Shown here: positions 1-64,000 of the stretch, one piece after another
How positions within the stretch are numbered: position 1 is the stretch's first letter
Layout of the letters: each line of letters opens with the position of its first letter
NCBI GenBank assembly: GCA_947625575.1
Contig: CANQOV010000002.1
Coordinates: 1,457 to 65,456, forward strand
DNA from: an uncultured Bacilli bacterium
GTDB lineage: Bacteria > Bacillota_I > Bacilli_A > RF39 > UBA660
Reading direction: 5' to 3'
Length of the DNA: 64,000 nucleotides
The notes under the pieces: generated by a model
Told to the model about the DNA's origin: nothing
The model's database searches: none
Seen by the model: only the letters and a program-made list of their open reading frames with translations
Translations under genes and position numbers: made by a program

Positions 1-1992
1 TTTATTACTTTAAAAGATGAGAATAATTTTTCTAATAAAGTTGATGTTTATGCAAGATATACGAAAGATGGTGTAAAAGAAGTTTATAAACTTACTGCTA
101 ATATTTTAGGTGTAGATGAAAATTTATTTGAAAAATATAACAATGGTACGGCTTCTTTTTCGGAAAGTGAAAAATATATTAAAGAAGAAGCTCAAAAACA
201 AAAATATGATATCGATATCAATAGCTATTTAATTAGTTTAGAAACTGATCCATTGGGAATTAGTAATATGCAGGGTTTAGCGATTACAGTAGCAATTGTA
301 ATGGGAATTATTGTTTTTACGTCAGTATTTTGTATAAAAAATAGTTTTGATATTTCAATTACAGAAAAAATAAAACAGTATGGTATGTTAAGAAGTATTG
401 GAGCAACTAAGAAACAAATAAAAAGGAATGTGTTTTATGAAGCTTCTATTCTTGGGGTTATTGGTATACCTTTAGGACTTTTAATGGGACTTTTGGCATC
501 GTATATTTTAATTATAGTAAGTAATTATTTTTTGAAAGATAGTTTGGCAATAGGATTAAATTTAAAGTTTTCTGTGTCTTTAATTTCGGTTGTAGTAGCA
601 ATTATACTTGGTATAGTAACAATTTATTTTTCTGCTTTTAAAAGTGCTAAGAAAGCTTCAAAGGTATCACTTATAGATTCTATTAGGAATAGTTCTAATA
701 TAAAAATAGATTCAAAAAAGATTAAATCTTTAAAAATTGTTAATAAGTTATTTGGTATTGGAGGAGAAATATCCTATAAAAATTTAAAAAGAAATAAGAA
801 AAAGTATCGAACAACTGTAATTTCTATTATTGTTTCTGTATTTGTATTTATTGCTTTATCTAGTTTTATGAATATGGCTTTTGATTCTGTTGAAAATGAA
901 TTAAAAATTAGAGAATATAATATTTCTTTATCTTCTACAAGAATTGATAATAAGGAAAGTTTTAATAAATATATTGATACTACTAAATTAGATAATATTG
1001 AAGATTATACTATATTAAGACAGACAGGATTAAATTATAAAAATAGAAAACTTAATAAAGATTATATAGATTTTTTAAATTTAAAGCTTGATGATAAGAT
1101 AGAAAAAGATAAAACATCATATATTGATATTTATGCTTTAGGAGAAGAGCAATATAAAAAATATCTAAAAGAATTAGGTTTAGATTATGAAAAAATTAAA
1201 AATAAAGCAATTTTAATGGATTATGTAACTGTAGGATATCAAAAGGCTGATAGTTCTAAAATGGTTTATAAAACTTTAAGATATACTGATTATAAAGAAA
1301 ATGATAAGTTAATAGGATTTTTAAATGACGGTAGTGATTATCAAATTGAAATTGGTTGTATTACTGATAAGAAACCTTTTGGATTAAAGAATTTTCAAAA
1401 TACATATATTGTTGTAAGTGATGATTTATATGATAAGATTTCTTCGTATTTAAATGAGATAAAAATATATTATAATTCTAGTAATGCAGATAAATTACAA
1501 GATGATATTGATAACTTATTAAATGGAGAAAGTTATGAACTGGATAATATTTATGAAAATGTAAAAATAATGAATAATTTGTTTACACTTATTGGAATAT
1601 TTCTATATGGTTTTATAATAGTTATTTCTTTGATAGGTATTACAAATATTTTTAATACTATTACTACTAATATGGAATTTAGAAAACAAGAGTTTGCAAT
1701 GTTAAAATCAATTGGTATGACTTCTAAAGAGTTTAATAAAATGATTAGATTGGAAACATTATTTATGGGTGTAAAAGCATTATTTTTTGGATCTTTAATT
1801 GGAATAGTATTATCTTATATAATATATATATTTTTAGGAAAAGATCAGGGTATGTCTTATAAAGTACCTATATTAGCTATTGTTTTGGCAGCTTTAGTGG
1901 TATTTATTTTAATATCTTTAATAATGAAATATTCTATGAATAAGATAAATAAACAAAATACAATTGAGACAATTAGAAATGAAAATATTTAA
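1..1992 (+). CDS. ABC transporter permease, BceB/FtsX-like (5' partial; the reading frame is open from base 1)
   Basis: No stop in frame 1 from position 1 to 1992. The protein has multiple TM helices flanking a large extracytoplasmic loop, and an FtsX-type C-terminal 4-TM block. Downstream sit an OmpR-type response regulator and a histidine kinase, as in Bce-type peptide-antibiotic modules. The ATPase partner is expected upstream of the window. Confidence 0.7.
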   Translation, partial: FITLKDENNFSNKVDVYARYTKDGVKEVYKLTANILGVDENLFEKYNNGTASFSESEKYIKEEAQKQKYDIDINSYLISLETDPLGISNMQGLAITVAIVMGIIVFTSVFCIKNSFDISITEKIKQYGMLRSIGATKKQIKRNVFYEASILGVIGIPLGLLMGLLASYILIIVSNYFLKDSLAIGLNLKFSVSLISVVVAIILGIVTIYFSAFKSAKKASKVSLIDSIRNSSNIKIDSKKIKSLKIVNKLFGIGGEISYKNLKRNKKKYRTTVISIIVSVFVFIALSSFMNMAFDSVENELKIREYNISLSSTRIDNKESFNKYIDTTKLDNIEDYTILRQTGLNYKNRKLNKDYIDFLNLKLDDKIEKDKTSYIDIYALGEEQYKKYLKELGLDYEKIKNKAILMDYVTVGYQKADSSKMVYKTLRYTDYKENDKLIGFLNDGSDYQIEIGCITDKKPFGLKNFQNTYIVVSDDLYDKISSYLNEIKIYYNSSNADKLQDDIDNLLNGESYELDNIYENVKIMNNLFTLIGIFLYGFIIVISLIGITNIFNTITTNMEFRKQEFAMLKSIGMTSKEFNKMIRLETLFMGVKALFFGSLIGIVLSYIIYIFLGKDQGMSYKVPILAIVLAALVVFILISLIMKYSMNKINKQNTIETIRNENI

Positions 1993-2050
1993 GATGTAAG
2001 GGCTATAGGCCCTTTTTAAAGTGTGGTATAATTATAAAGAAAGGATTGTT

Positions 2051-2704
2051 ATGAATATTTTATTAGTGGAAGATAATATTTCTATTATTAAGGGTCTTGT
2101 TTATTCTTTTGAAAAAAATAATTTAAAATTGGTATGTAAAACTACTATTAAAGAAGCAAAAGAATATATTGATTGCAACAAGATAGATTTAATTATTTTA
2201 GATGTAATGCTTCCTGATGGAAATGGTTTTAGTTTGTATGAAGATGTAATTAAAAATTTAAAGATACCTACGATATTTTTAACTGCTAAAGATGAAGAAG
2301 ATGATATTGTAAAAGGTTTAGATATTGGAGCAGATGATTATGTTACTAAACCTTTTAGTACAAAAGAGTTATTAGCAAGAGTAAATAAAGTGTTGTTAGC
2401 AAAACAAAAGAAAAGTTTGATTAAAGTTAAGGATATAACATTTGATTTAGATAAGGCAGTTTTATATAAAAATGATGAAGAGATAGAATTAACAGCTCTA
2501 GAGTTAAAGTTAGTAAATTTATTGTTTGTTAATTTGGGAAAAGTTGTAAGTAGAAATGTTATTCTTGATAAAATATGGGATTGGACTGGAAATTATGTAG
2601 ATGATCATACAGTTACAGTGTATTTTAAAAGAATAAGAGAAAAGATTAAGACAGATATTATTAAGACTGTAAAAGGTATGGGATATAGAATAGATGAAGA
2701 ATAG
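2051..2704 (+). CDS. OmpR-family response regulator (BceR-like)
   Basis: Receiver domain with LLVEDN, DLIILDVMLPDG and a phospho-accepting Asp, followed by a winged-helix trans_reg_C domain (TVYFKRIREKI, GMGYRI). The ATG at 2051 lies after an AAGGA-like SD. The track ORF starts at an upstream alternative start. Confidence 0.85.
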   Translation: MNILLVEDNISIIKGLVYSFEKNNLKLVCKTTIKEAKEYIDCNKIDLIILDVMLPDGNGFSLYEDVIKNLKIPTIFLTAKDEEDDIVKGLDIGADDYVTKPFSTKELLARVNKVLLAKQKKSLIKVKDITFDLDKAVLYKNDEEIELTALELKLVNLLFVNLGKVVSRNVILDKIWDWTGNYVDDHTVTVYFKRIREKIKTDIIKTVKGMGYRIDEE

Positions 2705-3911
2705 AGTAAAGTTAAAGAAATGTTTAGTAGAAATTATAGTTTTTTCTGTTTGTTTATTAGTTTTGTTTTTGATAGTAAATAGATATGAATATTATGTGTA
2801 TACAAAGAATTTTAATAATAAAATTATTAATATTGTTGATAGTTTAGAAAAAGAATATCCAAATTTAACTGAAGAAGAGATTGTTAAGATTTTAAATAGC
2901 AAGGGAAATGAAAGTTCAAATGTATTAAAAAAGTATGGTATAAATTTAAATGATAAAGCAATAATAAGAGAAAATGATAGAGAAAATTTGAAATTTTTAG
3001 TTGTTAATATTAGTTTTTTAATTGTTATTGTTGTAGTTATAATAGTTTTGTTTATGAAATATTTTAAAGATAGAGAAAAAAATCTTGAGGATATTACCAA
3101 GTATATTAAACAATTAAATAAGAAAAATTATAGTTTAAAAATTGAATCTAATTCGGAAGATGAACTATCTATATTAAAAAATGAAATATATAAAACAACA
3201 GTTATGTTAAAAGAAGCTGCTGATAATTCAAAAAAAGATAAACTTAATTTAAAAATGTCTTTAGAAGATATATCACATCAGTTAAAGACTCCTTTAACAA
3301 GTATTTTAGTTATGTTGGATAATATAATTGATGAAGAAGATATGGATAAGAAAACAAAAGAAGAATTTTTAATGGATATAAAAAGAAATGTAGTTAATAT
3401 TAATTTTTTAGTACAATCTATTTTAAAATTATCAAAATTTGATGCGAATACAATTAATTTTGTTAAAAAGAAAGTGTTTGTTAAAGACATTATAAAAGAA
3501 GTTAGTAAAAATTTATCAACTTTGTGTGATTTAAAAAATATTAAGTTAAATATTAAAGGTAGCGATGATGTTACAATAGTTTGTGATTTTATGTGGCAAG
3601 TGGAAGCTATAACAAATATTGTTAAAAACTCTATAGAACACTCATATAATGATAAAGTAGTTGATATTAGTTATGAAAAAAATAATGTTTATACTATGCT
3701 TACTATTAAAGATTATGGTGTTGGTATAGAAAAAGATGATTTACCACATATATTTGAAAGATTTTATAAAGGAAAAAACTCTTCTAGTGACAGTATAGGA
3801 ATAGGTTTAGCTTTAGCAAAAACAATTATAGAAAAAGATAATGGCTCGATAGAAGTTATACAAGATAAAGTAGGGACAAGGTTTGTTATTAAGTATTTTA
3901 ATTATTTGTAA
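2694..3911 (+). CDS. sensor histidine kinase (HisKA + HATPase_c)
   Basis: Two N-terminal TM segments and an H-box (LEDISHQLKTPLTSI). N, G1 and G2 boxes are present (NSIEHS, DYGVGI, GIGLALAK). Its start overlaps the stop of the response regulator. Confidence 0.85.
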   Translation: MKNRVKLKKCLVEIIVFSVCLLVLFLIVNRYEYYVYTKNFNNKIINIVDSLEKEYPNLTEEEIVKILNSKGNESSNVLKKYGINLNDKAIIRENDRENLKFLVVNISFLIVIVVVIIVLFMKYFKDREKNLEDITKYIKQLNKKNYSLKIESNSEDELSILKNEIYKTTVMLKEAADNSKKDKLNLKMSLEDISHQLKTPLTSILVMLDNIIDEEDMDKKTKEEFLMDIKRNVVNINFLVQSILKLSKFDANTINFVKKKVFVKDIIKEVSKNLSTLCDLKNIKLNIKGSDDVTIVCDFMWQVEAITNIVKNSIEHSYNDKVVDISYEKNNVYTMLTIKDYGVGIEKDDLPHIFERFYKGKNSSSDSIGIGLALAKTIIEKDNGSIEVIQDKVGTRFVIKYFNYL

Positions 3912-3956
3912 ATATATGTTATAATTTTTATAGATTATTATGTTTTGGGGGATAAG

Positions 3957-4355
3957 ATGAATATTAATGAAAAAATTATAAAAAGATTTAATCGTAAGTG
4001 GGATAGTTATATAAATAAAAAACTCTCAAAAATTGATAGTAAGTATCAAGAGCAGTTCTATAAGTTATTTAGTAATAAAAAATATGAAAGTTATCTTAGG
4101 TTATTACAAGATTTAAATATTGTTACTAATTTTCCTAAAGAAGTTAGTAATATTGACGGAGCTTTTAAAGGAACATTAAATCTTCCTCTTGATAGTTTTG
4201 AAAGTTTTTGGTTAGAAGATAAAGAAAAAGTTTTTGATATTACTTTAGGATTGGTTTTTCCTAAAGAAATTTATTATAATTTATATAATCCGAGTGATAT
4301 TAAATCTTTAGTTATTGATGATGATTTGAAACAAATTGTTCATATTAGAAAATAA
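3957..4355 (+). CDS. hypothetical protein (132 aa)
   Basis: ORF with GGGGGA SD 6 nt upstream of ATG 3957. No recognisable motifs. A rho-independent terminator follows at 4361-4386. Confidence 0.45.
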   Translation: MNINEKIIKRFNRKWDSYINKKLSKIDSKYQEQFYKLFSNKKYESYLRLLQDLNIVTNFPKEVSNIDGAFKGTLNLPLDSFESFWLEDKEKVFDITLGLVFPKEIYYNLYNPSDIKSLVIDDDLKQIVHIRK

Positions 4356-4360
4356 ATTAC

Positions 4361-4386
4361 AGTCTTAGGACTGTTTTTTTGTTTAT
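4361..4386 (+). terminator. rho-independent terminator
   Basis: ACAGTCCTAAGGACTGT hairpin followed by a T7 run. Confidence 0.6.
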
Positions 4387-4414
4387 TTTAAGAAAAGTAA
4401 TCATATATATTACT

Positions 4415-5716
4415 ATGGATAGAAAAACATCAATTATAATTTTAAGTTATAATAATTTAGAATATACAAAAAGTTGTATAGAAAGTATTTATAAGTATAC
4501 AGAAAAAGATAGTTATGAAATTATTGTCATTGATAATAATTCTATAGACGGCAGTAGAGATTGGCTTTTAGAACAAGATAAGATTAAAGTTATTTTTAAT
4601 AATTTTAATGTAGGGTTTGTCTGTGGTTGTAATCAAGGTATTAATATTGCTAATAAAGATAATGATATTTTACTTTTAAATAATGATACTATTGTTACTA
4701 ATAATTGGTTAAAGAATTTAAAGATATGTTTATATAGTGATAAGTTTATTGGAGCAGTTGGAGCAGTTTGTAATAAAAATGAAAATAGGCAGGGTGTTTC
4801 GTTTAGTTATGATGATTTTGAAACAATGCAAAAATATGCTTTAGAAAATAATGTTTCATCTTCTTACAGGTGGGAAGAGAAAGCTTTTTTAATAGGGTAT
4901 TGTCTTCTTATTAAAAGGGAAGTTATTGATAAAATTGGAGGACTTGATACTTTGTATACACCCGGGTATATCGAAGATAATGATTTGTCTATTAGAATTA
5001 TTAAACTTGGTTATAAGTTAATGCTTTGTCATGATTGTTTTATACATCATTATTTAGGGACACAATTTAGAAAAGATTTATCTAAATTTTATGCTGTTTT
5101 AAATAAAAATAGAGAATATTTTTATAGTAAGTGGGGTTTTAATACTTTTTGTTTTGATGAAGTAAAAGAAGCGTCTTTTGTATTTATTGATAAACCAAAG
5201 AAAATACTAGAACTTGATTGTGGTATTGGTTGTGGTATGCTTGCTTTAAAATATAAGTATTCTTCTTTGGTTGATGGAGTATGTTTTGATGATAAAAAAA
5301 GAGATATTGCTAAACATTTTGGAAAAGTTTTTAAAAGATTGGAAGATGTTTGTGGTAAGTATGACTATATTTTGATTGGGGATATTCTTAAAAAAGTTAA
5401 AAATGTTGATTCTTTTATTGATAATTTAAGAAAAAAATTAACAATTGGTGGCAAAATTGTTGGAGAAATGGATAATTTAATTAGTGTTAAAAATATTAAT
5501 TTATTGTTAAAGGGCAGGGGTAAGTTTTTAAATAATAGAAATAATTATACTATTTTAGATATTAAAGATATTTTTTCTAAAAAGGGTTTTACTTTTAAAT
5601 ATTTTGCTTGGTATAGAAATTTTAATGAAGAAGAGAAAAAGTTATTTGACAGTCTTTTACCATATAATAAAGAAATTAGATATAGTTATTATACTTTTGT
5701 GGTTAGTTATAGTTGA
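4415..5716 (+). CDS. family 2 glycosyltransferase fused to a SAM-methyltransferase-like C-terminal domain
   Basis: N-terminal GT-A signature (IIILSYNN, IIVIDNNSIDGS, NNDTIV, the YIEDNDLS DXD-type region). C-terminal LELDCGIGCGMLAL is a Rossmann SAM-binding motif I. Confidence 0.65.
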   Translation: MDRKTSIIILSYNNLEYTKSCIESIYKYTEKDSYEIIVIDNNSIDGSRDWLLEQDKIKVIFNNFNVGFVCGCNQGINIANKDNDILLLNNDTIVTNNWLKNLKICLYSDKFIGAVGAVCNKNENRQGVSFSYDDFETMQKYALENNVSSSYRWEEKAFLIGYCLLIKREVIDKIGGLDTLYTPGYIEDNDLSIRIIKLGYKLMLCHDCFIHHYLGTQFRKDLSKFYAVLNKNREYFYSKWGFNTFCFDEVKEASFVFIDKPKKILELDCGIGCGMLALKYKYSSLVDGVCFDDKKRDIAKHFGKVFKRLEDVCGKYDYILIGDILKKVKNVDSFIDNLRKKLTIGGKIVGEMDNLISVKNINLLLKGRGKFLNNRNNYTILDIKDIFSKKGFTFKYFAWYRNFNEEEKKLFDSLLPYNKEIRYSYYTFVVSYS

Positions 5717-5765
5717 TATTTTTTTTAATTTCTCATATAATTAGGTGGTGCGAAAGAGTGATGTT

Positions 5766-6626
5766 ATGAATAGATTTAGTATAGCAAGAAGAGTTGGAAT
5801 AGTAGGTATTATAGGAAATGTTTTTCTATTTTTTATAAAAATATTTGTAGGTATATTTAGTAAAAGTCAGGCACTTATTGCAGATTCTTTAAATAGTGCG
5901 GGAGATGTTTTTGCTTCTTTTATGACATGGATTGGAAATAAGATATCTAGTGTTCCTAATGATGAAGATCATAATTATGGTCATGGAAAAGCTGAATATA
6001 TTTTTTCAATGTTGATTAGTTTATCGATGATGTTACTATCTTTTAAGATGTTAATTGATGCAGTTTTGTCTATTTTTAATAAAAATAAAGTTATATTTAG
6101 TTGGGTTTTAATAGTTGTTTGTCTTATTACTATAATTGTTAAGATGTTTCTTTATTTTTATACTAGATGTTTGTATAAAAAAGAAAACAATTTGTTAGTT
6201 AAAGCTAATATGATTGATCATAGAAATGATTTTATTATAACTGTTTTTACTACTTTAGCTATTTTGTTTTCAAAATTTGGTATTTATTTTGTTGATGGGA
6301 TAGTTGGTATTGGAATATCTATTTGGATATTTTTAGTAGGTGTTAAGATTTTTATAGAAAGTTATAATGTTTTAATGGATAGTGCAATTGATAGAACATC
6401 AAAGAAAAATATTTTAAATATTATAAAAGCTAATGATAATGTTAAAAGAATTGGTACTTTATATTCTATTAGTGTAGGGTATCAATATGTTGTTGTTATT
6501 ACTATTTATGTTGACGGGAATTTATCGACAGTGGATAGTCATGAAATTGCAGATAAGTTAGAAAAAGATATTATTAGTAATGTTAAAAATATTAAAGAAG
6601 TTATTGCTCATGTAGAGCCTTATTAG
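5766..6626 (+). CDS. cation diffusion facilitator (CDF) family metal efflux transporter
   Basis: Six TM helices, ADSLNSAGDV motif in TM2, HGHGKAEY motif, and a C-terminal cytoplasmic domain. ATG 5766 lies after an AAGAG SD. The track's 5745 start is a GTG overlapping the SD. Confidence 0.8.
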   Translation: MNRFSIARRVGIVGIIGNVFLFFIKIFVGIFSKSQALIADSLNSAGDVFASFMTWIGNKISSVPNDEDHNYGHGKAEYIFSMLISLSMMLLSFKMLIDAVLSIFNKNKVIFSWVLIVVCLITIIVKMFLYFYTRCLYKKENNLLVKANMIDHRNDFIITVFTTLAILFSKFGIYFVDGIVGIGISIWIFLVGVKIFIESYNVLMDSAIDRTSKKNILNIIKANDNVKRIGTLYSISVGYQYVVVITIYVDGNLSTVDSHEIADKLEKDIISNVKNIKEVIAHVEPY

Positions 6627-7171
6627 GCTCTTATTCTTTTTATAGACTTGTCTAAAGTAAAGTCTTTTCTTGTTTGATAAGAAATACTTTTACATAGTTG
6701 TTCATAAGTAAAACGTTCAATATCTTGATAACCTAAAATGTTTTTAACAGATTTATCTATTAGTAACATTAAAGATGTGTCTATTATTTTATTATTTATT
6801 TCTAACCACCAGTGATGACCATTTTTGGAATTTAGGGTATTTTTTAATATTGGTAATAGGCCATATATTCTGGATACGTCTATTAACGAGTAACTTAGTT
6901 GTCTTGTCATGTAAGCACAGTTACCCTCGTTGTAACCTTGGATAAATACATCTTCAAATGTTGTTAGTTCACTAATTGGAGGTATATAGTTTTGAGATTT
7001 TATTAAGTCCCATAATTTATCATCAAATGGTTTTATCATGCTTGGATCTAATTTTAAGATAGTAATTATTTTATTTCTAAAATCTTCGTTATTTTTAAGT
7101 TGATTTCTTAATAAGTTGAAACATTTATAATCTTTTTTATCACTTGGTATTAAAAGTTGTTCTATGTCCAT
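6623..7171 (-). CDS. hypothetical protein with transglutaminase-like cysteine-peptidase signature
   Basis: The spacing GNCAY ... GHHWWLE ... IID is consistent with the Cys-His-Asp core of the transglutaminase-like/papain-like superfamily. This is weak and motif-based only. Confidence 0.4.
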   Translation of the reverse strand: MDIEQLLIPSDKKDYKCFNLLRNQLKNNEDFRNKIITILKLDPSMIKPFDDKLWDLIKSQNYIPPISELTTFEDVFIQGYNEGNCAYMTRQLSYSLIDVSRIYGLLPILKNTLNSKNGHHWWLEINNKIIDTSLMLLIDKSVKNILGYQDIERFTYEQLCKSISYQTRKDFTLDKSIKRIRA

Positions 7172-7274
7172 AATATCAATCCTTTATAAGTTTTTATAAT
7201 ACTAAAAAAAATTTGATTTAGCAATATTTATTTTAAGAAAAGATTATCTTGGTAATAATATATTGGTGGGTGTA

Positions 7275-8765
7275 ATGGATATATTTTGGATAAATGGATA
7301 TTATTTGGATAAAGAACAGATTGAGGCAATTACTTCTGTAGATAAATATATATTATTATTAGCGGGAGCAGGAAGTGGGAAGACTACTACTATTGTGGGG
7401 AAAGTTAGATATTTAATTGAAGATAAAAAAATTAAAGATGAAGATATTTTATGTGTTTCTTTTACTAATAATGCGGTTTTGCATTTAAAAAAGATATTTG
7501 ATGATTATAAATATAATGTTCAAATATTTACTGTACATAAGTTGGCTTTAAATATAATTAGTGATTATACTTATTTTTCTGTTATGGAAAGTGGTTATTT
7601 ATCTTATATTATTAATGAATATTTTTCAGCAATTATTTTATCTGATGTTTTGATGATAAAGTGTGTTTTGGCATATTTTTTTAAGTTTTGTACTGGAGAT
7701 GTAGTAGAGTTTTATAAGAGTTTTTTTGTTAGTAATAAAGATAAGTTTAAAAAATTATATAATGATATTGAAAGAGTTATTAATTTATATAAAACTTTTA
7801 TGTATGATAGTAATTATTGGTTTTATATATATAATAATGTTGGGTTTAGAGATAAGATTTTAATTATTTTAATTTATAAGATTTATTTAATTTATGAAGA
7901 AGAGTTAAAGAGTTGCTCGATGATAGATTTTTCTTCGATGATAAAAAATGCTATTGAAGTTATTAAAAAGTATGGTCTTAAGAAAAAATATAAGTATGTA
8001 ATTATAGATGAAGCACAGGATATGTCTAAATTAAGATTTGAATTTATTGATAGTATTGTTAAGAAAAGTAATGCTTCTTTATTTATGGTTGGAGATGATT
8101 ATCAATCTATTTATAGGTTTAGTGGTAGTGATTTAGATTTGTTTTTAAATTTTAGTAAAATATATGGGGGTATTGTTAAAAGAATATCGATGACTTATAG
8201 AAATTCTAATGAACTTATTAGAGTTTGTTCACATTTTATTATGAGAAATCCAAGACAACTTAAAAAGAATTTATGTTGTTTAAAAAGTAATTTAAAACCT
8301 TTTAAATTTGTTTTTTATTCTAATATTAGAGTGGCTTTTAGAAAGATTATTGATAGTTTAAGTGGAAAGATTATGGTTTTATCTAGAAATAAATTTGATA
8401 TTAAAGATATATTAGATAAAGATATGATATTGTCTAATGATAAGATTATTTATAAAGAAAATAAAGATATTAGTTATTATACTGTTCATGCTTGTAAAGG
8501 TATGGAAGCTGATTATGTTATTTTGATTAATAATAGAAATGATTGTTATGGATTTCCTAGTAAAGTTAAGAATAGTAAAATATTTAAATATTTTAATCAA
8601 GATGATAAGTTTTGGTATGAAGAAGAGCGAAGACTTTTTTATGTAGCACTTACAAGGACTAAAAATGATGTTTTTTTGTTAATACCTTGTTTTAATTTTT
8701 CAATATTTATTTGGGAATTTATTATTTATTATCGAAAATATATAGAGTTTAGTTTGATTAGGTGA
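7275..8765 (+). CDS. UvrD/PcrA-like SF1 DNA helicase, unusually short (~497 aa)
   Basis: Walker A (LLLAGAGSGKTTT) and motif Ia (CVSFTNNA). Also motif II (VIIDEAQDMS), motif III (VGDDYQSIYRFSGS), motif V (YTVHACKGMEADYVILI) and motif VI (FYVALTRTKNDVFL). GGTGGGTG SD before ATG 7275. Confidence 0.75.
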   Translation: MDIFWINGYYLDKEQIEAITSVDKYILLLAGAGSGKTTTIVGKVRYLIEDKKIKDEDILCVSFTNNAVLHLKKIFDDYKYNVQIFTVHKLALNIISDYTYFSVMESGYLSYIINEYFSAIILSDVLMIKCVLAYFFKFCTGDVVEFYKSFFVSNKDKFKKLYNDIERVINLYKTFMYDSNYWFYIYNNVGFRDKILIILIYKIYLIYEEELKSCSMIDFSSMIKNAIEVIKKYGLKKKYKYVIIDEAQDMSKLRFEFIDSIVKKSNASLFMVGDDYQSIYRFSGSDLDLFLNFSKIYGGIVKRISMTYRNSNELIRVCSHFIMRNPRQLKKNLCCLKSNLKPFKFVFYSNIRVAFRKIIDSLSGKIMVLSRNKFDIKDILDKDMILSNDKIIYKENKDISYYTVHACKGMEADYVILINNRNDCYGFPSKVKNSKIFKYFNQDDKFWYEEERRLFYVALTRTKNDVFLLIPCFNFSIFIWEFIIYYRKYIEFSLIR

Positions 8766-8826
8766 GTATTTACAGATAAATTTTTATGTGTTACAATACT
8801 GATGATTTTTAGGAAGTGAAAAGATT

Positions 8827-9561
8827 ATGGTTGCTTTTGTTAGTGGGTGTTCTTCTTTTATTGGGAAAGAAGTTGCTATTGCTTTGGCTAAAAGAGGGGT
8901 TAATATTGTTTTACATTATTATAAAAGTAAGGAAGATGTTATTAAATTTGAAAAGTATATAAAAGATAATTTTAAGGTTGATACTTTAGTGGTTAATGGT
9001 GATATTAGCAAAGAAGAAGATGTTAAAGAAATGGTTGGTTTGGCAATTAAAAAGTTTGGTCATATTGATATTTTAGTTAATAATTCAGGAATTTGTAATG
9101 ATAGTTTGTTTTTTGATAAAGATGTAGAAAGTTTTAGAAGAATTTTAGATGTTAATTTAGTGGGAAGTTTTTTACTTAGTAGGGAAGTTGCTAAGTTCAT
9201 GTTAGAAGATGAAAAAGGCACTATTATTATGGTTTCTTCTAATAATGCAATTGATTCATATTATCCAGAGTCATGTGATTATGATGCTTCAAAAGCAGGG
9301 ATGATAAATCTTGCTCATAATATGGCTAGAGAGTTTGCTCCTTTTATTCGAGTTAATACCGTGGCTTTGGGGTGGATTAAGACAAAGATGAATAAAGATT
9401 TAGATGAAGAGCAAATAGAAAAAATAAATAAGACTATTTTGTTAGAAAGATTTGGAGAAGCTTGTGAGGTTGGAAAAGTTATAGAATTTTTAGCAATTGA
9501 TGCAAGTTATGTCAATGATGCGGTTATAAGAGTTGATGGTGGTGTTAAAAATGGATATTGA
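8827..9561 (+). CDS. short-chain dehydrogenase/reductase (FabG-like oxidoreductase)
   Basis: N-terminal GxxxGIG-type NAD(P)-binding motif (VSGCSSFIGKEVA), NNSG motif, and catalytic YDASKAG (YxxxK). Confidence 0.8.
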   Translation: MVAFVSGCSSFIGKEVAIALAKRGVNIVLHYYKSKEDVIKFEKYIKDNFKVDTLVVNGDISKEEDVKEMVGLAIKKFGHIDILVNNSGICNDSLFFDKDVESFRRILDVNLVGSFLLSREVAKFMLEDEKGTIIMVSSNNAIDSYYPESCDYDASKAGMINLAHNMAREFAPFIRVNTVALGWIKTKMNKDLDEEQIEKINKTILLERFGEACEVGKVIEFLAIDASYVNDAVIRVDGGVKNGY

Positions 9562-10792
9562 TAGCTTATTTTTAGATTGTGAAAATGATGTTAGAGAACA
9601 ATTTTTGAAAGTAGATGCAATAAAAAGAAAAAATAGTTGTAAAGTGTTGGAAGCATTTATTAAAGAGGGCGTTAGTGATTCTTGCTTTAATCAGACAACA
9701 GGATATGGTTATGATGATTTAGGAAGAGAAGTAATCGAAAAGATATTTTGTGATATTTTTAAGAGTGAAGATGCGTTGGTTAGAAGTCAATTTATTTCTG
9801 GTACTCATGCTCTTACTGTTACTTTGTTTGGGCTTTTAAGACCTAATGATTTATTACTTAGCATTACAGGACGACCATATGATACTTTGCATGAAGTTAT
9901 TGGAATTGTCGATAATCCAAGTTCTTTAAAATCTTTTAATGTTAAGTATGATGAGATAGATTTGGTGGATAATGATTTTGATTATGAAGAAATAGAAAAG
10001 TATTTAAAAGAAAGATTTGTAAAAGTTGTTCATATTCAAAGATCTAAAGGTTATTCTACTAGAGAAAGTATAGCAATTAGCAAAGTGGAAAAGGTTTGTA
10101 AGTTAATTAAAAAGATTAGTCCTGATAGTATTATTATGGTTGATAATTGTTATTGTGAGTTTGTTAGTGAGGTTGAACCTATTGAAGTTGGTTGTGATGT
10201 TGCAGTTGGCTCGCTTATAAAGAATTTGGGAGCTGGTATTGCTCCAAATGGAGGATATGTCGTTGGAAGAAAAGATTTGATAAATCTTGTGGCAGAACGT
10301 CTTACAGCACCCGGAGAGGGTAAGGAAGTAGGACCAACTTTAGGAATTAATAAAAGTTTTTTACAAGGAATTTATTTTGCTCCATTAGTGGTTAGTGAAG
10401 CTTTAAAAATAGCTATTTTGACTTCTAGAGTTATGGAAAGGTTAGGATATAAAGTAAGTCCTAGGTATGATGAAGAAAGAGTGGATATTGTTCAAAATAT
10501 TATTTTTGGCAATAGAAATGATTTAATTAATTATTGTCGTGGTATTCAAAGTGGAAGTGCCATTGATTCTAAAGCTTTGGTTTTGGAAAGTGATATGCCG
10601 GGATATAAAGATAAAATTGTTATGGCCTCAGGATCATTTATACAGGGCTCTTCAATCGAGTTATCTTGTGACGGTCCAGTTAGAACGCCTTATATTGCCT
10701 ATCAACAGGGTGGTTTATCCTATGAATATGGTAGATATGGGGTTATGAAAGCTGTTAATTATTTATTGGATAAAAAAGATTGTAAAAATTAA
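9551..10792 (+). CDS. PLP-dependent aluminium-resistance family protein (Cys/Met-metabolism lyase-like, YnbB type)
   Basis: The global pattern is typical of this family (FISGTHALTV, a QRSKGYS PLP-lysine region, NLGAGIAPNGGYV). The start overlaps the SDR stop (ATGGATATTGA). Confidence 0.6.
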   Translation: MDIDSLFLDCENDVREQFLKVDAIKRKNSCKVLEAFIKEGVSDSCFNQTTGYGYDDLGREVIEKIFCDIFKSEDALVRSQFISGTHALTVTLFGLLRPNDLLLSITGRPYDTLHEVIGIVDNPSSLKSFNVKYDEIDLVDNDFDYEEIEKYLKERFVKVVHIQRSKGYSTRESIAISKVEKVCKLIKKISPDSIIMVDNCYCEFVSEVEPIEVGCDVAVGSLIKNLGAGIAPNGGYVVGRKDLINLVAERLTAPGEGKEVGPTLGINKSFLQGIYFAPLVVSEALKIAILTSRVMERLGYKVSPRYDEERVDIVQNIIFGNRNDLINYCRGIQSGSAIDSKALVLESDMPGYKDKIVMASGSFIQGSSIELSCDGPVRTPYIAYQQGGLSYEYGRYGVMKAVNYLLDKKDCKN

Positions 10793-10833
10793 CAACTAAT
10801 GGTAGAATAGTAAATGTCGAAAAGACATTTTAT

Positions 10834-10910
10834 GGTCCGTTGGTGAAGTGGCTTAACACATCACCCTCTCAAGGTGACATACACGGATTCGAATTCCGTA
10901 CGGACTACCA
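10834..10910 (+). tRNA. tRNA-Glu (anticodon CUC)
   Basis: 77-nt cloverleaf. Acceptor GGTCCGT/ACGGACU, anticodon stem TCACC/GGTGA with loop CTCTCAA, T-arm ACGGA-TTCGAAT-TCCGT, and encoded CCA. It is a close paralog of the tRNA-Glu(UUC) at 59137. Confidence 0.8.
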
Positions 10911-10920
10911 TTAGTATTTT

Positions 10921-10940
10921 AGCCTTCGGGCTTTTCTTTT
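10921..10940 (+). terminator. rho-independent terminator after tRNA-Glu
   Basis: GCCTTCGGGC hairpin followed by TTTTCTTTT. Confidence 0.6.
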
Positions 10941-10942
10941 GT

Positions 10943-10972
10943 TTGACATTTTTGGATAAATGTGATATAATT
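10943..10972 (+). promoter_or_regulatory. sigma-A-type promoter (TTGACA-17-TGTGATATAAT, extended -10)
   Basis: Near-consensus -35 TTGACA, a 17-bp spacer, and an extended -10 TGnTATAAT, about 25 bp upstream of the ORF at 10999. Confidence 0.6.
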
Positions 10973-10998
10973 TACTAAGTTTTAAGGGGGATGTTAAA

Positions 10999-11952
10999 AT
11001 GATTTTAAATGAAGAACAAAGACAAAAGGTTAGTTCCTATGATGATTTCTATGATTATGTAGATATGTTAAAATCAGATATGGATTGGTATGAAAGAAGT
11101 GGTTTTAGCAATAAAATAATGCATTTAGGATTAGATAATGGAGAAAGATTAAGGGTTAGTTTTTCTTTGTCATCTATTGCTCATTTATTAGGTATTCAAG
11201 TTGAATATTTAAAATCTACTGGAGTTTATTCAAAAACTGCGACTGCTTATTCTATTATTAAAAGTATTATTAGTAATCCTATCAAGATAGCTAATTTAGT
11301 TGCTTGTGGATATCTTACTTGGGATAAATTTCTTTCTGATTTTGCTTTTGTAAAAGCTAATAGTTTTTGTAGAATGTTTAGTTATTTAGATGATATAAAG
11401 TTTATTTGTAAATATGATAAGTCTTCTAGTTATACAACAGGTTATAGTGCTTTGGATGGAGATTATTATGTTGCTTATCAATATAACGACGGATTATTAA
11501 TAGTGGGACTTAAAAAAGATGGAGAGTATTATAAACCAATTACTAATAGATATGTTAGTAATGATGATAAGTTTTTAAATGTTTTATTAACTAATCAAGT
11601 TGTTACTGTTCCTAATTATGTTTATATGTATTATTTAGCTACTAATACGTATGGAAATAAATTTACAATTTTTCAAGATAAGAAAATTCAAATGTTGGCA
11701 GATGCTAAAGAATATGCGGATACATATCAAGCAACTTGTGATGTAAGCCTTGGTTATTCTTATGCCCTTGGCTCTTTAATAAGGGCTAGAAATGAAAAAA
11801 TTGCTATGAAAGAAGCAATTAATTGTATATTACAAGCTCGTCCTGTTACAAATTTCACTGATTTGCCTATTGAATTAACTCAAGCAATTGAAGAATATAA
11901 TAAAAGTTTACATACACAGCTTGGTGTTGTAAGAGAAAGAAAGGAAAACTAA
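10999..11952 (+). CDS. hypothetical protein (317 aa ORFan)
   Basis: GGGGGA SD followed by ATG. No recognisable catalytic motifs. It lies immediately downstream of a tRNA and a strong promoter. Confidence 0.5.
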   Translation: MILNEEQRQKVSSYDDFYDYVDMLKSDMDWYERSGFSNKIMHLGLDNGERLRVSFSLSSIAHLLGIQVEYLKSTGVYSKTATAYSIIKSIISNPIKIANLVACGYLTWDKFLSDFAFVKANSFCRMFSYLDDIKFICKYDKSSSYTTGYSALDGDYYVAYQYNDGLLIVGLKKDGEYYKPITNRYVSNDDKFLNVLLTNQVVTVPNYVYMYYLATNTYGNKFTIFQDKKIQMLADAKEYADTYQATCDVSLGYSYALGSLIRARNEKIAMKEAINCILQARPVTNFTDLPIELTQAIEEYNKSLHTQLGVVRERKEN

Positions 11953-11967
11953 GAAGTTTTCCTTTTT

Positions 11968-12405
11968 TTATAAATATTTTTTTAAAGCAGTCATATTATC
12001 TTTTTGAAACTCGTAAAAATCTTTAGCTAACTTTTTAACTTTTCTTGATAAGTCTTCATCATTGTTTTTTATTTGTTTTTCAATATCTAGACTACCCATT
12101 GAGATACCTTTTATTAACATATCAGCGATTCTTGGGTCACTGTTATCTTTTTTAACTATTTCTGTGATACCCATTTTAGCAGCCATTTTTTTCATGGTGG
12201 ATTCTTCTTTTAAAGTTAGTTTTAGATCTTTGGCTAATTTTTTACAATCTTTTTCATAACGTTTGTAACCACTTGTTATGTTAGCTATATCATTTTTAAT
12301 TTTATTATCTTTGTTGTTTATAGTATTTAGTAAAGTTTCTAGTGTATAGATAGCCATTGTAGTATCAGTATAAATTGCTTTAATTAAAATTTTATCATTA
12401 TTCAT
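11968..12405 (-). CDS. hypothetical protein (145 aa, K/D-rich helical)
   Basis: ORF on the minus strand, convergent with the previous gene. No confident family assignment. Confidence 0.45.
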   Translation of the reverse strand: MNNDKILIKAIYTDTTMAIYTLETLLNTINNKDNKIKNDIANITSGYKRYEKDCKKLAKDLKLTLKEESTMKKMAAKMGITEIVKKDNSDPRIADMLIKGISMGSLDIEKQIKNNDEDLSRKVKKLAKDFYEFQKDNMTALKKYL

Positions 12406-12514
12406 ATTGCACCTCTAGTAGTAGTGTGGTCAAATGTTGGTAAATAATACTAATATTTGTTGAATATGGTTTTAAAAATAGATATAATTAGTTTAGTATA
12501 TATGGAGGAAAGTT

Positions 12515-14098
12515 ATGACTGATTATGAGATTTTTAAAAATACAAAGTTATTACCAATAGAGAAAGTTTTAGAAAAATATGGTGTAAGTAGTGATGAAGT
12601 TATTCCTTATGGAAAATATATGGCTAAATTAGATCTTAAAGAAGTTAAGCCAAAGGGTAAATTGATTTTGGTTACTTCTACTAATCCTACACCTTATGGA
12701 GAGGGTAAGACTACTTTAGCAATTGGTATTTGTGATGCTCTTTGTAAAAATGGTTATAAAGCAATGTTGGCATTAAGAGAGCCTTCACTTGGACCTGTTT
12801 TTGGTACTAAAGGAGGAGCAACTGGAGGAGGACAGACACAAATTGCTCCAATGGATGATATTAATCTACATTTTACTGGAGATTTTCATGCAATTACTAG
12901 TGCTAATAATTTGATTGCAGCAGTTATTGATAATCATATTTATCAAGGAAATGAATTAAAGATAGATAAAGTATATTTTCAAAGATGTCTTGATTTAAAT
13001 GATAGAGCTTTAAAAAGTGTTACTTTACAAGGTAGAACAGATCATTTTACTATAACAGCAGCGTCAGAAATAATGGCAATTTTTACTCTTTTTAAAGATG
13101 AAGATGATTTAAGAAGAAGACTGGATAATATTTTAATTGGAGAAGATGTTAATGGTAAACCTATTTACTTAAAACAACTTGGTGTCACAGGAGCAGTTAT
13201 GGTTTTATTAAAAGATGCGATTAAACCTAATGTTGTTCAAACTTTGAAAGGCAATGCTGCTATAGTACATGGTGGACCTTTTGCTAATATTGCTCATGGT
13301 TGTAATAGTGTTGTGGCTACAAAAATGGCTATGTCTTTAAGTGATTATGCTATTACTGAAGCTGGTTTTGGCAGTGATATGGGAGCTTTAAAGTTTTTGG
13401 ATATAAAGTGTAGTCAAAATAATATTTATCCTGATTTAATAGTGGTTAATTCTACTGTTAGAAGTTTAAAATATCATGGTAATGGTGTTTTAGAAAAAGG
13501 GATAGAAAATTTAAAATTCCATATTCTTAATATGAAACAATTTCATGATAATGTTTTGGTTATAATTAATAGATTTACTACTGATACAGAAGAAGAGATT
13601 AACTATTTAAAAGATTATTGTGAAAAGCTTGGAGTTAAGACTCTTGTTAGTAATATGTACAGTAATGGTGATAATGATACAGAAGATTTAGCTAAGACAA
13701 TAGTTTCTTATGCTAATAAAGAGAATACTAAAAGATGTCATATTTATGATTTAGAAGATGATATTTTTGTAAAGATAGATAAGTATTGTAAAAATATTTT
13801 TCATGCTAAAGAAGTGATTTATAAAAATGATACTAGAAAACGATTAGAAAATTTACCTGAACAATATAAAAAATATAGAATATGTATTTCAAAGACACCA
13901 CTTTCAATAACGGATGATAAAAATGTGTTAGGATATCCAAAAGATTTTGTAATGACTGTTACAGATATTAAGATTAATTCTGGATCAGAGTTTATTACTA
14001 TATTAATGGGTAATGTTTTGACGATGCCTGGGTTATCTAAAGATGCTAATTATTTACATATGGATTATCGTAATGGTAATATAGAAGGATTATTTTAA
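12515..14098 (+). CDS. fhs: formate--tetrahydrofolate ligase
   Basis: P-loop TPYGEGKTT and a full-length FTHFS architecture. GGAGGA SD upstream. Confidence 0.9.
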   Translation: MTDYEIFKNTKLLPIEKVLEKYGVSSDEVIPYGKYMAKLDLKEVKPKGKLILVTSTNPTPYGEGKTTLAIGICDALCKNGYKAMLALREPSLGPVFGTKGGATGGGQTQIAPMDDINLHFTGDFHAITSANNLIAAVIDNHIYQGNELKIDKVYFQRCLDLNDRALKSVTLQGRTDHFTITAASEIMAIFTLFKDEDDLRRRLDNILIGEDVNGKPIYLKQLGVTGAVMVLLKDAIKPNVVQTLKGNAAIVHGGPFANIAHGCNSVVATKMAMSLSDYAITEAGFGSDMGALKFLDIKCSQNNIYPDLIVVNSTVRSLKYHGNGVLEKGIENLKFHILNMKQFHDNVLVIINRFTTDTEEEINYLKDYCEKLGVKTLVSNMYSNGDNDTEDLAKTIVSYANKENTKRCHIYDLEDDIFVKIDKYCKNIFHAKEVIYKNDTRKRLENLPEQYKKYRICISKTPLSITDDKNVLGYPKDFVMTVTDIKINSGSEFITILMGNVLTMPGLSKDANYLHMDYRNGNIEGLF

Positions 14099-14116
14099 GA
14101 AAGTAAAACTCTCAAT

Positions 14117-15514
14117 TTATTTTGAGAGTTTTTTAGATAAGTTTTTTATTTTTAAAGTTTTTTCAATGACTTTTAAATCACTATATTTTTTATATTTATT
14201 TTTATAGGCCATGTAGTTATCTAGGCCTTTTCCTAAGATTAGAATTATATCGTTTTTCTTAGCTAGTTTAATGGCTTTTTTGATAGCTTTTTTTCTATTT
14301 TTTATGTAAATAACATTATTTTTTGTTAAGTCTTTGGACATATCTTTAAAGATTATAGATAGTTTTTCATTTCTTGGATCATCTTTTGTAAATATAGCTA
14401 TCTTGGAATAATCAGAGACTAGTTTACCTATTTCTTGTCTTTTTTCTTTATATCTATTCCCAGCACAACCTACGATACAATATAAGTTTCCTAGACAAAT
14501 ACTTTTGACGTAATCTAAAATTTGTTTGGTAGCATAAGTTGTGTGGGCATAGTCTAAAATTATTTTAAATTTTTTTGTTTCGATGATATTTATTCTTCCT
14601 TTGATAGGTTTTAAAGTTTTAATTTTACTAATTATATCATTGATATCAAATCCTAAAGAGATTAAACAAGCAATACTACATACTAAGTTATAAACATTAA
14701 ATGTACCTAATAATGGACTGTTTATAAAATATTTTTTGTCTTGATATTTTAAAATAAAAGTAGTGTTTTCATAAGTTGTTTTTACATCTTCAAAAGAAAA
14801 GATAGCATTAGGGTTTGTTCCATAGGTAAGAAGTTTAGCATTGCTTATATTTTTAAATTCATCAAAGTAGTCAGTATCAGTATTTAATATTTTTATACTA
14901 TTTTCGTCTAAGTAGTTAAATAAAATTTTTTTACAATTTTTATATTCTTCAAGACTATTATGAGCATTTAGGTGTTCTTTTGTTATATTAGTTAGTATAG
15001 CTATTTTATATGGTAAGTTATAACATCTATTTTGTTTTAGTCCTTCACTGGAACACTCCATGACTAAGTATTTATAGTTTAAATCTTTGATATATTTAGC
15101 ATATTTTATAGTTTCTTCTAGAGTAGTGGTGGTGTTTTTTGAATTTATTTTGGGGTGTTTAGGGTTAAGACCATTAGTACCTATGTTGGCACATTTATCA
15201 AATTCATCTAAGAGATTTTTAATGATTGTTGCTACAGAAGTTTTACCATCTGTACCAGTTATACCTATTAAAGTTAGATTTTTAAAGGGGTTTTGGTAGT
15301 AATCATTTAATATTTGATAGTAAGAAGATAGTTCATTATCTACTTTTAAGATGGGACAGGGTAATGTAAGATTTACTTGTTTGTTAGTTATTATTAAAGA
15401 AGCTTTCTTTTTGGTGGCATCCTTGATATATTTTTCTTTTAGTTGTTGGTTTTCTACAGTGGAGATATAGATATCATTTTTCTTTATTTTTTTAGAGTTA
15501 TTTTTTAGTTTCAT
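14117..15514 (-). CDS. murE: Mur ligase family protein, probably UDP-MurNAc-L-Ala-D-Glu:L-Lys/DAP ligase
   Basis: Mur ligase P-loop (LIGITGTDGKTSV) with central and C-terminal Mur domains. The MurE versus MurF assignment is not certain from sequence alone. Confidence 0.65.
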   Translation of the reverse strand: MKLKNNSKKIKKNDIYISTVENQQLKEKYIKDATKKKASLIITNKQVNLTLPCPILKVDNELSSYYQILNDYYQNPFKNLTLIGITGTDGKTSVATIIKNLLDEFDKCANIGTNGLNPKHPKINSKNTTTTLEETIKYAKYIKDLNYKYLVMECSSEGLKQNRCYNLPYKIAILTNITKEHLNAHNSLEEYKNCKKILFNYLDENSIKILNTDTDYFDEFKNISNAKLLTYGTNPNAIFSFEDVKTTYENTTFILKYQDKKYFINSPLLGTFNVYNLVCSIACLISLGFDINDIISKIKTLKPIKGRINIIETKKFKIILDYAHTTYATKQILDYVKSICLGNLYCIVGCAGNRYKEKRQEIGKLVSDYSKIAIFTKDDPRNEKLSIIFKDMSKDLTKNNVIYIKNRKKAIKKAIKLAKKNDIILILGKGLDNYMAYKNKYKKYSDLKVIEKTLKIKNLSKKLSK

Positions 15515-15768
15515 TACATCATATGCAGACTAGACTGATATTCTAAAAAGCCGTCTTTAGTGGTGGTGTTTAATTTTTTTTCTAATTCATTTACTTTGTT
15601 TTCTAAAGTATTTATTCTTTTTTCAATAGTTTGAAAGTCATTGTTATAATAGGGCATTAAACCTTGTTGATTAGGAAAAAATGAGTAGTTGTAGTTTCCA
15701 CTTCCCATGATTGGACTAAGATTCATGGGGTTAAAAAAGGGATAAGCCATTGTATTCAAATTTATCAC
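15514..15768 (-). CDS. small N/Y/P-rich protein (84 aa), translationally coupled to murE
   Basis: Its stop TAA overlaps the murE ATG by one nucleotide (TAATG). Composition is low-complexity (NYNYSFFPNQQGLMPYYNN) with a C-terminal coiled coil. Confidence 0.4.
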   Translation of the reverse strand: MINLNTMAYPFFNPMNLSPIMGSGNYNYSFFPNQQGLMPYYNNDFQTIEKRINTLENKVNELEKKLNTTTKDGFLEYQSSLHMM

Positions 15769-15865
15769 TCCTAACGTACTACAATATATTATGTTTATAT
15801 TATAGTTTTGGCATGGGCTAGACTTTATAATTACTATTTGATAAAATAAATACTGGTGATATTTT

Positions 15866-16501
15866 TTGAGACTTCGTAATGTAAAAGATAAAGAAAATGT
15901 TTTAGAAAATGCTAAAAATTATATTGATAATCCAGAAAGATTATGTGGAAAATGGCAAGAAGAGTTTAAAAATAATAATGATATTTGTGTTGAAATTGGA
16001 AGTGGAAAGTGTCATTTTATAAAACAAATGGCTAGGAAGTATCCGGATATTAATTTTGTTGCTATTGAAAGAAATCGTTCTGTTTTAGCATTGGGCTTAA
16101 AAAATGAAATAGAAGATAATGATTTACCTAATTTAAGGTTTATTAATTATAATGCAGCTTTGATTGATAAGATTTTTAATAGAGAAGTTAAGACTATTTA
16201 TCTTAATTTTTCTGATCCTTGGCCAAAGAGTAGACATTGTAAAAGAAGACTTACTCACGAGGTGTTTTTGAAAAAGTATGATGTTGTGTTTAAAGATGAA
16301 AGAAAGATTATTCAAAAGACGGATAATTTAGAGTTTTTTGCTTTTTCTATTGAATCTTTATCAAAATATGGATATGTCTTAGAAAATGTTATTGTTGATT
16401 TGCAAAAAATAGAAAATAATGATAATATAGAAACAGAATATGAAGTAAAGTTTAAGAAGAAAGGCTGTAAAATTTATAAGTTATTGGCTATAAAAAAATA
16501 A
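15866..16501 (+). CDS. trmB: tRNA (guanine46-N7)-methyltransferase
   Basis: MRLRN N-terminus as in Bacillus TrmB, SAM motif VEIGSGKCHFI, and DPWPK motif. TTG start 6 nt after a GGTGA SD. Confidence 0.85.
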   Translation: MRLRNVKDKENVLENAKNYIDNPERLCGKWQEEFKNNNDICVEIGSGKCHFIKQMARKYPDINFVAIERNRSVLALGLKNEIEDNDLPNLRFINYNAALIDKIFNREVKTIYLNFSDPWPKSRHCKRRLTHEVFLKKYDVVFKDERKIIQKTDNLEFFAFSIESLSKYGYVLENVIVDLQKIENNDNIETEYEVKFKKKGCKIYKLLAIKK

Positions 16502-16559
16502 AAAATTATTAAAAATAATTTAAATATAGAAAACTATCTGATATAATTAGAGGTGGATA

Positions 16560-17216
16560 ATGAAGAAGAAATATTTCTTTGTACTTATCATTTTACTTTT
16601 AGTTTTTGTATGTGGCTGTTCTAATGTACAAAATTTAAGTGTTGATGAGGCTATAGATAGAGTAATTGGAGTAGAACATAAGACATCTGTTGCTTTAAAT
16701 GGATATAAGTTTTATCTTCCAAAGGGTATGACTTTATTAAATGATGCAAATGGTAATAATGTATTTTATTCTTCTTATGAAAAGTATTATTTATATGTTG
16801 ATTTATTAAGTTATTATAATAAAAAATATATTGATTATGAACTTGATTTAGAGGATAATATATATTATAGAGATTTAAGTTCTGATGATAAGAAAGGCTA
16901 TATTTTAGTTAAGAAAAGTGATGATAAGTTCTTGCTTAATATTTATTATAATTATGCAAAGATTGAGGTATTAACTAGTGATTATAAGATGGCTATTATT
17001 AAATCTTTATTGGTTTTAAATAGTATTTCATATAATGATAAAATTATTGAAAGTATGGTTGGGGGAAATGCTTTAAATTATGATGAAGAAGAGTTTTTAT
17101 TAAAACAACCAGAGGATAAAGATATGAATCAAGATTCTTTACAATATGATGGAGATTATGTGGATACAGAAAATGAGTTGCCAGATGAAGATATAATAGC
17201 AGTTCAAAGTGAATAA
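16560..17216 (+). CDS. lipoprotein (hypothetical)
   Basis: Signal peptide with lipobox LVFVCGC. Confidence 0.6.
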   Translation: MKKKYFFVLIILLLVFVCGCSNVQNLSVDEAIDRVIGVEHKTSVALNGYKFYLPKGMTLLNDANGNNVFYSSYEKYYLYVDLLSYYNKKYIDYELDLEDNIYYRDLSSDDKKGYILVKKSDDKFLLNIYYNYAKIEVLTSDYKMAIIKSLLVLNSISYNDKIIESMVGGNALNYDEEEFLLKQPEDKDMNQDSLQYDGDYVDTENELPDEDIIAVQSE

Positions 17217-17233
17217 CCATAAGAGGTGGGAAT

Positions 17234-18172
17234 ATGAAATTATTAGATAAGTTAAAAACAGTTTTATTTGAAGAAGATGAAGAAGAAAAAGAACAAGAAA
17301 AACAAGAAGATGTTGTTATTAATGATGAGACAAAAACTTTTTCGATTGCACACAAGGTTGATGTGGAAAGAACTAATAAAGAGATAGCAAATGATTCTAA
17401 AACTTTAAATAGTGTTGATAGACAAGAGAAAAAAGCACCGATTATTTTTGAAGATGAAGATTTTTTAAGTGATACAAAAGAAATTTCTTTTAAAGAGCCT
17501 TTTAAGAAAGAAGAAGCAGTTTTATATGGGGGATATGAGGTAAAAGAAAAAGAAAGAGTAAAAGAAAAGTTTAAACCGTCACCAATATTATCACCAGTTT
17601 ATGGTATTATTGAAACAAAAGAAGAAAAAGAAGTTACAGATAATAGTAAGTCTTTAGATCATTTATTTTCTTCAGAAAGAAAGAAAGATATAAGTTTTGA
17701 TGAGATTAGACAGAAAGCCTATGGAGATGTTGGGGTAAAAGAACAAGAAGATGATGATGAACAAGTTATATATGATATGAAAAATGATGATACCCCTGGG
17801 ATTGAAAAAGTTACAATTGGAGATGCCGAAGAGTATTTTGAAGATTTGGGATTAGAATATGAAGTTGATTATAAAGACGCTTCAAAAGAAAAAGAAAAGA
17901 TGACAAGAATTAAGAAAAACCAAGAGCTTTCTAGAAAGTTAGAAAAAGAAGAAGAGGATAAGCCTTTAGAAGAGTATGATAAAGTAGATGATGATTATTC
18001 TATAGAAGATTCTTTGGTAGAAGAAAAAGAAGAAAAGGAAGAAAAAGAACAAGAAGATGACACTATTAAGAAAATTATTAATAAAAAAGATTTAAAAGAT
18101 GAAGAAGATATGGAACTTCCTGAAGAAAAAAATTTGTATGATTTGATTGATATGATGTATGATAATAAATAA
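17234..18172 (+). CDS. acidic E/K/D-rich low-complexity protein
   Basis: Long ORF dominated by GAA/AAA/GAT codons. Confidence 0.45.
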   Translation: MKLLDKLKTVLFEEDEEEKEQEKQEDVVINDETKTFSIAHKVDVERTNKEIANDSKTLNSVDRQEKKAPIIFEDEDFLSDTKEISFKEPFKKEEAVLYGGYEVKEKERVKEKFKPSPILSPVYGIIETKEEKEVTDNSKSLDHLFSSERKKDISFDEIRQKAYGDVGVKEQEDDDEQVIYDMKNDDTPGIEKVTIGDAEEYFEDLGLEYEVDYKDASKEKEKMTRIKKNQELSRKLEKEEEDKPLEEYDKVDDDYSIEDSLVEEKEEKEEKEQEDDTIKKIINKKDLKDEEDMELPEEKNLYDLIDMMYDNK

Positions 18173-18183
18173 GGAGAATAATT

Positions 18184-18459
18184 ATGGGTGTTAATGAAGT
18201 GTTATTGATGATATTACTTGGCTTATCTTGTGTTTTAGTGGCTGTTTTAATTGTTTTAGGTATAAAATTATTATATAGTTTAGGAAAATTGAATATAATA
18301 TTAAATGACATCGAAGGTAAGTTAAAAAATGTTAATGATGTTTTTTTGGCAGTAAATGGTTTTACAACAATGGTTTCAAATGTTACAGAAAGTATTTTTG
18401 GAAAAGTAGTAAGTGTTATTAATAAGTTAGTTGGTAAAAAGGAGGATACTAATGAGTAA
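18184..18459 (+). CDS. DUF948-type small membrane protein (YtxG-like)
   Basis: An N-terminal TM helix followed by a coiled coil (LNDIEGKLKNVNDV). Confidence 0.55.
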   Translation: MGVNEVLLMILLGLSCVLVAVLIVLGIKLLYSLGKLNIILNDIEGKLKNVNDVFLAVNGFTTMVSNVTESIFGKVVSVINKLVGKKEDTNE

Positions 18460-18865
18460 AAGAAAAACAGTTGCTAGTTTATTAACTGGTATGGCAGTAG
18501 GTGTAGGGTTAGGATTTTTATTTGCACCAGAAAAGGGGAGTGTAACAAGACAGAAATTAAAAGAAAAAGTAGATGATGCTGTTAATAAGCTTAAAGATAT
18601 CGATGCCGATGAGGTAAAAGAAGATATGTTAAAAAGAATAGAAGATATTAAAAAGGAACTTCAAGATTTGGATAAAGAAAAAGTTTTGAAAGTTGCTAAA
18701 GAAAAATCTCAACAAATAAAATCTAGACTTGAAGATCTTTTGGAAGAAGCTAAAGACAAAGCTACACCAGTTGTGGAAAAGTCTATTGAAAATTTAAGAG
18801 AATATGCTGTTAAAGTTACAAAAGAAGTTTTGAAAAAATTAGAAAAACAAGAAGAAGATAAATAG
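18452..18865 (+). CDS. YtxH-like protein
   Basis: N-terminus LLTGMAVGVGLGFLFAPEKGSVTRQKL is typical of the YtxH family. GGAGGA SD before ATG 18452. Its start overlaps the previous gene. Confidence 0.6.
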   Translation: MSKRKTVASLLTGMAVGVGLGFLFAPEKGSVTRQKLKEKVDDAVNKLKDIDADEVKEDMLKRIEDIKKELQDLDKEKVLKVAKEKSQQIKSRLEDLLEEAKDKATPVVEKSIENLREYAVKVTKEVLKKLEKQEEDK

Positions 18866-18867
18866 TT

Positions 18868-18897
18868 TGAATATGCTTTAAAAAGCATATTTTTTCT
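18868..18897 (+). terminator. rho-independent terminator
   Basis: AATATGCTTT-aaaa-AGCATATT hairpin plus a T-run. Confidence 0.6.
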
Positions 18898-18933
18898 TTA
18901 CTAAAAAAGCTATTTTTATTATAATTATTATAG

Positions 18934-20934
<2,001 letters not shown>

Positions 20935-20951
20935 TTGAAAGTTGGTGGAAC

Positions 20952-21344
20952 ATGAATAAAAAGGCATTTACTTTAATTGAGGTTTTGGCTGTTTTAGTTA
21001 TTGTTTCTATTTTGTTAGCAGTGGTTATTCCGTCAACTTCTTATGCAATAAAAGAGGGTAAGTTAAAAAAATATGAAGCAGCTTATCAAAATGTTATTGA
21101 CTATTTAACTTTATATAATTTAGATAAAGAAGATTTATTATGGAAAAGTAGTTATTGTAGTGGTAATGTTTGCAATGTGCCATATCAAAAACTTCTTGAT
21201 AATTATAGTAATTTTAAAGTTTTAGATGAGTGTGTTATTAGTGGGTTAACTATTAAGAAAGATAAAAATAATTTTGATTATAAAGCTTGTATGGTTTGTA
21301 AAGAAAAGAATTTAGTAATTTTTAAGAAAGATGATTGCAAATAA
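20952..21344 (+). CDS. prepilin-type N-terminal cleavage/methylation domain protein (orphan competence-type pseudopilin)
   Basis: Class III signal MNKKAFTLIEVLAVLVIVSIL, with six Cys in the C-terminal part. Confidence 0.7.
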   Translation: MNKKAFTLIEVLAVLVIVSILLAVVIPSTSYAIKEGKLKKYEAAYQNVIDYLTLYNLDKEDLLWKSSYCSGNVCNVPYQKLLDNYSNFKVLDECVISGLTIKKDKNNFDYKACMVCKEKNLVIFKKDDCK

Positions 21345-21372
21345 ACAAGTTTTGAAAAAAACTTGTTTTTAG
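21344..21372 (+). terminator. rho-independent terminator
   Basis: AACAAGTTTT-gaaaaaa-AACTTGTT hairpin plus TTT. Confidence 0.55.
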
Positions 21373-21387
21373 TTTATAATGAAATAG

Positions 21388-23898
21388 GTGATAAACATGA
21401 AGAATATAGTGGAAAAGATACAGACTTATGCTTTGGAAGAGTTAATGGGAGAAAGATTTGGAAAGTATTCTAAATATATTATTCAAGATCGTGCGATTCC
21501 TGATGTTAGAGATGGTTTAAAACCAGTTCAAAGAAGAATACTTTATTCAATGTATATAAATAAAAATACTTATGATAAACCTGCTAGAAAAAGTGCTCAA
21601 ACTGTAGGAAATGTTTTAGGTCATTTTCATCCACATGGAGATACATCGGTATATGACGCAATGGTTAGATTATCCCAAGATTGGAAAATGGGACTTCCTC
21701 TTATCGATATGCAGGGTAATAATGGATCTATTGATGGTGATAGTGCAGCAGCATATCGTTATACTGAGGCAAGACTTGCTAAAGCAAGTAATGATCTTTT
21801 AAAAGAAATTGATAAAAATACAGTTGTTTTTGCTCCAAATTTTGATGATACAAGAATGGAGCCTACTGTTTTACCGGCAAAATTTCCTAATTTGTTAATT
21901 AATGGTACAACAGGTATATCAGCAGGATATGCTACTAATATACCTCCACATAACTTTGGAGAGATTATTGACGCTACTATTAAAAGAATTGATAATCCTA
22001 ACTGTAAAGAACAGACTATCCTTGATATTGTAAAGGGTCCTGATTTTCCTACTGGTGGTATTGCAATGGATTTGGAGGGTATTAGACAGGCTTTAACTAC
22101 TGGTAAGGGAAGAGTTGTTGTAAGAGCTAAAACAGAGATTGTTAAAGAAAAAAATAAATATGTTATTGTAGTTAGTGAAATACCATATGATGTTTTAAAA
22201 GTAAATATTGTAAGAAAAATTGATGAAATAAGAATTGATCATAAGATTGAGGGTATTATTGAAGTAAGAGATGAATCAGATAAAGAGGGTTTAAGAATTG
22301 CTATTGAAGTAAAAAAAGAAGCAAATCCAGAAGTAATACTTAATTATTTGTTTAAAAATACAGAATTACAGACTTCATATAATTATAATATGGTTGCTAT
22401 TGTTAATAGAAGACCAAAACTTTTGTCTTTAGTGGAAATAATAGATGCTTATATAGCCCATTATAAAGAGGTTATTGTCAATAGAACAAAGTTTGATTTA
22501 GATGTGGCTAAGAAAAGATATCATATAGTTGAAGGTCTTATGAAAGCTATTTCTATTTTAGATGAAGTTATTCAAATTATACGTAGTAGTAAGAATAAAC
22601 AAGATTCAAAAGATAATTTAGTTAAGAAGTATGCATTTACTGATGAACAAGCTGAAGCTATTGTAACTTTACAATTATATAGATTAAGTAATACGGATAT
22701 TACATTATTAGAAGAAGAGAAGAAAAATCTAGAATTTATAATTGATTCTTTAACAAAGATATTAAATAATGATGAAGAGTTACATACAGTTATGAAAAAT
22801 GAACTAAAAGCTATGAAAAAAGAGTATGCAACTGAACGTAAGACATTGATATCTTTAGATGATGTTGATATTAAAATAGATCAAGAAGTATTAATACCTA
22901 AAGAAGAAGTTGTAACTTTAATTACTAAAGATGGTTATATTAAAAGAACAAGTAAAAGAGCTTATCTTGCTAATACAGAAGAGGCTTTTGTTAAAGAGCA
23001 AGACTATGTTATTGGACTTTTCTTTCAATCTACTTTGGATACAGTTTTGTTATTTACTAATCTTGGAAATTATTTGTATTTACCAGTTTATGAAATACCT
23101 GATATTAAATGGAAAACGTTGGGTAAACACATCTCTAATATTATTAAATTAGAAGAACAAGAACAGATAGTGGCAGCGATTCCAATTAAGAATTTTGATG
23201 TGGATAGCAATATTGTTATTGCCAGTAAAAATGGTATGATAAAGAAAACTTCTGTTAGAGAGTTTAAAGTAAGTCGTTATTCTAAACCTATTTCTTGTAT
23301 GAAGTTAAAAGAAAATGATTCTGTTATCTCAGCTTTTGTAGCAGTGCATAGTGATATTATGGTTGTGACAAAGCATGGAAGTAGTTTATGGTTTGATGTT
23401 AATGAGATACCTGATACAGGAATTAAGTCAGCAGGTGTTAAATCAATTACTTTAAAAAATGATGAAGTTGTCAGTGCTTTAAATTTTGCTAAAGATCAAG
23501 AGTATGTGATAGTTATTACTGATAAAGGCAGTGCTAAAAGGGTTAGATTGGAAGAGTTTGAAAAACAAGTTCGTACTAGAAAAGGATTAACTATTCTAAA
23601 AGAAGTTAAGACTAATCCATATTGTGTGTTGTGTGCTTTAATGGCTTCGAATAAAGATTACATTGGAATTAAAACAATAGATTCTATTGAAACATTGAAA
23701 GCTACAGAAATACCTATATCAGATAGATATAAGACAGGCTCTACAATTGTTAAAAAACAAATTTTAGAAGCTTTTGTAATCTGTCAAGCAACTAGTGAAG
23801 TTATACCTGTTATAGAAGATAAACCGAAAGTAAATGAACAAATATCTTTACTAGAGATAGATGACGAATTAAAAAAGATAGATGATATGTTAAAGTAG
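21388..23898 (+). CDS. parC: DNA topoisomerase IV subunit A (GyrA/ParC family)
   Basis: ParC-type N-terminus (LMGERFGKYSKYIIQDRAIPDVRDGLKPVQRRILYSM) and an active-site AAYRYTEARL region. No parE is adjacent. Confidence 0.8.
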   Translation: MINMKNIVEKIQTYALEELMGERFGKYSKYIIQDRAIPDVRDGLKPVQRRILYSMYINKNTYDKPARKSAQTVGNVLGHFHPHGDTSVYDAMVRLSQDWKMGLPLIDMQGNNGSIDGDSAAAYRYTEARLAKASNDLLKEIDKNTVVFAPNFDDTRMEPTVLPAKFPNLLINGTTGISAGYATNIPPHNFGEIIDATIKRIDNPNCKEQTILDIVKGPDFPTGGIAMDLEGIRQALTTGKGRVVVRAKTEIVKEKNKYVIVVSEIPYDVLKVNIVRKIDEIRIDHKIEGIIEVRDESDKEGLRIAIEVKKEANPEVILNYLFKNTELQTSYNYNMVAIVNRRPKLLSLVEIIDAYIAHYKEVIVNRTKFDLDVAKKRYHIVEGLMKAISILDEVIQIIRSSKNKQDSKDNLVKKYAFTDEQAEAIVTLQLYRLSNTDITLLEEEKKNLEFIIDSLTKILNNDEELHTVMKNELKAMKKEYATERKTLISLDDVDIKIDQEVLIPKEEVVTLITKDGYIKRTSKRAYLANTEEAFVKEQDYVIGLFFQSTLDTVLLFTNLGNYLYLPVYEIPDIKWKTLGKHISNIIKLEEQEQIVAAIPIKNFDVDSNIVIASKNGMIKKTSVREFKVSRYSKPISCMKLKENDSVISAFVAVHSDIMVVTKHGSSLWFDVNEIPDTGIKSAGVKSITLKNDEVVSALNFAKDQEYVIVITDKGSAKRVRLEEFEKQVRTRKGLTILKEVKTNPYCVLCALMASNKDYIGIKTIDSIETLKATEIPISDRYKTGSTIVKKQILEAFVICQATSEVIPVIEDKPKVNEQISLLEIDDELKKIDDMLK

Positions 23899-23972
23899 TG
23901 AAACTTAAATATTTTACTACTTTTTTATTTTGTTTTTATAGTCTTTTTGATATAATTTTTGTAGGAGTAATT

Positions 23973-26342
23973 ATGGAAATATTAGACTATATAAAAGATA
24001 AGACAATTATTGTTTGTAATTCTAGTTATAAAAAATATATTTTAGATAAAGTTAGTGATAGTGATAAGGTCTATCATCTTAAATTTTATAGTAGAAAAGA
24101 TTTTATTGATCATTATTATTTTTCTTATGATTATTTAACTATTAGCTATGTAATGGAAAAATATAATGTGTCTTATGATACGGCTTGTATATATTTAAAT
24201 AATTTAGTCTATGTTAATGGTGATAGTGATTTTAGTAATTTAAAATTTTTATATAACTTAAAAGAAGAATTAATTAGTGAAAAGTTACTTTATTTTGATG
24301 ATAGTTTTACTAATTATTTAAAAGATTATCATATTTTATTTGTAGGGATACCATATTTTACTAAGTTAGAAGAAGATATGATAAAAAAATTAAAATTAAC
24401 TAATTCTTTGGAAATTGTTAATGATAATAATAAATATGTTAGGGAAATAGTTTATCATGCAACTTATATGGAAGATGAGATTAGTTTTGTTTGTGATAGG
24501 ATTTCATCTTTATTACATGACGGGGTGGATATAAATAGAATAAAACTATGTAATGTTAGTGATGACTATATTAATTGTATTGAAAAAATATTTGGTTTTT
24601 ATAATATTCCTATTTGTTTTGATAAACATTATTTGTTTGGACTTAATATTGCTAAAGAGTTTTTAGATTTATATGAAGATAAGTCTTTAGAAGAAGTTAT
24701 AGACATTTTAAAAGATAAATATGATAAGAGTCTTTTAAATAAGATTGTAAGTATTGTTAATAAGTATGTTTTAATAGAAAATAAAGATATTAAAAGACAG
24801 TTTATTATTCATGATATGAAGTGTAGTTTTGTAGGTGATATTCTTAATAATAGGGTTTCGGTTATTGATTTATTAAATGATTATATTGATAAAGATGATT
24901 ATGTCTTTTTAATTAATTTTAATCAAAATGCTGTTTTAAAGTTTGTTAAAGATGAAGATTATATTACAGATGTAATGAAAGATAAGTTATTAATTGATTT
25001 AGTTAAAGATACTAATATTAAGATAAAAGAAGCTACTATTAAAAGATTATTTTCAATTAATAATTTAGTTATTAGTTATAAAGATGAAAGTTTTTATAAT
25101 AGTTTTTATCCTAGTAATTTAATTAGTGAGTTAGGATTAAAAGTTGTTTTAGTTGATAAAAAATTAGTTAGTTATTCTAATTTATATTCTTCTTTAAAAC
25201 TTGCTAGTATGCTTGATAATTTTATTATGTATGGACAAAAAGATGAAGATTTAGAAATTTTTTATAGTAATTTTCCTATTTTATATAGAAAGTATGATAA
25301 TAGATACAGTATACTTGATGATGATTTTAAAAACTATTATAAAGAGGGATTAGTTTTATCATATTCTAATATGAATATGTATAATTTATGTAATTTTGCT
25401 TATTATGTTAGTAATGTTTTAAATTTAAATATTTATGAAGATAATTTTGCTAGTTATATTGGTAGTTTATTTCACTATGTTTTACAACATTATTTTAAAG
25501 ATAATATTAGTATTTTAGATAGTGTTAATAGTTTTACTCTTAATAACAGAGAATTAAATGCAAAAGAGAATTTTTTTGTATCAAAGTTAGTTAAAGAGAT
25601 AGAGTTTGTTGTTAATTCTATAGAAAAACAAATGAAGTTTTCTAGTTTAGATAAAGCATTATATGAAGAAAGAATAGTTGTAGATATAAAAGATGAAGTA
25701 CCAGTAATTTTTAAAGGTTTTGTGGATAAACTTCTATATAAAGATGTTTTGGGAAAAAAGGTTGTAGCTATTATTGATTATAAAACTGGCAATTGTGATA
25801 TTGATTTAAGTTTAAGTAAGTATGGTATTAATTTACAACTTCCTGTCTATTTATATTTAGTTAAAAATGGATTGGATAAAAATGTTATTTTTGCAGGATT
25901 TTATTTACAAAAAATACTAAATGATGTTCCTTTAATTGATAAAGATGAAGATATTTTAGTTAATAAGTATAAAAATTTAAAATTAAAGGGATATTCTAAT
26001 AGTGATTTTGATATTTTGAGTTTATTTGATAAGTCTTATAAAGATAGTGAAGTTATTAGTTCTATGAAGATTAAAAATAATGGAGATTTTTATAGTTATT
26101 CTAAAGTTTTATCTAATTTAGAAATTGATAATTTAATTAATCTTGTTCAGGAACAAATATTAAAAACTAAAGAAGGTATTTTAAATAGAAGATTTGATAT
26201 TAATCCTAAAAAAGTAGCTTTAGTTAATTTAGGATGTAGATTTTGTAAGTTTAAAGATATTTGTTTTGTTTCTTCTGGTGATGTTGTGGAACTTCAAAAA
26301 GAAAAAGATTTATCCTTTTTAGGGGGTGATGTTGATGCCTAA
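23973..26342 (+). CDS. addB: ATP-dependent helicase/nuclease AddAB subunit B
   Basis: It sits immediately upstream of and overlaps addA. A C-terminal RecB-type nuclease region has an Fe-S Cys cluster (CRFCKFKDIC). AGGAG SD before ATG 23973. Confidence 0.75.
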   Translation: MEILDYIKDKTIIVCNSSYKKYILDKVSDSDKVYHLKFYSRKDFIDHYYFSYDYLTISYVMEKYNVSYDTACIYLNNLVYVNGDSDFSNLKFLYNLKEELISEKLLYFDDSFTNYLKDYHILFVGIPYFTKLEEDMIKKLKLTNSLEIVNDNNKYVREIVYHATYMEDEISFVCDRISSLLHDGVDINRIKLCNVSDDYINCIEKIFGFYNIPICFDKHYLFGLNIAKEFLDLYEDKSLEEVIDILKDKYDKSLLNKIVSIVNKYVLIENKDIKRQFIIHDMKCSFVGDILNNRVSVIDLLNDYIDKDDYVFLINFNQNAVLKFVKDEDYITDVMKDKLLIDLVKDTNIKIKEATIKRLFSINNLVISYKDESFYNSFYPSNLISELGLKVVLVDKKLVSYSNLYSSLKLASMLDNFIMYGQKDEDLEIFYSNFPILYRKYDNRYSILDDDFKNYYKEGLVLSYSNMNMYNLCNFAYYVSNVLNLNIYEDNFASYIGSLFHYVLQHYFKDNISILDSVNSFTLNNRELNAKENFFVSKLVKEIEFVVNSIEKQMKFSSLDKALYEERIVVDIKDEVPVIFKGFVDKLLYKDVLGKKVVAIIDYKTGNCDIDLSLSKYGINLQLPVYLYLVKNGLDKNVIFAGFYLQKILNDVPLIDKDEDILVNKYKNLKLKGYSNSDFDILSLFDKSYKDSEVISSMKIKNNGDFYSYSKVLSNLEIDNLINLVQEQILKTKEGILNRRFDINPKKVALVNLGCRFCKFKDICFVSSGDVVELQKEKDLSFLGGDVDA

Positions 26343-29300
26343 TTGGACAAAAGAACAATTGGACGCAATTAATTTGGATGGTAGTAATATCATCGTTAGT
26401 GCGGGAGCAGGAAGTGGAAAGACTGCTGTTTTAACTAGTAGAGTTATTAGAAAATTAAAAAATGGTGTAGATATAGATAAATTACTTGTTTTAACTTTTA
26501 CTAATGAAGCTGCTTTAGAGATGAAAGATAGAATTAGAACAGCAATTAGTAAAGAAGAGGATTTAAAAAAACAGTTAGATTATTTAGATCAAGCTTATAT
26601 TACTACTTTTGATAGTTATGCACTTTCAATTGTTAAAAAATATCATTATTTACTTGGCGTTGATAAAAATGTAAGTATTGTTGATAGTAGCATTATTAAT
26701 GTTTTAAAAAGAAAGTATTTAGAAAAGATATTTTTAGATAGATATGAAAAGCAAGATGAAAACTTTTTAAAATTAATTAGTGATTTTTGTAATAAAGATG
26801 ATAAAGCTATTTTTAATGCTATTCTAAGTTTGGATAATAAATTAGATTTAAGATATGATAAAGTAAGTTATTTAAAAAATTATGTGGATAACTATTTTAA
26901 TGATGATTATATTTTAAATTTGTTTAAAGAATATGAAAAGTTACTTTTAGATAAAGTAAAGTCTATAAAAGATGTTTTAGATGAGATAAAAGCTAAAGTA
27001 GATAGGGATATTTATTTAAAATATTATGTTTGCTTGGAACAAATTATTTCTTCTTCTAATTATTTAGAAATAAAAAATAATTGTAACATAAAGCTTCCTG
27101 TTATTAAAAATACATCTTGTATCGATGTAGAAAAAGAGAGTATAAAAGCTATTTTAGAAGAGTTAAAAAATGATTGTATTTTTGATAATTATGAGGAAAT
27201 CTATAATATATATTTTTCCACATCACCATACATAGAAGCGATTATTAATATTATATTGGACCTTAATGTGAAGATATTAGAATTTAAGAAGAGTAAGAAT
27301 ACTTTTGAGTTTGTTGATATTTCTAAAATGGCAATTGATGTTGTTTTAAATAATAGTGATGTAAGAGAACAGTTAAAGAGTTTTTATAATGAAATTATGG
27401 TTGATGAGTATCAAGATACTAATGATTTACAAGAGATGTTTATTAGTTTGATTAGTAATAATAATGTTTATATGGTTGGAGATGTTAAACAGTCTATTTA
27501 TAGGTTTAGAAATGCTAATCCAAAGATATTTAAAGATAAGTATGAAAGTTATGAAAAGGGTGAGGGAGGGCTTAAGATTGATTTAGTTAAGAATTTCCGT
27601 TCTAGAGAAGAAGTTTTAGATGATATAAATATATTATTTGATAAAGTTATGGACTCTTTTATTGGGGGTGCTAATTACAAAGAATCACATCGAATGGTTT
27701 TTGGTAATAATGCTTATTTGGATAATGGGGATAATCATTTAAATAATCATTTAGAAATATATAATTATGATAGTGAAGATAAAAGTTATTCTAAAGAGGA
27801 AAAAGAAATCTTTATTATAGGGCATGATATTAAAAATAAAGTTAGTAGTGGTTATCTTGTTTTTGATAAAGAGACTGGACTTTTAAGAAAAGTTAAGTAT
27901 TCTGATTTTTGTATTATTTTAGATCGTGGTAAAGAGTTTGATAGATATAGACAAATATTTGAATATTTAGGAATTACTCTTAATGTTTATGAAGATAGTA
28001 AGCTTACTGTGGAAAATGATATTTTAGTTCTTAAGAATTTAATTAAACTTATTTTATTTATTAAAAATAATGTTAGTTTGAAAGATAAAGAATTATTATA
28101 TTGTTTTGTATCTGTTGGACGTAGTTTTTTAATTGATTATAAAGATAGTGAAATATATAAGATTATTAATAATGTTGAACTTTTAAAAGAGTCTAGTTTA
28201 TATACTAAGTGTGTTGATATTGCTAAAAGTATGGATAATTTAACTAGTGCTATGCTTTTAGATATGATTGTAGAAAAGTTTAATTATTATGAAAAGTTAA
28301 TTAATGCTTTTAATATTTCTAAAGCTAATGTAAGAATTGATTATTTAAAAAATATTGCTTTTCAATTAGAGAATTTAGGTTATACTGTAGAAATGTTTTT
28401 AGAATATTTAGAAGATATGATTAATGATAGTGATAGTGATATTAAATATAAAGTTAATAATCATGATTTAGATAGTGTTAAGATTATGAATATTCATAAA
28501 TCTAAGGGATTAGAGTTTCCTATTTGTTATTTTGCAGGATTTCATAAAGATTTTAATGTTAGTGATATAAAAGACAAGTTTTTATATGATAAAGATTATG
28601 GAATAATTACTCCTTATTATAAAGAGGGAATAGGTAGTTTTATTAATAAAAGATGTTATGCTTATAAGTTTTATCTTGAAGAGATTTCTGAGAGAATTAG
28701 ACTTTTTTATGTAGCGGTTACTAGAGCTAGAGAAAAGATGATAATTGTTACTAGTTTTGATACAGAGGAAGAAGATAAGTCTATAAATGAAATGGTAAGT
28801 GATAGAAATAGATTAAAATATAGATCTTTTTTAGATATTATATCTTCGATTAAGAGTGATTTGGAAAAGTTTGTTGTTAATATTAATTTAGATGATATTA
28901 AGATGAGTAAAGATTATAAATTAATTAAGAGTGTTAACTATGAAGATTATATTGATAAAACAGATGTAGTTATAGATAAATATACTAATATAATAGATAG
29001 TGAAGTTTTGGAAAAAGAACACTTTTCTAAAGTAAATAATAATTTAATTACTAAAGATGAAAAAATTAATATGGATAAGGGTATTAAATTACATGAGATA
29101 TTTGAAAGAGAAGACTTTTTAAATCCTAGTAATGATTATGTTAAAAGATTTCTTTTACATGAAGAGTTTAAAGATATTAATAAGGGGAAAATCTATAAAG
29201 AATATGAGTTTAGTTATAGTGATTTAAATGTTGTTTATAATGGAATTATTGACTTACTTATTGTGTTTAGTGATAGAGTTATGATTGTAGATTATAAGAT

Positions 29301-29433
29301 GTATCATATAGAAGATGATTTGTATAATAAACAGTTGTTGGGATATAAAAATTATATTGCTAAGAAGTTTAATTTGCCTGTTGATACTTATTTATATTCT
29401 ATTTTGAGTGATGTTTTAGAAAAGATTAGTTAG
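26329..29433 (+). CDS. addA: ATP-dependent helicase/nuclease AddAB subunit A
   Basis: UvrD-type motifs (AGAGSGKT, VDEYQDTN, GDVKQSIYRFR, LTRAREKM) and a C-terminal nuclease domain (DLLIVFSDRVMIVDYK). The start may be ATG 26329 or 26335. Confidence 0.85.
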   Translation: MLMPNWTKEQLDAINLDGSNIIVSAGAGSGKTAVLTSRVIRKLKNGVDIDKLLVLTFTNEAALEMKDRIRTAISKEEDLKKQLDYLDQAYITTFDSYALSIVKKYHYLLGVDKNVSIVDSSIINVLKRKYLEKIFLDRYEKQDENFLKLISDFCNKDDKAIFNAILSLDNKLDLRYDKVSYLKNYVDNYFNDDYILNLFKEYEKLLLDKVKSIKDVLDEIKAKVDRDIYLKYYVCLEQIISSSNYLEIKNNCNIKLPVIKNTSCIDVEKESIKAILEELKNDCIFDNYEEIYNIYFSTSPYIEAIINIILDLNVKILEFKKSKNTFEFVDISKMAIDVVLNNSDVREQLKSFYNEIMVDEYQDTNDLQEMFISLISNNNVYMVGDVKQSIYRFRNANPKIFKDKYESYEKGEGGLKIDLVKNFRSREEVLDDINILFDKVMDSFIGGANYKESHRMVFGNNAYLDNGDNHLNNHLEIYNYDSEDKSYSKEEKEIFIIGHDIKNKVSSGYLVFDKETGLLRKVKYSDFCIILDRGKEFDRYRQIFEYLGITLNVYEDSKLTVENDILVLKNLIKLILFIKNNVSLKDKELLYCFVSVGRSFLIDYKDSEIYKIINNVELLKESSLYTKCVDIAKSMDNLTSAMLLDMIVEKFNYYEKLINAFNISKANVRIDYLKNIAFQLENLGYTVEMFLEYLEDMINDSDSDIKYKVNNHDLDSVKIMNIHKSKGLEFPICYFAGFHKDFNVSDIKDKFLYDKDYGIITPYYKEGIGSFINKRCYAYKFYLEEISERIRLFYVAVTRAREKMIIVTSFDTEEEDKSINEMVSDRNRLKYRSFLDIISSIKSDLEKFVVNINLDDIKMSKDYKLIKSVNYEDYIDKTDVVIDKYTNIIDSEVLEKEHFSKVNNNLITKDEKINMDKGIKLHEIFEREDFLNPSNDYVKRFLLHEEFKDINKGKIYKEYEFSYSDLNVVYNGIIDLLIVFSDRVMIVDYKMYHIEDDLYNKQLLGYKNYIAKKFNLPVDTYLYSILSDVLEKIS

Positions 29434-29489
29434 TACTTTTTATTTTTAATTATTTAGGTTATAATTATTTTAGAATAGAGGGGAATAAT

Positions 29490-31802
29490 ATGATAAAAAA
29501 AGATGAGTTAGTTAAGTTAAATGATTATTTTAATGCTTTAAATTATTTGTCTTGTGGGCAACTTTATTTATTAGATAATCCTTTGTTAAAAAGAAAGTTA
29601 CAGATGTATGATATTAAGAATAAAGTTGTAGGACATTTTGGTACTGTTCCAGCTCAAAATTTTATTTATACGCATTTAAATAGAATTATTAAAAAATATG
29701 ATTTAGATTTATTTTATATTTCAGGACCGGGGCATGGTGGAGAGGCTATGGTTAGTCAAGCTTATTTAGACGGGGTTTATAGTGAGATTTATCCTAATAT
29801 TACACTTGATGAAGCTGGTATGAAAAAGTTGTTTAAACAATTTAGTTTTCCTAAAGGAATATCAAGTCATGCTGATGCAAAAGTACCGGGCTCAATCCAT
29901 GAGGGAGGAGAGTTGGGATATAGTCTTGCTCATGCTTATGGAGCAGTTTTAGACAATCCAGATTTAATTGTTTGTTGTTGTGTGGGAGATGGGGAAGCAG
30001 AAACAGGACCACTTGCGGCTTCTTGGCATTGTAATAAATTAATTAATCCAAAGATTGACGGAACTGTTTTGCCAATTTTGAATTTAAATGGATATAAGAT
30101 TGCTAATCCTACAATTTTGGGAAGGATGAGTAATGAAGAGTTAATTAGTTATTTTACTTCAATGGGATATCATCCTTATATTGTAAGTGGTAGTGATATT
30201 AATGTTCATAAGAAAATGGCTAATGTTTTAGATAAGATTGTCTTGGAAATAAAAGAGATTAAAAAAAGTAGTAGTAGACATATTATGTGGCCTATGGTTA
30301 TACTTAAGACACCAAAAGGGTGGACAGGGCCAAAGTTAGTTGGAGGAAAAATGGTAGAAAACAGTTTTAGATCACATCAGATACCTCTTACTGTTGATAA
30401 GTTGCACCCAGAGAATTTGGAAATTTTAGAAAAATGGTTAAAGAGTTATAAACCAGAAAGATTATTTGATGAAAATGGTGTTTTAAAGAAAAGATTAAGA
30501 GATATGCTACCAGTTGGGGATAAGAGGATTAGTGCTAATATCCATACTAATGGAGGACTTTTATTAAAAGAGTTAGATGTTCCTAATTTTGAAGATTATG
30601 CTGTTAAGATTAAAAGACCGGGACAGATAAAAAAAGAAGATATGAGATGTCTTGGAAAGTTTGTTAGAGATATTATTGTTAGAAATCCTGATAACTTTAA
30701 AGTATTTGGACCAGATGAAGCTTTATCAAATAGATTAAATGCAATATTTGATGTCACTAAAAGAAAATGGAACGATAAGGTTTTACCAACTGATGAAGAT
30801 TTGGCTAGTGACGGTAAGATTATTGATTCTATTTTGTCTGAACATGTAGTGGAGGGTATGCTTGAGGGTTATATTCTTACAGGAAGACATGGATTTATGC
30901 ATAGTTATGAAGCTTTTATTAGAATTGTGGATTCAATGGCTAGTCAACATGCAAAGTGGTTAAAGGTTTGTAATGAACTTTATTGGAGAGAAGATATTGC
31001 TTCTTTAAATTATGTTTTAACTTCTCATATTTGGCAACAAGATCATAATGGTTATACACATCAAGATCCGGGATTTTTAAATCATTTAGCTACTAAAAAA
31101 GCTGATATTGTGAGGATGTATTTACCAATTGATGCGAATACGTTAATTTGTTGTTTTGATCATATTATTAAAACAAAAAATTATATAAATGTGGTTGTGG
31201 CTTCAAAACATCCTAGTTATCAATGGCTCGATATGGATAAAGCGAAAGAACTTTGCAAAGAGGGAGCAGGAATTCTAGATTTTGCGTCATGTGATGGGAA
31301 ATGTGATGTTGTTTTAGCAGGGTGTGGAGATACACCAACTTTAGAAGTTTTAGCTTGTAAGAAGTTACTTACTGAATATGTTCCTAGTTTAAAGGTAAGG
31401 GTTGTTAGTGTTATTGATTTGATGAAATTAGATTCAAAACACCCACATGGTTTATCCGATTTAGAGTATGATAAGTTATTTACTGTAGATAAACCAATTA
31501 TTTTTGCTTTCCATGGTTATCCTAATTTAATCCATGAACTTACTTATAAAAGAAAAAATCGTAATTTACACGTTCATGGTTATATGGAAGAAGGTGCAAT
31601 TACAACACCATTTGATATGCGAGTTATTAATAAAATAGATAGATATCATTTAGCATTAGATGTCATGAAATACGTTAAAGATGTTCATGGAAAAGACACA
31701 TTATGTAAATATTGTTATGAAATGCTTGATAAACATGATAAATATATTGCTAAGTACGGTATTGATATGAAAGAAGTTAGAGATTTTAAATGGAACGATT
31801 AA
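29490..31802 (+). CDS. xfp: xylulose-5-phosphate/fructose-6-phosphate phosphoketolase
   Basis: ~770 aa with a TPP-binding region (GHGG, EGGELGYSL, GDGEAETGPL). Confidence 0.85.
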   Translation: MIKKDELVKLNDYFNALNYLSCGQLYLLDNPLLKRKLQMYDIKNKVVGHFGTVPAQNFIYTHLNRIIKKYDLDLFYISGPGHGGEAMVSQAYLDGVYSEIYPNITLDEAGMKKLFKQFSFPKGISSHADAKVPGSIHEGGELGYSLAHAYGAVLDNPDLIVCCCVGDGEAETGPLAASWHCNKLINPKIDGTVLPILNLNGYKIANPTILGRMSNEELISYFTSMGYHPYIVSGSDINVHKKMANVLDKIVLEIKEIKKSSSRHIMWPMVILKTPKGWTGPKLVGGKMVENSFRSHQIPLTVDKLHPENLEILEKWLKSYKPERLFDENGVLKKRLRDMLPVGDKRISANIHTNGGLLLKELDVPNFEDYAVKIKRPGQIKKEDMRCLGKFVRDIIVRNPDNFKVFGPDEALSNRLNAIFDVTKRKWNDKVLPTDEDLASDGKIIDSILSEHVVEGMLEGYILTGRHGFMHSYEAFIRIVDSMASQHAKWLKVCNELYWREDIASLNYVLTSHIWQQDHNGYTHQDPGFLNHLATKKADIVRMYLPIDANTLICCFDHIIKTKNYINVVVASKHPSYQWLDMDKAKELCKEGAGILDFASCDGKCDVVLAGCGDTPTLEVLACKKLLTEYVPSLKVRVVSVIDLMKLDSKHPHGLSDLEYDKLFTVDKPIIFAFHGYPNLIHELTYKRKNRNLHVHGYMEEGAITTPFDMRVINKIDRYHLALDVMKYVKDVHGKDTLCKYCYEMLDKHDKYIAKYGIDMKEVRDFKWND

Positions 31803-31823
31803 ATGCCTTGGGGCATTTTTTTG
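31803..31823 (+). terminator. rho-independent terminator
   Basis: ATGCCTTGGGGCAT hairpin plus T7. Confidence 0.6.
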
Positions 31824-31828
31824 TTAGG

Positions 31829-31858
31829 GTTGAAAAGATATAAATTTTGTAGTATAAT
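31829..31858 (+). promoter_or_regulatory. sigma-A-type promoter (TTGAAA-17-TATAAT)
   Basis: A -35 TTGAAA and a -10 TATAAT with a 17-bp spacer, upstream of the HA-repeat gene. Confidence 0.5.
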
Positions 31859-31882
31859 ATGAAGACAAAAGGTGGGATTTAT

Positions 31883-33028
31883 ATGGAAAATACAACTAAA
31901 AAGAAAAGAAATAGACTTCCTTGGAACGAAGCATATCAATATGCTAAAAAATATTATGAAGTGCATGGCAATTTGAAAGTGCCTCGTAATTTTGTTACTA
32001 GTGATGGATATAGTTTTGATTCAAACGGAAAGTTTCGTTTAGGTGAGTGGGTTTTTAATCAAAAATCATTAACCCCAAAAGATAGTGAAAGAGGTAAGTT
32101 ATTATCTTTAATAGGATTTAATTTTGAGTATAAATATAGAAAAATTAAATGGGAAGATGGATATCAATATGCAAAAAAATACTATGAAATGCATGGACAT
32201 TTGAAAGTGCCTTTTGATTTTGTTACTAATGATGGATATACTTATAATCCCGAGGGTAAAATACGTTTAGGTAAGTGGATTTTTAATCAAAAATCAATTA
32301 TTTCAAAAAATAGAGAGAAAGGTAAGCTATTAGCTTTGATTGGGATGAGACTTCCTAAAAAAATTAATAATTTATCATGGGAAGAAATGTATAATTATGC
32401 CAAGAAATATTGTGAAGTACATGGTAATATAGATGTCCCTAGAGTATTTAGGACAGATGATGGATATACTTATAATCATGATGGAGAAATTGATTTAGGA
32501 TCATGGATTTATTATCAGAGAAAAGTCGTAAGTCAAAATAGTGAAAAAGGTAAGTTATTATCTTTACTAGGCATGAGATTTTATAAAAAGTACACTATTA
32601 TTTCTTGGGAAGAGATGTATAATTATGCCAAGAAATATTATGAGGTGCATGGTAATTTAAGAATACTTTCCACATTTAAGACAAATGACGGATTTACTTA
32701 TGATCCTGATGGTAAAATTCATTTAGGTTTATGGATTTTTAATCAAAGACATAAAACACCAAAAGATAGTGAAAGGGGTTTAATGCTTTCTAAAATTGGT
32801 ATGATTTGGAACTTTGAAGAAAATAAAAAGAAAGTTCAAGATTTATGTATAAAATATGGTATAGATTATCAAAAAAATAAAGCTTTATTAGATAATATTT
32901 CTATAGATATCTTAGAAGCAAGAGTTCAATTTTTAGGAAAACAAAATGACTTATTAATGAAAAATGATATATTAAATGATAATTATTCATTTTTTGAAGA
33001 AGATAAACCTTTAGTAAGAAAAAGATAG
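31883..33028 (+). CDS. protein built from four tandem helicase-associated (HA, PF03457-like) domains
   Basis: Four 228-bp (76-aa) repeats begin at 31922, 32150, 32378 and 32606. Each has the pattern W-E-x-YQYAKKYYEVHGNL-VP-F-T-DGY-G-W. Confidence 0.65.
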   Translation: MENTTKKKRNRLPWNEAYQYAKKYYEVHGNLKVPRNFVTSDGYSFDSNGKFRLGEWVFNQKSLTPKDSERGKLLSLIGFNFEYKYRKIKWEDGYQYAKKYYEMHGHLKVPFDFVTNDGYTYNPEGKIRLGKWIFNQKSIISKNREKGKLLALIGMRLPKKINNLSWEEMYNYAKKYCEVHGNIDVPRVFRTDDGYTYNHDGEIDLGSWIYYQRKVVSQNSEKGKLLSLLGMRFYKKYTIISWEEMYNYAKKYYEVHGNLRILSTFKTNDGFTYDPDGKIHLGLWIFNQRHKTPKDSERGLMLSKIGMIWNFEENKKKVQDLCIKYGIDYQKNKALLDNISIDILEARVQFLGKQNDLLMKNDILNDNYSFFEEDKPLVRKR

Positions 33029-33032
33029 ATAA

Positions 33033-33060
33033 TAAAAACAATGCTTGGCATTGTTTTTAT
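33033..33060. terminator. bidirectional terminator between convergent genes
   Basis: AAAACAATGC-ttgg-GCATTGTTTT hairpin flanked by A and T runs. Confidence 0.55.
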
Positions 33061-33605
33061 TTGGTGTTTTTTCTTTGATATTCTTTAATTAGTTTATCAG
33101 TATAATTTTCTTCTGTAATGTTACTATTAATCATATAATAATCTATTAATTTATTAGTCATCTCTATGTAAATATTTATTGCTTGTTCAATATTACCTTT
33201 TTTAATATCTTCAATTGAAGGAATTATATAGTAATTTAAAAGATACCCTGCTATTAAAACTCTATTTTTATCTTCTTCCAAGTTTTTAACAATTTTAGGT
33301 CCTGTTAAGCGATATTCTTCTAGCATAGTAAAGCAATCAACTTCTTTTTTTAAATAATTATCTCTAAATGCTCTTAAAAAATTAAGATAATAACAATCTT
33401 TAGGATATTTTAATATTTCACAGACAGCAGTTGTTATATAGCAGTTTCCTCCCATAGAAATAGGACTAGTTGTAGATGTTCTATATTGGAATTTACCACA
33501 GGTTGTATCTTGTAATGGATAATATTGGTGGTTTTGGGTGCAATAATAATTGCCAGATCTTGAATCATTTAAATCTAAATATATACATTCTGAACATGTT
33601 TTCAT
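33057..33605 (-). CDS. hypothetical Cys-rich protein (182 aa)
   Basis: N-terminal CSEC ... C ... C ... C ... C cluster (putative zinc-binding) and a C-terminal helical region. Confidence 0.45.
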   Translation of the reverse strand: MKTCSECIYLDLNDSRSGNYYCTQNHQYYPLQDTTCGKFQYRTSTTSPISMGGNCYITTAVCEILKYPKDCYYLNFLRAFRDNYLKKEVDCFTMLEEYRLTGPKIVKNLEEDKNRVLIAGYLLNYYIIPSIEDIKKGNIEQAINIYIEMTNKLIDYYMINSNITEENYTDKLIKEYQRKNTK

Positions 33606-33704
33606 AATCTCACCTTTTTTTGTTTTTATATTTTATATAATTTATTTAAATTTGTCAAATATAAATAGTTTTATGATATAATTTTGTTAGATTTGGTGAT
33701 TGAT

Positions 33705-35912
33705 ATGAAAGTTGAATTACTTGCTCCAGCAGGAGATATGGAAAGTTTAAGAGCGGCAGTTATGTATGGTGCTGATGCTTGTTATATTGCTTTTAAAAAA
33801 TATGGTGCTAGAAAGTTTGCTAAAAATTTTACTTTTGAAGAAATTGATACGGCAATAAAGTTTTGTCATTTATATGGGGTTAAATTATATGTGACAGTTA
33901 ATACATTAGTTTATGAAAATGAGGTTGATGATTTTTTAGAGTGTATTTCTAAGTTACATAGTATGGGTGTTGATGCAGTTATAATGCAAGATTTAGGTAT
34001 GATTGATCTAGTACATAAAATGTTTCCTAATTTGGTTATTCATGCTTCTACTCAGTGTGATAATCATAATAGAGAAAAGTTAGAACTTTTAAAAAATTTA
34101 GGGGTAAAAAGAGCTGTTTTAGCAAGAGAAATGTCAATTGATGAAATAAAAAAATTAGATGTTGATATTGAAAAAGAAGTTTTTATTCATGGAGCAATGT
34201 GTGTTAGCTATTCGGGACTTTGTTATTTTTCTTCTTCGATATTAAATAGAAGTGGTAACAAGGGAGAGTGTGCTGGTATGTGCAGATTGCCATATAGCTT
34301 GTATGAAAATGGTAAAAAGTGCAATCTAGGTGGCGATTATATTTTTAGTATGAAAGACTTGGGAGGTTTTTCTTATTTAAAAGAATTATTGGATTCAAAT
34401 GTTACAGCATTAAAAATTGAGGGTAGGATGAAATCAAGTTACTATGTTGGATTTGTAACATTTTTGTATCGTAAATTAATAGATGAATATTATAAAACAT
34501 CTTTAGTAAAAATAACAGATGAAGACTTAGAGAAATTAAAGAAATTATATTATCGTGGTTTTTGTTCTGGATATTTGAAAGAAGATAATTATAAAAATTT
34601 AGTTTCTTTTGATAGCCCTAATCATAAGGGTGTTTTGTTAGGGAAAGTTTTGGATATTTCTTCAAAAATAAAAATTAAATTAGCTTGTGATTTAAATCAA
34701 AATGATGGAATTAGGTTTTCTAATAATGAGGGGATGATTGTTAATTATTTATATGATAGTAAGGGCAAATTAGTTTCTTTTGTTAAAAAAGGTGAAGTGG
34801 CATACGTTGATAATAAAGTTAATTTAAAAGAATTTAAAGATGTTTATAAAACTTTGGATTATAAGCTTATAAAAGAGGTTGGTAATCTTCCTAAAAGAGT
34901 TGTTCCTATTTCTTTTAAAGTTAAGTTAAAAGTAGGAAGTAATCTTGTTATTAGCATTAGTGATGGTGTTAATAGTTTTACTAAAGAGGGTGTAGTAGTT
35001 GTTAAAGCAATTAAAAAAAGTGTTAGTAAAGAAGATATTATTGAAAAATTAAATAAGTTAGGTAACAGTGTTTTTTCTTTAGAGAAAGTAGATATCGACT
35101 ATGACGAGGACGCTTTTGTTCCTATTAGTGAGATTAATAAGTTAAGAAGAGATTTAGTTTTATTACTTACTAGGGAAAGATGTAAAAATAAAGTTTGTTA
35201 TGTTAAATGCAAGGTTAATTATGATTTAGATAAAGAAGAAGTTCTTAGTCCTAAAGTTGTTGTTTCTTCATTAAGAGAAGATACTATTAAAGAGAGTTTA
35301 GGACATGATGTGATGATTTTTACAAAAAATTATCCTTTATATTTAAAATATAAGGATAAAGGCGTTTTATATGAAACACAAAGAGTTGCTAATAAGGTAT
35401 ATGATGTTAAAGATGATGTTTTGCTTGAAGATATTAGTATGATTGATAAATATAAATCTTCTTATTCTGGAGTTTATTTAAATGTTGTTAATTCTTATAC
35501 AGTTAGACTTTTAAGAAGATTGAAAGTAAGAGTAGTTGGTTTATCTTTTGAAAATGATATTAACAATATTTTGTTAATTATGAAAAATTATAAAGAGCGA
35601 TATGGAATAGAAGCTCCAGTTATGGTAATGATGTATGGTAAGGTAGAATTAATGATTATGAAATATTGTCCTATTAATGCTATTTGTTATAAAAATGGTG
35701 CTTGTAATTTGTGTTTAAAAAATAAATATGAAGTTAAAGATAGAAATGGTAAATTTTATTCTTTTCTTACTAATGAGGGAAGTATTAGTCTTTTACATTA
35801 TAAACCGTATACACTTTATCAATATTTTGATAAAATCAAGTCTAGTATTTACATATCATTTACTAATGAAAATATAGATGATGTAAAAGAAGTTTTGGAT
35901 AAAATTAGTTAA
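33705..35912 (+). CDS. peptidase U32 family protein (collagenase-like)
   Basis: N-terminus MKVELLAPAGDMESLRAAVMYGADA and a conserved U32 core. GGTGA SD before ATG 33705. Confidence 0.8.
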   Translation: MKVELLAPAGDMESLRAAVMYGADACYIAFKKYGARKFAKNFTFEEIDTAIKFCHLYGVKLYVTVNTLVYENEVDDFLECISKLHSMGVDAVIMQDLGMIDLVHKMFPNLVIHASTQCDNHNREKLELLKNLGVKRAVLAREMSIDEIKKLDVDIEKEVFIHGAMCVSYSGLCYFSSSILNRSGNKGECAGMCRLPYSLYENGKKCNLGGDYIFSMKDLGGFSYLKELLDSNVTALKIEGRMKSSYYVGFVTFLYRKLIDEYYKTSLVKITDEDLEKLKKLYYRGFCSGYLKEDNYKNLVSFDSPNHKGVLLGKVLDISSKIKIKLACDLNQNDGIRFSNNEGMIVNYLYDSKGKLVSFVKKGEVAYVDNKVNLKEFKDVYKTLDYKLIKEVGNLPKRVVPISFKVKLKVGSNLVISISDGVNSFTKEGVVVVKAIKKSVSKEDIIEKLNKLGNSVFSLEKVDIDYDEDAFVPISEINKLRRDLVLLLTRERCKNKVCYVKCKVNYDLDKEEVLSPKVVVSSLREDTIKESLGHDVMIFTKNYPLYLKYKDKGVLYETQRVANKVYDVKDDVLLEDISMIDKYKSSYSGVYLNVVNSYTVRLLRRLKVRVVGLSFENDINNILLIMKNYKERYGIEAPVMVMMYGKVELMIMKYCPINAICYKNGACNLCLKNKYEVKDRNGKFYSFLTNEGSISLLHYKPYTLYQYFDKIKSSIYISFTNENIDDVKEVLDKIS

Positions 35913-36854
35913 TTATATTTCAAAAGTTGTTTCATCTATAAATTTGTAATTTGTTTTGTATTTTAATTCTCTAACAAGCTTAAATAATGCTAAATCTTTC
36001 TGCTTGGCTTCTAACATTATATCAATATCAGTATTAAGAGGTTTTAGTTTTTCTAAGAAATTTATAAAATCATCAGAATTAATATAATCATTGTGATAAC
36101 GATATTCTTTTTTTTGATTGCTCTTTGGAGATGAAAAATGCATTTTTGGTCTTTTGCCATGCCATGTTTTAATGATGTCATCTAAGTAATAGGATATGTC
36201 ATGCTTACTTGGATTTGTCATATTATGATGATAGTCTAAGACAAGTGGTATGTCTAAATCTTTACATAAAGATAAAGTATCTTCGACATTATATGTTTTA
36301 TCATCATTTTCTAAAATAATTGATTTTCTTACTTTTATTGGTAAATTATTAAAAGTGTTTTTAAATTTTTTTAAGTGTAAACTTTTGCCAAAAGTGGCAC
36401 TTCCTATGTGAAGAATTATTTCTTTGTTGGGTATTTTTAAAGCTTTTAATATCTTATAGTGGTAGTTTAGTATTTTAATGGCATTATCTATCACTTCTTT
36501 TCTTGCACTATTTAAGATGGTGTATTGATCTGGGTGCATATCTATTCTTAAATTGTTTTCTAATATCATGTTACTTAATTCTTTATATTCATTTTGATAG
36601 GGAAGTATATAATCTAGATTTAATTCATTTAAAGTTGCTAAAGGAATTATTGATGAAGATAGTCTAAAGAAATGAATATTATTTTTAATATTGTATTTTA
36701 ATATTTCTTTTAATGTATGTAAGTTGTCTAATATTATTTTTTCTATTTTATTTTGGTTGGGATTTTCTTTGAAAGATTTATATGAAGTTGTTTTAAAACT
36801 AATATAGTCATCTAAAGTAAGGGGTTTATAAACATATCCTAATCTTATAATCAT
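35913..36854 (-). CDS. uvsE: UV DNA damage endonuclease
   Basis: Strong UvdE signatures (LENDDKTY, HFSSPKS, IMLEAKQKDLAL). Confidence 0.85.
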   Translation of the reverse strand: MIIRLGYVYKPLTLDDYISFKTTSYKSFKENPNQNKIEKIILDNLHTLKEILKYNIKNNIHFFRLSSSIIPLATLNELNLDYILPYQNEYKELSNMILENNLRIDMHPDQYTILNSARKEVIDNAIKILNYHYKILKALKIPNKEIILHIGSATFGKSLHLKKFKNTFNNLPIKVRKSIILENDDKTYNVEDTLSLCKDLDIPLVLDYHHNMTNPSKHDISYYLDDIIKTWHGKRPKMHFSSPKSNQKKEYRYHNDYINSDDFINFLEKLKPLNTDIDIMLEAKQKDLALFKLVRELKYKTNYKFIDETTFEI

Positions 36855-36983
36855 TTTTATTCACCTGTATAAGTTATGATTGTTTTTTGAAAAAAATATA
36901 CAAAATCGATAGACAAAATTAGTGATTTTTTCTAAATTGTATTTATTTTGTTTTTGAGATAAGGCTGACAAAGCTCTGTGTGT

Positions 36984-36992
36984 GGGGGGGGG
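36984..36992. repeat. G9 homopolymeric tract preceded by (GT)3, in a promoter region
   Basis: The sequence is gtgtgtGGGGGGGGGtgttataat. It is the only G run of this length in the window. Confidence 0.9.
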
Positions 36993-37028
36993 TGTTATAA
37001 TTAAACTTGTAAGGGTATTTACAAAATA

Positions 37029-37547
37029 ATGAAGGAGGTTTGTAAAAAAATGGAAGAGGATATAGAAACAAATTCTATCTATAGTGAGGATAAAGAAGCA
37101 TTTGAAAAAACAAGATTAGAAAACTTAAGAAAAGAAAGATTAGCTGCTATACAAAAAGCGAAAGAGAATATTCCTAGTTGGATTGAAAGAGGAAAAGCAT
37201 TAATTTTTCCAGAAAGACAAGCTGATTGGGAAAAATGTGTACGAACACACGCGAATTCTATATATAATGGAGAAGATTTAGATGCTGCATTGAAAGTTAT
37301 GGAAGTTTTAGAAAATGGTGCTACAATAGAAGAAGCAAAACAAGTTTTAAAAGAACAAGATTTTGAGCCAGCAGTTTTGCAAATTTTATTTTTATTTTCT
37401 AGTAGAGGTCCAGAATTATTTGAATCAGCTGCTTATTGGAAATTATCAGATAAGGATAAAGAGATAATTGAAGCAAAAAAACAAGAAAATGCTTGGTTAG
37501 CACAAATTAATGATTTTAGGAATAAGGGACATAAGCATAATAATTAA
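37029..37547 (+). CDS. hypothetical protein (165-172 aa ORFan)
   Basis: A GAAGGAGG SD at 37032-37039 favours ATG 37050 as the start. No recognisable domain. G+C appears slightly elevated. Confidence 0.5.
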   Translation: MKEVCKKMEEDIETNSIYSEDKEAFEKTRLENLRKERLAAIQKAKENIPSWIERGKALIFPERQADWEKCVRTHANSIYNGEDLDAALKVMEVLENGATIEEAKQVLKEQDFEPAVLQILFLFSSRGPELFESAAYWKLSDKDKEIIEAKKQENAWLAQINDFRNKGHKHNN

Positions 37548-37611
37548 AAGTAATAAAGAAAAACAAAAAAACTTAATTTCAAATTAGAAACTAAGTTTTT
37601 TATTTTTATAA

Positions 37612-37703
37612 TGGCGGAGTGGGAGGGATTTGAACCCTCGCAGCAGAAAACCCGCTCTACATCCTTAGCAGGGACGCCTCTTCAGCCTCTTGAGTACCAC
37701 TCC
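37612..37703 (-). tRNA. tRNA-Ser (anticodon GCU)
   Basis: Long-variable-arm tRNA on the minus strand. Acceptor GGAGUGG, anticodon stem CGTCC/GGATG with loop CTGCTAA, a GAGGG-TTCAAAT-CCCTC T-arm, and encoded CCA. Confidence 0.75.
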
Positions 37704-37904
37704 AAGGACATTTTTTTAAAATGCATATTTATTATATGATAAAAAAAAGATAATTTCAATACATTTTATAAATTTGTTAATTTTTGTTATATCAGTAATA
37801 AATTGTGATGACTTTAAAAATTTTATGTGTTATAATTTTGCTAGATAGGAAGTATTAATTCTTTTTGTTATTAATTCTTAATATATTATACTGGAGGAAA
37901 AAGT

Positions 37905-38849
37905 ATGAAAGTATGTAGTAAATGTAAAAATAAAGTTAGTAATAAAACTAAGATATGTCCAAAATGTGGTAATGATGTATCTATGGCTAAAATTATTGTT
38001 GATAATAAGAAAACTAATAATAAAAAGATAACTAAACCAAAACCTGTAGAAGTAAAAGAAGAAGTTGTAGAAACAAGAAAAGTTACAAATAAAAAGAAAC
38101 AAGATCAAAAGAAAGTAAAAAAAGAAAATAAAAGTAAGATAAACATTAAAGTTGTTAAAAAGAAAAAAAGTAAATTTAAAACATTTATAGATGATTTATT
38201 TAAATCTAAAAAGAAGAAGAAAAAGAAATCTGTTAAAAAAGTTAAAGAAGTTAAAGAAATTAAAAAAGAAACTATAGTAGATGAGGATTTTAGTGATGTT
38301 AATAATAAATCTAGTAGTTTGATTTGGATTTTAATTGTTGTAGGGGTTGTTATATTTTTTACAATTTGTTGTATCGTTGTTGTTAATTTTTCTTTTGGAA
38401 AGTATGACGATGAAATTAGTAGTAAAGAATATGGTAAACATTATAAAATAGGAGATAGAGTTTTATATAATGATGTTATTTATAGTTTAAATTCTGTTAG
38501 TTTAATAAATGGTACAGAACATAGTAAACCTAAAGACGGCAATCAATTTGTTTTAGTAAGTATTAGTATGGAAAACATTGGAGATGAAAAAATAAAATAT
38601 AGTTATAGTAATTGGAAGATGAGTAATTCTAAAGATGTAGAAACATCTAGAATTTTTACACCTGTTAATGCTAGTAGTGCTCTTTATAATGGAACGTTGT
38701 ATGTAGAAAGTAGTAAAAGTGGTACAATGGTGTTTGAAGAAGCTATAGATGAAGATTTAGAACTTCGTTTTTATGAAAAGATAGAAGAAGAAAATGAAGA
38801 GCCATTATTTAAATTAATATTTGTTTATGATATTGGTAAAGTAAAATAA
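37905..38849 (+). CDS. zinc-ribbon / single-TM / DUF4352-like extracellular domain protein
   Basis: N-terminal CSKCKN ... CPKCGN zinc ribbon, a K-rich linker, a TM helix, and a C-terminal beta-rich domain. Confidence 0.55.
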   Translation: MKVCSKCKNKVSNKTKICPKCGNDVSMAKIIVDNKKTNNKKITKPKPVEVKEEVVETRKVTNKKKQDQKKVKKENKSKINIKVVKKKKSKFKTFIDDLFKSKKKKKKKSVKKVKEVKEIKKETIVDEDFSDVNNKSSSLIWILIVVGVVIFFTICCIVVVNFSFGKYDDEISSKEYGKHYKIGDRVLYNDVIYSLNSVSLINGTEHSKPKDGNQFVLVSISMENIGDEKIKYSYSNWKMSNSKDVETSRIFTPVNASSALYNGTLYVESSKSGTMVFEEAIDEDLELRFYEKIEEENEEPLFKLIFVYDIGKVK

Positions 38850-38874
38850 AAGCCGTTTTTAACGGCTTTTATTT
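38847..38874. terminator. bidirectional terminator
   Basis: AAAAGCCGTT-ttta-ACGGCTTTT hairpin. Confidence 0.6.
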
Positions 38875-39729
38875 GTATGTTTCTTGTTTTATTAAATCTA
38901 AATTTTTATACATTAATGAGATATAATCTTCATTATTTTTATAATCTTCTTCGGAGATTGTCTCTAAAGTTTTGTAGGTTATAGTCTCTTTATTTGTTTC
39001 GTTTAATAATTCAGTTACTGCTGGGGGTGTTATTAAGTTTTCTTTAATAAATATATATGATAAATTATCGTTTAGTAAAGATTTTGCTGTTTGAATATTT
39101 TTATCAATATTTTTATTTTCACTTGTTAAGTTAATAACATTAAAACCATATTTTTGTAGAAAATTTAAAGATTCATCTGCGACTATTATAGTTTTGTTGC
39201 TAGAGTTATCAGCAGTTGTTTTAAATTCTGTTTCTAGTTCTGTTATATCAACTTTTAATAAATTGTATTCGTTTTCTATTTCATCTTTTATATAACTATT
39301 TGTTATATATGCTGATAATTCATTTTTTATATTTTGACCAATCATTAATATATTAGCAGGATTTAACCAAAGATCTGAGGGAGCATAGGTTAAATCTATT
39401 CCATAAGAAGCATTAATTATTTTTAATCTATTGTTGTAATTAATCATGTCTTTAGCTAATTCTCTTTCATCATTTTTACCATTGTAGATAAACAAATCTT
39501 TTTTACTAAAGTCTTTTATTTCTTTATTAGTAAATTTATAGGTATTAACATTTGAACTTTTAGGATAAATACTTTTAATTTCAGCATAATTGGAATATAA
39601 TCTATTAGCAACATATTCAAATGGGTAGATAGTGGAGATTATTTCAATATCTTCCATTTTATCTCGTTTAAAACAACCAGTTGTTAATAATAAAATTAGA
39701 ATTAATAATATATATAATTTCTTTTTCAT
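38869..39729 (-). CDS. lipoprotein, TroA/ZnuA-like solute-binding fold (metal-ligand His apparently absent)
   Basis: Lipobox LLLTTGC. N-terminal EIISTIYPFEYVANRL and C-terminal MYKNLDLIK resemble cluster-9 substrate-binding proteins. AAGGAGA SD. It lies immediately downstream of yidD. Confidence 0.45.
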   Translation of the reverse strand: MKKKLYILLILILLLTTGCFKRDKMEDIEIISTIYPFEYVANRLYSNYAEIKSIYPKSSNVNTYKFTNKEIKDFSKKDLFIYNGKNDERELAKDMINYNNRLKIINASYGIDLTYAPSDLWLNPANILMIGQNIKNELSAYITNSYIKDEIENEYNLLKVDITELETEFKTTADNSSNKTIIVADESLNFLQKYGFNVINLTSENKNIDKNIQTAKSLLNDNLSYIFIKENLITPPAVTELLNETNKETITYKTLETISEEDYKNNEDYISLMYKNLDLIKQETYK

Positions 39730-39730
39730 T

Positions 39731-39949
39731 TTATTTCTCCTTTTTTGGTACAGGGTCATAACCATATGTTCCAAAAGGGTTACACCTTAATATTCTTTTT
39801 ATAGATAAATATAAACCTTTTTTAAGACCATGGGTTGTTATAGCTTCTTTGGCATAGTTTGAACAAGAGGGGATATGTCTACAATAGTTATGACAACTTA
39901 ATGGGGTATTTTGATAAATATTTATTAGTTTTAAGAGAAAGTTTTTCAT
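39731..39949 (-). CDS. yidD: membrane protein insertion efficiency factor YidD
   Basis: 72 aa with an (IxxYQxxxS...C..IPSCSxYA) pattern. Confidence 0.75.
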
Positions 39950-40044
39950 CTTACCACCTGTTTATATTTTACTATTATTTTTTTTATTTAGCAATGTTAA
40001 TGGTTATTTTTTTAAAAATGTGGTATAGTTTAGTTGGTGATTGT

Positions 40045-40713
40045 ATGGATACTTTATTTGAAAAATTAGGAATAGTTCCAAAGAATTTAAATTTGTATGA
40101 ACAAGCATTTACTCATGGATCTTATAGTTACGAACATGGACTTTCTTATTCTTATGAAAGATTAGAGTTTTTAGGAGATGCAATTGTAGATTTAGTAATT
40201 TCTGATTATTTATATAATAGTAAAATGTATGAAGAGGGGGAAATGACAAAGATTAGAGCTAGTTATGTCTGTGAAAATGCTTTGGCATGTTTTGCTAATG
40301 ATTTAAATTTTAGTAATTATATTAAAGTTGGTAAGGGTGAATATTTAAATGGGGGTAAACATAAAAAAGCTATTCTTGCTGATGTTTTTGAAGCTTTTAT
40401 TGCTGCAATCTATTTAGATTTGGGTTTTGAAGAAGCTAAAAAAATTCTTTTAAATATTGCTGTACCTTATATTGAAGATAAAAATGTTTTACTTTTTAAT
40501 GATTATAAATCTGTCTTACAAGAAGCTGTACAGAATATTCAAAAGAATTTAGTATATGAACTTTTAGATTCTAATGGTCCGTCACATAATAGAACTTTTA
40601 AAGTTGCTGTTAAAATTGATGATATTGTTTATGGGATAGGGGTTGGTCCTTCAAAAAAAGAAGCAGAGCAAGTTGCTGCTAAAAAAGCTTTAGAAAAATT
40701 AGTAATAAAATAA
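40045..40713 (+). CDS. rnc: ribonuclease III
   Basis: RNase III signature ERLEFLGDA plus a C-terminal dsRBD. The track ORF start at 39859 is a spurious N-terminal extension. Confidence 0.85.
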   Translation: MDTLFEKLGIVPKNLNLYEQAFTHGSYSYEHGLSYSYERLEFLGDAIVDLVISDYLYNSKMYEEGEMTKIRASYVCENALACFANDLNFSNYIKVGKGEYLNGGKHKKAILADVFEAFIAAIYLDLGFEEAKKILLNIAVPYIEDKNVLLFNDYKSVLQEAVQNIQKNLVYELLDSNGPSHNRTFKVAVKIDDIVYGIGVGPSKKEAEQVAAKKALEKLVIK

Positions 40714-41277
40714 TTAATTATTTATTTCATTTGCAATTATTTCTTTTACCTTAGATATAGTTGTAGTTAAATCATCATTTGTGACGATATAGTCATAGTG
40801 ATGTTTTTTTGATAATTCATAAGAAGCTTTTTCTAGACGTTCTTTTAGTTTTTCTTCACTTTCAGTATCTCTATTTATTAATCTTGTTTTTAAATTTTCA
40901 AAAGAGGGTGGCTCAATAAATATTAAGATAGCCTCTTTGAGATTTTTTTTAATATTTAAAGCACCATTTACATCTATTTCTAAAATTACATTAATATTAT
41001 TGTTTAATTTATCAAAGACAGTTTGTTTTAATGTACCATAGTAAGTATCTTTATAAACTTCTTCATATTCTAGAAAATTATTATTTTCAATTTGTTTTAC
41101 AAACTCTTCTTTAGTTAAGAAATAATAATCAATACCATTTTGTTCATTATCTCTTTTTGGTCTTGTAGTTGCAGATATTGAATACCATAAATTTGGTAAT
41201 TGTTTTATTAATTCTGTTCTTATAGTGGATTTACCAACACCACTTGGTCCTGATAAAATTATTAATTTACCTTTCAA
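40714..41277 (-). CDS. gmk: guanylate kinase
   Basis: P-loop GPSGVGKST and the typical GMP-binding motifs. Confidence 0.85.
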   Translation of the reverse strand: MKGKLIILSGPSGVGKSTIRTELIKQLPNLWYSISATTRPKRDNEQNGIDYYFLTKEEFVKQIENNNFLEYEEVYKDTYYGTLKQTVFDKLNNNINVILEIDVNGALNIKKNLKEAILIFIEPPSFENLKTRLINRDTESEEKLKERLEKASYELSKKHHYDYIVTNDDLTTTISKVKEIIANEINN

Positions 41278-41336
41278 ATTATCACCTTTTTCTTATTATA
41301 ATTTATATTATAACTTATTATAATAAGGTTTGACAA

Positions 41337-41702
41337 TTAAATATCAGGGTTTTCAATATTTAATAAAGGATTATTTATTTTTTGGGTAGAGTTATATAAA
41401 GCAATTATTCCAGATATTAATGTTAGAATACTTATTATTACTTCATTTCTTTGAAGATATAAATCGTTTCTTTGTTGTTGTTTTGATATTTTATAAGTTT
41501 CAATACTTATATAGAAAAATAAAATTATAGAAATAGTGGCAATTATTCTAGAAATATGAGATAGTTCGTTAGATTTTTTTTGGTTTTGTCTATTGTTTAA
41601 TAATTCATATGTTAGATATAAAGAGATAAGAACAGTTATTAGAAAGAGGATTGTAGCAATAAATTGTAAAAATACAAGATTTTGTTCCTTTTGTGTTTTC
41701 AT
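41337..41702 (-). CDS. small membrane protein (hypothetical)
   Basis: Three or four predicted TM helices. Confidence 0.45.
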   Translation of the reverse strand: MKTQKEQNLVFLQFIATILFLITVLISLYLTYELLNNRQNQKKSNELSHISRIIATISIILFFYISIETYKISKQQQRNDLYLQRNEVIISILTLISGIIALYNSTQKINNPLLNIENPDI

Positions 41703-41750
41703 AGTAAATTATATGTTTTAGACAATTTGTGATGAAAAAAATGTCTAATT

Positions 41751-41776
41751 TTAGCACTTGGTATTGACAAGTGCTA
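41751..41776 (+). promoter_or_regulatory. CIRCE operator (HrcA site) overlapping the hsp20 promoter
   Basis: TTAGCACTT-N9-AAGTGCTAA matches CIRCE TTAGCACTC-N9-GAGTGCTAA at 16 of 18 positions. The promoter TTGACA(41764)-16 bp-TGcTATAAT(41786-41791) is embedded in and follows it. Confidence 0.7.
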
Positions 41777-41814
41777 AAAAGGTGCTATAATTAATATTGT
41801 TAGGAGGAATAGAT

Positions 41815-42204
41815 ATGAATTTAGTACCTAGAAAATTTTTCTTGGATGATTTTTTTGATGATATGGAGCCTACTTTTAGAACAAATAACATGAAGTGTGA
41901 TATCTATGAAGAAGACGGTAAATACGTTTTTGAAATGGATATACCAGGATATAATAAAGAGGATATTTCTATTGATTGTGATAAGGGATATCTAACTGTT
42001 ACTGCTTCAAAAGAAAGTAAAGATGAAGTAAGTGATAAAAATTATATTCGTAGAGAAAGAAGTTATGGCAAATGTGTAAGACAGTTTTATTTAGGCGATG
42101 TAGATGAAGAAAATATAACAGCAGAATTTAAAAATGGTATTTTAAAAGTAGTTGCTCCTAAAAAAGGCGAAATTGAAACCAAGAAAAAAATTGAAATTGA
42201 ATAA
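41815..42204 (+). CDS. Hsp20/alpha-crystallin small heat-shock protein
   Basis: Alpha-crystallin domain (DIYEEDGKYVFEMDIPGYNKEDISID ... AEFKNGILKV). AGGAGGA SD. Confidence 0.85.
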   Translation: MNLVPRKFFLDDFFDDMEPTFRTNNMKCDIYEEDGKYVFEMDIPGYNKEDISIDCDKGYLTVTASKESKDEVSDKNYIRRERSYGKCVRQFYLGDVDEENITAEFKNGILKVVAPKKGEIETKKKIEIE

Positions 42205-42211
42205 TTATAAG

Positions 42212-42240
42212 AGACTTTAGTGAAAACTAAAGTCTTTTTT
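42212..42240 (+). terminator. rho-independent terminator
   Basis: AGACTTTAGT-gaaa-ACTAAAGTCT hairpin plus T6. Confidence 0.65.
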
Positions 42241-42244
42241 GCTT

Positions 42245-42307
42245 GTAAAACTATGTGTAAAATTTATTAGTCAAATGCTTGACAATATATATATATATAT
42301 ATATAAT
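42245..42307 (+). promoter_or_regulatory. promoter cassette copy 1 (TTGACA-(TA)n spacer-TATAAT), 52-bp core repeated at 43724
   Basis: GTAAAACTATGTGTAAAATTTATTAGTCAAATGCTTGACAATATATATA recurs at 43724-43772 with one mismatch. The -35 TTGACA is at 42279-42284, the -10 TATAAT at 42302-42307, and the 17-bp spacer is entirely (AT)n. Confidence 0.65.
42285..42305. repeat. (AT)10 dinucleotide microsatellite forming the promoter spacer
   Basis: atatatatatatatatatata can be read directly from the sequence. Confidence 0.9.
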
Positions 42308-42340
42308 GGAATTATAGAAGATAGGAAGTGTGATGAAAAA

Positions 42341-43453
42341 ATGAATAGAAATTTGACAGAAGAAGAAAAAAAAGAACAGGAAAGAAGAACTTTAGAGGAA
42401 CACAAAAAAAATGTCTTTGACACATTGGAACAAGTTTTTAATGCTGAGACTTGTGGTGAATTAAAACATATTTATGAAAAAATGGTGTCTGTTGGCGGAG
42501 ATTTTCTAGGTTGGGGTGGACGTAGTAAAATTGTTAAAGGTAATAGTGATGCTACTGAAAGATTTGAAAAATTTTTTAGGTCTATGCAAATTGGTAATTG
42601 TGTAGATCCACAAGATTTTGATATGGTCCTTGCTTATTTAAAAGATGCTGGATATAAATATGATTATAATGAATGCCAGGTTAAATATCTTAATTATATG
42701 TATAATTTATATGCTTTTAGTGCTAATAAGGGTTTATCTAATTTCTATGTAGATAGTTTGACTGTTGAAAATCTTGATAAATTAGGAGAATTATCAAGGC
42801 ATACAAGGGAAGACAGAAAAGTTTCAATTAATGACCATGCAATAAATTTAAGTGGTAATGATAGGTCCCCTAATATTTATCTTGCACCTAATAATACTTA
42901 TCGTGTTGAGAACATGATTGCATCGCTTCAAAAATCTCTTGTTGATGCTGAAAAAACATTGCCTGCTTATAGGGAAAAGTATAAGCAAATAGAAGATAAA
43001 TATTATAAGATGTTATTTGACTATAGAAAGAAAAGTGTTTTTGGCAGACTTGTATCACATATTAGAGGAGAATACAAAGAATTAAGGTCAGAATTGACTT
43101 CTATGAAACAAGAAATGGAAAAATTAAAAACTTTGGGCTTAAGTCAAATGACTTCTATACAGAAAGCAAAAAACTTTGAAGAATTAAGAGAAAAAAATGA
43201 TGATGAAAGGGAAAAATTTCAAAAAGAATCAAGGAATTTAGAATATAAGAAAAGAGATGCTGAAAAAGAAATGAAGGAAGGAGACGTGAAAATGAGAACT
43301 GTTGGGAAAATTGATGATGCTTTGCGTGATTTGCGTAATGATTATGAGGCAAATTCAAATTTTGTTTATGGTGAACGAAATTCTGAGCCTTTGTTAAAAC
43401 CTATTGAAGTTCCAGAGCTTTCTGAAGATGAAAATACAGGGAGGTCTAGATAA
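42341..43453 (+). CDS. hypothetical protein, ORFan A (370 aa; N-terminal globular region and a long C-terminal coiled coil)
   Basis: Composition is atypical for the host (richer in R, G, Q and C codons, higher G+C). There is no stop over 1.1 kb. Confidence 0.55.
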   Translation: MNRNLTEEEKKEQERRTLEEHKKNVFDTLEQVFNAETCGELKHIYEKMVSVGGDFLGWGGRSKIVKGNSDATERFEKFFRSMQIGNCVDPQDFDMVLAYLKDAGYKYDYNECQVKYLNYMYNLYAFSANKGLSNFYVDSLTVENLDKLGELSRHTREDRKVSINDHAINLSGNDRSPNIYLAPNNTYRVENMIASLQKSLVDAEKTLPAYREKYKQIEDKYYKMLFDYRKKSVFGRLVSHIRGEYKELRSELTSMKQEMEKLKTLGLSQMTSIQKAKNFEELREKNDDEREKFQKESRNLEYKKRDAEKEMKEGDVKMRTVGKIDDALRDLRNDYEANSNFVYGERNSEPLLKPIEVPELSEDENTGRSR

Positions 43454-43455
43454 AA

Positions 43456-43707
43456 ATGGAAGAATTAAATGAGTTGGTTGAATCTTTTTTAGAGTTAACG
43501 ACAGAAGATCAAAAAGATGAAATTGAAAAAGAGATTAAGGCAATGATTATTGCTTTAAATGGTATTAGTGATGATAAAAGTTTTGTAGAGATTCCAAAAG
43601 TGGAAGATTATGAAAGATATGGTATGATTTATGCTTTATTACATGGTTTAGAATATGAAATTAATAAATTTGTTAAAGATAAGATACCAGAAGAGGATGT
43701 CATGTGA
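43456..43707 (+). CDS. small acidic protein, ORFan B (83 aa)
   Basis: Its start lies 2 nt after the ORFan A stop, with a GGGAGG SD inside the ORFan A 3' end. It is highly acidic and helical. Confidence 0.5.
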   Translation: MEELNELVESFLELTTEDQKDEIEKEIKAMIIALNGISDDKSFVEIPKVEDYERYGMIYALLHGLEYEINKFVKDKIPEEDVM

Positions 43708-43722
43708 CATCTTTTTTTTGTT
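43696..43722 (+). terminator. palindromic terminator GATGTCATGTGACATC + T8 (copy 1 of 2)
   Basis: A perfect 16-bp palindrome followed by T8. An identical 33-bp string recurs at 44799-44831. Confidence 0.6.
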
Positions 43723-43807
43723 AGTAAAACTATGTGTAAAATTTATTAGTTAAATGCTTGACAATATATATACTGGAATTGTAAGGTTATAACATAGGAG
43801 GTTATTT

Positions 43808-44791
43808 ATGGAAAGTAATGTTAGATCTACAGATGATAGCGGAAGATTAAATGGGGTTATTGCTAAACTTGATCAATTATTAACTGAATTAGGTGTTGAT
43901 TCTAAATTCAGAGATAATCCTGCATATCAAGATGTGTTAATGAAAATAAGAGGAGCAATGCCAGTTAGAGATATTGAAATTTTAAGTGCTTTTATTGAAA
44001 ATGGTGTGATTTCTTTTAGCACACTAACAGAGAAACGTCAGCAATGCTATGTCGAAGTAACAGCAGGGCCAAATGGAATTCGTTGTGTTTCTTCTTGCAA
44101 TTTTCCAGATAAATTTGATGAAACAAAAGGAGGATACAGTACTACATATCAAAGTGATATAGTAAATGCCCGTGTTGATTCAAATGGACGTATTGCTGTG
44201 CTTAGTGGCTCAACTTTACTTGATGATACTGGTTTGGTATCTGGTACTATGTGTCGTTCAAATTTTTCTAAAGAAATTTATTCTGCTGAAGGAATTGTAG
44301 TAGAGCATGAGTTAGGGCAAACTAAAGAAGGGAGAATTAATTCTTTTGCGTATTTTGACCGTAATAATTCTCTTGAAATTGCTACCTATCCTGTACATTT
44401 TTATCAAAATGATAATATTTGGAATAATTGTGCTTTTATTTCATCTCTTCAATCTTACAGTAAAGTGCAAAGAAAAAATATTGATACAGCTTCTGTATAT
44501 TCTTTTGATAAAGATAATGATAGTGAAGAGAGAGCTACAGTAGAGCTTGGTGGACCGGATTATAGCCACATGCAAGTGATGAGTGTAGAAAATTATCCAG
44601 ATCAACATGTTATTATACCACCTTTATCAACTGAACGTATTGAAGAAATGGTTTCTTATCAAACAAATCCTAAAGTTCAAGAAGGATTAAGAAAAATGGC
44701 TGTTGGTCGAGAAAATTATTCTTATGATTCTTTGAAAGATCCTACATTTAAATATGTTGGACCTCAAGAACAAGCGGGTGTAAGTAGATAA
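43808..44791 (+). CDS. hypothetical protein, ORFan C (327 aa)
   Basis: AGGAGG SD 7 nt upstream. It is preceded by promoter cassette copy 2 and followed by terminator copy 2. Composition is atypical. Confidence 0.55.
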   Translation: MESNVRSTDDSGRLNGVIAKLDQLLTELGVDSKFRDNPAYQDVLMKIRGAMPVRDIEILSAFIENGVISFSTLTEKRQQCYVEVTAGPNGIRCVSSCNFPDKFDETKGGYSTTYQSDIVNARVDSNGRIAVLSGSTLLDDTGLVSGTMCRSNFSKEIYSAEGIVVEHELGQTKEGRINSFAYFDRNNSLEIATYPVHFYQNDNIWNNCAFISSLQSYSKVQRKNIDTASVYSFDKDNDSEERATVELGGPDYSHMQVMSVENYPDQHVIIPPLSTERIEEMVSYQTNPKVQEGLRKMAVGRENYSYDSLKDPTFKYVGPQEQAGVSR

Positions 44792-44798
44792 TTTAATA

Positions 44799-44825
44799 GA
44801 TGTCATGTGACATCTTTTTTTTGTT
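44799..44825 (+). terminator. palindromic terminator GATGTCATGTGACATC + T8 (copy 2 of 2)
   Basis: Identical to 43696-43722. Confidence 0.6.
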
Positions 44826-45453
44826 AGTAAAGTAAAGTTATTTTTTTATTTATTTCTTTTATTAGTCCGTCATCTTTTAAGGCTTTTATTTCTCTTGCCA
44901 TAGCACTTCTATTTATTGATAGGTAGTCTGCTAGAAATGAGTAAGTAAATGGTAAGTTAAATGATTTACTCATATTTTCTTTGGATAGTTTATTAAAGTA
45001 AGCTAATAGTTTTTCTCTTATTGATCTTTTGGTTAATATTTCTATTCTTATGGTTTGTTCTATTATTTTATCTTTGAAGATATTAAATAAGTTTTCTATT
45101 AGTTTGTTGGTATTTTTATTAGGGTTTTTTATGATATCATCATAGTTTATAAATAATATTTTTGATGTTGTTGTGGCTATTAGAGATGTTTCGTTATTAT
45201 CCATTTGATAGAATATGTCACTAAAGATATCTCCTTGGTTTAAGTGTTCTATTATTGTTCTATCTCCGTTGTAGTCATAACGTACTAAATCTATTTGTCC
45301 TTCTTCAATTATACCTATTAGATTTGAGTTGTTGACGTAAGATGCAATTGTCTTATTTTTTGTAAATATAACTTGGGTTGACTGTAAAGAATTTAAAAGA
45401 TTTTTTTTCTCGTTTTCATCAATTCCTTGAAAAATAAGGGGTTTGTTTAACAT
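44824..45453 (-). CDS. Crp/Fnr-family transcriptional regulator
   Basis: N-terminal cNMP-binding beta-roll (GIIEEGQIDLVRYDYNGDRTIIEHLNQGDIFSD) and a C-terminal HTH (FTYSFLADYLSINRSAMAREIKALKDDGLI). Confidence 0.8.
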   Translation of the reverse strand: MLNKPLIFQGIDENEKKNLLNSLQSTQVIFTKNKTIASYVNNSNLIGIIEEGQIDLVRYDYNGDRTIIEHLNQGDIFSDIFYQMDNNETSLIATTTSKILFINYDDIIKNPNKNTNKLIENLFNIFKDKIIEQTIRIEILTKRSIREKLLAYFNKLSKENMSKSFNLPFTYSFLADYLSINRSAMAREIKALKDDGLIKEINKKITLLY

Positions 45454-45490
45454 AATTTTTTGCTCCTTTTATTTAATTTAATTATATTTT

Positions 45491-45516
45491 AAAAATGTTG
45501 CAATTGCAACATTTTT
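45491..45516. promoter_or_regulatory. perfect 26-bp palindrome AAAAATGTTGCAA|TTGCAACATTTTT in a divergent intergenic region
   Basis: Read directly from the sequence. It lies between the Crp/Fnr gene start (45453) and the nrdD-paralog operon. Confidence 0.5.
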
Positions 45517-45657
45517 ATTTTAAATATTTTGTTATGATTTTCTTGTAAGAATATTTTAGGAAGTTGTGGTGATGTAGTTATAAAAGTTATTAAACGAGAC
45601 GGTAGAGCTGTTGAATATGATAGTGATAAGATAAGAATTGCTATTGGTAAAGCTAAT

Positions 45658-47352
45658 ATGGAACTTCCTGTTGATAAACAAATTTCTAAAGAAAAAATAG
45701 AAGAAATTATAAAGTATGTTGAAAGTTTAAATAAGAAACGGATTTTAGTTGAAGATATTCAAGATATTATCGAACAAAAACTTATGGAATTTGGGAAGTA
45801 TGATTTAGCTAAGATTTATATTATTTATCGCTATACAAGGATGCTTGTTAGGAAAAGTAATACGACTGATGAATCAATATTATCTATTATTAAAAATAGT
45901 GATGATAGCATTATTAAAGAAAAACTTAAAAAAGACTATTTATATGTCTATGAACATAATGATTTAATTGCTACAGAAGTTTCTAAAGATTTAACAAGAA
46001 GAGTACTACTTAGTGAAGATGTTACTAAAAGTATAGATAATGGGGCAATATATTTTCATGATTTAGGTTATTTTATTCAACATTTGATATGTTCTAGTAT
46101 TTTAGATATTAAATATATTTTAGAAAATGATATGTTTGTTCATGGATATAAACTTAAAAAACCAACTGATATTGTTAGTGCTTGCTCTAATTTAGGTAAA
46201 GTTATTTTAGAGTGTGCGTCATCACAAACTAAAGATATAACTATTGATCTTAAATATTTTTTGGATATGTTAGATAAAGATTATGCTTTAGGAATAAAGG
46301 TTTTGTTTGATATTATTAGTTCATTTATCAGTGTTAGAGGGCATGTTGCTATAGTTAATTTTATTTTAAATGTTGAAAGTGAAAAATTAATTAATTTTTA
46401 TCTAGAGTTTTTAAAAGAGTATAGTGTATTTGATGCTGATAAAGAGTATTGTCCTAGATTAATATATGTTCTTGATGAAAATACAAGTGATGTTAATAGT
46501 AAATTTTATAAAGTTACTAAAGCAGTTATTGATTTATCAATGGAAGGTTATCCAATAAATTATTTTTCTAATAAAAAAATGCTTACTTATTATCAGGGTA
46601 AAATGATTTTACCAATTAATTTTAATCGAATGATGTTACCTTATAAAAATAAAGAGGGGGAATATCAAACTTTAGGAAGATTTGATCAGGGTATGGTAAG
46701 TGTTAATTTGAATCAGATTGGATTATCTTGTAGTGATGATGAAGAGTTCTTTAAGTTATTAGATGAGAAGTTAGATATTGCTATTGAAGCTCTTATGAGT
46801 AAATATTTTAATCTTTTAGGAACTGATTGTAATAGTAATGCTGTAGCTTTTAGATATGGAGCAATTATGGTTTGTTTAAATAAAAATATTGATGAGTATC
46901 TAAAAGATAATTATTCTTGTTTATGTTTAGGATTGAGTGGTCTTTATGATTTAGTTACTAATTATAAAAAGATTGATTTTTACAGTGAAGATAGTTTTAA
47001 GTTTATTACTTTAGTTATTAGTTATATAAATAAGAGAATAGAGCTTTTGAGAAAACAAACTAAGATTGGATTTATGGTGGTTTTGGATGATGATTATTTA
47101 GCTAATTTAAATTTTCTTATGAAAGATAAAGAAAATTTGAGTTATAAAGGGGATTTGGTCTATCAGAATTTACCTATTGTTAAGGATATTGATGAGTTAA
47201 GATTTCAAGGTATTATTCAAGACTTAATGAAAGGTAATTGTGTTATAAGACTTGATATAGAAAATAAAGATGTTGATTATCTTATCAAGTACATATATGA
47301 AAATATTTTCTATGTAACTTTGAAAACTGGCAATGAAATTAAGGAGGAGTAA
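45658..47352 (+). CDS. NrdD-like paralog, catalytically degenerate (ATP-cone homology continues upstream to ~45574 with no in-frame canonical start)
   Basis: Aligns to the N-terminal two thirds of the genuine NrdD. ATP-cone ends YRYTRMLVRKSNTTDESI versus YRYKRQLVREGNTTDKNI, and the FHD region is shared. It lacks the CMGCRS thiyl-radical Cys region, the Zn ribbon and the C-terminal RTCGY glycyl-radical motif. Confidence 0.65.
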   Translation: MELPVDKQISKEKIEEIIKYVESLNKKRILVEDIQDIIEQKLMEFGKYDLAKIYIIYRYTRMLVRKSNTTDESILSIIKNSDDSIIKEKLKKDYLYVYEHNDLIATEVSKDLTRRVLLSEDVTKSIDNGAIYFHDLGYFIQHLICSSILDIKYILENDMFVHGYKLKKPTDIVSACSNLGKVILECASSQTKDITIDLKYFLDMLDKDYALGIKVLFDIISSFISVRGHVAIVNFILNVESEKLINFYLEFLKEYSVFDADKEYCPRLIYVLDENTSDVNSKFYKVTKAVIDLSMEGYPINYFSNKKMLTYYQGKMILPINFNRMMLPYKNKEGEYQTLGRFDQGMVSVNLNQIGLSCSDDEEFFKLLDEKLDIAIEALMSKYFNLLGTDCNSNAVAFRYGAIMVCLNKNIDEYLKDNYSCLCLGLSGLYDLVTNYKKIDFYSEDSFKFITLVISYINKRIELLRKQTKIGFMVVLDDDYLANLNFLMKDKENLSYKGDLVYQNLPIVKDIDELRFQGIIQDLMKGNCVIRLDIENKDVDYLIKYIYENIFYVTLKTGNEIKEE

Positions 47353-47354
47353 AT

Positions 47355-49517
47355 ATGCAAGTAATTAAAAGAGATGGAAGAAAACAAAAGTTTGATAAGG
47401 AAAAGATTGTAACTGCGGTTAGTAAGGCTTTTATTAGTGTTGACGGAGAATTAACAGATAATTTTAAGAAAAAGGCTATTGAGATAGCAGATTTTATTGA
47501 ACAACTTGATAAGACTTTGACAGTTGAAGAGATTCAAGATATTGTTGAAGATAAGCTTATGGCAAGTAATAGAAAAGATGTTGCAAGAGAGTATATAAGA
47601 TATAGATATAAAAGACAATTAGTTAGAGAGGGTAATACTACTGATAAAAACATTTTTGAATTGCTTAATGGTACAAATGAGTATTGGAATAGTGAAAATG
47701 CTAATAAAAATGCTAAAGTTGTCACAGTTCAAAGAGATTATATAGCAGGTATTACAAGTACAGATATTACAAAGAGATTCTTATTGCCTAAAGATGTAGT
47801 GGAAGCTCATGAAGAGGGTATTATACATTTCCATGATGCTGATTATTTTGCTCAAAATGCTTTACATAATTGTGAACTTATTAATTTGCAAGATATGTTA
47901 GAAAATGGAACAATGATAAATAATATTTTGATAGAAAAACCACATAGATTTTTAACTGCTGCTACTATAGCAACACAGATAATAACAGCAGTTACATCTT
48001 CTAGTTATGGTGGTGCTACTATTACGCTTACGGCTTTGGCTCCATTTGTAAGAAGTAGTTATGAAAGATATTATAAAAAGTATAAAGATCGTGGTGAATC
48101 AAAAGAAAACTGTGAAAAATATGCTAAAGAAGATACTAAGAAAGAAATAGAAGACGGTGTTCAAACATTTAATTATCAAGTTAATTCTATGACAAATACT
48201 AATGGTCAATCTCCTTTCTTATCTGTATTTATGTATCTTGGAGAAACTGAAGAATATAAAGATGAACTTGCTTTGATTATTGAAGAGTTTTTAAAACAGA
48301 GAATTGTAGGATTAAAAAATGAAAAAGGTGTTTATATTACACAAGCTTTTCCTAAACTTTTATATGTTTTGGAAGAAGATAATATTAAAGAGGGAAGTAA
48401 GTATTGGTATTTAACTGAACTTGCTGCAAAGTGTACTGCTAAAAGATTAGTTCCTGATTATATTTCTGAAAAAGTTATGAAAGAAAATAAGATTGATCAA
48501 AATGGAAATGGTCAATGCTATCCTTGTATGGGTTGTAGAAGTTTCTTAACACCATATGTTGATAGTGAGGGAAAACCTAAATATTATGGTAGATTTAATC
48601 AAGGTGTTGTTACTATATCTTTACCAGACGTAGCATTATCTTCAAAGAAAGATATGAATAAGTTCTGGGAAATTTTAGATGAGAGATTAGAGTTATGTCA
48701 TAAAGCTTTACAGATAAGACATGAAAGACTTAGTCATGCTTTAAGTGATGTTGCACCTATATTATGGCAACATGGAGCATTAGCAAGACTTGAAAAGGGA
48801 GAAAGTATACATCCACTTTTACATAATGGATATTCTACAATATCTTTAGGATATGCTGGACTTTATGAGTGTGTTAAGTATATGACAGGAAATTCTCATA
48901 CTGATAATGGCGTAGGAAAAGATTTTGCTATGAAAGTTATGCAAAGATTAAATGATAAGTGTAAAGAGTGGAAAAAAGAAGAGAAGATAGATTATAGTGT
49001 CTATGGTACACCAATTGAAAGTACTACTTATAAATTTGCTAAGTGTTTAAGAAAAAGATTTGGTATTATTCCGGGTATTACAGATAGAGATTATGTTACT
49101 AATTCTTATCATGTTCCAGTATTTGAAGAGATTGATCCATTTACAAAGTTAGCTTTGGAAAGTGAGTTCCAAAAACTTAGTCCCGGTGGTGCAATTAGTT
49201 ATATTGAGTGTGCAGATTTAACAAACAATATTCCAGCAGTTTTGGAAGTTATTAAGTTTATTTATGATCATATTATGTATGCAGAGTTAAATACTAAGTC
49301 TGATTATTGTCAAGTATGTGGATATGACGGAGAAATTAAAATTATCGATAAAGACGGTAAATTAGATTGGCAATGTCCTAATTGTGGAAATATGGATCAT
49401 GCGAAGATGAACGTTGCAAGACGTACTTGTGGATATATTGGTACTAATTTCTTTAACCAAGGACGTACTGATGAGATTAGAAATAGATATGTTCATTTAG
49501 ATAATCACGAGGCATAG
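47355..49517 (+). CDS. nrdD: anaerobic ribonucleoside-triphosphate reductase (class III RNR)
   Basis: ATP-cone MQVIKRDGRKQKFDKEKI, and a C-terminal Zn ribbon CQVCGY ... CPNCGN. Glycyl-radical motif RRTCGYIG is present. Confidence 0.9.
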   Translation: MQVIKRDGRKQKFDKEKIVTAVSKAFISVDGELTDNFKKKAIEIADFIEQLDKTLTVEEIQDIVEDKLMASNRKDVAREYIRYRYKRQLVREGNTTDKNIFELLNGTNEYWNSENANKNAKVVTVQRDYIAGITSTDITKRFLLPKDVVEAHEEGIIHFHDADYFAQNALHNCELINLQDMLENGTMINNILIEKPHRFLTAATIATQIITAVTSSSYGGATITLTALAPFVRSSYERYYKKYKDRGESKENCEKYAKEDTKKEIEDGVQTFNYQVNSMTNTNGQSPFLSVFMYLGETEEYKDELALIIEEFLKQRIVGLKNEKGVYITQAFPKLLYVLEEDNIKEGSKYWYLTELAAKCTAKRLVPDYISEKVMKENKIDQNGNGQCYPCMGCRSFLTPYVDSEGKPKYYGRFNQGVVTISLPDVALSSKKDMNKFWEILDERLELCHKALQIRHERLSHALSDVAPILWQHGALARLEKGESIHPLLHNGYSTISLGYAGLYECVKYMTGNSHTDNGVGKDFAMKVMQRLNDKCKEWKKEEKIDYSVYGTPIESTTYKFAKCLRKRFGIIPGITDRDYVTNSYHVPVFEEIDPFTKLALESEFQKLSPGGAISYIECADLTNNIPAVLEVIKFIYDHIMYAELNTKSDYCQVCGYDGEIKIIDKDGKLDWQCPNCGNMDHAKMNVARRTCGYIGTNFFNQGRTDEIRNRYVHLDNHEA

Positions 49518-49522
49518 TTTTT

Positions 49523-50020
49523 ATGAGATATGCCCAAATACGTAGTATGGATATCAGCAATGGAGAGGGTTTAGGAATAGCGTTATTTACAAATGGTTGT
49601 AGATTTCATTGCTATAATTGTTTTAATAGTGAGTTATGGGATGTTAATGGTGGTAAAGCTTGGGATAAAAAGCAAGAAGAATACTTTTTATCCTTGGCTA
49701 AGCCAGATTATATTAAAAGAATTTCTATTTTAGGAGGAGAGCCTTTCCTTGATGAAAATTTAGATGATTTGTATAATCTTTTGAAACATACTAAAGAAAT
49801 GTATAAAGATAAACAAATTTGGATATATTCTGGTTATTTATATGAAGAGTTGTTAAAGAAAGCTAGAAATATTTTAGATTATTGTGATGTTTTAGTAGAC
49901 GGAAAGTACGTTGATAGCTTAAGAGATTATAAATTAAAGTTTAGAGGATCTTCTAATCAAAGGGTTATTGATGTTAAGAAATCACTTAAGGAAAATAAAG
50001 TAATTTTATATTTAGATTAG
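49523..50020 (+). CDS. nrdG: anaerobic RNR-activating protein (radical SAM)
   Basis: Radical-SAM-like Cys cluster (FTNGCRFHCYNCFN) in a 165-aa protein. Confidence 0.85.
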   Translation: MRYAQIRSMDISNGEGLGIALFTNGCRFHCYNCFNSELWDVNGGKAWDKKQEEYFLSLAKPDYIKRISILGGEPFLDENLDDLYNLLKHTKEMYKDKQIWIYSGYLYEELLKKARNILDYCDVLVDGKYVDSLRDYKLKFRGSSNQRVIDVKKSLKENKVILYLD

Positions 50021-50030
50021 GGAGTAATTT

Positions 50031-50489
50031 ATGAAGTTAAGAGGATTTGAAATAGTAAAAGGGTATGAGGATAAAGATATTCATATGCCTGTTAGGAAGA
50101 CTAAGAATGCAGCAGGATATGATGTTGAAGCAGCAGAAGATGTAGTTATTCCTATGTATGAAAAAGGAATTAAACCAACGCTTATTCCTACTGGACTTAA
50201 AGCTTATTGTCAAGATGATGAGTATTTTATGTTAGTTAATAGAAGCAGTGGACCAAAAAAAGGTTTTGTTATGAGTAATAGTATTGGGATTGTTGATGCT
50301 GATTATTATGGTAATGAAAGTAATGACGGTCATTTCTATTTTCAATATTTTAATTTTTCTGATCATGATTTGGAAGTTAAAAAAGGTGATGTGATTGGAC
50401 AAGTTATTTTTCAAAAGTACTTGGTAGTTGATGATGATATGGCAAATGGAGTTAGAACTGGAGGATTCGGATCAACTGATAAGAAGTGA
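50031..50489 (+). CDS. dut: dUTP diphosphatase
   Basis: dUTPase motifs (AAGYDV, NRSSG, GIVDADYYG, RTGGFGSTD). Confidence 0.8.
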   Translation: MKLRGFEIVKGYEDKDIHMPVRKTKNAAGYDVEAAEDVVIPMYEKGIKPTLIPTGLKAYCQDDEYFMLVNRSSGPKKGFVMSNSIGIVDADYYGNESNDGHFYFQYFNFSDHDLEVKKGDVIGQVIFQKYLVVDDDMANGVRTGGFGSTDKK

Positions 50490-50491
50490 TT

Positions 50492-50518
50492 GATGCTACT
50501 AGCATCTTTTTTTTGTTT
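50492..50518 (+). terminator. rho-independent terminator
   Basis: GATGCTA-ct-AGCATC hairpin plus T8. Confidence 0.6.
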
Positions 50519-50539
50519 TTGATATAATTTTTATTATAA

Positions 50540-51487
50540 ATGAAAGGGCTGATAGTTTTGAAAGATAAAAGAGTTGTTTTTATGGGAACACCAGAGTTTG
50601 CTGTGGCAATATTAGATGTTTTGGTTAAGAATACTAATGTTGTATTGGTAGTAACTCAACCTGATAAGATTGGTAATCGAGGAAAAATAAGTTGTTGTGA
50701 AGTTAAAAAATATGCAGTAGATAAGAAGATTGAAGTTTTTCAACCAGTTAGAATAAAAGAAGAGTATCAAGAGATTTTAAAGTATAAACCAGATATTATT
50801 GTTACTTGTGCTTATGGGCAGATTTTGCCTAAGGAACTTATTTTTGCTCCTTTTTATAAAACAATTAATGTTCATGGATCTATTTTGCCTAAGTATAGAG
50901 GTGGGGCTCCAATTCAAAGAGCAATTATTAATGGTGATGATGTAACTGGTATTACAATTATGAAGACGGATACTGGTATGGATAATGGAGATATTTTGTA
51001 TCAAGAAAAGATTGATATTTTAGATAGTGATACGTATGATAGTTTAGCTAGTAAGATGTCTATTTTAGGAGCAAAGTGTCTTATTAAAGTTTTGCCTAGC
51101 ATTTTTGATAGCAGTATAGAAAGTAGAAAACAAGATAGTTCTTTTGTTACATTTGCTAATATTATAAAAAAAGAAGATGAGATTATTGATTTTAATTTGA
51201 CTGCTAAAGAAGTTGTCAATAAGATTAGAGGATTATCTTCAAACCCGGGAGCTTATGCAATGCTTGATAATGAAAGAGTTAAAATTTATTTCGCTAGAAT
51301 TGGCGATGTTACTTCGAATAGATGTGGAGAAATTATTAGGGTAGGCAAGGAGGGTATTGTGGTTGCAGCTTGTGATAGAGAAGTTATTATTACTGATATT
51401 GGTATGCCTAATAAAAAGAGGATGAGTGTTTTGGATATGTTAAATGGATATAAGAAAGATTTAGTTGGGAAAGTATTTAATTTATAA
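50540..51487 (+). CDS. fmt: methionyl-tRNA formyltransferase (start uncertain: ATG 50540, TTG 50558 or ATG 50582)
   Basis: VVFMGTPEFAV N-terminal motif, a HGSILPKYRGGAPI active-site region, and a C-terminal domain. Confidence 0.8.
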   Translation: MKGLIVLKDKRVVFMGTPEFAVAILDVLVKNTNVVLVVTQPDKIGNRGKISCCEVKKYAVDKKIEVFQPVRIKEEYQEILKYKPDIIVTCAYGQILPKELIFAPFYKTINVHGSILPKYRGGAPIQRAIINGDDVTGITIMKTDTGMDNGDILYQEKIDILDSDTYDSLASKMSILGAKCLIKVLPSIFDSSIESRKQDSSFVTFANIIKKEDEIIDFNLTAKEVVNKIRGLSSNPGAYAMLDNERVKIYFARIGDVTSNRCGEIIRVGKEGIVVAACDREVIITDIGMPNKKRMSVLDMLNGYKKDLVGKVFNL

Positions 51488-51489
51488 TA

Positions 51490-51523
51490 AAAAAACCATA
51501 ATTTGTTTGGAATTATGGTTTTA
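51490..51523. terminator. bidirectional terminator between fmt and def
   Basis: ACCATAATT-N7-AATTATGGT hairpin flanked by A7 and T4. Confidence 0.55.
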
Positions 51524-52081
51524 TATTGCACGATATTTATTGGCATCTTTATAGGGATTTTTAGGATCTATGTGGTCATAGAAAAGTATACCATTTAAGT
51601 GGTCTATTTCATGTTGAAAAGCTACTGCTAATTCTTCACGACCTCTTACTTTTATTTTGTTTCCGTTAGTGTCATAGCCTTCGATTGTTACTCTTGCATA
51701 TCTTGGGACAATTCCTTTGCACTCTCTATTGACACTTAGACAACCTTCTCCTTCTTCAACATAGATCATTTCTTCAGAATTACTTACTATTTTTGGATTT
51801 ATAATAACATATGTTTTAAATGTTTCTTTTATTTCTTGTTCATGAACGATAACAAAGTAACGCTTATTTATACCTAGTTGGATTGCAGATAAACCCATAC
51901 CGGGTCTTAAGTTATATTTTTTGGCTAAAGTTTCGATTTGGCTATTTGTTAGGTATTCAATCATTTTATTTATAGTAGTTTTGTCTTCTTTAGATAAAGG
52001 AAATTCTACTTCTTTGGATATTAAGCGTAGTCTTTTATCTTTTTCATCTAAGATATCTTTATTTAATAACATTTTTACCAC
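51521..52081 (-). CDS. def: peptide deformylase
   Basis: Motifs GMGLSAIQLG, EGCLSV and HEIDHLNG. Confidence 0.9.
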   Translation of the reverse strand: MVKMLLNKDILDEKDKRLRLISKEVEFPLSKEDKTTINKMIEYLTNSQIETLAKKYNLRPGMGLSAIQLGINKRYFVIVHEQEIKETFKTYVIINPKIVSNSEEMIYVEEGEGCLSVNRECKGIVPRYARVTIEGYDTNGNKIKVRGREELAVAFQHEIDHLNGILFYDHIDPKNPYKDANKYRAI

Positions 52082-52146
52082 CTCGATAAATCAGTAGTAT
52101 TATAACATATTTTTGAAAAAAAAGGAATAGCTTTTGCTATCCCTTG

Positions 52147-52311
52147 TTAATTATTCCAGTTTCTTGCACCTAGAATAATAATTAATAAGATAAATAATAC
52201 TAATATGATTGCATAACCACTGCCGTAGCCACCTGGGTAGTAAGTTCCAGTTGGAGCACCACAGCCACAGCCTGCATTACCATATCCATATGAATTTCCA
52301 TAGTAGTACAT
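52147..52311 (-). CDS. YjcZ-like tiny transmembrane sporulation-family protein (54 aa; not in the supplied ORF track)
   Basis: Minus-strand ORF MYYYGNSYGYGNAGCGCGAPTGTYYPGGYGSGYAIILVLFILLIIILGARNWNN. AAAGGAGGA SD 5 nt upstream. The G/Y-rich N-terminus plus AIILVLFILLIII match the tiny_TM_bacill (YjcZ) pattern. Confidence 0.6.
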   Translation of the reverse strand: MYYYGNSYGYGNAGCGCGAPTGTYYPGGYGSGYAIILVLFILLIIILGARNWNN

Positions 52312-52442
52312 ATGACATCCTCCTTTATCTATTAATAGTTTATTAATTATAAAAGGTTTTTGACATTATAAAAAACTATATTTTTTTAAAATGTTGGTAT
52401 TTGATTTGTTTTGTGTTATTATTATATTAAGGATGATAGAAA

Positions 52443-53570
52443 ATGTTTAAGATTTTAAGAAACGTTAATAAAAAATTATTATTTTTATCAATATTTTTGT
52501 TTGTCTGTGGATTAGTGATGATTTATTCAGCTTCTAATGTTACTTCTTTTATGTTATATGATGCGTCTCCTTCTAAATATTTTCTAAGACAAGCGTTCTT
52601 TTTTGGTGTGGGGTTAGTTGCTTGTTGTTTTTTATTGTTGTTTCCTGTTAAAAAATATAGATTTTGGAGTAATGTTTTATTAGTTTTAGATAGTGTTTTT
52701 ATTTTAGCTTTGGTTTTTTATGGGACAGTTATTAATGGTACAACTGGGTGGTTAGGATATGGAGGATATGGAGTTCAGCCATCGGAATTTATAAAAGTTA
52801 TTGCTATTGTGTTTTTAGCTATGTATTATGAGAAGTATGCAGCTTTTTCTAGTGATTATGTAAAGATGTTACTTCCTGTTGGGATACTTTGTCTTGTTGG
52901 AATTTTTATTGTTTTACAAGGAGATTTAGGAACAGCAGTTATATTTTTTGCTTTAATTTTTATTATGTTTTTTATGTCTTGTGCTTCTAGAAAGATTAAG
53001 TGGAGAACTTTTTTATGTGGAGTTGGGGTCTTAGTTTTAGGAGTTTTATTGATAGTTGTTTTTAAAGATAAAATTTTACCTATGTCAAAGTTAGAAAGAT
53101 TTAATTATTTTCATCCTTGTCAAGATTATTTAGGAAATGGTTTACAGCTTTGTAATGGTTATATTGCTATGAATGGTGGTGGTATTACTGGTAAGGGGTT
53201 TGGTAATAGTACTCAGAAGTATTTGTATTTACCAGAAGCGTATACTGATTTTATTTTTCCTATTATTATCGAAGAGTTAGGTATTGTTGGAGGAATTTGT
53301 TTACTTATTTTATATTTTATTTTGTTAGCTATGATATTGCTTGTTGGAAATAAGAGTAAAAAGACTTCTTATAAGATGATTTGTTATGGGGTTTGTGTTT
53401 ATTTATTTTTACATATTTTTGTTAATTTAGGAGGGGTTTTAGGAATTATACCTATGACTGGTGTTCCTCTTCCTTTTATGAGTTATGGAGGAAGTTTTTG
53501 CTTATCTTTAATGGGAGCAATTACTTTAGTACTTAGAGTTAGTTATGAACAAAAAGTTTATAAGAATTAA
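52443..53570 (+). CDS. FtsW/RodA/SpoVE (SEDS) family peptidoglycan polymerase
   Basis: A ~10-TM protein with conserved SEDS motifs (DLGTAV, TDFIFPII, PLPFMSYGGS). Confidence 0.8.
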   Translation: MFKILRNVNKKLLFLSIFLFVCGLVMIYSASNVTSFMLYDASPSKYFLRQAFFFGVGLVACCFLLLFPVKKYRFWSNVLLVLDSVFILALVFYGTVINGTTGWLGYGGYGVQPSEFIKVIAIVFLAMYYEKYAAFSSDYVKMLLPVGILCLVGIFIVLQGDLGTAVIFFALIFIMFFMSCASRKIKWRTFLCGVGVLVLGVLLIVVFKDKILPMSKLERFNYFHPCQDYLGNGLQLCNGYIAMNGGGITGKGFGNSTQKYLYLPEAYTDFIFPIIIEELGIVGGICLLILYFILLAMILLVGNKSKKTSYKMICYGVCVYLFLHIFVNLGGVLGIIPMTGVPLPFMSYGGSFCLSLMGAITLVLRVSYEQKVYKN

Positions 53571-53623
53571 CTTAGAAAAAATATTTTTGGAAATAATCTT
53601 TATGAAAGGAGATTATTTTTTTT

Positions 53624-54313
53624 ATGAAATTTTTTGGGTTTATAAAAAGATATATAAAATTTTTATTCCTTATTTTATTGCTTGGTGGTTTGTTTTATTG
53701 TTTATTTGTTGGATATGAAAAAGAGGATATGGAGGATATTGGAAAGATTAAATTAAATGATGAAGTTACTAATGAAGAAAAAGTGGAAGAAAATGTTTTG
53801 AAAGAAGAAATTAAGTATGTTTATGTCGATATTAAAGGCAGTGTGGTAAAGCCGGGGATATACAAGATGAAGGAGGGTGATAGAGTAATTGATGTTATTG
53901 AAGCATCAGGTGGACTTAAAGATGAAGCCGATACTAGTGTTAATAATTTATCTTTAAAGGTTTTTGATGAAATGGTTATTGTTATTTATACGAAAGATGA
54001 AGTTAAGGATTTTGTTAAGACTTTGGAAAGGGAAGATCAAGAACAGATTAGTTGTTTAGATTATAATGGACTTGTTAATGATTCTTGTGTTAATAGTGAT
54101 GTTAATATACAAGATGATGTTTTTCCAATTTCTATTAATAGTGCTAGTTATGAACAGTTGATGAAAGTTCCTTTTATTGGTGAAGCAAAGGCTAAGTTAA
54201 TTATAGAGTATCGAGAAAAAAATAATGGTTTTACTAATATTGAACAGTTAAAGGAAATACAAGGGATAAAAGATGCTACTTATGAAAAGATTAAAGACTA
54301 TTTTAAATTGTAA
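53624..54313 (+). CDS. comEA: competence protein ComEA (SLBB + HhH DNA-binding domains)
   Basis: N-terminal TM, SLBB (YVDIKGSVVKPGIYKMKEGDRVIDVIEASGG), and a C-terminal HhH2 (INSASYEQLMKVPFIGEAKAKLIIEYRE). Confidence 0.85.
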   Translation: MKFFGFIKRYIKFLFLILLLGGLFYCLFVGYEKEDMEDIGKIKLNDEVTNEEKVEENVLKEEIKYVYVDIKGSVVKPGIYKMKEGDRVIDVIEASGGLKDEADTSVNNLSLKVFDEMVIVIYTKDEVKDFVKTLEREDQEQISCLDYNGLVNDSCVNSDVNIQDDVFPISINSASYEQLMKVPFIGEAKAKLIIEYREKNNGFTNIEQLKEIQGIKDATYEKIKDYFKL

Positions 54314-56282
54314 GTTATTTTATTTTGTTATTTTAGCTATTAGTTTTTTAGTAGCAATTATTAGTAATTTGAAGCTTAGAAGTGATGTTAACTTATCTAG
54401 TAATTTTAGGGTTTTAGATGTTTTGGAAGATAGGATAATTTTAAAAAATGAAGATATTAGAATTATAGGTTATTGTGATATTTGTAGTGATGTTCAAATA
54501 GGAGATGTTGTACAAATTTATGGTTTTATTAAAGAAACATATTCTAATATTTTACCTAATAATTTTGATTATGGTCTTTATTTAAAAAGAAATAAGATGT
54601 ATCTTGTAAATATTAATAATATAAAAATTGTGGAAAGAAAGTTTAGTATTTATAAGATTAAAGGGTGGATTTTAAATAAAAATAAATCTTTTAAGAGTTA
54701 TCCTTATTTAAGATATATTTTGTTTGGTGATAATAGTTATATGGATAAAGATATTTTGTCTTTATACCAGAAAGCTAATATCTTACATTTGTTTGCTATA
54801 TCGGGTTTGCATTTAAATTTTTTTTTAGTTTTTTTAAAGAAAGTTTTGAATAAAATAAAATATAGGGAAAGTATAATATTTATAATTTTATTATTTTATT
54901 TGTTTCTTTTAGATTTTTCTTGTTCTTTTGCTAGAGCTTTGATGTTTTATATTTTTTGTCTTTTATATAAAAAATTAAATATAAATATTAATAAATGTTA
55001 TATTTTGTTGTTATTATTTAGTTTATTTTTAATATTTAGACCGTCTTTAATTTGGAATATTGGGTTTTATCTTAGTTATAGTATTTCGTTTTTTTTGATT
55101 TTGTTTAGTAAATATATTAAGGGTAGTTATTTTAGAAAAGTTTTGTTTCTTAATTTAGTGGTTTTAGTTAGCAGTTTTCCTTTTCTTGTCTATAATTTTT
55201 ATGAAATTAATTTAAGTAGTGTAGTTTTTAATATGTTTGTTATTCCTTTTTTTTCATATGTTATTTTTCCTTGGTGTTTTCTTTGTTATTTTTTTGGTTT
55301 TTTTGATAATATTTTTCTTTTTTTTGTAAAGATATTTAATGTTTTGATAAAGTTTTTTGTCAATTGTTTGTCTATTAATGTTATTGTTGGTAAACCTAGT
55401 TATGGTTTGATAATATTGTATTTTTTGGCTATATTTGTTGCTTTTTATTGGGGCTTTAGAAATATTAAGACATTAGTTACTATTTTTAGTTTGTTTTTAT
55501 TATTGTTTTGTTTTAGTGTAAAGTTAAAAGATAATTTTTATATTATGGTAAATGTTGGACATGGAGATATGTCTATTTTACATGTAGATAAAGATGTCAA
55601 CGTTATTGATACTGGTGGTAATGTTAATAGTAATAGTTTTTATTATGGGAAAAGTCTTATTAATTATTTAAAGTCTTATGGGATTAGTAAGATTGATAGA
55701 TTATTTTTAACTCATGGAGATAGTGATCATGTGTATGATTCTATTTATTTGATTAATAATTTTAAGATTGGTCATATTTATATGAATAGTAATAGTTATA
55801 CTGATTTAGAAAGATATATTATAAAGTTAGCTAATTTTAAAAATATTAAGGTTAGTTTTCTAAATAAAGATGATGTTATTTTTGATGATAATTATTATTT
55901 TTTGATGTTAAATGATGTTTATGATAATGAAAATGATTCTAGTTTGGTTTTATATTTTAAGTATTCTAAGTATGATATATTGTTTTTAGGAGATGTTTCT
56001 TCTTTGGTGGAAGAGAAATTAATTTTGGAATATAATTTTCTAGATGTGGATATATTAAAAGTAGCACATCATGGATCAAAGAGCAGTAGTTCAAAATTAT
56101 TTTTAGAGAAATTTAGTAATAATACTTTGGCTTTTATTTCTTGTGGTAATTATAGTAAATATCATCATCCGAATATTGAAGTTATTGAAAGATTTAAACA
56201 GTTGGGTATTAGTTATTTTGTTACTAATAAATTGGGGACAATTAAATTTTCTTTTGATAATGGAACTATTTATGCTTTTTAA
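54273..56282 (+). CDS. comEC: DNA internalization competence protein ComEC/Rec2
   Basis: Polytopic competence domain plus a C-terminal metallo-beta-lactamase domain (HGDMSILHVD ... HGDSDH ... AHHGS). Confidence 0.8.
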   Translation: MLLMKRLKTILNCKLFYFVILAISFLVAIISNLKLRSDVNLSSNFRVLDVLEDRIILKNEDIRIIGYCDICSDVQIGDVVQIYGFIKETYSNILPNNFDYGLYLKRNKMYLVNINNIKIVERKFSIYKIKGWILNKNKSFKSYPYLRYILFGDNSYMDKDILSLYQKANILHLFAISGLHLNFFLVFLKKVLNKIKYRESIIFIILLFYLFLLDFSCSFARALMFYIFCLLYKKLNININKCYILLLLFSLFLIFRPSLIWNIGFYLSYSISFFLILFSKYIKGSYFRKVLFLNLVVLVSSFPFLVYNFYEINLSSVVFNMFVIPFFSYVIFPWCFLCYFFGFFDNIFLFFVKIFNVLIKFFVNCLSINVIVGKPSYGLIILYFLAIFVAFYWGFRNIKTLVTIFSLFLLLFCFSVKLKDNFYIMVNVGHGDMSILHVDKDVNVIDTGGNVNSNSFYYGKSLINYLKSYGISKIDRLFLTHGDSDHVYDSIYLINNFKIGHIYMNSNSYTDLERYIIKLANFKNIKVSFLNKDDVIFDDNYYFLMLNDVYDNENDSSLVLYFKYSKYDILFLGDVSSLVEEKLILEYNFLDVDILKVAHHGSKSSSSKLFLEKFSNNTLAFISCGNYSKYHHPNIEVIERFKQLGISYFVTNKLGTIKFSFDNGTIYAF

Positions 56283-56454
56283 CATAATATATTTTAGAAC
56301 GCAAGGCATTTTGCGTTTATATAGATATGGAAGTTATTTCCTTGTTAAAAGCTCTTTGGGAGCTTTTTTTGTACATTGGACATCTTTTTTGATTATTTTT
56401 AAAATTTGGTTGAAAATTGTTTTTGGTTTTGTTAAGATTAATTTGGTGATATTA

Positions 56455-56907
56455 ATGGAATATAAAGTTACGACTTATGATGAAGAGGAAACTATTCAGT
56501 TAGCAGAGAACATTGAATCTGAAAAGTTTAGTAATATGGTTATTTGTTTAGATGGTGATTTAGGTAGTGGTAAGACAGTGTTTGCTAAAGGTTTTGCTTC
56601 TGCTTTAGGAATAAATGAAGTTATTACTTCACCAACGTTTACAGTGGTTAAAGAATATTTTGGTGGAGAGATGCCTTTATTTCATATGGATGTTTATAGG
56701 TTAGATGAAGCCAATGTAGATATTAATTTCGATGAATATTTTTTGCGTGGTGGTGTCTGCATAGTTGAGTGGTCTAGTATGATTCAGGATAAATTACCTA
56801 GTGAAAGATTGGAAATAGAGTTTAGGATTACTTCTGAAGATACGAGGGTATTGGTGGTAAGACCATACGGAAAGAAATATGAAGATTTATGTGAGGCTGT
56901 CTTATGA
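56455..56907 (+). CDS. tsaE: tRNA t6A biosynthesis ATPase TsaE
   Basis: P-loop GDLGSGKT, SPTF motif and an HMDVYR region. The track ORF start at 56143 is a spurious upstream extension. Confidence 0.8.
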   Translation: MEYKVTTYDEEETIQLAENIESEKFSNMVICLDGDLGSGKTVFAKGFASALGINEVITSPTFTVVKEYFGGEMPLFHMDVYRLDEANVDINFDEYFLRGGVCIVEWSSMIQDKLPSERLEIEFRITSEDTRVLVVRPYGKKYEDLCEAVL

Positions 56908-57518
56908 TAGGTCTTTTTTTGAATACAGCTTTTAATTATTTTCAGGCTTTTATATTTAAAGATATAGATATTCTTGATGAGGTTTTTGTAGAAGTTAATC
57001 ATGAGATGTCTTCTTCTTGTTTAAAGATTATTAGTGATATGCTTTCTAGATGTAATTTAACAATTTTGGATGTTGATAAAATTTATTGTGTTAGAGGGCC
57101 GGGGTCATTTACAGGACTTAGAATTGGTGCTACTATAGCTAAGGTGTGCAGTTGGGGATTAGAAAAAGAACTTTATTCTTTATCTAGTTTACAGTGTATG
57201 GCTTGTAGTGATGTTGCAACTAATTATGTTATTCCAATTGTTAATGCTAGAAGAGGTTATGTTTTTGCAGGAATATATGATAGTAATCGAAATGTTTATA
57301 TGACTGATCGCTATATGGAACTTCAGGAGTTAAAAGATATCGTTTCAAAGTTAAATGGAAGTTATTCTTATGTTAGTCTTGATGAGTTTGATTTTGAAGT
57401 TATGAAGTTTGTTCCTAATAATAAGAATATTTTAAGATATTGTTCTTTTAGAAAAGAAAGTCCTTATGATTTTGTTCCTGATTATTTAAAAGAAGAGTAT
57501 GTAGGTAATAATGGTTAG
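56904..57518 (+). CDS. tsaB: tRNA t6A biosynthesis protein TsaB
   Basis: YeaZ-type fold (CVRGPGSFTGLRIGATIAK). Confidence 0.75.
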   Translation: MIGLFLNTAFNYFQAFIFKDIDILDEVFVEVNHEMSSSCLKIISDMLSRCNLTILDVDKIYCVRGPGSFTGLRIGATIAKVCSWGLEKELYSLSSLQCMACSDVATNYVIPIVNARRGYVFAGIYDSNRNVYMTDRYMELQELKDIVSKLNGSYSYVSLDEFDFEVMKFVPNNKNILRYCSFRKESPYDFVPDYLKEEYVGNNG

Positions 57519-57888
57519 AGAAGTAGAAAAAGATGTTTTAGAAAATTTTGATATTAATGAATCTAGTAGTCCTTTTAGAAAATATATTGCTTATTATATG
57601 GATAATTTGATTGTAGGTTATCTTAGTTTTGATGTTATTTATGATAGAGTTGAGATTGTTAATTTATTTTGTTTAGAAAATTATAGAAGAGGGGGTGTCG
57701 GGTTTGGTTTATTAACATATCTTGTTAATTATGCCAAGAAAAATAGTTGTTATAATATAACATTGGAAGTTAATAGTTTAAATATTGGAGCAATTAATTT
57801 GTATGAAAAAATAGGTTTTGTTAAAAAAGCAGTAAGAAAGGGGTATTATAAGGGTACTAATGGTATACTTATGGAGTTTAGGTTATGA
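57511..57888 (+). CDS. rimI: ribosomal-protein-alanine N-acetyltransferase (GNAT)
   Basis: GNAT motif A (RRGGVGFGLLTYLVNYAK) and conserved TsaB-RimI-TsaD synteny. Confidence 0.7.
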   Translation: MVREVEKDVLENFDINESSSPFRKYIAYYMDNLIVGYLSFDVIYDRVEIVNLFCLENYRRGGVGFGLLTYLVNYAKKNSCYNITLEVNSLNIGAINLYEKIGFVKKAVRKGYYKGTNGILMEFRL

Positions 57889-58892
57889 AAAAAGATGTTT
57901 ATATTTTAGGAATTGAGAGCAGTTGCGATGAGACAAGTTGTTCAATTGTTAGAAATGGTACAGATGATATTAGTACAGTTATTTTAAGTCAGATTGATAT
58001 TCATACTTTGTATGGGGGAGTTGTTCCTGAGATTGCTAGTAGAAATCATATTAAAGATATTACGGTTGTGATTGAACAATGTCTTAAAAAAGCTAATATT
58101 AATATGGATATGATTGACGCAGTTAGTGTTACTTATGGACCAGGTTTAATTGGATCTTTGTTAGTGGGACTTGAAGCTTGTAAGAGTATGGCTTTTATTT
58201 TTAATAAACCTTTAATTGCAGTTCATCATATCGCAGGACATATTTATGCAAATCAAATTGGGAATAAAATGCAATTCCCATTGATGTGCTTGGTTGTAAG
58301 TGGAGGACATACTGATTTGGTTTACATGAAAGATCATGGTAGTTATGAAGTTGTTGGCAGTACTTTAGATGATGCGGTTGGAGAGTGTTATGATAAAGTT
58401 GCTAGGGTAATGGGAATAGGTTATCCCGGTGGTCCTATTGTTGATAAGCTTGCAAAAGAAGGTGCTTTAACTTATGAGCTTCCTATACCTAAAAATGATG
58501 ATAGTTTAGATTTTAGTTTCAGTGGGTTAAAGAGTGCCGTTATTAATTTAGTTCACAATGAAAAACAAAGAGCTCATGAGATAAGACGAGAAGATTTATG
58601 TGCTAGTTTTCAAAATGTGGTGGTTTATAGTTTGGCTTCTAAAACAATTAAGGCAATGGAAAAGTATAATGTTAAGAATTTAATATTGGCTGGAGGAGTT
58701 GCTGCAAATTCTGGACTTAGAGAAAAATTAACAGATTTATGCAAGCAACATGGTTTTAATTTTTCTTATCCTGACATAAAATATTGTACAGATAATGCGA
58801 CAATGATTGCAGCGTGTGCTTATCAATTGTTTTTGAAAAAACAGTTTTCATCTTTGACATTGGAAGCAGTTTCTAGTGAAAAACTTAAGTAA
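57885..58892 (+). CDS. tsaD: tRNA N6-adenosine threonylcarbamoyltransferase TsaD
   Basis: Kae1/TsaD motifs (GIESSCDET, HIAGHI, SGGHT, GGVAAN). Confidence 0.9.
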   Translation: MKKDVYILGIESSCDETSCSIVRNGTDDISTVILSQIDIHTLYGGVVPEIASRNHIKDITVVIEQCLKKANINMDMIDAVSVTYGPGLIGSLLVGLEACKSMAFIFNKPLIAVHHIAGHIYANQIGNKMQFPLMCLVVSGGHTDLVYMKDHGSYEVVGSTLDDAVGECYDKVARVMGIGYPGGPIVDKLAKEGALTYELPIPKNDDSLDFSFSGLKSAVINLVHNEKQRAHEIRREDLCASFQNVVVYSLASKTIKAMEKYNVKNLILAGGVAANSGLREKLTDLCKQHGFNFSYPDIKYCTDNATMIAACAYQLFLKKQFSSLTLEAVSSEKLK

Positions 58893-58970
58893 TTTGGAAA
58901 AAGATGTGAAAAAATACTTGCAAATTTTTCATTTATAGTGTAGTATTGATATTGCTTAAGTTTATTTCAT

Positions 58971-59047
<77 letters not shown>

Positions 59048-59051
59048 TTAT

Positions 59052-59128
59052 GCCTCAATAGCTCAGTTGGTTAGAGCATTTGACTGTTAATCAAAGGGTC
59101 ACAGGTTCGAGTCCTGTTTGGGGCGCCA
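59052..59128 (+). tRNA. tRNA-Asn (anticodon GUU)
   Basis: 77-nt cloverleaf with anticodon loop CTGTTAA and encoded CCA. Confidence 0.8.
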
Positions 59129-59136
59129 TTTTTTTT

Positions 59137-59213
59137 GGCCAGTTGGTGAAGTGGCTTAACACACTGCCCTTTCACGGCAGCACTCACGGATTCGAATTCC
59201 GTACTGGTCACCA
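59137..59213 (+). tRNA. tRNA-Glu (anticodon UUC)
   Basis: 77-nt cloverleaf with anticodon stem CTGCC/GGCAG, loop CTTTCAC and encoded CCA. Confidence 0.85.
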
Positions 59214-59315
59214 AAAGAAATTTACCACTTTTTGTGGTTTTTTTGTTTTAATTTTTGTTTTTTTTATTGTAATGATTGTCGGTTTTTGATATAATTTTAA
59301 TTACAGTATGGAGGT

Positions 59316-59624
59316 ATGTTTATGGATTTGGCTATTGTTATTTTACTAATTGCGATAGTAATATTTTTTATGAGAGATGTTAAGTGGGTAGTGTACTTAA
59401 TAGGAATATTAGAATTGTTTTTAAGACTTATGAATTTTTTTGCTAATAATATTGGACTTAGAGATGTTGCTAATTTAATTCATAAGTATATACCTAGTTC
59501 TTTATTTAATGTGTTGGATAAGTATACAAATGGAATAATTTATACTATTTTAGCATGGTGTTTGTTTGTAATATTATTTATTTGGTTTATATATTTAGTT
59601 AGATATTTAATAAGAAGAAAATAA
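59316..59624 (+). CDS. small membrane protein (hypothetical, 102 aa)
   Basis: Three predicted TM helices. GGAGG SD. Confidence 0.45.
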   Translation: MFMDLAIVILLIAIVIFFMRDVKWVVYLIGILELFLRLMNFFANNIGLRDVANLIHKYIPSSLFNVLDKYTNGIIYTILAWCLFVILFIWFIYLVRYLIRRK

Positions 59625-59633
59625 AAAAGAAAA

Positions 59634-59825
59634 TTAAAATTTGATTTTCTTTTTTTTGTAGATAGATAAAATTGTAATAATTGTGATTGTAGATATAGTT
59701 GTGATTACTAGACAAGATTTGTTGTTAGCTTTTATTTGTTCTTCAGTTGTTAGGTTTTCTTTGGCATATATTTTGGTGGGAAGTAATAAGTTTAAGATTA
59801 AGAAAAATAAGAGAAATTTTTTCAT
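59634..59825 (-). CDS. small secreted/membrane-anchored peptide (63 aa)
   Basis: N-terminal signal peptide (MKKFLLFFLILNLLLPTKIYA), a C-terminal hydrophobic segment, and a KKKK tail. Confidence 0.35.
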   Translation of the reverse strand: MKKFLLFFLILNLLLPTKIYAKENLTTEEQIKANNKSCLVITTISTITIITILSIYKKKKIKF

Positions 59826-59901
59826 ATTATCACAATTAATTTTATGTAAATTGTTTATTGATTATACTTTTTTTGGCTAATAATACTTTTGGGAGGAAGT
59901 T

Positions 59902-62073
59902 ATGATTAAACTTTGTGGTGTCAGTAAAAAGTATTTAAATGGCGATTTATTTTATAATTATGCTTTGGAAGATATTAATATTGTGTTTGATGATAATAAA
60001 TTGGTTTCAATAATTGGAGAAAGTGGGGCAGGAAAAAGTAGTCTTTTGTCGGTAGTTGGAGGGCTTTGTGATTGTAGCAGTGGAGAAGTTTATTTTGATG
60101 ATGTTTGTATTAATAATTTAGATGAAAATGAGTTAGCTAGTTATCGCAGCAATTATGTTGGTTTTATATTTCAATCTTATAATTTGTTTGATGATTTGAC
60201 AGTTTTTGATAATGTAAAGTTAAGTTATGATTTGAATAATTATAAAGATGATGATGAAATATATAGATTGCTGGATACTTTAGGTTTAGCTAATTATGTT
60301 AATTCTTATCCTAAAAATTTATCTGGAGGAGAAAGACAAAGGGTTGCTATTGCAAGAGCGATTATAAAAAAACCTAAAATATTATTGTGTGATGAGCCAA
60401 CTGGGGCTTTAGATGTTAAAAATGGCGAGGCAATTATGAAAATACTTAAAGATTTATCAAAAGATTGTCTTGTAATTGTGGTAACACATGATAAAAGGTT
60501 AGCTAAAAAGTATTCTGATAGAGTAGTTGAACTTAGTGATGGAAAAGTTATTAGTGATAGTAACTCTATTTTGGATGTGGAGGCTAAAAACACTTATAGT
60601 AAAGAAAAAAATCATATGTCTATAAAAGGGGTTATGAAACTATCTTTGATGTTTATTAAAAGTAAGAAAAAAAGAGTATTTTTTTTAATGATTTCGCAAG
60701 CTATTTGTGTTTTTAGTTTAATATTGGTCTGTGAATTATCGAGGGGTTTTAATAAAAAAATTAATAATCTTAATACGGATATGGCATCAAGTTATCCTGT
60801 TGTGGTAAGTGAATATGTTACAAATTATGAAATAGATAATAAAAAACAGGAAGATAATTTAATTAAAAAAGAACAGGCTAGTTATGTACATCATAATGTT
60901 ATGACTAATAAGTTGGATACTTATATTAGAAATATTTCTTTTAAAGAGATTAGGGCTTTAAGTTATAAAAATCCTTATTATATACCTATTTTTATTAAGA
61001 AAAATGGGAAAGTAATCCATAAAAATATTAGTGATTATTTATATAGTGTGCCTTATAATGGAGAAGAAAAACTAACTTTTGAGCAATATGATTTAGTGGC
61101 GGGGAAAGATATTGAAAAATATAATGAAGTTTTGTTGGTGGTATCTAGTAACAATACAATAAGTACAGAGTTATGTAAGGAATTAGGACTAGATTTAGAT
61201 AGTTATAAATATGAAGATATTTTGTCTTTAAATTTTAAGTTGGGGTTTTATGATAATTATATTCAAATTGATGATGATGTTACTTTTAATGCTGATTTAG
61301 CATATGATAAGGGAATTGATTTAAAAATTGTGGGTATTGTTAAAGCAAAAGAAGATTACTCTTTTAATTATTCTTCAGTTTTATTATGTGATGAGGATTT
61401 ATTTTCTTCTTTTTTAAAGTTTAATAAAGATAATTTGGTTTTGGAATATCAAAAAAATAGTGATGTTAATGTTTTGAATAAAGATAATTTATCTACTTAT
61501 GAGAAAAGTAAATTATTATCAAAGTTTACTTATAATTCATTTTCTTTGGAGTATTTAATTTATCCAGTTGATTATAGTAGTAAAAAAAGAATTTTAAATT
61601 ATTTAGATAGTTATTTAGATTCAAAGATAATTGTTAATGATTCAATTAATTTAGTTACTGATGTTTCAAAGGTTTTAGTGGATATTATTTCGTTTGTTAT
61701 GTTATTTTTTTCAATATTGTCTTTTGTAGTAATGCTTATTATGATAGGGGTAATTTTCTATATAAATATTATTGAAAAAAAACAGGAGATTTGGATTTTA
61801 AGATATTTAGGGGCTAGATGTAAAAATGTTAAAATGATTTTTAATTTAGAGGCTATTTTGATTGGTGTTTTTTCTGGTATTTTTGGTATTTTGTTGGCTT
61901 TTTTGTTGTTTAAAGTTTTTAATAAGATAATTTTTATTTTTACATCGATTAGTGATGTTTTAGAAATATCTATTTTTAATGGGGTGTTGTTTGTTATTTT
62001 TTCAATTTTAATTACTTTAGTTGGAAGTTATTTTCCTGTTAGTAAGCTTTCTTTTGGTAAATATAGTAAATAG
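59902..62073 (+). CDS. fused ABC transporter ATP-binding/permease protein (N-terminal NBD + C-terminal FtsX/MacB-type permease)
   Basis: Walker A GESGAGKSS, signature LSGGERQR, Walker B ILLCDEPT, and a C-terminal 4-TM FtsX-like region with a large extracytoplasmic loop. Confidence 0.8.
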   Translation: MIKLCGVSKKYLNGDLFYNYALEDINIVFDDNKLVSIIGESGAGKSSLLSVVGGLCDCSSGEVYFDDVCINNLDENELASYRSNYVGFIFQSYNLFDDLTVFDNVKLSYDLNNYKDDDEIYRLLDTLGLANYVNSYPKNLSGGERQRVAIARAIIKKPKILLCDEPTGALDVKNGEAIMKILKDLSKDCLVIVVTHDKRLAKKYSDRVVELSDGKVISDSNSILDVEAKNTYSKEKNHMSIKGVMKLSLMFIKSKKKRVFFLMISQAICVFSLILVCELSRGFNKKINNLNTDMASSYPVVVSEYVTNYEIDNKKQEDNLIKKEQASYVHHNVMTNKLDTYIRNISFKEIRALSYKNPYYIPIFIKKNGKVIHKNISDYLYSVPYNGEEKLTFEQYDLVAGKDIEKYNEVLLVVSSNNTISTELCKELGLDLDSYKYEDILSLNFKLGFYDNYIQIDDDVTFNADLAYDKGIDLKIVGIVKAKEDYSFNYSSVLLCDEDLFSSFLKFNKDNLVLEYQKNSDVNVLNKDNLSTYEKSKLLSKFTYNSFSLEYLIYPVDYSSKKRILNYLDSYLDSKIIVNDSINLVTDVSKVLVDIISFVMLFFSILSFVVMLIMIGVIFYINIIEKKQEIWILRYLGARCKNVKMIFNLEAILIGVFSGIFGILLAFLLFKVFNKIIFIFTSISDVLEISIFNGVLFVIFSILITLVGSYFPVSKLSFGKYSK

Positions 62074-62198
62074 TTAATATCAGATAGATAGCATTTTGCA
62101 TAAAATACAATAACTGCTTAAAAGGGGGTGATTGTATTAAAACATATATTGTTTTAGTAGGAATTTTAATTCCTCTTATAGGAACGTCTTTAGGTGCT

Positions 62199-62906
62199 AT
62201 GCTAGTTTATTTTTCTAAAAGGGAACTTAAAGATTCTACTAAAAAAGTATTTATGGGATTTGCTAGTGGTGTTATGATTGCTGCAAGTGTGTGGTCTTTA
62301 ATTTTACCTTCGATTGAAAAGTCAGAAAATATGGGTATGTGGAAGTTTGTACCAAGTGCAGTAGGTATTATTTTGGGAATATTTAGTTTGTTATTTTTGG
62401 ATAAATATGTGGATAAATTATTAAGTAAGAAAAGTTTAAAATTTAAAGATAAAGGCAATTTAATGCTTTTGATTTCGGTTACATTACATAATATACCAGA
62501 GGGTATGGCTGTTGGAGTTGTTTTTGCCTCTTGTCTTATGGGTAATTTTTCGTTAATTATTATGGCAGCATTTAGTTTAGCAATTGGAATTGCTGTTCAA
62601 AATATACCTGAGGGTGCAATTATTTCTTTACCTTTGATAGGAGAGGGATATTCAAAAAATAGAGCATTTTTCTATGGGGTTATGTCTGGTGTTGTGGAGC
62701 CTTTATTTGCTTTTTTAACTATTTTGCTTATAAATATGGTGGTACCAATTTTACCTTATTTGTTATCGTTTGCTGCAGGAGCAATGATTTATGTTGTTAT
62801 TAATGAATTAATACCAGAGATAAGTAGTGATAAAAATAATTTTAAAGGGGTAGTTAGTTTTGCTTTTGGTTTTATTATTATGATGATTTTAGATGTGATT
62901 TTGTAA
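62199..62906 (+). CDS. zupT: ZIP-family metal transporter (ZupT-like); true N-terminus probably begins ~62136 at a non-ATG codon
   Basis: HNIPEGMAVG and QNIPEG motifs. The in-frame upstream stretch (KTYIVLVGILIPLIGTSLGAMLVYFSKRE) matches ZupT TM1, yet there is no ATG, GTG or TTG in frame between the stop at 62085 and ATG 62199. A strong AAAGGGGGTGA SD sits at 62121-62131. Confidence 0.7.
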   Translation: MLVYFSKRELKDSTKKVFMGFASGVMIAASVWSLILPSIEKSENMGMWKFVPSAVGIILGIFSLLFLDKYVDKLLSKKSLKFKDKGNLMLLISVTLHNIPEGMAVGVVFASCLMGNFSLIIMAAFSLAIGIAVQNIPEGAIISLPLIGEGYSKNRAFFYGVMSGVVEPLFAFLTILLINMVVPILPYLLSFAAGAMIYVVINELIPEISSDKNNFKGVVSFAFGFIIMMILDVIL

Positions 62907-62980
62907 TAATTAGTTGTAACTTGGCCTTGATTTTTAATAAGAAAAAATGTAAGATATATTTAGATAATATGGAGGAGTTT

Positions 62981-63601
62981 ATGAAGGAAGATAAAAAGGT
63001 TACAATAATTTCTTTTGTGATTGTGGTTGTTTTAGTTTTATTAATAATTGGAGGAGCTTATGCAATGTTTAGTTTTAGTGCTTCTGGACAATTAGAAAAT
63101 GAAATTAATTCTGGAGTTGTAGCAATTTCTTATAAAGATAAAACTTTAATTAGTGTTAGCAATCAGACTCCTCTTAGTGATAAAGAAGGTATGGCAAGAG
63201 AGGAAAACACCATGGAATTTAGTATTGATGCTAATATCGCGGGGGTTATTTCAGTTGGGTTTGATTTAGGTTTTACTGATATTGTTGAGGGAGCACATCT
63301 TACTAGTCAATATATTAAATTTGTTTTGTATCAAGGTGATCAGTTAGTTGTAGGAAGTCCTGAAGCTGGTGTTACTATTGATAGTACGAAAGACGTTAAG
63401 GGAAATTTTCTTCAAGATCATGTGATATTAAGTGGTACTTTTAGTACAACAGAAAGTAGAAATTATAAATTAGTTGCTTGGATTTCTGATCAATATGCAG
63501 ATAATTTAACTGTAACTAGTGGCAAAACGCATTCAGTTAATGTCGTTGGAGAAACTTTTAAATTTAAAATTCAGTTAAAAGCAGGACAAATCTTTAGTTA
63601 A
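62981..63601 (+). CDS. hypothetical N-terminally membrane-anchored protein (206 aa)
   Basis: GGAGGAG SD before ATG 62981. Signal-anchor VTIISFVIVVVLVLLIIGGAYAMF, followed by a beta-rich extracellular domain. Confidence 0.5.
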   Translation: MKEDKKVTIISFVIVVVLVLLIIGGAYAMFSFSASGQLENEINSGVVAISYKDKTLISVSNQTPLSDKEGMAREENTMEFSIDANIAGVISVGFDLGFTDIVEGAHLTSQYIKFVLYQGDQLVVGSPEAGVTIDSTKDVKGNFLQDHVILSGTFSTTESRNYKLVAWISDQYADNLTVTSGKTHSVNVVGETFKFKIQLKAGQIFS

Positions 63602-63610
63602 TTTAAAAAT

Positions 63611-63655
63611 AAAAAAAAGTAAACAATTTTTCTTGATTGGTTTACTTTTTTTGTT
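63611..63655. terminator. bidirectional terminator between convergent genes
   Basis: AAGTAAACAAT ... ATTGGTTTACTT imperfect hairpin flanked by A8 and T7. Confidence 0.45.
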
Positions 63656-64000
63656 TTATTTTGTTAATATATCGCAGATGAGATTAGATATTTCTGTTGG
63701 ATTATCGATTGGTAATCCTTCGATTAAACGAGCTTGGGCATATAGGACTTTGCTATATTTTTTTAATTCTTCTTTATCATTTATATATAAATCTTGAAGT
63801 TTTTTAGCGATAGGGTGTTTAGAATTAATTTCTAATATTTTTTGAGCATTAATGGAGTCGTTAGTAGGCATAGCATTTATTACTTTTTCCATTTCTATAG
63901 ATACTTCTTCAGTTGAAGATAGGCAAACAGGATGATTTTTTAATTTATTTGTAAATTTAACTTCTTGAATATTAAGTTCTGTTTTCATTAAATCTAGTAA
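63656..64000 (-). CDS. htpG: molecular chaperone HtpG (Hsp90), C-terminal fragment; the gene continues beyond the window end
   Basis: C-terminal HtpG signature KILEINSKHPIAKKL. The minus-strand frame stays open to position 64000. Confidence 0.7.
   Translation of the reverse strand, partial: LLDLMKTELNIQEVKFTNKLKNHPVCLSSTEEVSIEMEKVINAMPTNDSINAQKILEINSKHPIAKKLQDLYINDKEELKKYSKVLYAQARLIEGLPIDNPTEISNLICDILTK

Follow-up and report, generated by a model that had tools for sequence, protein, structure and literature searches.

Promoters that switch by slipped-strand mispairing are familiar from mycoplasmas and from Gram-negative pathogens of mucosal surfaces. In Neisseria meningitidis the promoter spacers of porA and opc carry poly-G and poly-C tracts, respectively, and in Haemophilus influenzae a (TA)n repeat fills the spacer between the -35 and -10 elements of hifA/hifB. 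To our knowledge, hardly any such switch has been documented for the uncultured low-GC Bacilli that commonly inhabit the guts of animals and humans. A promoter tract of poly-A has been described for N. meningitidis nspA (PMC6389960). In Bordetella pertussis, G/C homopolymers in promoters (the poly-C of fim) vary among otherwise clonal isolates (PMC1891110), and in Helicobacter pylori the poly-T tract of the sabA promoter gives graded modulation and not strict on/off spacing (PMC2715451).

The window analysed here, a stretch of 64,000 nucleotides with a G+C content of 26.2%, comes from an uncultured Bacilli bacterium whose relatives are gut MAGs, and it carries a run of nine G's upstream of a gene for a 165-aa protein (Table 1). 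We consider it somewhat more probable than even (about 0.55) that this G9 is a functional slipped-strand, or contingency, promoter tract, its effect on transcription being judged from the sequence. In the mechanism that we propose, a slippage-prone G9 would lie inside the core promoter of an acquired single-gene cassette between uvdE and tRNA-Ser. Slippage during replication would add or remove one or a few G's, the geometry of the promoter would be altered, and the accessory gene would be transcribed at different levels among cells or strains ('phase' or 'volume' variation). The regulated product would be a cytoplasmic, acidic, all-helical protein of a family found on chromosomes, plasmids, phages and a mobilisable element of gut Firmicutes. 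The features on which the sequence-only reading had built its proposal (the G9, the -10, the SD, the ORF and the tRNA) were all found where it had placed them.

As in Neisseria porA, opc and nspA, a mononucleotide run lies by the -35/-10 region, where its length would set promoter strength, and the architecture of a homologous promoter in another species (the L004 type, see below) is the same. Unlike in Neisseria, the tract belongs to a Gram-positive gut bacterium of low GC content, the protein appears cytoplasmic and is not a surface antigen, and the window has no usable -35. The fim tracts of Bordetella lie between the binding site of the activator BvgA and the -10, whereas no activator is evident in the window. 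The sabA promoter offers the best functional analogy for the -35-independent promoter of the window, although its tract is T-rich, lies near the -35, works together with a coding CT repeat and controls a surface adhesin.

Table 1. Features of the uvdE to tRNA-Ser region and of the neighbouring repeat-bearing promoter, in coordinates of the 64-kb window.
Feature	Position	Strand	Remarks
uvdE (UV damage endonuclease)	35913..36854	-	Conserved left neighbour; Pfam UvdE, E = 3e-74
uvdE promoter and SD region	36855 to ~36907		Conserved in the nearest relative; local alignment with L055
Probable lineage-specific inserted segment	~36908..37560	+	AT-rich leader, G9 promoter and ORF; boundaries approximate
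CTGACA	36965-36970	+	Sole -35-like hexamer nearby; 25 nt from the -10, too far
(GT)3	36978-36983	+	Directly 5' of the G tract; read from sequence
G9 homopolymer	36984-36992	+	About -16 to -24 of the predicted promoter; candidate slipped-strand tract
Putative extended -10, TGTTATAAT	36993-37001	+	Adjoins the G9 without a gap
SD, GAAGGAGG	37031..37038	+	11 nt 5' of ATG 37050
165-aa ORF	37050..37547	+	Core-domain-only short form; family large and uncharacterised
AT-rich hairpin with adjoining U-run	37566..37601	.	Inverted repeat in the gap from the ORF stop to the tRNA-Ser 3' end
tRNA-Ser(GCU)	37612..37703	-	ARAGORN; Rfam tRNA, 51.9 bits; 3' end faces the ORF
TTGACA-(AT)10-TATAAT	42279-42307 ((AT)10 at 42285-42304)		Exact 17-nt spacer; just after the hsp20 gene

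The G9 is the sole run of G or C longer than five in the whole window, where a first-order Markov model predicts about 0.019 runs of nine or more G's and about 0.0002 of C in 64 kb; the tract is thus the strong outlier that it had been taken for. Homopolymers of T9 and A8, and 15 runs of G5, also occur in the window. From the G9, which adjoins TGTTATAAT, the distance to the start codon of the 165-aa ORF is 57 nt. The element TGNTATAAT is mildly enriched in the window (19 copies against 12.3 expected), with several copies just 5' of genes, and the homolog loci carry an extended -10 of the TGnTATAAT type about 20-50 nt 5' of their start codons. As TGNTATAAT occurs just 5' of several genes and the family homologs use the same element, the assignment of the putative promoter in the window, with its predicted start site, is reasonable. 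The earlier placement of the tract in the core promoter region of the ORF agrees with this, since the tract abuts a putative extended -10 of a type that the homolog loci share. A search of the leader against Rfam returned zero RNA families.

The promoter of the window has no -35-like hexamer 16-18 nt 5' of its -10, and the promoter scan called no -35/-10 pair at CTGACA, for which a spacing of 17 nt would be reached only if the G tract shrank to a single G. The classical on/off spacing model is therefore not directly applicable to the window, and the proposal of a contingency promoter stands in part: length variation and recurrence at a homolog speak for it, and the lack of a -35 at working distance speaks against it. 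A change in the tract of the window would be expected to cause graded modulation or little effect, because the gain or loss of one G would not restore the spacing to CTGACA; it may matter little also because a TGnTATAAT promoter is not -35-dependent. A change in length might tune expression instead of switching it fully, through the properties of the spacer and the phasing of the AT-rich sequence upstream; alternatively, the present G9 might be a low-expression state. How tract length affects expression in the window is thus uncertain. The same promoter could also be read as carrying a tract that is hypermutable but neutral, the extended -10 firing whatever its length, and this we regard as unlikely, though worth weighing throughout: with no -35 at a functional distance, a perfect TGnTATAAT may be enough alone, and the run may be a mutational by-product, grown, for example, in spacer sequence that an acquired cassette can do without.

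A homolog in another species, P0007, is 54% identical and lies at a different site, between fmt and DUF1540/rlmN; its promoter has the form TTGAC-Gn-TTATATGATATTAT. Of the 11 contigs, which come from different samples or runs, 10 carry a G9 at this place and the remaining one (L016) a G8. In the L004 lineage to which this promoter belongs, TTGACG is followed by 16 nt (G8 + TTATATGA) and by TATTAT preceded by TG, by its sequence a good sigma-A promoter. The run would here fill the spacer between a near-consensus -35 (TTGACG) and TGaTATTAT, as in a textbook switch, and its exact position between a good -35 and the -10 is hard to reconcile with neutrality. A G9 gives the spacer of 16 nt, a G10 would give the optimal 17 and a G8 gives 15. 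A sister lineage, L061, has a protein 86% identical, the same fmt/DUF1540 synteny and a G7 at the same promoter position. The gene of L061 is intact in spite of a spacer of no more than 13 nt, which fits a neutral tract; that the tract has stayed at one promoter position in lineages with 86% protein identity, however, does not. Since the run is G9 or G8 in the P0007 lineage and G7 in the sister, the tract, as far as can be read from these records, has been kept at one position while its length changed.

Short-read assemblers break at homopolymers. In the P0007 lineage, seven independent Logan contigs (those listed are L016-L020 and L023) begin 20-22 nt 5' of the tract; the start shifts with tract length, and the first 31-mer just spans the tract. 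These starts are as expected for a branch of a k = 31 assembly graph at a tract that is heterogeneous in length. The G8 and the contig breaks in the P0007 lineage could in principle come from sequencing slippage at the homopolymer, and it might be held that the tract is stable, the length differences and contig breaks being artefacts of sequencing or assembly and the G9 an odd but invariant part of the promoter. We find this improbable: L016 (G8) and L017 are identical over 3,722 nt except for the tract, the G7 occurs at the same site in the sister lineage, and the contig starts move with the length of the tract. Contig breaks at other homopolymers, such as the T9 and A8 of the window, also seem not to be obvious. 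Assembly breakpoints may, as an aside, be a cheap signal of hypervariable homopolymers in metagenomes.

For the window species itself, three further assemblies from other samples span the promoter (L001, L002 and L035). L001 and L035 share the G9 of the window and L002 has a G10, so that every window-species record other than L002 agrees with a stable tract. L002 is an assembly of about 2x. It lacks 14, 26 and 93 nt at three places, and its U32 gene, a housekeeping gene, is disrupted by a homopolymer change from A6 to A7. The G10 could be an assembly error, and it is weak evidence because it comes from a low-coverage assembly with other indels, as would be expected if the tract were stable. 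The changes in L002 lie at window positions 34570-34583, 35323, 36645-36670 and 37211-37303 and hit the U32 gene, uvdE and the family gene. The deletion of 93 nt is in frame and drops 31 residues (about 55-85) of the family protein. Either the strain behind L002 is in decay or its low-coverage assembly is faulty. If the deletion is taken at face value, it suggests that the gene is dispensable, which would suit a neutral tract in its promoter.

The 23 distinct family loci (249 kb) hold only three runs of eight or more G's or C's. Each is a G9, and all three lie on the strand of the family gene and within 161 nt of it. For the two tracts outside the window the probability of this is about 0.017, the window being left out of the calculation as it had been selected for the feature. 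The tract is in the promoter in the window and in L004, and in a coding region in L003. In a wider scan, 15 loci from metagenomes or viruses had no G run of seven or more, and three further contigs had none of six or more. A promoter tract is present in only 2 of about 25 family lineages. It is therefore a lineage-specific gain and not a feature of the family as a whole, as the 18 further family loci have no tract. That most lineages of the family do without a tract is again compatible with a neutral run; G runs of eight or more are, however, extremely rare in these genomes and yet recur at the same family, which favours a slipped-strand tract with a function.

The tract in L003 (6605-6613) falls in codons 15-18 (SSLGGGY) of a gene for a 634-aa single-pass membrane protein, which lies directly 3' of the family homolog, with a sortase-domain protein and a surface protein encoded upstream. 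This gene is probably a translationally phase-variable surface gene.

It is likely that the ORF of the window starts at ATG 37050, which gives the 165-aa form held in public databases (P0001) and is preceded by a strong SD; an alternative ATG at 37029 has no SD. The G+C content of the ORF, earlier called slightly raised, is 29.7% compared to 22.5-26.3% for its neighbours. The hairpin downstream (folding energy -10.2 kcal/mol, z = -2.3) is probably a bidirectional terminator for the transcripts of the ORF and of the tRNA. ARAGORN and Rfam agree on a tRNA-Ser(GCU) on the opposite strand after the ORF.

The nearest relative is L054/L055, whose UvdE is 62% identical; nothing closer was found other than the same strain. 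The order U32 peptidase-uvdE-tRNA-Ser is kept there, and the segment with the ORF is absent. From the start of uvdE to the 3' end of the tRNA there are about 85 nt in L054/L055 versus 757 nt in the window, and in a local alignment homology to L055 runs from uvdE to about 36907 and resumes at about 37563 into the tRNA. Because uvdE and tRNA-Ser are only about 85 nt apart in the relative, the segment from about 36908 to 37560 is probably an insertion at the 3' end of tRNA-Ser, as judged from one distant genome; with a single distant genome for comparison, a deletion in L054/L055 may formally account for the difference instead. The suggestion that the tRNA had served as an insertion site was thus half right. 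The insertion would lie by the 3' end of tRNA-Ser, but there is no integrase ORF between uvdE and tRNA-Ser, and no repeat of the 3' segment of the tRNA was found in 36500-38000. A classical tRNA-targeted island, which would bring an integrase and an att-like repeat of the tRNA end, was ruled out. The G tract as the boundary of the insertion was also ruled out, as it sits about 75-76 nt inside the left boundary.

The position of the tract between the divergent uvdE and ORF would also suit a fixed cis element, either bound by a regulator or acting as a stiff G/C stretch that shields the uvdE promoter from the acquired one, with variation in length being incidental. G/C tracts have unusual helical properties. 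We nevertheless give this explanation very little credence: the promoter and SD region of uvdE that is conserved in the relative ends about 75-76 nt before the tract, fmt is co-directional in both L004 and L061, which leaves no divergent promoter to insulate, and no regulator gene is linked.

The protein had been described as an ORFan, and this did not hold. A word-indexed search gave 31 homologs at E <= 1e-27 with about 50% identity, zero of them with a Pfam domain, and an exhaustive HMM search over 1.84 billion cluster representatives matched at least 1,319 clusters (50% identity) at E <= 1e-3, 209 of them at E <= 1e-30. The description of a helical protein of 165 aa without a recognisable domain fared better. 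Pfam, NCBIfam, PHROGs and PADLOC gave nothing above threshold for the window protein, and the AlphaFold models show all-helical cores, with pLDDT of 88 for the window protein and 91.5 for the full-length P0007. Foldseek found no match at E < 0.1 for these models in the PDB or in BFVD, and a PDB sequence search with the family profile and two Tad3-positive members returned chance matches only. The protein thus belongs to a large sequence family with no structural relative in these searches.

Most members of the family are 199-215 aa long and carry at their N-terminus an additional alpha/beta domain, about 55 aa in length, with the motif LESxVxTLLxAKxRGExVYCxFNGxxLHSD. This domain is missing from the window protein, and tblastn and three-frame translation found no trace of it in 36855-37050. 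That the ORF might be a 5'-truncated or frameshifted gene was considered and rejected, there being no upstream trace and short forms recurring in other lineages. Because forms with the core only recur in several lineages, the window gene is, by its sequence, a normal architectural variant and not an obvious pseudogene. The 'QGHSGxS' loop of the family is shortened in the window protein (QDFE----PAV). Tandem fusion is frequent in the family, with as many as five copies in one protein (P0032, 892 aa), and the fusion partners in the long members gave no Pfam domain. P0032 (L048, 1348-4026), P0033 and P0036 are tandem-module polypeptides of up to five copies with a coiled-coil tail. The family proteins are hydrophilic and acidic (pI near 5; net charge per unit, -6 to -14), and neither a signal peptide nor a membrane segment is evident from their sequences, read without a prediction tool.

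The genomic settings of the homologs are diverse. They lie between fmt and DUF1540/rlmN, between smpB and spoVG, and between surface-protein genes, and one comes immediately 3' of a Mob_Pre relaxase, on a small element whose other genes include Bro-N, HTH and IS66. Others are on megaplasmids of Lysinibacillus, Clostridium perfringens, Paenibacillus and C. botulinum, the C. perfringens homolog adjoining an MT-A70 methyltransferase, and homologs also occur in two human-gut phages. In 4 of the 23 distinct loci, the window included, no more than about 310 nt separate the gene from a tRNA 3' end. The window gene is, as far as these comparisons go, probably accessory and horizontally acquired. A phage-tail-like block in L011 (1184-6617), with fn3 and 'tip attachment protein J' Ig domains, ends with the family gene, which is directly 5' of tRNA-Leu and tRNA-Met, a position typical of prophage 'morons'. 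L058 (1-100) and L059 (1-65) share an identical family gene and 113 nt upstream, after which the sequences diverge; this hints that the family gene and its promoter may move as a unit with a defined 5' boundary.

The role of the family may be accessory, derived from mobile elements and possibly anti-defence. Tad3 is a phage inhibitor of the Thoeris TIR protein ThsB and, like the family, is found on mobile elements; it has been reported to act through a flexible loop (PMC13402655). Positions of about 25-61 (of 119) of the Tad3 profile (PF25185) repeatedly match the helix-loop segment 'EEAKxIFxxQGHSGxSxxxVR' of the family. Close relatives score 13.9-20.7 bits, below threshold, and the distant P0352 scores 27.2 bits over 37 residues, the gathering cut-off being 27 bits. 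The match spans only about 25-37 residues. In contrast to Tad3, the window protein has the matching loop shortened and gives zero match to the profile, and neither a chain named Tad3 or Thoeris nor any significant match came up when the PDB was searched by sequence. The Tad3-like motif in the family is thus only a weak lead to a possible homology. It is a very improbable idea that poly-G has been gained repeatedly on a mobile anti-defence or immune-modulating family acting through a Tad3-like loop, and that gut Bacilli turn this domesticated anti-immunity gene on and off at random to hedge their bets; if it were true, the bet would be hedged between keeping defences active and admitting foreign DNA.

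A second repeat-bearing promoter nearby, which had also been pointed out, does exist 5 kb away from the G9. TTGACA-(AT)10-TATAAT is built like the hifA/hifB promoter of H. influenzae, a likeness that concerns this neighbouring locus and not the G9, and from its sequence it reads as a textbook dinucleotide-repeat promoter switch. The gene 3' of it is a 370-aa ORF (42341-43453) with zero Pfam domains; that it might be a relative of the family was ruled out (hhalign probability 0.1%). The + strand has a GC skew of +0.20 to +0.53 in every 2-kb bin of 1-64000 (G 18.1%, C 8.1%). The skew is uniform even in bins with genes on both strands (for example 36001-40000) and is unusually strong for bacteria.

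Slipped-strand promoter control is an established mechanism. The new aspects are the host group, the uncultured low-GC gut Bacilli, and the target, an unnamed family that is widespread and has links to mobile elements. Three repeat-bearing loci in three lineages, together with the (AT)10 promoter of the window, suggest that contingency loci are part of how these gut Bacilli work. Such loci would be findable from assemblies alone, with contig breaks at the tract as a usable signal. The family, with at least 1,319 clusters, a confidently predicted fold that has no solved relative and members that are often tandem fusions, would be a reasonable target for functional work, because randomised expression of it seems to pay.

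Follow-up and report, generated by a model that had tools for sequence, protein, structure and literature searches.

Several described arrangements resemble parts of the locus presented here. Dispersed intergenic repeats such as BOX/RUP or Correia-type elements supply terminators and promoters throughout a genome. Toxin-immunity loci commonly consist of a large gene followed by a small acidic gene, and classical contingency genes mostly encode surface structures or restriction-modification systems. Tandem duplications via short direct repeats leave a junction at which the right end of the duplicated segment is joined to its left end. In Haemophilus influenzae, the hif promoter region contains a (TA)9-11 tract through which the expression of fimbriae is controlled (PMC2651432). 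This tract of about 10 TA units lies between the -35 and -10 elements of the promoter shared by the divergent genes hifA and hifB, and the repeat number sets the spacing of the two elements.

The locus is located in a 64-kb window, the whole stretch of DNA that was analysed, which represents 93% of a 69-kb source contig from an uncultured gut bacterium with about 26% G+C, placed in the class Bacilli by way of the Candidatus Faecimonas homologue of C. Its surroundings are ordinary housekeeping genes, including rnc, gmk, hsp20 with a CIRCE site and nrdD/nrdG. Between hsp20 and the gene of a Crp/Fnr regulator (crp) lie three genes, A, B and C, with the order and sizes given in the original prediction, as the ORF coordinates confirm. 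Promoter and terminator roles were assigned by consensus matching and folding and are predictions throughout. The features are as follows:

41815-42204: hsp20, left neighbour of gene A
42209..42238, plus strand: T1, predicted intrinsic terminator of hsp20 (13-bp stem followed by a T-run; -14.9 kcal/mol, z = -5.8)
42235..42316, plus strand: predicted promoter module, copy 1, at junction J1 (repeat comparison and promoter scan, 12/12 consensus)
42285..42304, plus strand: (TA)10 tract, spanning the entire -35/-10 spacer plus the first 3 nt of the -10 hexamer
42341..43453, plus strand: gene A, 370 aa
43456..43707, plus strand: gene B, 83 aa
43696..43728, plus strand: predicted terminator T2, copy 1, left half of the chimeric junction J2 (-14.5 kcal/mol including flanking pairs)
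43714..43783, plus strand: promoter module, copy 2, right half of J2 (-35 TTGACA at 43758-43763, only (TA)4)
43808..44791, plus strand: gene C, 327 aa
44799..44831, plus strand: predicted terminator T2, copy 2, at junction J3 (repeat comparison and folding)
44824-45453, minus strand: Crp/Fnr regulator gene, convergent with C

The three genes form two predicted transcription units, A-B and C, each located between copies of one promoter and one terminator. Only 2 nt separate the stop codon of A from the start of B, and the two genes are probably translationally coupled. B has its own ribosome binding site (GGGAGG) and C a strong one (AGGAGG); the final four codons of B, including the stop, lie inside the hairpin of the first T2 copy. 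T2 is composed of the hairpin GATGTC-ATGT-GACATC, T8 and then GTTAGTAAA, and differs in sequence from T1. The T2 copy at J3 reaches with its last 8 nt into the convergent crp gene, where they overlap its stop and final codons.

In promoter copy 1, TTTTTTGCTTGTAAA is followed by an upstream region, the -35 element TTGACA (42279-42284), a 17-nt spacer, the -10 element TATAAT (42302-42307) and TGGAATTATA. The gapless repeat between the two copies extends over 59 nt (42235-42293 versus 43714-43772, 56/59 identical, 95%) and, beyond a (TA)6 indel of 12 nt, resumes for some 20 nt. This is the sole indel between the copies, suggesting that the tract length changed since the duplication. Likeness stops about 10 nt past the TA tract, and the alignment of the 5′ regions beyond the promoter is no better than chance, as 39% of shuffles score at least as high. 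In copy 2, a TATACT lies 5 nt from the -35 element, the best -10 element with workable spacing is TAAGGT, 18 nt away, and the promoter scan did not call this copy. A direct repeat of the response-regulator type, TGTAAA-N6-TGTAAA, upstream of the -35 element was considered and set aside, since it is not enriched outside the two promoter copies. A second unusual repeat, G9, is found in the promoter of another orphan gene 5 kb away.

At the middle junction, J2 (43696-43783), the J3 terminator (33/33 nt) is joined to the J1 promoter (56/59 nt, and about 20 nt more after the (TA)6 indel). The two halves of J2 overlap in a T-rich stretch of 15 nt, TTTTTTG[C/T]T[T/A]GTAAA, which is found at all three junctions. 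In shuffled sequence, zero matches are expected for either the promoter or the terminator pattern. These junctions recur in L001, L004, L093 and L094, from four other samples, so the repeats are real and no assembly artefact. All further contigs with the block match the window at 99.7-100% identity, and hence these assemblies probably represent the same strain. The original prediction had anticipated units bracketed by duplicated promoter and terminator sequences, an identical 33-bp terminator repeat (43696-43728 and 44799-44831) and an almost verbatim 52-bp promoter repeat (42245-42296 and 43724-43772). Repeat comparison agrees on all of these, with one mismatch between 42245-42293 and 43724-43772. 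The supposed perfect palindrome GATGTCATGTGACATC is instead a stem of 6-7 bp with a loop of 2-4 nt.

In profile searches, A, B and C remained without a match in Pfam, NCBIfam and PADLOC and without a credible one in PHROGs, as expected from the earlier description of three ORFans without recognisable domains, and among PDB sequences there was no significant match for a toxin, trafficking or antitoxin domain. Proteins without a Pfam entry are frequent in the window (8 of the 32 others scanned). Neither a signal peptide nor a transmembrane segment is predicted in any of the three, and we infer that they are soluble cytoplasmic proteins. A is predicted to be soluble and all-helical with long C-terminal helices at about residues 185-346; its single-sequence model was poor (pLDDT 52) and was left out of the fold search. 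A word-indexed search combined with exhaustive phmmer against 1.84 billion representatives recovered A alone, and by sequence comparison A is a strict orphan. Against PADLOC-DB v2, B and C gave nothing and A reached only the coiled-coil region of JetC (E = 0.003-0.0075, 12-13 bits); a relationship to this defence protein was dismissed as coiled-coil noise at E ≥ 0.003. B is indeed highly acidic (pI 4.2, 23 acidic versus 9 basic residues), and a cluster look-up, the scope of the homology search for B, placed it in a single-member cluster. Its weak matches to phrog_14207 (E = 1.5e-4) and the dimeric dUTPase 1w2y (E = 0.018) were judged compositional because halophilic malate dehydrogenases score too and no catalytic motif is aligned.

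According to structure prediction, C is soluble and consists of an N-terminal helical part, a 13-strand antiparallel β-meander and C-terminal helices; the β-meander fold found no match among solved or viral structures. C is one of the eight members of a Bacilli protein family (about 304-327 aa) without a Pfam entry, which includes a distant homologue in Candidatus Faecimonas intestinavium. It shares 26-29% identity with the seven other members over about 90% of its length, and the family has 35 invariant columns and the motifs NPAY, a PLS..IE helix and a C-terminal EGLR...R..Y.YDS..D. While C has the NPAY, PLS..IE and EGLR motifs in common with the Faecimonas-type members, the genes of those members lie between a gene for an Xre-type membrane protein and the RNase HIII gene, whereas C has hsp20 and crp as its surroundings and a duplicated promoter in front of it. 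C homologues adjoin the RNase HIII gene in 4/4 contexts examined on Faecimonas-like contigs, followed by cvpA where the contig reaches far enough. They occupy a conserved housekeeping locus in related genera and are probably vertically inherited, and C is, as far as sequence tells, a long-standing resident of its clade. With A alone among its 1.84 billion comparisons and C in a family of eight, the genes are lineage-restricted, in keeping with their designation as ORFans.

Both the promoter core and the T2 core occur exactly twice in the window, each time within the A-B-C locus. The metagenome scan revealed no further copy of the promoter core and the viral scans none of the promoter or terminator modules, and among 92 fetched loci the modules match only in L001, L004 and L012, which are the A-B-C locus itself. 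Thus, of the cassette family proposed earlier, spread by duplication or recombination is supported locally, and for a wider family no extra copy was found in the window, the 92 loci or the metagenome and viral collections.

We assign a probability of roughly 55% to the interpretation that A-B and C are two adjacent native chromosomal units, which encode lineage-restricted, soluble proteins without recognisable domains and whose terminator-promoter module was locally duplicated. J2 is a chimera of the outer two junctions, the pattern expected from local duplication or recombination, and probably arose by recombination or replication slippage between short repeats. The T2 copy at J3 is probably the original one because it overlaps the 3′ end of crp. 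A possible route is a tandem duplication of an ancestral promoter-A-B-C-T2 unit, after which the first copy lost C and the second lost A-B; this would leave each unit with its own promoter and terminator. Like junctions of tandem duplications formed via short direct repeats, J2 joins the right end of a segment to its left end, with the 15-nt overlap present at both outer borders. In contrast to such duplications, the "copies" hold unrelated genes and only the regulatory ends of about 60-90 nt are duplicated. Sequence similarity to C is absent from A and B, and they were rejected as C paralogues. A simple tandem duplication is therefore insufficient, and extra deletion or replacement events would be needed. 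A and B probably assemble with each other, A as the coiled-coil component and B as its small, acidic, helical partner.

Regarding expression, the perfect consensus of copy 1 (TTGACA-17-TATAAT with a (TA)10 spacer) predicts strong transcription of A-B, the strength of which would be set by the tract length. In the C promoter, the (TA)4 tract destroys the spacing, and from this it is predicted that C is transcribed weakly or by read-through. Such a dependence on tract length raises the question of whether the locus is phase-variable. In that case, slipped-strand changes in the (TA)n spacer would toggle the expression of A-B, and in the past that of C, between a high and a low state, as for hifA/hifB of H. 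influenzae. The (TA)10 tract exactly fills the spacer to the optimal 17 nt. No other TA run in the window is as long, and none of 200 Markov simulations produced one of this length (maximum 17 nt). The sister promoter is shorter by exactly (TA)6 with loss of spacing, the G9 repeat 5 kb off is a second unusual tract, and the (TA)9-11 tract of the hif promoter region is a precedent (PMC2651432). However, the tract length is the same in 4/4 covering assemblies (the window, L001, L004 and L093), which are consensus sequences at about 2x coverage and probably of one strain, and the 12-nt difference between the copies reflects a past change and is no evidence of reversible switching. Moreover, the A-B promoter is unidirectional and A, B and C are predicted cytoplasmic orphans rather than surface proteins, whereas the hif promoter is shared by divergent genes and its product is fimbriae. 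The host is also a low-GC member of the Bacilli in which AT-rich runs are common. Taken together, a contingency locus appears doubtful.

A distinctly unlikely origin of the terminator-promoter module is an intergenic repeat family of the BOX/RUP or Correia type, dispersed and possibly mobile, of which the locus would carry two to three copies. In favour of this, J2 is compact (about 88 nt) and starts with a hairpin, partial copies are located at J1 and J3, and 15-mers resembling TTTTTTGTTAGTAAA occur 12 times in the window where 4.7 are expected, three of the 12 being those at the junctions. In addition, the assembly of one sample breaks at J1, with the hsp20 contig (L011) ending at 42233 and the A contig (L093) starting at 42243. 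A dispersed family would be at odds with the absence of any other core copy from the 64 kb, 93% of the source contig, from the 92 loci of relatives and from the viral and metagenome scans. Terminal inverted repeats and target-site duplications were not found at the module either, and the arrangement of left half, right half and chimera is the prediction for a local duplication junction and not for independent insertions.

Horizontal acquisition, an origin proposed in the original prediction, would make the block an accessory module of promoter-gene-terminator cassettes, in which A-B is a toxin-immunity or effector-chaperone pair or A-B-C a defence system. The layout of a large protein, 2 nt and a small acidic protein resembles toxin-immunity pairs, as does the narrow distribution, with no homologue of A (exhaustive search) or B (cluster look-up) detected outside the strain. 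Most type II toxin-antitoxin systems have the opposite gene order. In contrast to LXG/WXG and type II pairs, no toxin or trafficking domain, nearby secretion system or homologue in other strains was found for A-B. Profile searches (Pfam, NCBIfam, PADLOC and PHROGs) detected no toxin, LXG/WXG100/Rhs secretion, nuclease, NTPase or defence domain in A, B or C, none of the three has a predicted signal peptide or transmembrane segment, and none of the 35 window proteins scanned against Pfam is encoded by a type VII secretion gene. These searches thus gave no positive evidence for a toxin, effector or defence function.

The composition of the block gives little reason to consider it foreign. Its G+C content had been put at 35-40% and was measured at 30.1% (A 30.2%, B 27.0%, C 32.9%), a little over the window average of 26.2%; the windowed profile stays within the range of the window, and about 7% of equal-sized windows reach the same value. 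GC3, at 0.18 in A and 0.13 in C, is native (median 0.15) and follows a GC1 > GC2 > GC3 pattern, which places the G+C excess in the first two codon positions. Of the codons formerly called foreign, GGC, GCG and CAG occur only 0-3 times per gene, which together with the overall GC3 speaks against that claim; CGT is truly odd in C (7/18 Arg codons versus 7% background, P = 1.4e-4), and AGG is unusual in A (9/26 Arg codons). These arginine biases could stem from the DNA of another low-GC donor rather than from expression level.

The genomic context likewise bears on acquisition. L013, the closest relative found (NrdD 88% identical), keeps crp-nrdDlike-nrdD-nrdG and has different genes upstream of crp, with hsp20, A, B and C all missing. 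Conservation at this position thus does not extend to the block, or to the left flank as a whole, and L013 offers no defined empty site. None of 80 loci fetched for NrdD-based synteny has hsp20, A, B or C beside crp. However, no integrase or transposase ORF is found at 41.3-45.5 kb, the nearest tRNA gene is 4.5 kb away, the block has no match in phage, viral and plasmid collections, and C has its probably vertically inherited homologues at a housekeeping locus. The Crp/Fnr regulator, moreover, belongs with nrdD: crp and nrdD form a divergent pair that is conserved in relatives, and the palindromic site GTTGCA-N2-TGCAAC is exact in 7/10 crp-nrdD intergenic regions examined and present as a variant in the remaining 3/10 (GTGCA left arm or one base different). 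We infer that this site is the operator of the regulator. In the window, its sole exact occurrence is at 45497-45510 between crp and the nrdD-like gene, with no exact copy near the promoters at 42.2 or 43.7 kb, which contradicts the proposed Crp/Fnr control of the block. Considering the native GC3 and the lack of mobility genes, adjacent tRNA and phage or plasmid matches, horizontal acquisition is unsupported, and we regard it as very improbable. A further reading, a contingency locus of a gut commensal in which a hypermutable (TA)n spacer would switch a new cytoplasmic A-B system (formerly also C), such as an abortive-infection or defence module of a coiled-coil protein with a small acidic partner, and in which units would multiply via terminator-promoter duplication, is the least probable of all.

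If A-B and C are native units with a locally duplicated module, the locus would provide a clean, small case of an operon that was split or rewired by a terminator-promoter copy of about 90 nt via 15-nt microhomology. It would also show a TA microsatellite making or breaking a consensus promoter. While the locus at present opens no new biological question, it adds three uncharacterised proteins to the orphan pool of uncultured gut Bacilli.

Three genes that carry no recognisable domain, A, B and C, lie between hsp20 and a gene for a Crp/Fnr-family regulator (crp), and their order and sizes agree with the original prediction.

Features of the locus, in window coordinates
41815-42204, + strand, hsp20
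42341-43453, + strand, ORF A, 370 aa
43456-43707, + strand, ORF B, 83 aa, starting 2 nt past the A stop codon
43808-44791, + strand, ORF C, 327 aa
44824-45453, - strand, Crp/Fnr-family regulator with cNMP_binding and HTH_Crp_2 domains

A 370-codon open frame in DNA of 26% G+C is no chance occurrence, and A and C show the normal coding pattern (GC1 > GC2 > GC3). Public gene calls extend A to 392 aa, with an ATG at 42275 (42275-43453) directly upstream of, and overlapping, the -35 hexamer of a consensus promoter. Because this start codon falls within the promoter, the 370-aa version starting at 42341, which has an AGGAAG ribosome-binding site, is the more plausible from its sequence context. According to sequence-based prediction, A, B and C are all hydrophilic, with neither membrane segment nor signal peptide, and B has a pI of 4.2. 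The hsp20 gene is probably under HrcA control because a CIRCE-type inverted repeat (41751-41777, TTAGCACTT-N9-AAGTGCTAA) overlaps its consensus promoter (TTGACA at 41764); such a site is absent ahead of A and C.

The intergenic regions of the locus carry two repeated modules, for which TGTGTAAAATTTATTAGTNAAATGCTTGACA and GATGTCATGTGACATCTTTTTTTT would serve as probes. Both are real and lie within a few bases of where they had been placed. The promoter module matches without gaps over 59 nt (42235-42293 and 43714-43772, 56/59 identical) and resumes past a 12-nt (TA)6 indel through TGGAATT(A/G)TA, beyond which the 5' regions of the A-B and C units are no more alike than shuffled sequence. The terminator module, T2, is identical over 33 nt (43696-43728 and 44799-44831) and has a 6-7 bp hairpin that leads into T8 and GTTAGTAAA; the palindrome described as perfect is imperfect. 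Since assemblies of four further samples (contigs L001, L004, L093 and L094) have the same junctions at 99.7-100% identity, the repeats are not an assembly artefact. The assembly of sample ERZ27249684 is interrupted precisely at the hsp20-A junction, just ahead of the promoter repeat (contig L011 ends at 42233, L093 starts at 42243), which fits an effect of the repeat or of low coverage. At an identity of at least 95%, these are the only non-coding repeats in the whole 64 kb, and a wider family of cassettes is thus unsupported. Elsewhere, four tandem copies of a 228-nt unit (31851-32779, 65-71% identical) lie within an ORF at 31859-33028, so the encoded protein has 76-residue repeats.

Alignment of the three junctions to one another points to how the modules arose. 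The hsp20-A junction (J1) carries a distinct terminator of its own, TTTTTTGCTTGTAAA and the promoter; the C-crp junction (J3) carries T2 followed by TTTTTTGTTAGTAAA; and the B-C junction (J2) carries T2, TTTTTTGTTAGTAAA and the promoter. A 15-nt string is common to all three. By this comparison, J2 combines the left part of J3 with the right part of J1, which meet at the 15-nt string; this is the signature of a duplication junction between short direct repeats. The J3 copy of T2 is constrained and probably the original, because the crp gene, encoded on the other strand, has its stop and terminal codons in the final 8 nt of this copy. The T2 hairpin at J2 takes in the final four codons of B, counting the stop, which suggests that the 3' end of B became fused to the terminator. 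A simple tandem duplication would not suffice, since A-B and C share no sequence similarity. We propose that a P-A-B-C-T2 unit would have been duplicated with complementary losses thereafter; a replacement event would be the alternative route. Local duplication of the regulatory module is supported.

Are the genes themselves foreign? Their G+C content (A 30.2%, B 27.0%, C 32.9%) gives the block 30.1% compared to 26.2% for the window, a value that about 7% of equal-sized windows match or exceed, and several housekeeping genes in the window reach 31-33%. The block is hence no conspicuous G+C-rich insertion. The excess resides in codon positions 1 and 2 and reflects amino-acid composition. GC3 is the best indicator of foreign origin, and at 0.18 for A and 0.13 for C it lies close to the median of 0.15. 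Of the codons named as foreign, CGT alone is truly enriched, in C (7/18 Arg codons vs a 7% background, P = 1.4e-4), and GC3 is otherwise native; the original statements on G+C and codon choice thus do not hold for the most part. In A, AGG is in excess (9/26 Arg codons vs ~10%). This arginine anomaly is small and could stem, among other causes, from expression level or from an ancient transfer out of a different low-GC genome. ORF and tRNA scans detected no integrase, transposase or adjacent tRNA gene, and the locus has no match in phage, viral or plasmid collections. With native GC3, no mobility genes and no phage or plasmid matches, the proposed horizontal acquisition finds no backing. In the window at large, ARAGORN reports two tRNA-Glu genes with CTC and TTC anticodons (10834-10910 and 59137-59213), neither of which is listed by the Rfam scan at gathering threshold.

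The orphan status of the genes stands. None of them has a credible match in family libraries or in PDB sequence searches. A finds only itself, whether by a word-indexed search of 5.8 billion clusters or by running phmmer exhaustively over 1.84 billion representatives, and a cluster look-up returns B as the sole member of its 90% identity cluster. C falls into an eight-member protein family (26-29% identity to C, 35 invariant columns), one member of which comes from Candidatus Faecimonas intestinavium (class Bacilli). Each of the four homologues whose surroundings were examined (P0002, P0006, P0008 and L005) has a convergent RNase HIII gene as its immediate neighbour; where the contig reaches, a gene for an Xre-type membrane protein is found on the upstream side and cvpA past the RNase HIII gene, with dnaJ (in L005 also dnaK) a few kb upstream of the locus. 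Because the homologues hold this conserved chromosomal locus, we read C as a member of an old lineage-specific chromosomal family and no recent import, though it is placed differently here. Restriction of the genes to the lineage is supported. Since 8/32 other scanned proteins lack any Pfam match, three consecutive orphans are unremarkable for this genome.

The structural model of C (eight-sequence alignment, pLDDT 71.6, pTM 0.71) opens with four short helices, continues with an antiparallel beta-meander of 13 strands and ends in further helices. Foldseek gave no significant match in PDB or BFVD, and the model can be read as a large curved sheet without assignable relative among solved or viral structures. 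The single-sequence model of A (pLDDT 52, unreliable) is all-helical with very long C-terminal helices. With low confidence, A and B would associate in the cytoplasm, A as a coiled-coil protein and B as its small acidic helical partner, and C would be an independent soluble protein. The family-library and PDB searches give no indication of an enzymatic, toxic or defensive role, leaving the suggested toxin or defence function unsupported; no type VII secretion genes occur among 35 window proteins scanned, and the other window proteins are ordinary housekeeping proteins.

Control of the block by the Crp/Fnr neighbour had also been considered. Among 80 loci retrieved via NrdD, none has hsp20, A, B or C adjoining crp. 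In the closest (L013, NrdD 88% identical) and many others, nrdD, or an nrdD-like gene plus nrdD, is preceded by a divergently oriented Crp/Fnr gene. Between the divergent crp and nrdD-like genes of the window lies a perfect 28-bp palindrome (45490-45517, core TGTTGCAATTGCAACA). Its GTTGCA-N2-TGCAAC motif, found without mismatch just once in the window (45497-45510), occurs exactly in 7/10 crp-nrdD intergenic regions examined in relatives; in the other three the motif is altered, either to GTGCA in the left arm or at a single base.

Palindrome sites in relatives' nrdD loci
L013, 8004-8020
L019, 9934-9954
L021, 3134-3150
others

As a candidate operator, the palindrome could serve a Crp/Fnr-type regulator of anaerobic ribonucleotide reductase genes; it is distinct from the classical FNR and CRP boxes. 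Because the divergent pair and the palindrome recur in relatives, we assign the regulator to the anaerobic ribonucleotide reductase genes, and nothing ties it to A, B and C. The nrdD-like gene (45571-47352, listed as 564 aa), directly upstream of the true nrdD as in L013, encodes a divergent NrdD paralogue 25-36% identical to relatives' NrdD proteins. Its ATP-cone frame is already open ~27 codons before the first canonical start is reached, so its start is non-canonical or its N-terminus truncated.

The two promoter copies differ in their spacing. Copy 1 is a perfect TTGACA-17-TATAAT in which a (TA)10 tract (42285-42304) forms the entire spacer and half of the -10 hexamer; no other TA run in the window is as long, and none in 200 Markov-chain simulations reaches its length. 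Copy 2 retains TTGACA with only (TA)4 (43764-43772), which leaves TATACT at just 5 nt and TAAGGT, at 18 nt, as the best hexamer at a usable distance; the promoter scan does not call it. Because copy 1 is consensus-perfect and copy 2 has lost its spacing, transcription of A-B is predicted to be strong, and that of C weak or by read-through. The ribosome-binding site of C (AGGAGG) is the strongest of the three. In H. influenzae, a (TA)9-11 tract in the hifA/hifB promoter region acts as the classical switch for phase variation of fimbriae (PMC2651432), and the (TA)10 of the A-B promoter is alike in its placement. Tract length is identical in the four assemblies covering it and so shows no variation, although these are low-coverage consensus sequences probably of one strain. 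That the (TA)10 promoter with its (TA)4 counterpart is a repeat-based expression switch is conceivable, but we consider it unlikely. A more exotic reading, a switchable new system, we consider very improbable. Apart from this locus, a G9 homopolymer (36984-37001), very unusual for DNA of 26% G+C, is followed directly by an extended -10 (TGTTATAAT) in front of another ORF without Pfam match (37050-37547, ~165 aa), and may be a second repeat-controlled promoter 5 kb from A-B-C. For the locus with its locally duplicated regulatory module, what stays of most interest is the pair of promoters, one a consensus promoter built on (TA)10 and the other carrying (TA)4.

Follow-up and report, generated by a model that had tools for sequence, protein, structure and literature searches.

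The ORFan A-B operon lies in an inserted block of the 64-kb window (the whole stretch of DNA that was analysed, 64,000 nucleotides) and appears to be served by a sigma-70/sigma-A-type promoter whose −35/−10 spacer is a (TA)10 microsatellite, in the layout of a switch with a single ON state. Judging from the sequence, we give this reading an even chance of being correct. The promoter at 42279–42307 is itself very likely to be real and strong, and its use as a reversible switch is in our estimate about evenly balanced. The tract is uninterrupted and of slip length, it lies in the spacer, and it has a paralogue of different length. We regard the locus as a candidate addition to the established Vmm/hif-type spacer switches, in which switching is plausible. 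The elements of the site are the following.

42279–42284, plus strand: −35 hexamer TTGACA (sequence read and consensus scan)
42285–42301: 17-nt spacer ATATATATATATATATA between TTGACA and TATAAT
42302–42307, plus strand: −10 hexamer TATAAT (sequence read and consensus scan)
42286–42305, no strand: (TA)10 microsatellite, equally (AT)10A at 42285–42305

The site reads cTTGACA-ATATATATATATATATA-TATAAT-gg and scored 12/12 in the consensus scan with a spacer of 17 nt. The hexamer coordinates and the 17-nt spacer of alternating AT in the initial annotation were read here exactly as claimed. Its statement that the repeat spans the spacer exactly was right in that the spacer lies wholly within the tract, but the tract also runs into the −10 element: (TA)10 fills all 17 nt and in addition donates TATA, the first four bases of the −10 hexamer. 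The perfect (TA)10 is thus an uninterrupted simple sequence repeat capable of slippage, located inside the −35/−10 spacer of a promoter predicted from sequence and position. Transcription would start near 42314, about 7 nt past 42307. A promoter-like site on the minus strand (42339–42311) excludes the TA tract.

The number of TA tracts was compared with the expectation from a first-order Markov model of the window, which has a GC content of 26.2%. Tracts of at least four units were observed 7 times in 64 kb (11 expected) and tracts of at least five units twice (1.3 expected), whereas one tract of at least ten units was observed against an expectation of 2.3e-5. No other TA tract in the 64-kb window exceeds five units; (TA)5 tracts are found at 7824–7833 and 1822–1831. 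Short tracts sit at background and (TA)10 does not, which indicates that it is a real microsatellite. These numbers agree with the earlier contention that a dinucleotide repeat placed in this way is unlikely to be accidental.

To relate unit number to promoter state, the region was rebuilt in silico with n=3 to 14 TA units. Spacer length followed 2n−3, and n=10 alone therefore yields TATAAT at 17 nt. A tract of nine units shortens the spacer to 15 nt, and the hexamers at 16–18 nt then match at no more than 2/6 positions; for all n≤9 the usable −10 is gone. At n=11 the spacer is 19 nt, and for n≥11 only TTGACA-17-TATATA is left, with 4/6 matches and without the T at −7. Activity of sigma-70 promoters drops steeply beyond spacers of 16–18 nt, and the T at −7 is almost invariant. 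The scan predicts one ON state, with contraction giving a dead promoter and expansion a weak one, and the arrangement is thereby suited to the promoter-spacer switch that had been proposed for it. In the proposed mechanism, slipped-strand mispairing would alter the tract by 2-nt steps around n=10, where a perfect consensus would coincide with the optimal spacer. Loss of one unit would leave no alternative −10, and gain of one unit would leave only a hexamer that lacks the conserved −7 T. Such a layout would be that of a single-ON-state contingency promoter, comparable to Vmm/Vmc of the Mycoplasma mycoides cluster and to hifA/hifB of Haemophilus influenzae. Because n=10 gives the consensus with a 17-nt spacer, the operon would be ON in every sequence seen. 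Promoter activity, the slippage rate and the ON/OFF effect are what we infer from this design.

The genes upstream of the site encode RNase III, guanylate kinase, a 121-aa membrane protein and Hsp20 (41815–42204). The promoter directly follows the hsp20 terminator and stands about 26 nt 5' of the translation signals of ORFan A, its ribosome-binding site and ATG (42341). From the terminator onwards the locus is laid out as follows.

42209–42238, plus strand: hsp20 intrinsic terminator, 13-bp stem followed by a T run (terminator scan; fold −14.5 kcal/mol)
42235–42293, plus strand: copy 1 of the promoter module; this 59-nt direct repeat matches 43714–43772 at 95% identity (repeat search)
42323–42328, plus strand: Shine-Dalgarno-like AGGAAG (read from the sequence)
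42333–42344, plus strand: 3-codon mini-ORF ATG AAA AAA TGA, starting 4 nt past AGGAAG
42341–43453, plus strand: ORFan A, 370 aa (ORF)
43456–43707, plus strand: ORFan B, 83 aa, starting 2 nt past the ORFan A stop
43696–43728, plus strand: terminator module T2 copy beta (GATGTCATGTGACATC, T8, GTTAGTAAA; fold −12.5 kcal/mol)
43714–43772, plus strand: promoter module copy 2, with TTGACA at 43758–43763 and (TA)4 at 43765–43772
43808–44791, plus strand: ORFan C, 327 aa, with a strong ribosome-binding site AGGAGG
44799–44831, plus strand: terminator module T2 copy gamma, 33 nt, 100% identical to 43696–43728
44824–45453, minus strand: crp-like (Crp/Fnr-family) gene, convergent

The stop of the mini-ORF overlaps the start codon of ORFan A (ATGA). 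Ribosomes might therefore reach ORFan A by translational coupling, in place of initiating directly at a start 12 nt from the ribosome-binding site. T2 copy beta encloses the ORFan B stop codon, and the convergent crp-like gene ends within T2 copy gamma, whose last 8 nt are the stop and final codons of that gene. Elsewhere the window carries genes for GyrA/ParC, AddAB-like nucleases, LigA, phosphoketolase, UvdE and NrdD, and on account of these genes the region is taken to be chromosomal. The AddAB-type genes, together with the RNase HII/HIII-type gene found beside ORFan C homologues, suggest a host that we take to be of low-GC Bacillota type, using genetic code 11.

In a related species (L092 and L093, Hsp20 86% identical) hsp20 is followed by a 28-nt hairpin and then by the convergent crp-like gene, the adjacency lying at L092 690–790. 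Since hsp20 and crp are adjacent there, the A-B-C block is a lineage-specific insertion of about 2.6 kb, and the promoter is part of inserted DNA that brings expression signals of its own. In a second relative (L090, 84% identical) a YfhO-like gene occupies the insertion position. Neither the module nor a TA tract of at least six units was present in the relatives L090, L092 and L093. In the closest relative found (L094 1010–1040, Hsp20 88% identical) TTTTTATT(TA)5GTTAATCC comes after the hsp20 terminator, and the contig ends 22 nt further on. A guanylate kinase search of genome contigs returned only Bacteroidales and similar sequences at about 50% identity and gave no synteny information. GC content is 30% in ORFan A and 33% in ORFan C against 23–28% in the neighbouring genes, and a T-run followed by the motif G(C/T)T(T/A)GTAAA occurs at 3/3 junctions (42233–42247, 43714–43728 and 44817–44831). 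No integrase or transposase was found within the block.

The layout bears directly on whether the hexamers act as a promoter at all. A neutral microsatellite could lie by coincidence beside unused hexamers; DNA of 26% GC is rich in consensus-like hexamers (23 loose matches in the window against 29 in shuffles), and any TA tract automatically supplies the TATA of a −10. Perfect TTGACA-N16-18-TATAAT sites, however, occurred 3 times in the window where shuffles gave 0.13, an enrichment of about 20-fold, and 3/3 of these 12/12 sites (10943, 41764 before hsp20, and 42279) are intergenic and on the same strand as the downstream gene. Terminator, promoter, ribosome-binding site and ATG stand in the correct order with correct spacing. 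Furthermore, the inserted operon needs a promoter of its own, because the block lies downstream of the −14.5 kcal/mol terminator. We consider coincidence very unlikely.

The same tract could in principle act in translation. If the true start of ORFan A were ATG 42275, giving a protein of 392 aa, the tract would be read as (Ile-Tyr)3, a gain or loss of units would shift the frame and the peptide MLDNIYIYIYNG would be expected. Automated gene calls on L001 and L002 do start at ATG 42275 and run through the TA tract for 392 aa, and only with n=7, 10 or 13 does the long frame stay open. This ATG nonetheless has no Shine-Dalgarno sequence 5' of it, lies upstream of the −35 and is only 37 nt past the hsp20 terminator; the matching sequence of copy 2 is non-coding, with a stop after 12 codons, and a ribosome-binding site with ATG 42341 stands at the right distance from the promoter. 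We find a frameshift switch scarcely credible, and the locus was rejected as an intragenic repeat of that kind, since 42275 is without a ribosome-binding site and upstream of the −35.

A promoter module shared by two sites allows the history of the tract to be followed, and it is present in just two copies in the window. The alignment shows a single base difference between the copies over the stretch from AAACTATGTG to the end of TTGACAATATATATA. Copy 1 then continues with six further TA units and ATGGAATT, whereas copy 2 has A(TA)4 after TTGACA and passes directly into CTGGAATT. The 12-nt difference consists of TA units only, and the tract has therefore changed length, by expansion or contraction, at least once since the duplication. 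Exact-pattern scans of genome and metagenome contigs with the module pattern (TTAGTYAAATGCTTGACAATATATA) gave no match.

In copy 2 a −10-like TATACT lies only 5 nt past TTGACA, and the hexamers at 16–18 nt are TGTAAG, GTAAGG and TAAGGT, none of them a usable −10; by its sequence copy 2 reads as a non-consensus promoter. T2 is a fairly good terminator, and ORFan C therefore probably depends on a weak promoter (e.g. TTAGTT-17-TATACT) or on read-through. The initial annotation had placed the promoter copy of ORFan C at 43761 and described it as having lost the repeat. The shorter (TA)4 agrees with that description, but TTGACA is at 43758–43763. That only ORFans A and B would be switchable, as had been suggested, is an inference.

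The products of the block give few clues to its role. ORFan A is all-helical with a long C-terminal coiled coil, and ORFan B is very acidic (net charge −14). Searches for homologues of ORFan A among 5.8 billion clustered proteins, and with full HMMER among 1.84 billion representatives, found none but ORFan A itself. Relatives of ORFan C were limited to proteins of about 29% identity in other low-GC bacteria (L084, L085 and L086), where they adjoin an RNase HII/HIII-type gene (Pfam RNase_HII plus DUF3378). For all three ORFans, Pfam, PADLOC, PHROGs and NCBIfam gave no match that attained a curated cut-off, for those families that have one. A single match fell below E=1e-3, that of ORFan B to a helicase-annotated PHROG (E=1.5e-4), and was judged uninformative; the remaining family matches were weak coiled-coil or low-complexity ones. 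Sequence searches of solved structures were negative for the ORFan proteins, and no ORFan match was found in phages and plasmids (tblastn) or in viral contigs. AlphaFold2 models had a pLDDT of 52 for ORFan A and 40 for ORFan C and were unusable. Neither a signal peptide nor a transmembrane segment was detected in ORFans A, B or C (maximum KD19 ≤1.18; hydrophilic N-termini), and from their sequences they are predicted to be soluble orphans. The absence of signal peptides, transmembrane segments and known families sets them apart from typical contingency genes; a surface, host-interaction or restriction-modification product, which was not found here, is typical of such loci and not strictly defining.

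Exact lookups showed that the locus is rare, with contigs in just four ENA metagenome assemblies whose accessions span a narrow range (ERZ27249386, ERZ27249389, ERZ27249395 and ERZ27249684), besides an NCBI record from which the window itself seems to come. Copy 1 is (TA)10 in the window and in L001, L002 and L088, that is, in four samples, and copy 2 is (TA)4 in the window and in L001, L002, L088 and L089. The heterogeneity in TA count that slippage might have left was thus not seen in these sequences, which as near-clonal material form a weak test. The contigs are 99.7–100% identical to the window and differ only by private singletons typical of about 2x coverage; because they are near-clonal and so thinly covered, minor TA alleles would be invisible. 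The constancy of n=10 would thus speak for no more than ON as the majority state across the four samples. In L088 (sample ERZ27249684) position 37, which corresponds to window 42279, carries a T-to-G change that makes the −35 GTGACA, either a promoter-down variant or a low-coverage error. Contigs of ERZ27249684 break between L003, which ends at 42233, and L088, which starts at 42243; this break was not taken as heterogeneity because coverage is about 2x.

These comparisons weigh most on the main alternative, a fixed strong promoter whose TA tract is a product of slippage within AT-rich intergenic sequence and does not serve as a switch. The tract would then supply the spacer by chance or by selection, and its ten units would be kept by purifying selection together with mismatch repair, a pathway that suppresses slippage of dinucleotide repeats in bacteria proficient for it. 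Consistent with a fixed promoter, n=10 was found in 4/4 assemblies, the distant ORFan C homologue in L084 and L085 has an ordinary TTGACA-17-TGgTATAAT promoter without a repeat, and the genes fall outside the surface and restriction-modification classes usual for contingency loci. The compared assemblies are, however, one clone, so that constancy of n=10 carries little weight, and the paralogue differs by exactly six TA units. In addition, a perfect (TA)10 has been intrinsically mutable wherever tested (PMC2651432, PMC10448532, PMC3053259). A fixed promoter is a real possibility that we hold to be less probable than not, and the single-ON-state switch is the reading that we carry forward.

The tract might instead work at constant length, as a cruciform or an easily melted, supercoiling-sensitive spacer that tunes the promoter. 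It is self-complementary, and in a single-strand DNA fold it forms an 8-bp TA hairpin, with a total free energy of −5.8 kcal/mol (z = −1.97). That hairpin is weak and marginal over shuffles (8/200 fold as well), and comparative support is absent. We judge a structural role of this sort highly improbable as the explanation of the tract, although it is compatible with slippage and does not exclude it.

The first hairpin in the same DNA fold is made by a palindrome, GTCAA-ATGC-TTGAC (42271–42284, no strand, read from the sequence), which overlaps the −35 of copy 1. Its counterpart in copy 2 (43750–43763) has one mismatch, GTTAA. Speculatively, the palindrome could be an operator for a dimeric regulator, and the Crp/Fnr-family gene on the minus strand (44824–45453) adjoins the block that bears it. 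A CRP/FNR-type box in the conserved upstream part of the module was considered and rejected; only a poor half-site (TGTGT-N6-TATTA) was found, in an atypical position.

At a wider scale, the two units of the block (42235–44831) share the 59-nt, 95% identical promoter module at the 5' end and the identical 33-nt terminator module at the 3' end. The 2.6-kb block could on this basis consist of tandem self-contained cassettes, P-A-B-T and P-C-T, that carry a portable TA contingency promoter for stochastic ON/OFF expression of orphan genes, a reading that we regard as unlikely. It would involve insertion at the shared terminator of two convergent genes, a promoter module that works at n=10 and has collapsed in its n=4 copy, and orphan cytoplasmic genes that might form, for example, an unrecognised defence or toxin module. 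The conserved ends of the ORFan units prompted a comparison with integron gene cassettes, for which attC with RYYYAAC and GTTRRRY cores and an integrase with attI nearby were sought. The GTTAGTA junction does not fit GTTRRRY, the inverse core is absent upstream and the block contains no integrase-like ORF; moreover, both units have their own promoter, unlike integron cassettes. Integron cassettes were rejected on these grounds.

Other sites of the window were recorded in the same survey. A G9 homopolymer (36984–36992) follows (TG)4 and lies directly 5' of an extended −10, TGtTATAAT (36993–37001), before an orphan 165-aa ORF (37050–37547) without a Pfam match. It is a marked outlier, as the 26% GC window has no other G or C run of at least six. 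The nearest −35-like sequence is CTGACA (36965–36970), 25 nt from the −10, and G9 is also present in L087, the one other contig found. L087, from the same strain, is without 22 nt (38383–38404) inside a DUF4352/EssA-like gene (37905–38849), either a frame-shifting indel polymorphism or an assembly error at 2.5x coverage. The third perfect promoter, TTGACA-17-TATAAT at 10943–10971, lies just past tRNA-Glu (10834–10910) and precedes a gene (10999–11952) for a 317-aa protein with a weak PBECR4 match (phage barnase/EndoU/RelE-like nuclease); this gene may be a further acquisition of toxin or defence type.

Should the tract switch, a Vmm/hif-type switch would operate in an uncultured gut-type bacterium of 26% GC and govern soluble orphans, which would suggest that repeat-driven contingency control is wider, and extends to more gene classes, than pathogen-centred surveys imply. 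The locus would also be a very clean natural test case, with its n=10 optimum, perfect hexamers and locked n=4 paralogue. Without switching, it would amount to an ordinary strong promoter whose spacer is unusual. Were the cassette arrangement to prove true, Vmm-type switching would extend past surface antigens, Mollicutes and pathogens, and ORFan cassettes bounded by a promoter and a terminator could, if general, be a way of acquiring genes.

The comparison with the hif fimbrial promoter of Haemophilus made in the initial annotation is valid in kind (PMC2651432, PMC3899988), and a closer precedent is found in the (TA)n spacers of the Mycoplasma mycoides cluster. In M. mycoides, five or six tracts of this kind stand before lipoprotein genes. 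Papers on the cluster describe Vmm, Vmc and JCVISYN3A_0481 as (TA)n spacer switches (PMC10502178, PMC2628566, PMC3053259, PMC10448532). In syn3A_0481 expression is off at (TA)13, and selection repeatedly yielded shortened alleles that were on (PMC10448532), and poly-TA tracts before lipoprotein genes of the cluster range from N=10 to 16 (PMC3053259). As those papers present them, these systems resemble the present locus in the position of (TA)n, which separates −35 from −10 in a sigma-A-type promoter, in their very AT-rich host, a relative of the low-GC Gram-positives, in being ON only at particular lengths (here predicted) and in having similar promoter copies with different TA counts. According to the same papers, the genes under Vmm-type promoters code for surface lipoproteins and have a conserved signal-peptide region in common, whereas the products here are predicted soluble orphans, and length variation was seen experimentally, whereas n=10 was found throughout four near-clonal assemblies. 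Also unlike the Vmm type, the similarity of the copies ends here soon after the tract, and one copy has collapsed to (TA)4.

In H. influenzae, hifA/hifB have (TA)9–11 in the −35/−10 spacer and change by 2-nt steps (PMC2651432, PMC3899988), as the tract described here would. Some strains, R2866 among them, have a locked hif allele with a degenerate (TA)4ATTA (PMC2651432) that resembles copy 2. The hif tract is common to two overlapping divergent promoters and controls fimbriae in a Gram-negative pathogen, whereas the present promoter is unidirectional. Slip-capable dinucleotide repeats had roughly at least five units in the H. influenzae survey (PMC2651432), and the known TA switches have 9–16 (PMC2651432, PMC3053259). 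Homopolymer spacers such as the poly-G of Neisseria porA and the poly-A of Mycoplasma hyorhinis vlp likewise alter the −35/−10 distance by slippage (PMC3899988, PMC10502178); they are mononucleotide tracts that move by 1-nt steps and give graded levels, whereas the (TA)10 tract would move by 2-nt steps round a single optimum.

Follow-up and report, generated by a model that had tools for sequence, protein, structure and literature searches.

A catalytically dead NrdD homolog with an intact ATP-cone, probably a regulatory pseudoenzyme, encoded upstream of nrdD-nrdG in an uncultured Bacilli bacterium

We analysed a stretch of 64,000 nucleotides (the window) on contig CANQOV010000002.1 of an uncultured Bacilli bacterium, in which a long open reading frame related to the class III ribonucleotide reductase (RNR) NrdD, hereafter the dead ORF, lies directly upstream of a second, functional nrdD gene (Table 1). 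The downstream genes encode the active NrdD, its activase NrdG and a dUTPase, followed by a terminator-like hairpin, and a Crp/Fnr-family regulator is encoded divergently on the other side. PADLOC defence models gave no match, and neither did Rfam near the dead-nrdD locus.

Table 1. Features of the dead nrdD locus, in positions of the window.
Feature	Position	Strand	Remarks
Crp/Fnr-family regulator, 209 aa, no cysteines, divergent	44824..45453	-	Pfam cNMP_binding and HTH_Crp_2
Candidate operator palindrome TGTTGCAATTGCAACA	45496..45511		core of a 28-nt perfect palindrome, 45490-45517
Candidate extended -10 element TGTTATGAT	45530..45538	+	read from sequence
SD-like AGGAAG, 8 nt, ATG-TAG start-stop in +1 frame	45558..45577	+	displaced canonical start
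Dead NrdD-like ORF	45574..47352	+	592 codons of homology, stop TAA 47350-47352; frame open from 45538
ATP-cone domain	45580..45840	+	Pfam PF03477; alignment to StNrdD
First canonical in-frame start, ATG	45658..45660	+	product of 564 aa
SD AAGGAGG of the real nrdD	47341..47347	+	within the final codons of the dead ORF
Functional class III RNR NrdD, 720 aa	47355..49517	+	Pfam NRDD (2e-183) and Gly_radical
NrdG activase	49523..50020	+	Pfam
dUTPase, last gene of the operon	50031..50489	+	synteny with L001, L091 and 708-type operons
Terminator-like hairpin and T-run	50492..50516	+	3' of the dUTPase gene

The dead ORF has no internal stop, and the open frame (45538-47352) is bounded on its 5' side by an in-frame TGA at 45535. 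Genetic code 4 (TGA read as Trp) was considered as a means of extending the ORF upstream and rejected, 5 of the 47 long ORFs ending in TGA and no sensible extension being obtained; 87 TGG codons were counted in this check. Pfam searches recovered the ATP-cone (PF03477, 1.1e-19, 71.1 bits against a gathering score of 25.8) at residues 3-89, counted from position 45574, as well as the NRDD domain (PF13597, 3.1e-34) over model positions 12-502 of 562, and gave no match to Gly_radical. The original prediction had the ORF aligned with the N-terminal two thirds of NrdD; it spans instead all of NrdD that precedes the Zn ribbon, ~90% of the enzyme, its reduced length being due to internal in-frame deletions, two larger ones (~34 and ~12 aa) and several smaller ones. 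Its score is 233.5 bits with the NCBIfam equivalog NF006732 (cut-off 657) and 98 with TIGR02487 (cut-off 326). An AlphaFold model of the dead protein (pLDDT 73) matched class III RNR structures in Foldseek (E = 5e-31 to 9DCA) and gave a TM of 0.66-0.72 with T4 NrdD; in this model the class III RNR fold is retained, with the connector helix and the ten-stranded barrel of the enzymes.

The catalytic residues were placed by alignment to the T4 and S. thermophilus NrdD. In the dead protein, unlike in class III NrdD, the thiyl-radical cysteine of the finger loop (T4 C290, PMGCRS) is a Phe (LPINFN), the second active-site cysteine (T4 C79, FNCC) is a Ser (LICSS) and the equivalent of T4 N311 is an Asp; loop 2 is degenerate, and unrelated residues stand in the place of the NxN active-site flap and of the substrate-phosphate loop GTPAE (roles according to PMC12662201 and PMC11226230). 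The C-terminus, ...YVTLKTGNEIKEE, falls exactly where the Zn ribbon would begin; this ribbon and the RxCGY glycyl-radical motif are absent, and no remnants of the Zn ribbon or of the glycyl-radical domain were found downstream of the stop. PMGCRS and FNCC are kept in 72 of 72 real enzymes of the subclade to which the dead ORF belongs (the 708-type, see below) and not in dead copies. Judged by this alignment and these homologs the product is non-catalytic, as the original prediction held. That it is still an enzyme, working with a separately encoded glycyl-radical module or performing some other chemistry, seems to us extremely improbable: although the model retains the barrel, both cysteines, the flap and the phosphate loop are all gone, the residues replacing them differ between copies, and no free-standing glycyl-radical-domain ORF was found within the window.

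The ATP-cone that had been reported in this ORF is intact. Its residues K7, R8, I20, Q63 and Y82 correspond to the nucleotide contacts K19, R20, I32, Q79 and Y98 of the S. thermophilus enzyme (StNrdD; residue roles from PMC12662201), and an N-terminal cone with the same contact residues is found in the class III NrdD of S. thermophilus (9D3X), T4 (1H78) and P. copri (8P23). Real enzymes show no variation in 30 columns of the cone; the window copy preserves 29 of these, and no more than one is changed (0-1) in any of the 20 dead copies compared. These residues suggest that the dead protein binds nucleotide, and the role of ATP/dATP sensor, earlier called plausible, appears to be the best fit to the conservation pattern.

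The dead ORF is not a paralog duplicated from the adjacent nrdD, as had been assumed: the two are 27-28% identical, and sequence comparison indicates that the dead ORF descends from another subclade, of NrdD enzymes of ~708 aa (708-type). The 720-aa NrdD of the window belongs to a different subclade, 52% identical to the 708-type enzymes. The usual 708-type operon consists of a divergent crp followed by nrdD, nrdG and dut, with a conserved palindrome TGTTGC-N4-GCAACA, and the crp and dut genes of the window resemble those at 708-type loci; judged solely by these two genes, the dead ORF probably sits in the original operon slot of a 708-type NrdD, with the reservation that a divergent crp can also accompany 720-type operons. 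Almost every 708-type nrdD locus, whether its NrdD is live or dead, has a divergent Crp-like neighbour, and variants of TGTTGC-N4-GCAACA occur in ~45 of 66 crp-nrdD intergenic regions. In the window, the palindrome TGTTGCAATTGCAACA (identical in L001) is the putative operator to which the Crp-like protein would bind, and the candidate -10 element TGTTATGAT would put its centre near -41.5 of a presumed transcription start site. The dead locus has, like the live 708-type enzymes, the nrdG/dut context and the same candidate Crp-type operator. Apart from the dead copies, the Crp-type box conserved ahead of clostridial nrdD operons deserves attention in its own right.

A check of relatives for a tandem nrdD-like gene had been recommended, and dead copies were indeed found in a syntenic sister lineage and in other gut Firmicutes. 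At least 20 similar dead copies are present in gut Firmicutes metagenomes, mostly of 630-660 aa, and in most of them the protein breaks off immediately ahead of the Zn ribbon; no remnants of the glycyl-radical domain follow the stop. We define here a truncated dead NrdD group, made of 708-type homologs that end before the Zn ribbon, have lost the catalytic motifs and keep the cone; the window ORF has all of these characters, and upstream of it lie both the TGTTGC-N4-GCAACA box and a divergently transcribed Crp-like gene. Dead copies occupy the same operon slot and carry the same candidate operator as live enzymes, and their catalytic residues have been lost repeatedly, to different residues in different copies. 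An active NrdD is found alongside the dead copy in the window and in L001, L004, L033, L062 and L065; a function that depends on an active NrdD next door would not hold for the whole set, because the dead copies of L002, L005, L006 and L057 have no adjacent nrdD-nrdG. In a Neighbour-Joining tree 12 of 13 dead copies group together, a grouping in which long-branch attraction is possible; L011, L030 and L057, where the catalytic cysteine is partly kept, and L053, where the Zn ribbon is kept, look like separate, younger events according to their sequences. BLAST nearest neighbours, considered as evidence of independent origins, tell nothing on this point, since dead copies evolve more rapidly than live ones. 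A literature search for dead, truncated or pseudoenzyme NrdD found no description of such proteins.

Constraint on the dead copies is far from uniform. When 294 columns, chosen for an invariance of at least 98% among 174 real enzymes, were scored in 20 dead copies, 71 were unchanged in all 20 (2.7 expected) and 41 were altered in at least 10 (0.5 expected), the conserved parts being the cone and a core region at 708-type positions ~421-520. The window copy is the most degenerate of all, with 55% of the invariant columns changed (42-88% outside the cone) in addition to its several in-frame deletions. In the syntenic sister species the dead gene shows 20 synonymous versus 7 nonsynonymous polymorphic codons (S = 370, N = 1520) and a pN/pS of 0.05-0.13, compared with 0.03 for nrdD, 0.13 for nrdG and 0.17 for fmt; the sister-lineage gene is under purifying selection. 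Comparisons between species suffer from saturated dS (0.85-1.75), and dN/dS from them can be said only to be at most 0.14-0.39. Had the divergence seen arisen by neutral drift, ~8-61 nonsense hits would be expected. With the non-uniform constraint and the sister-lineage pN/pS, this bears out the earlier argument that the intact frame reflects selection. Neither the internal stops nor the uniform decay of an ordinary pseudogene was found in the window copy, its only pseudogene-like sign being the lesion at the start codon.

The ORF might also have stayed open with no protein function, only to avoid polarity on, or translational uncoupling from, the essential nrdD-nrdG. Such an explanation would suit the stop of the dead ORF 2 nt before the nrdD start, the SD of nrdD within its last codons and the overlap of both genes in the sister lineage, but polarity would not conserve amino acids, as the pN/pS of the sister lineage indicates, nor would it leave the cone almost invariant while the remainder drifts. 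The dead copies of the four loci without a downstream nrdD-nrdG also stand against it, and the window ORF has no canonical start, yet nrdD possesses its own strong SD. We regard this explanation as already disfavoured and very unlikely.

The start codon had been described as frameshifted, which the sequence of related assemblies confirms. The ATG at 45572, separated from AGGAAG by 8 nt and not 9 as first stated, is +1 relative to the dead ORF and immediately precedes TAG, and every canonical start near this SD runs straight into a stop. The sequence GTGGTGATGTAGTTATA is identical in L088, L089 and L090, three further independent SPAdes/Illumina metagenome assemblies, from different samples, that cover the start (L007 spans 45867-48548 only, hence not the start region); the other recovered assemblies of the species are ~99.9% identical to the window. 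The frameshift is real, because the same ATG-TAG occurs in these three assemblies, and the sequencing error raised by the original prediction is essentially excluded. One restored G would give a start MVVIKVIKRDG, comparable to MVIIKVIKRDG in the sister lineage, but with such agreement, and at a site that is not a long homopolymer, an error of assembly or sequencing is highly improbable. A programmed frameshift at ATG-TAG was rejected by sequence reasoning, the fMet-tRNA having no slippery re-pairing site.

Other members of the group have an ATG or GTG start before the cone: in the sister lineage an in-frame GTG occupies the corresponding position in 12 of 12 contigs, and all dead copies outside the window's clade have an ATG with a good SD. 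The window copy has no canonical start with SD before the cone, and the earliest in-frame ATG, GTG or TTG, at 45658, has no good SD upstream as read from the sequence; its product would be without the cone hairpin and helix 1, and thus without K7, R8 and I20. The ancestral Met codon is occupied by ATA (45580), as it is in the sister lineage, with an anti-SD match, GGTGAT/GGTGGT, ahead of it in the two lineages (GGTGAT at 45568-45573 of the window), which leaves room for weak non-canonical initiation. In this genome a real 1-nt loss has shifted the canonical start from the frame of the ORF, and a cone-bearing product would then need weak initiation at ATA 45580 or ATT 45589, possibly aided by GGTGAT.

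Alternatively, the window copy would now be a pseudogene, functional until recently, in which the start loss abolished the cone-bearing protein and stops have not yet accumulated. The lesion fixed in every assembly covering the start, the immediate stops behind the canonical starts, the poor substitute at ATG 45658, the good starts of dead copies outside the clade and the most advanced decay known among them would all agree with this, and the window copy may be on its way out, being the most degenerate and having no canonical start before the cone. Against this stand the anti-SD match ahead of ATA in both lineages and the 29 intact cone columns, some of them encoded by the 28 codons that precede ATG 45658, because of which any inactivation must be very recent. 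Recent loss of the gene is accordingly a possible but doubtful explanation.

The best explanation as a whole, to which we assign a probability of about 0.6, is a non-catalytic NrdD derivative kept as an ATP/dATP-binding regulatory pseudoenzyme. A ~708 aa NrdD that probably first held the operon slot would have shed its Zn ribbon, glycyl-radical domain, both cysteines, NxN flap and substrate-phosphate loop, catalysis now being supplied by the active 720-aa NrdD immediately downstream, and would have been retained as a folded protein, with its ATP-cone and the adjoining core helix under strong constraint. The gene would be co-transcribed with nrdD-nrdG-dut from a promoter that contains the conserved palindrome attributed to the divergently encoded Crp/Fnr-type regulator. 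As to the presumed regulatory output, the most likely role would be a nucleotide-dependent rearrangement of the cone, or oligomerisation, relayed to a partner, for which the active NrdD, NrdG and the Crp-like regulator are candidates.

The dead protein could also be a permanently inactive subunit paired with the active NrdD in a hetero-oligomer, as in yeast Rnr2-Rnr4, acting via half-of-sites dimers or dATP-driven cone-cone contacts. In the PcNrdD dimer one monomer is active and the other inactive, and dATP leads to tetramers mediated by the cones (PMC11226230). The apparent co-transcription with an active NrdD in the window and the five loci named above, and the conservation of both cone and core region, would fit such a subunit; the low identity to the co-resident NrdD, the degenerate loop 2 and the several dead copies without an active NrdD alongside make it rather unlikely. 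Beyond the regulatory pseudoenzyme of the window, we put forward only tentatively that gut Firmicutes have repeatedly recruited an NrdD that had been displaced as an independent ATP/dATP sensor, a pseudoenzyme devoid of the glycyl radical that would control the active class III RNR, its activase or the Crp-type regulator by a conformational or oligomeric switch of the cone. Such a sensor would be a counterpart of NrdR at the level of proteins, and one not described before.

ATP-cones are known to switch active RNR subunits, and the repressor NrdR, on and off, and non-catalytic RNR homologs are known in yeast Rnr4 and in the herpesvirus R1 homologs UL45 of HCMV (see also PMC5469499) and M45 of MCMV. 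Like these, the dead protein has an RNR fold selected after the loss of catalytic residues, its non-catalytic reuse being a proposal here; Rnr4, UL45 and M45 come from class I subunits of eukaryotes and viruses, whereas the dead protein is a bacterial class III alpha subunit of which the conserved part, unlike theirs, is the allosteric ATP-cone. NrdR, a protein of ~150 aa that represses transcription of nrd genes, combines its ATP-cone with a DNA-binding Zn ribbon and is associated with NrdR boxes (PMC9110341). The dead protein would be, as NrdR is, a non-enzymatic reader of ATP/dATP via its cone that acts on deoxyribonucleotide supply, but it has neither DNA-binding domain nor Zn ribbon, its N-terminal cone being followed by the NrdD core, and the palindrome near its gene is a Crp-type box and not an NrdR box. 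The cone fused to NrdB in Leeuwenhoekiella blandensis, with nucleotide-driven oligomerisation (PMC5794259; PDB 5OLK, which is among the matches found for the dead protein), shows that the cone is a portable module; it regulates an active subunit there, whereas its carrier here is dead.

The dead copy P0037 passes the NCBIfam equivalog cut-off, and dead copies are likely to be annotated as 'anaerobic ribonucleoside-triphosphate reductase', by which RNR capacity would be miscounted in gut metagenome-assembled genomes (MAGs). If our reading is true, a widespread NrdD-derived group without catalytic machinery but with a cone held almost invariant by purifying selection would constitute a third use of the ATP-cone and, as far as our literature search found, the first bacterial class III RNR pseudoenzyme, and P0120/P0121 of the sister lineage, together with their active neighbour, would offer a system for studying how dATP/ATP sensing reaches partners.

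The catalytically dead NrdD-like ORF lies between a Crp/Fnr-family regulator gene (crp) and a complete live nrdD. An in-frame TGA at 45535 precedes it and, read from 45574, it comprises 592 residues, in which Pfam finds an ATP-cone (1.1e-19, residues 3-89 in this numbering), an NRDD domain (3.1e-34, model positions 12-502 of 562) and no match to Gly_radical; frame reading and domain search confirm the intact, cone-bearing frame of the original prediction. The live NrdD scores 902 bits against NF006732 (cut-off 657), the SD AAGGAGG of its gene sits within the final codons of the dead ORF, and a terminator-like hairpin is found 3' of the dUTPase gene (dut). This arrangement is consistent with co-transcription of the dead gene with the active NrdD from a promoter with a Crp-type box. 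The window has a G+C content of 26% and its closest syntenic relative, among the matches listed, is known from human-gut metagenome contigs only.

Features of the window (+, forward strand; -, reverse strand)
Feature	Coordinates	Strand	Remarks
tRNA-Glu(CTC)	10834		separate
tRNA-Ser(GCT)	37612		separate
Three ORFs (404, 83, 327 aa)	42239-44791	+	just upstream of crp; the 404-aa ORF, first of the three, is rich in lysine and glutamate
Crp/Fnr-family regulator	44824-45453	-	without cysteines; divergent, upstream of dead ORF
Palindrome TGTTGC-N4-GCAACA	core 45496-45511		perfect form, within 45490-45517
Dead NrdD-like ORF	45538-47352	+	reading frame; TAA 47350-47352
Live nrdD, complete	47355-49517	+	NRDD 2e-183, Gly_radical, NCBIfam NF006732
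NrdG	49523-50020	+	next after live nrdD
dUTPase	50031-50489	+	after NrdG
tRNA-Ile(GAT), Asn(GTT), Glu(TTC)	58971-59213		cluster

Using a 15-sequence alignment and a profile search of PDB, we mapped the T4 NrdD residues C79, C290 and N311, and the expected loss of catalytic residues was borne out. The second active-site Cys (C79; FNCC in the real NrdD) is a Ser in the dead protein (LICSS), the thiyl Cys (C290; PMGCRS) is a Phe (LPINFN) and GRFNQG, at N311, reads GRFDQG; the Asn-X-Asn flap and the GTPAE substrate-phosphate loop of the real enzyme, whose roles in NrdD have been described (PMC12662201 and PMC11226230, respectively), are both missing. Homology is not confined to the N-terminal two thirds, as had been proposed, because the C-terminus (...IKYIYENIFYVTLKTGNEIKEE) falls exactly where the Zn ribbon of real enzymes starts (...IYDNIQYAEFNTKSDYCHVCG): the dead protein is the entire enzyme minus about 75 C-terminal residues, shortened further by in-frame internal deletions. 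Its AlphaFold model (pLDDT 73) matches the class III RNR structure 9DCA (E = 5e-31) and T4 NrdD (TM 0.66-0.72). Alignment and model together show an NrdD-like protein that, by the model, keeps its fold and has lost the machinery of catalysis.

Nor is the gene, first described as a paralog, a copy of its neighbour: its product is 27-28% identical to the adjacent 720-aa NrdD and 35-40% identical to a subclade of about 708 aa (708-type), the live members of the two subclades being 52% identical. We scanned species-representative genomes and annotated the loci by ORF calling and phmmer. Among the matches listed, live 708-type nrdD of Clostridia and Bacilli MAGs nearly always occurs as crp(divergent)-nrdD-nrdG(-dut), and the window crp and dut show the greatest similarity to those of 708-type loci in "uncultured Bacilli/Tenericutes" MAGs; for this reason the dead gene most likely occupies the place of the original nrdD, with the 720-aa gene as the later arrival, a reading that is only moderately secure since a divergent crp is also found in some 720-type operons.

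The protein search and genome scan yielded at least 20 dead copies among the matches listed, mostly of 630-660 aa and ending a few residues from the Zn-ribbon boundary. In place of the thiyl Cys stands S, E, D, N, L, G, Y or F. Some catalytic cysteines survive in L011, L030 and L057; PMGCRS and FNCC are retained in 72/72 live homologs of the same data set. Remnants of the glycyl-radical domain, sought 3' of the stop, were found in no dead copy. The tandem order crp-dead-nrdD-nrdG, looked for in relatives, recurs in L001, L004 and L033, and crp-nrdD-nrdG-dead occurs in L062 and L065. To judge from its sequence, L053 (1943-4060, uncultured Bacilli MAG CANQQK010000010.1) represents a different route to the non-catalytic state: this full-length dead NrdD of 705 aa keeps the Zn ribbon, reads RYHDL for RTCGY and FNSS for FNCC, has Tyr at the position of the thiyl Cys, and is followed by dut, nrdG being absent. 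In a neighbour-joining tree 12 of 13 dead copies group together on long branches, which may reflect common ancestry or long-branch attraction. In L005 the Crp-like gene beside an intact dead NrdD (P0004) is broken into two ORFs (5258-5899; 92 and 106 aa), whether by a true frameshift or through an error of assembly.

Losses are far from uniform. Of 294 columns with at least 98% invariance across 174 live enzymes, 8-35% are changed in the dead copies and 55% in the window copy, yet 71 are unchanged in every one of the 20 dead copies (uniform relaxation predicts 2.7) and 41 are altered in at least 10 (0.5 predicted), with the NxN flap, FNCC, TPAF, PMGCRS, GTPAESLCY and NSYH lost repeatedly. By contrast, each dead copy (n=20) has 0-1 changes in 30 invariant ATP-cone columns (1/30 in the window copy, against 42-88% of invariant columns altered outside the cone), and the helix after the connector (QRDxIAGEVSxDLTKRxLLPEKI) is also kept; constraint on the cone and adjacent helix is evident from these alignments. 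The sister lineage, a relative species (L001, L091-L102) with identical gene order and palindrome, is 88% identical to the window in nrdD, 54% in fmt, 42% in crp and 38% in the dead gene (cone 70%, remainder 32%). Across 12 contigs of this species the dead gene is polymorphic synonymously at 20 codons and nonsynonymously at 7 (S = 370, N = 1520), a pN/pS of 0.05-0.13, compared with 0.03 for live nrdD, 0.13 for nrdG and 0.17 for fmt. Between species dN/dS is 0.14-0.39, with dS saturated, and simulated neutral substitution to 10%, 35% and 55% amino-acid change produces about 8, 31 and 61 nonsense hits. Combined, these four lines of evidence exclude a plain pseudogene, make it very improbable that the ORF is kept open solely to avoid polarity on downstream genes, and uphold the predicted selection on the frame. 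Within the sister species the dead protein has a variable C-terminal tail (644, 640, 639 or 635 aa; P0121-P0134, L001 ~5600-5633), in which the differences start at a run rich in lysine (A-rich) that adjoins the start codon of nrdD or overlaps with it.

StNrdD (S. thermophilus NrdD) is reported to contact ATP or dATP through K19, R20, I32, Q79 and Y98 (PMC12662201), which align with K7, R8, I20, Q63 and Y82 of the dead protein, all present. Its start is displaced: AGGAAG is followed after 8 nt by ATG (45572) and directly by TAG, GTG 45566 and GTG 45569 share that frame, TTG 45564 leads directly into TGA, a stop codon in the window (it ends 5/47 long ORFs), and the earliest in-frame ATG, GTG or TTG is ATG 45658. 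The out-of-frame start had been noted, with sequencing error as one explanation; the lesion is real, since the 17-mer GTGGTGATGTAGTTATA is identical in three more independent Illumina metagenome assemblies (L088, L089, L090; samples ERZ27249389, ERZ27249395, ERZ27249386). The ancestral Met codon is ATA in both lineages. In the sister lineage the start is a GTG that lies in frame three codons before it (MVIIKVIKRDG, 12/12 contigs). The window is one nucleotide short between ATG 45572 and ATA; in the remaining dead copies an ATG follows a good SD. Initiation could be weak, at ATA 45580 or ATT 45589, GGTGAT (45568-45573) being potentially complementary to the 16S 3' tail, or a cone-less 564-aa product without K7, R8 and I20 could be made from ATG 45658. 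Inactivation of the window copy, which is rather unlikely, would have to be very recent because the cone codons are intact.

The palindrome between the divergent Crp/Fnr-type gene and nrdD is common to live and dead nrdD in many gut Firmicutes (about 45 of 66 crp-nrdD intergenic regions among the matches listed; 3628-3643 in L001). Its centre would lie about 41.5 bp upstream of the transcription start predicted from an extended -10 at 45530-45538, and it appears to be a regulon element of nrdD, as yet undescribed and different from the NrdR boxes. In the window it overlaps the -35 of the crp promoter.

Dead RNR homologs such as yeast Rnr4 and the herpesvirus R1 homologs belong to class I, whereas the window protein is an NrdD (class III); ATP-cones outside catalytic subunits, as here, are known in NrdR and LbNrdB. 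The literature searched gave no account of an NrdD that is dead or truncated, and PADLOC and Rfam returned nothing for the dead-gene locus. The original interpretation was largely right, with gene origin, extent of homology and the reality of the frameshift corrected. The dead protein would bind ATP/dATP and turn binding into a regulatory output, a candidate being cone-mediated association with active NrdD, suggested by the dATP-induced tetramers and active/inactive monomer asymmetry of PcNrdD (P. copri NrdD; PMC11226230); alternatively, the protein may act on NrdG or the Crp-like regulator. As some dead copies (L002, L005, L006, L057) have no adjoining nrdD-nrdG, an enzyme encoded next door is probably not a requirement for the role. 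Beyond the window, the most interesting result is a group of cone-preserving NrdD pseudoenzymes.
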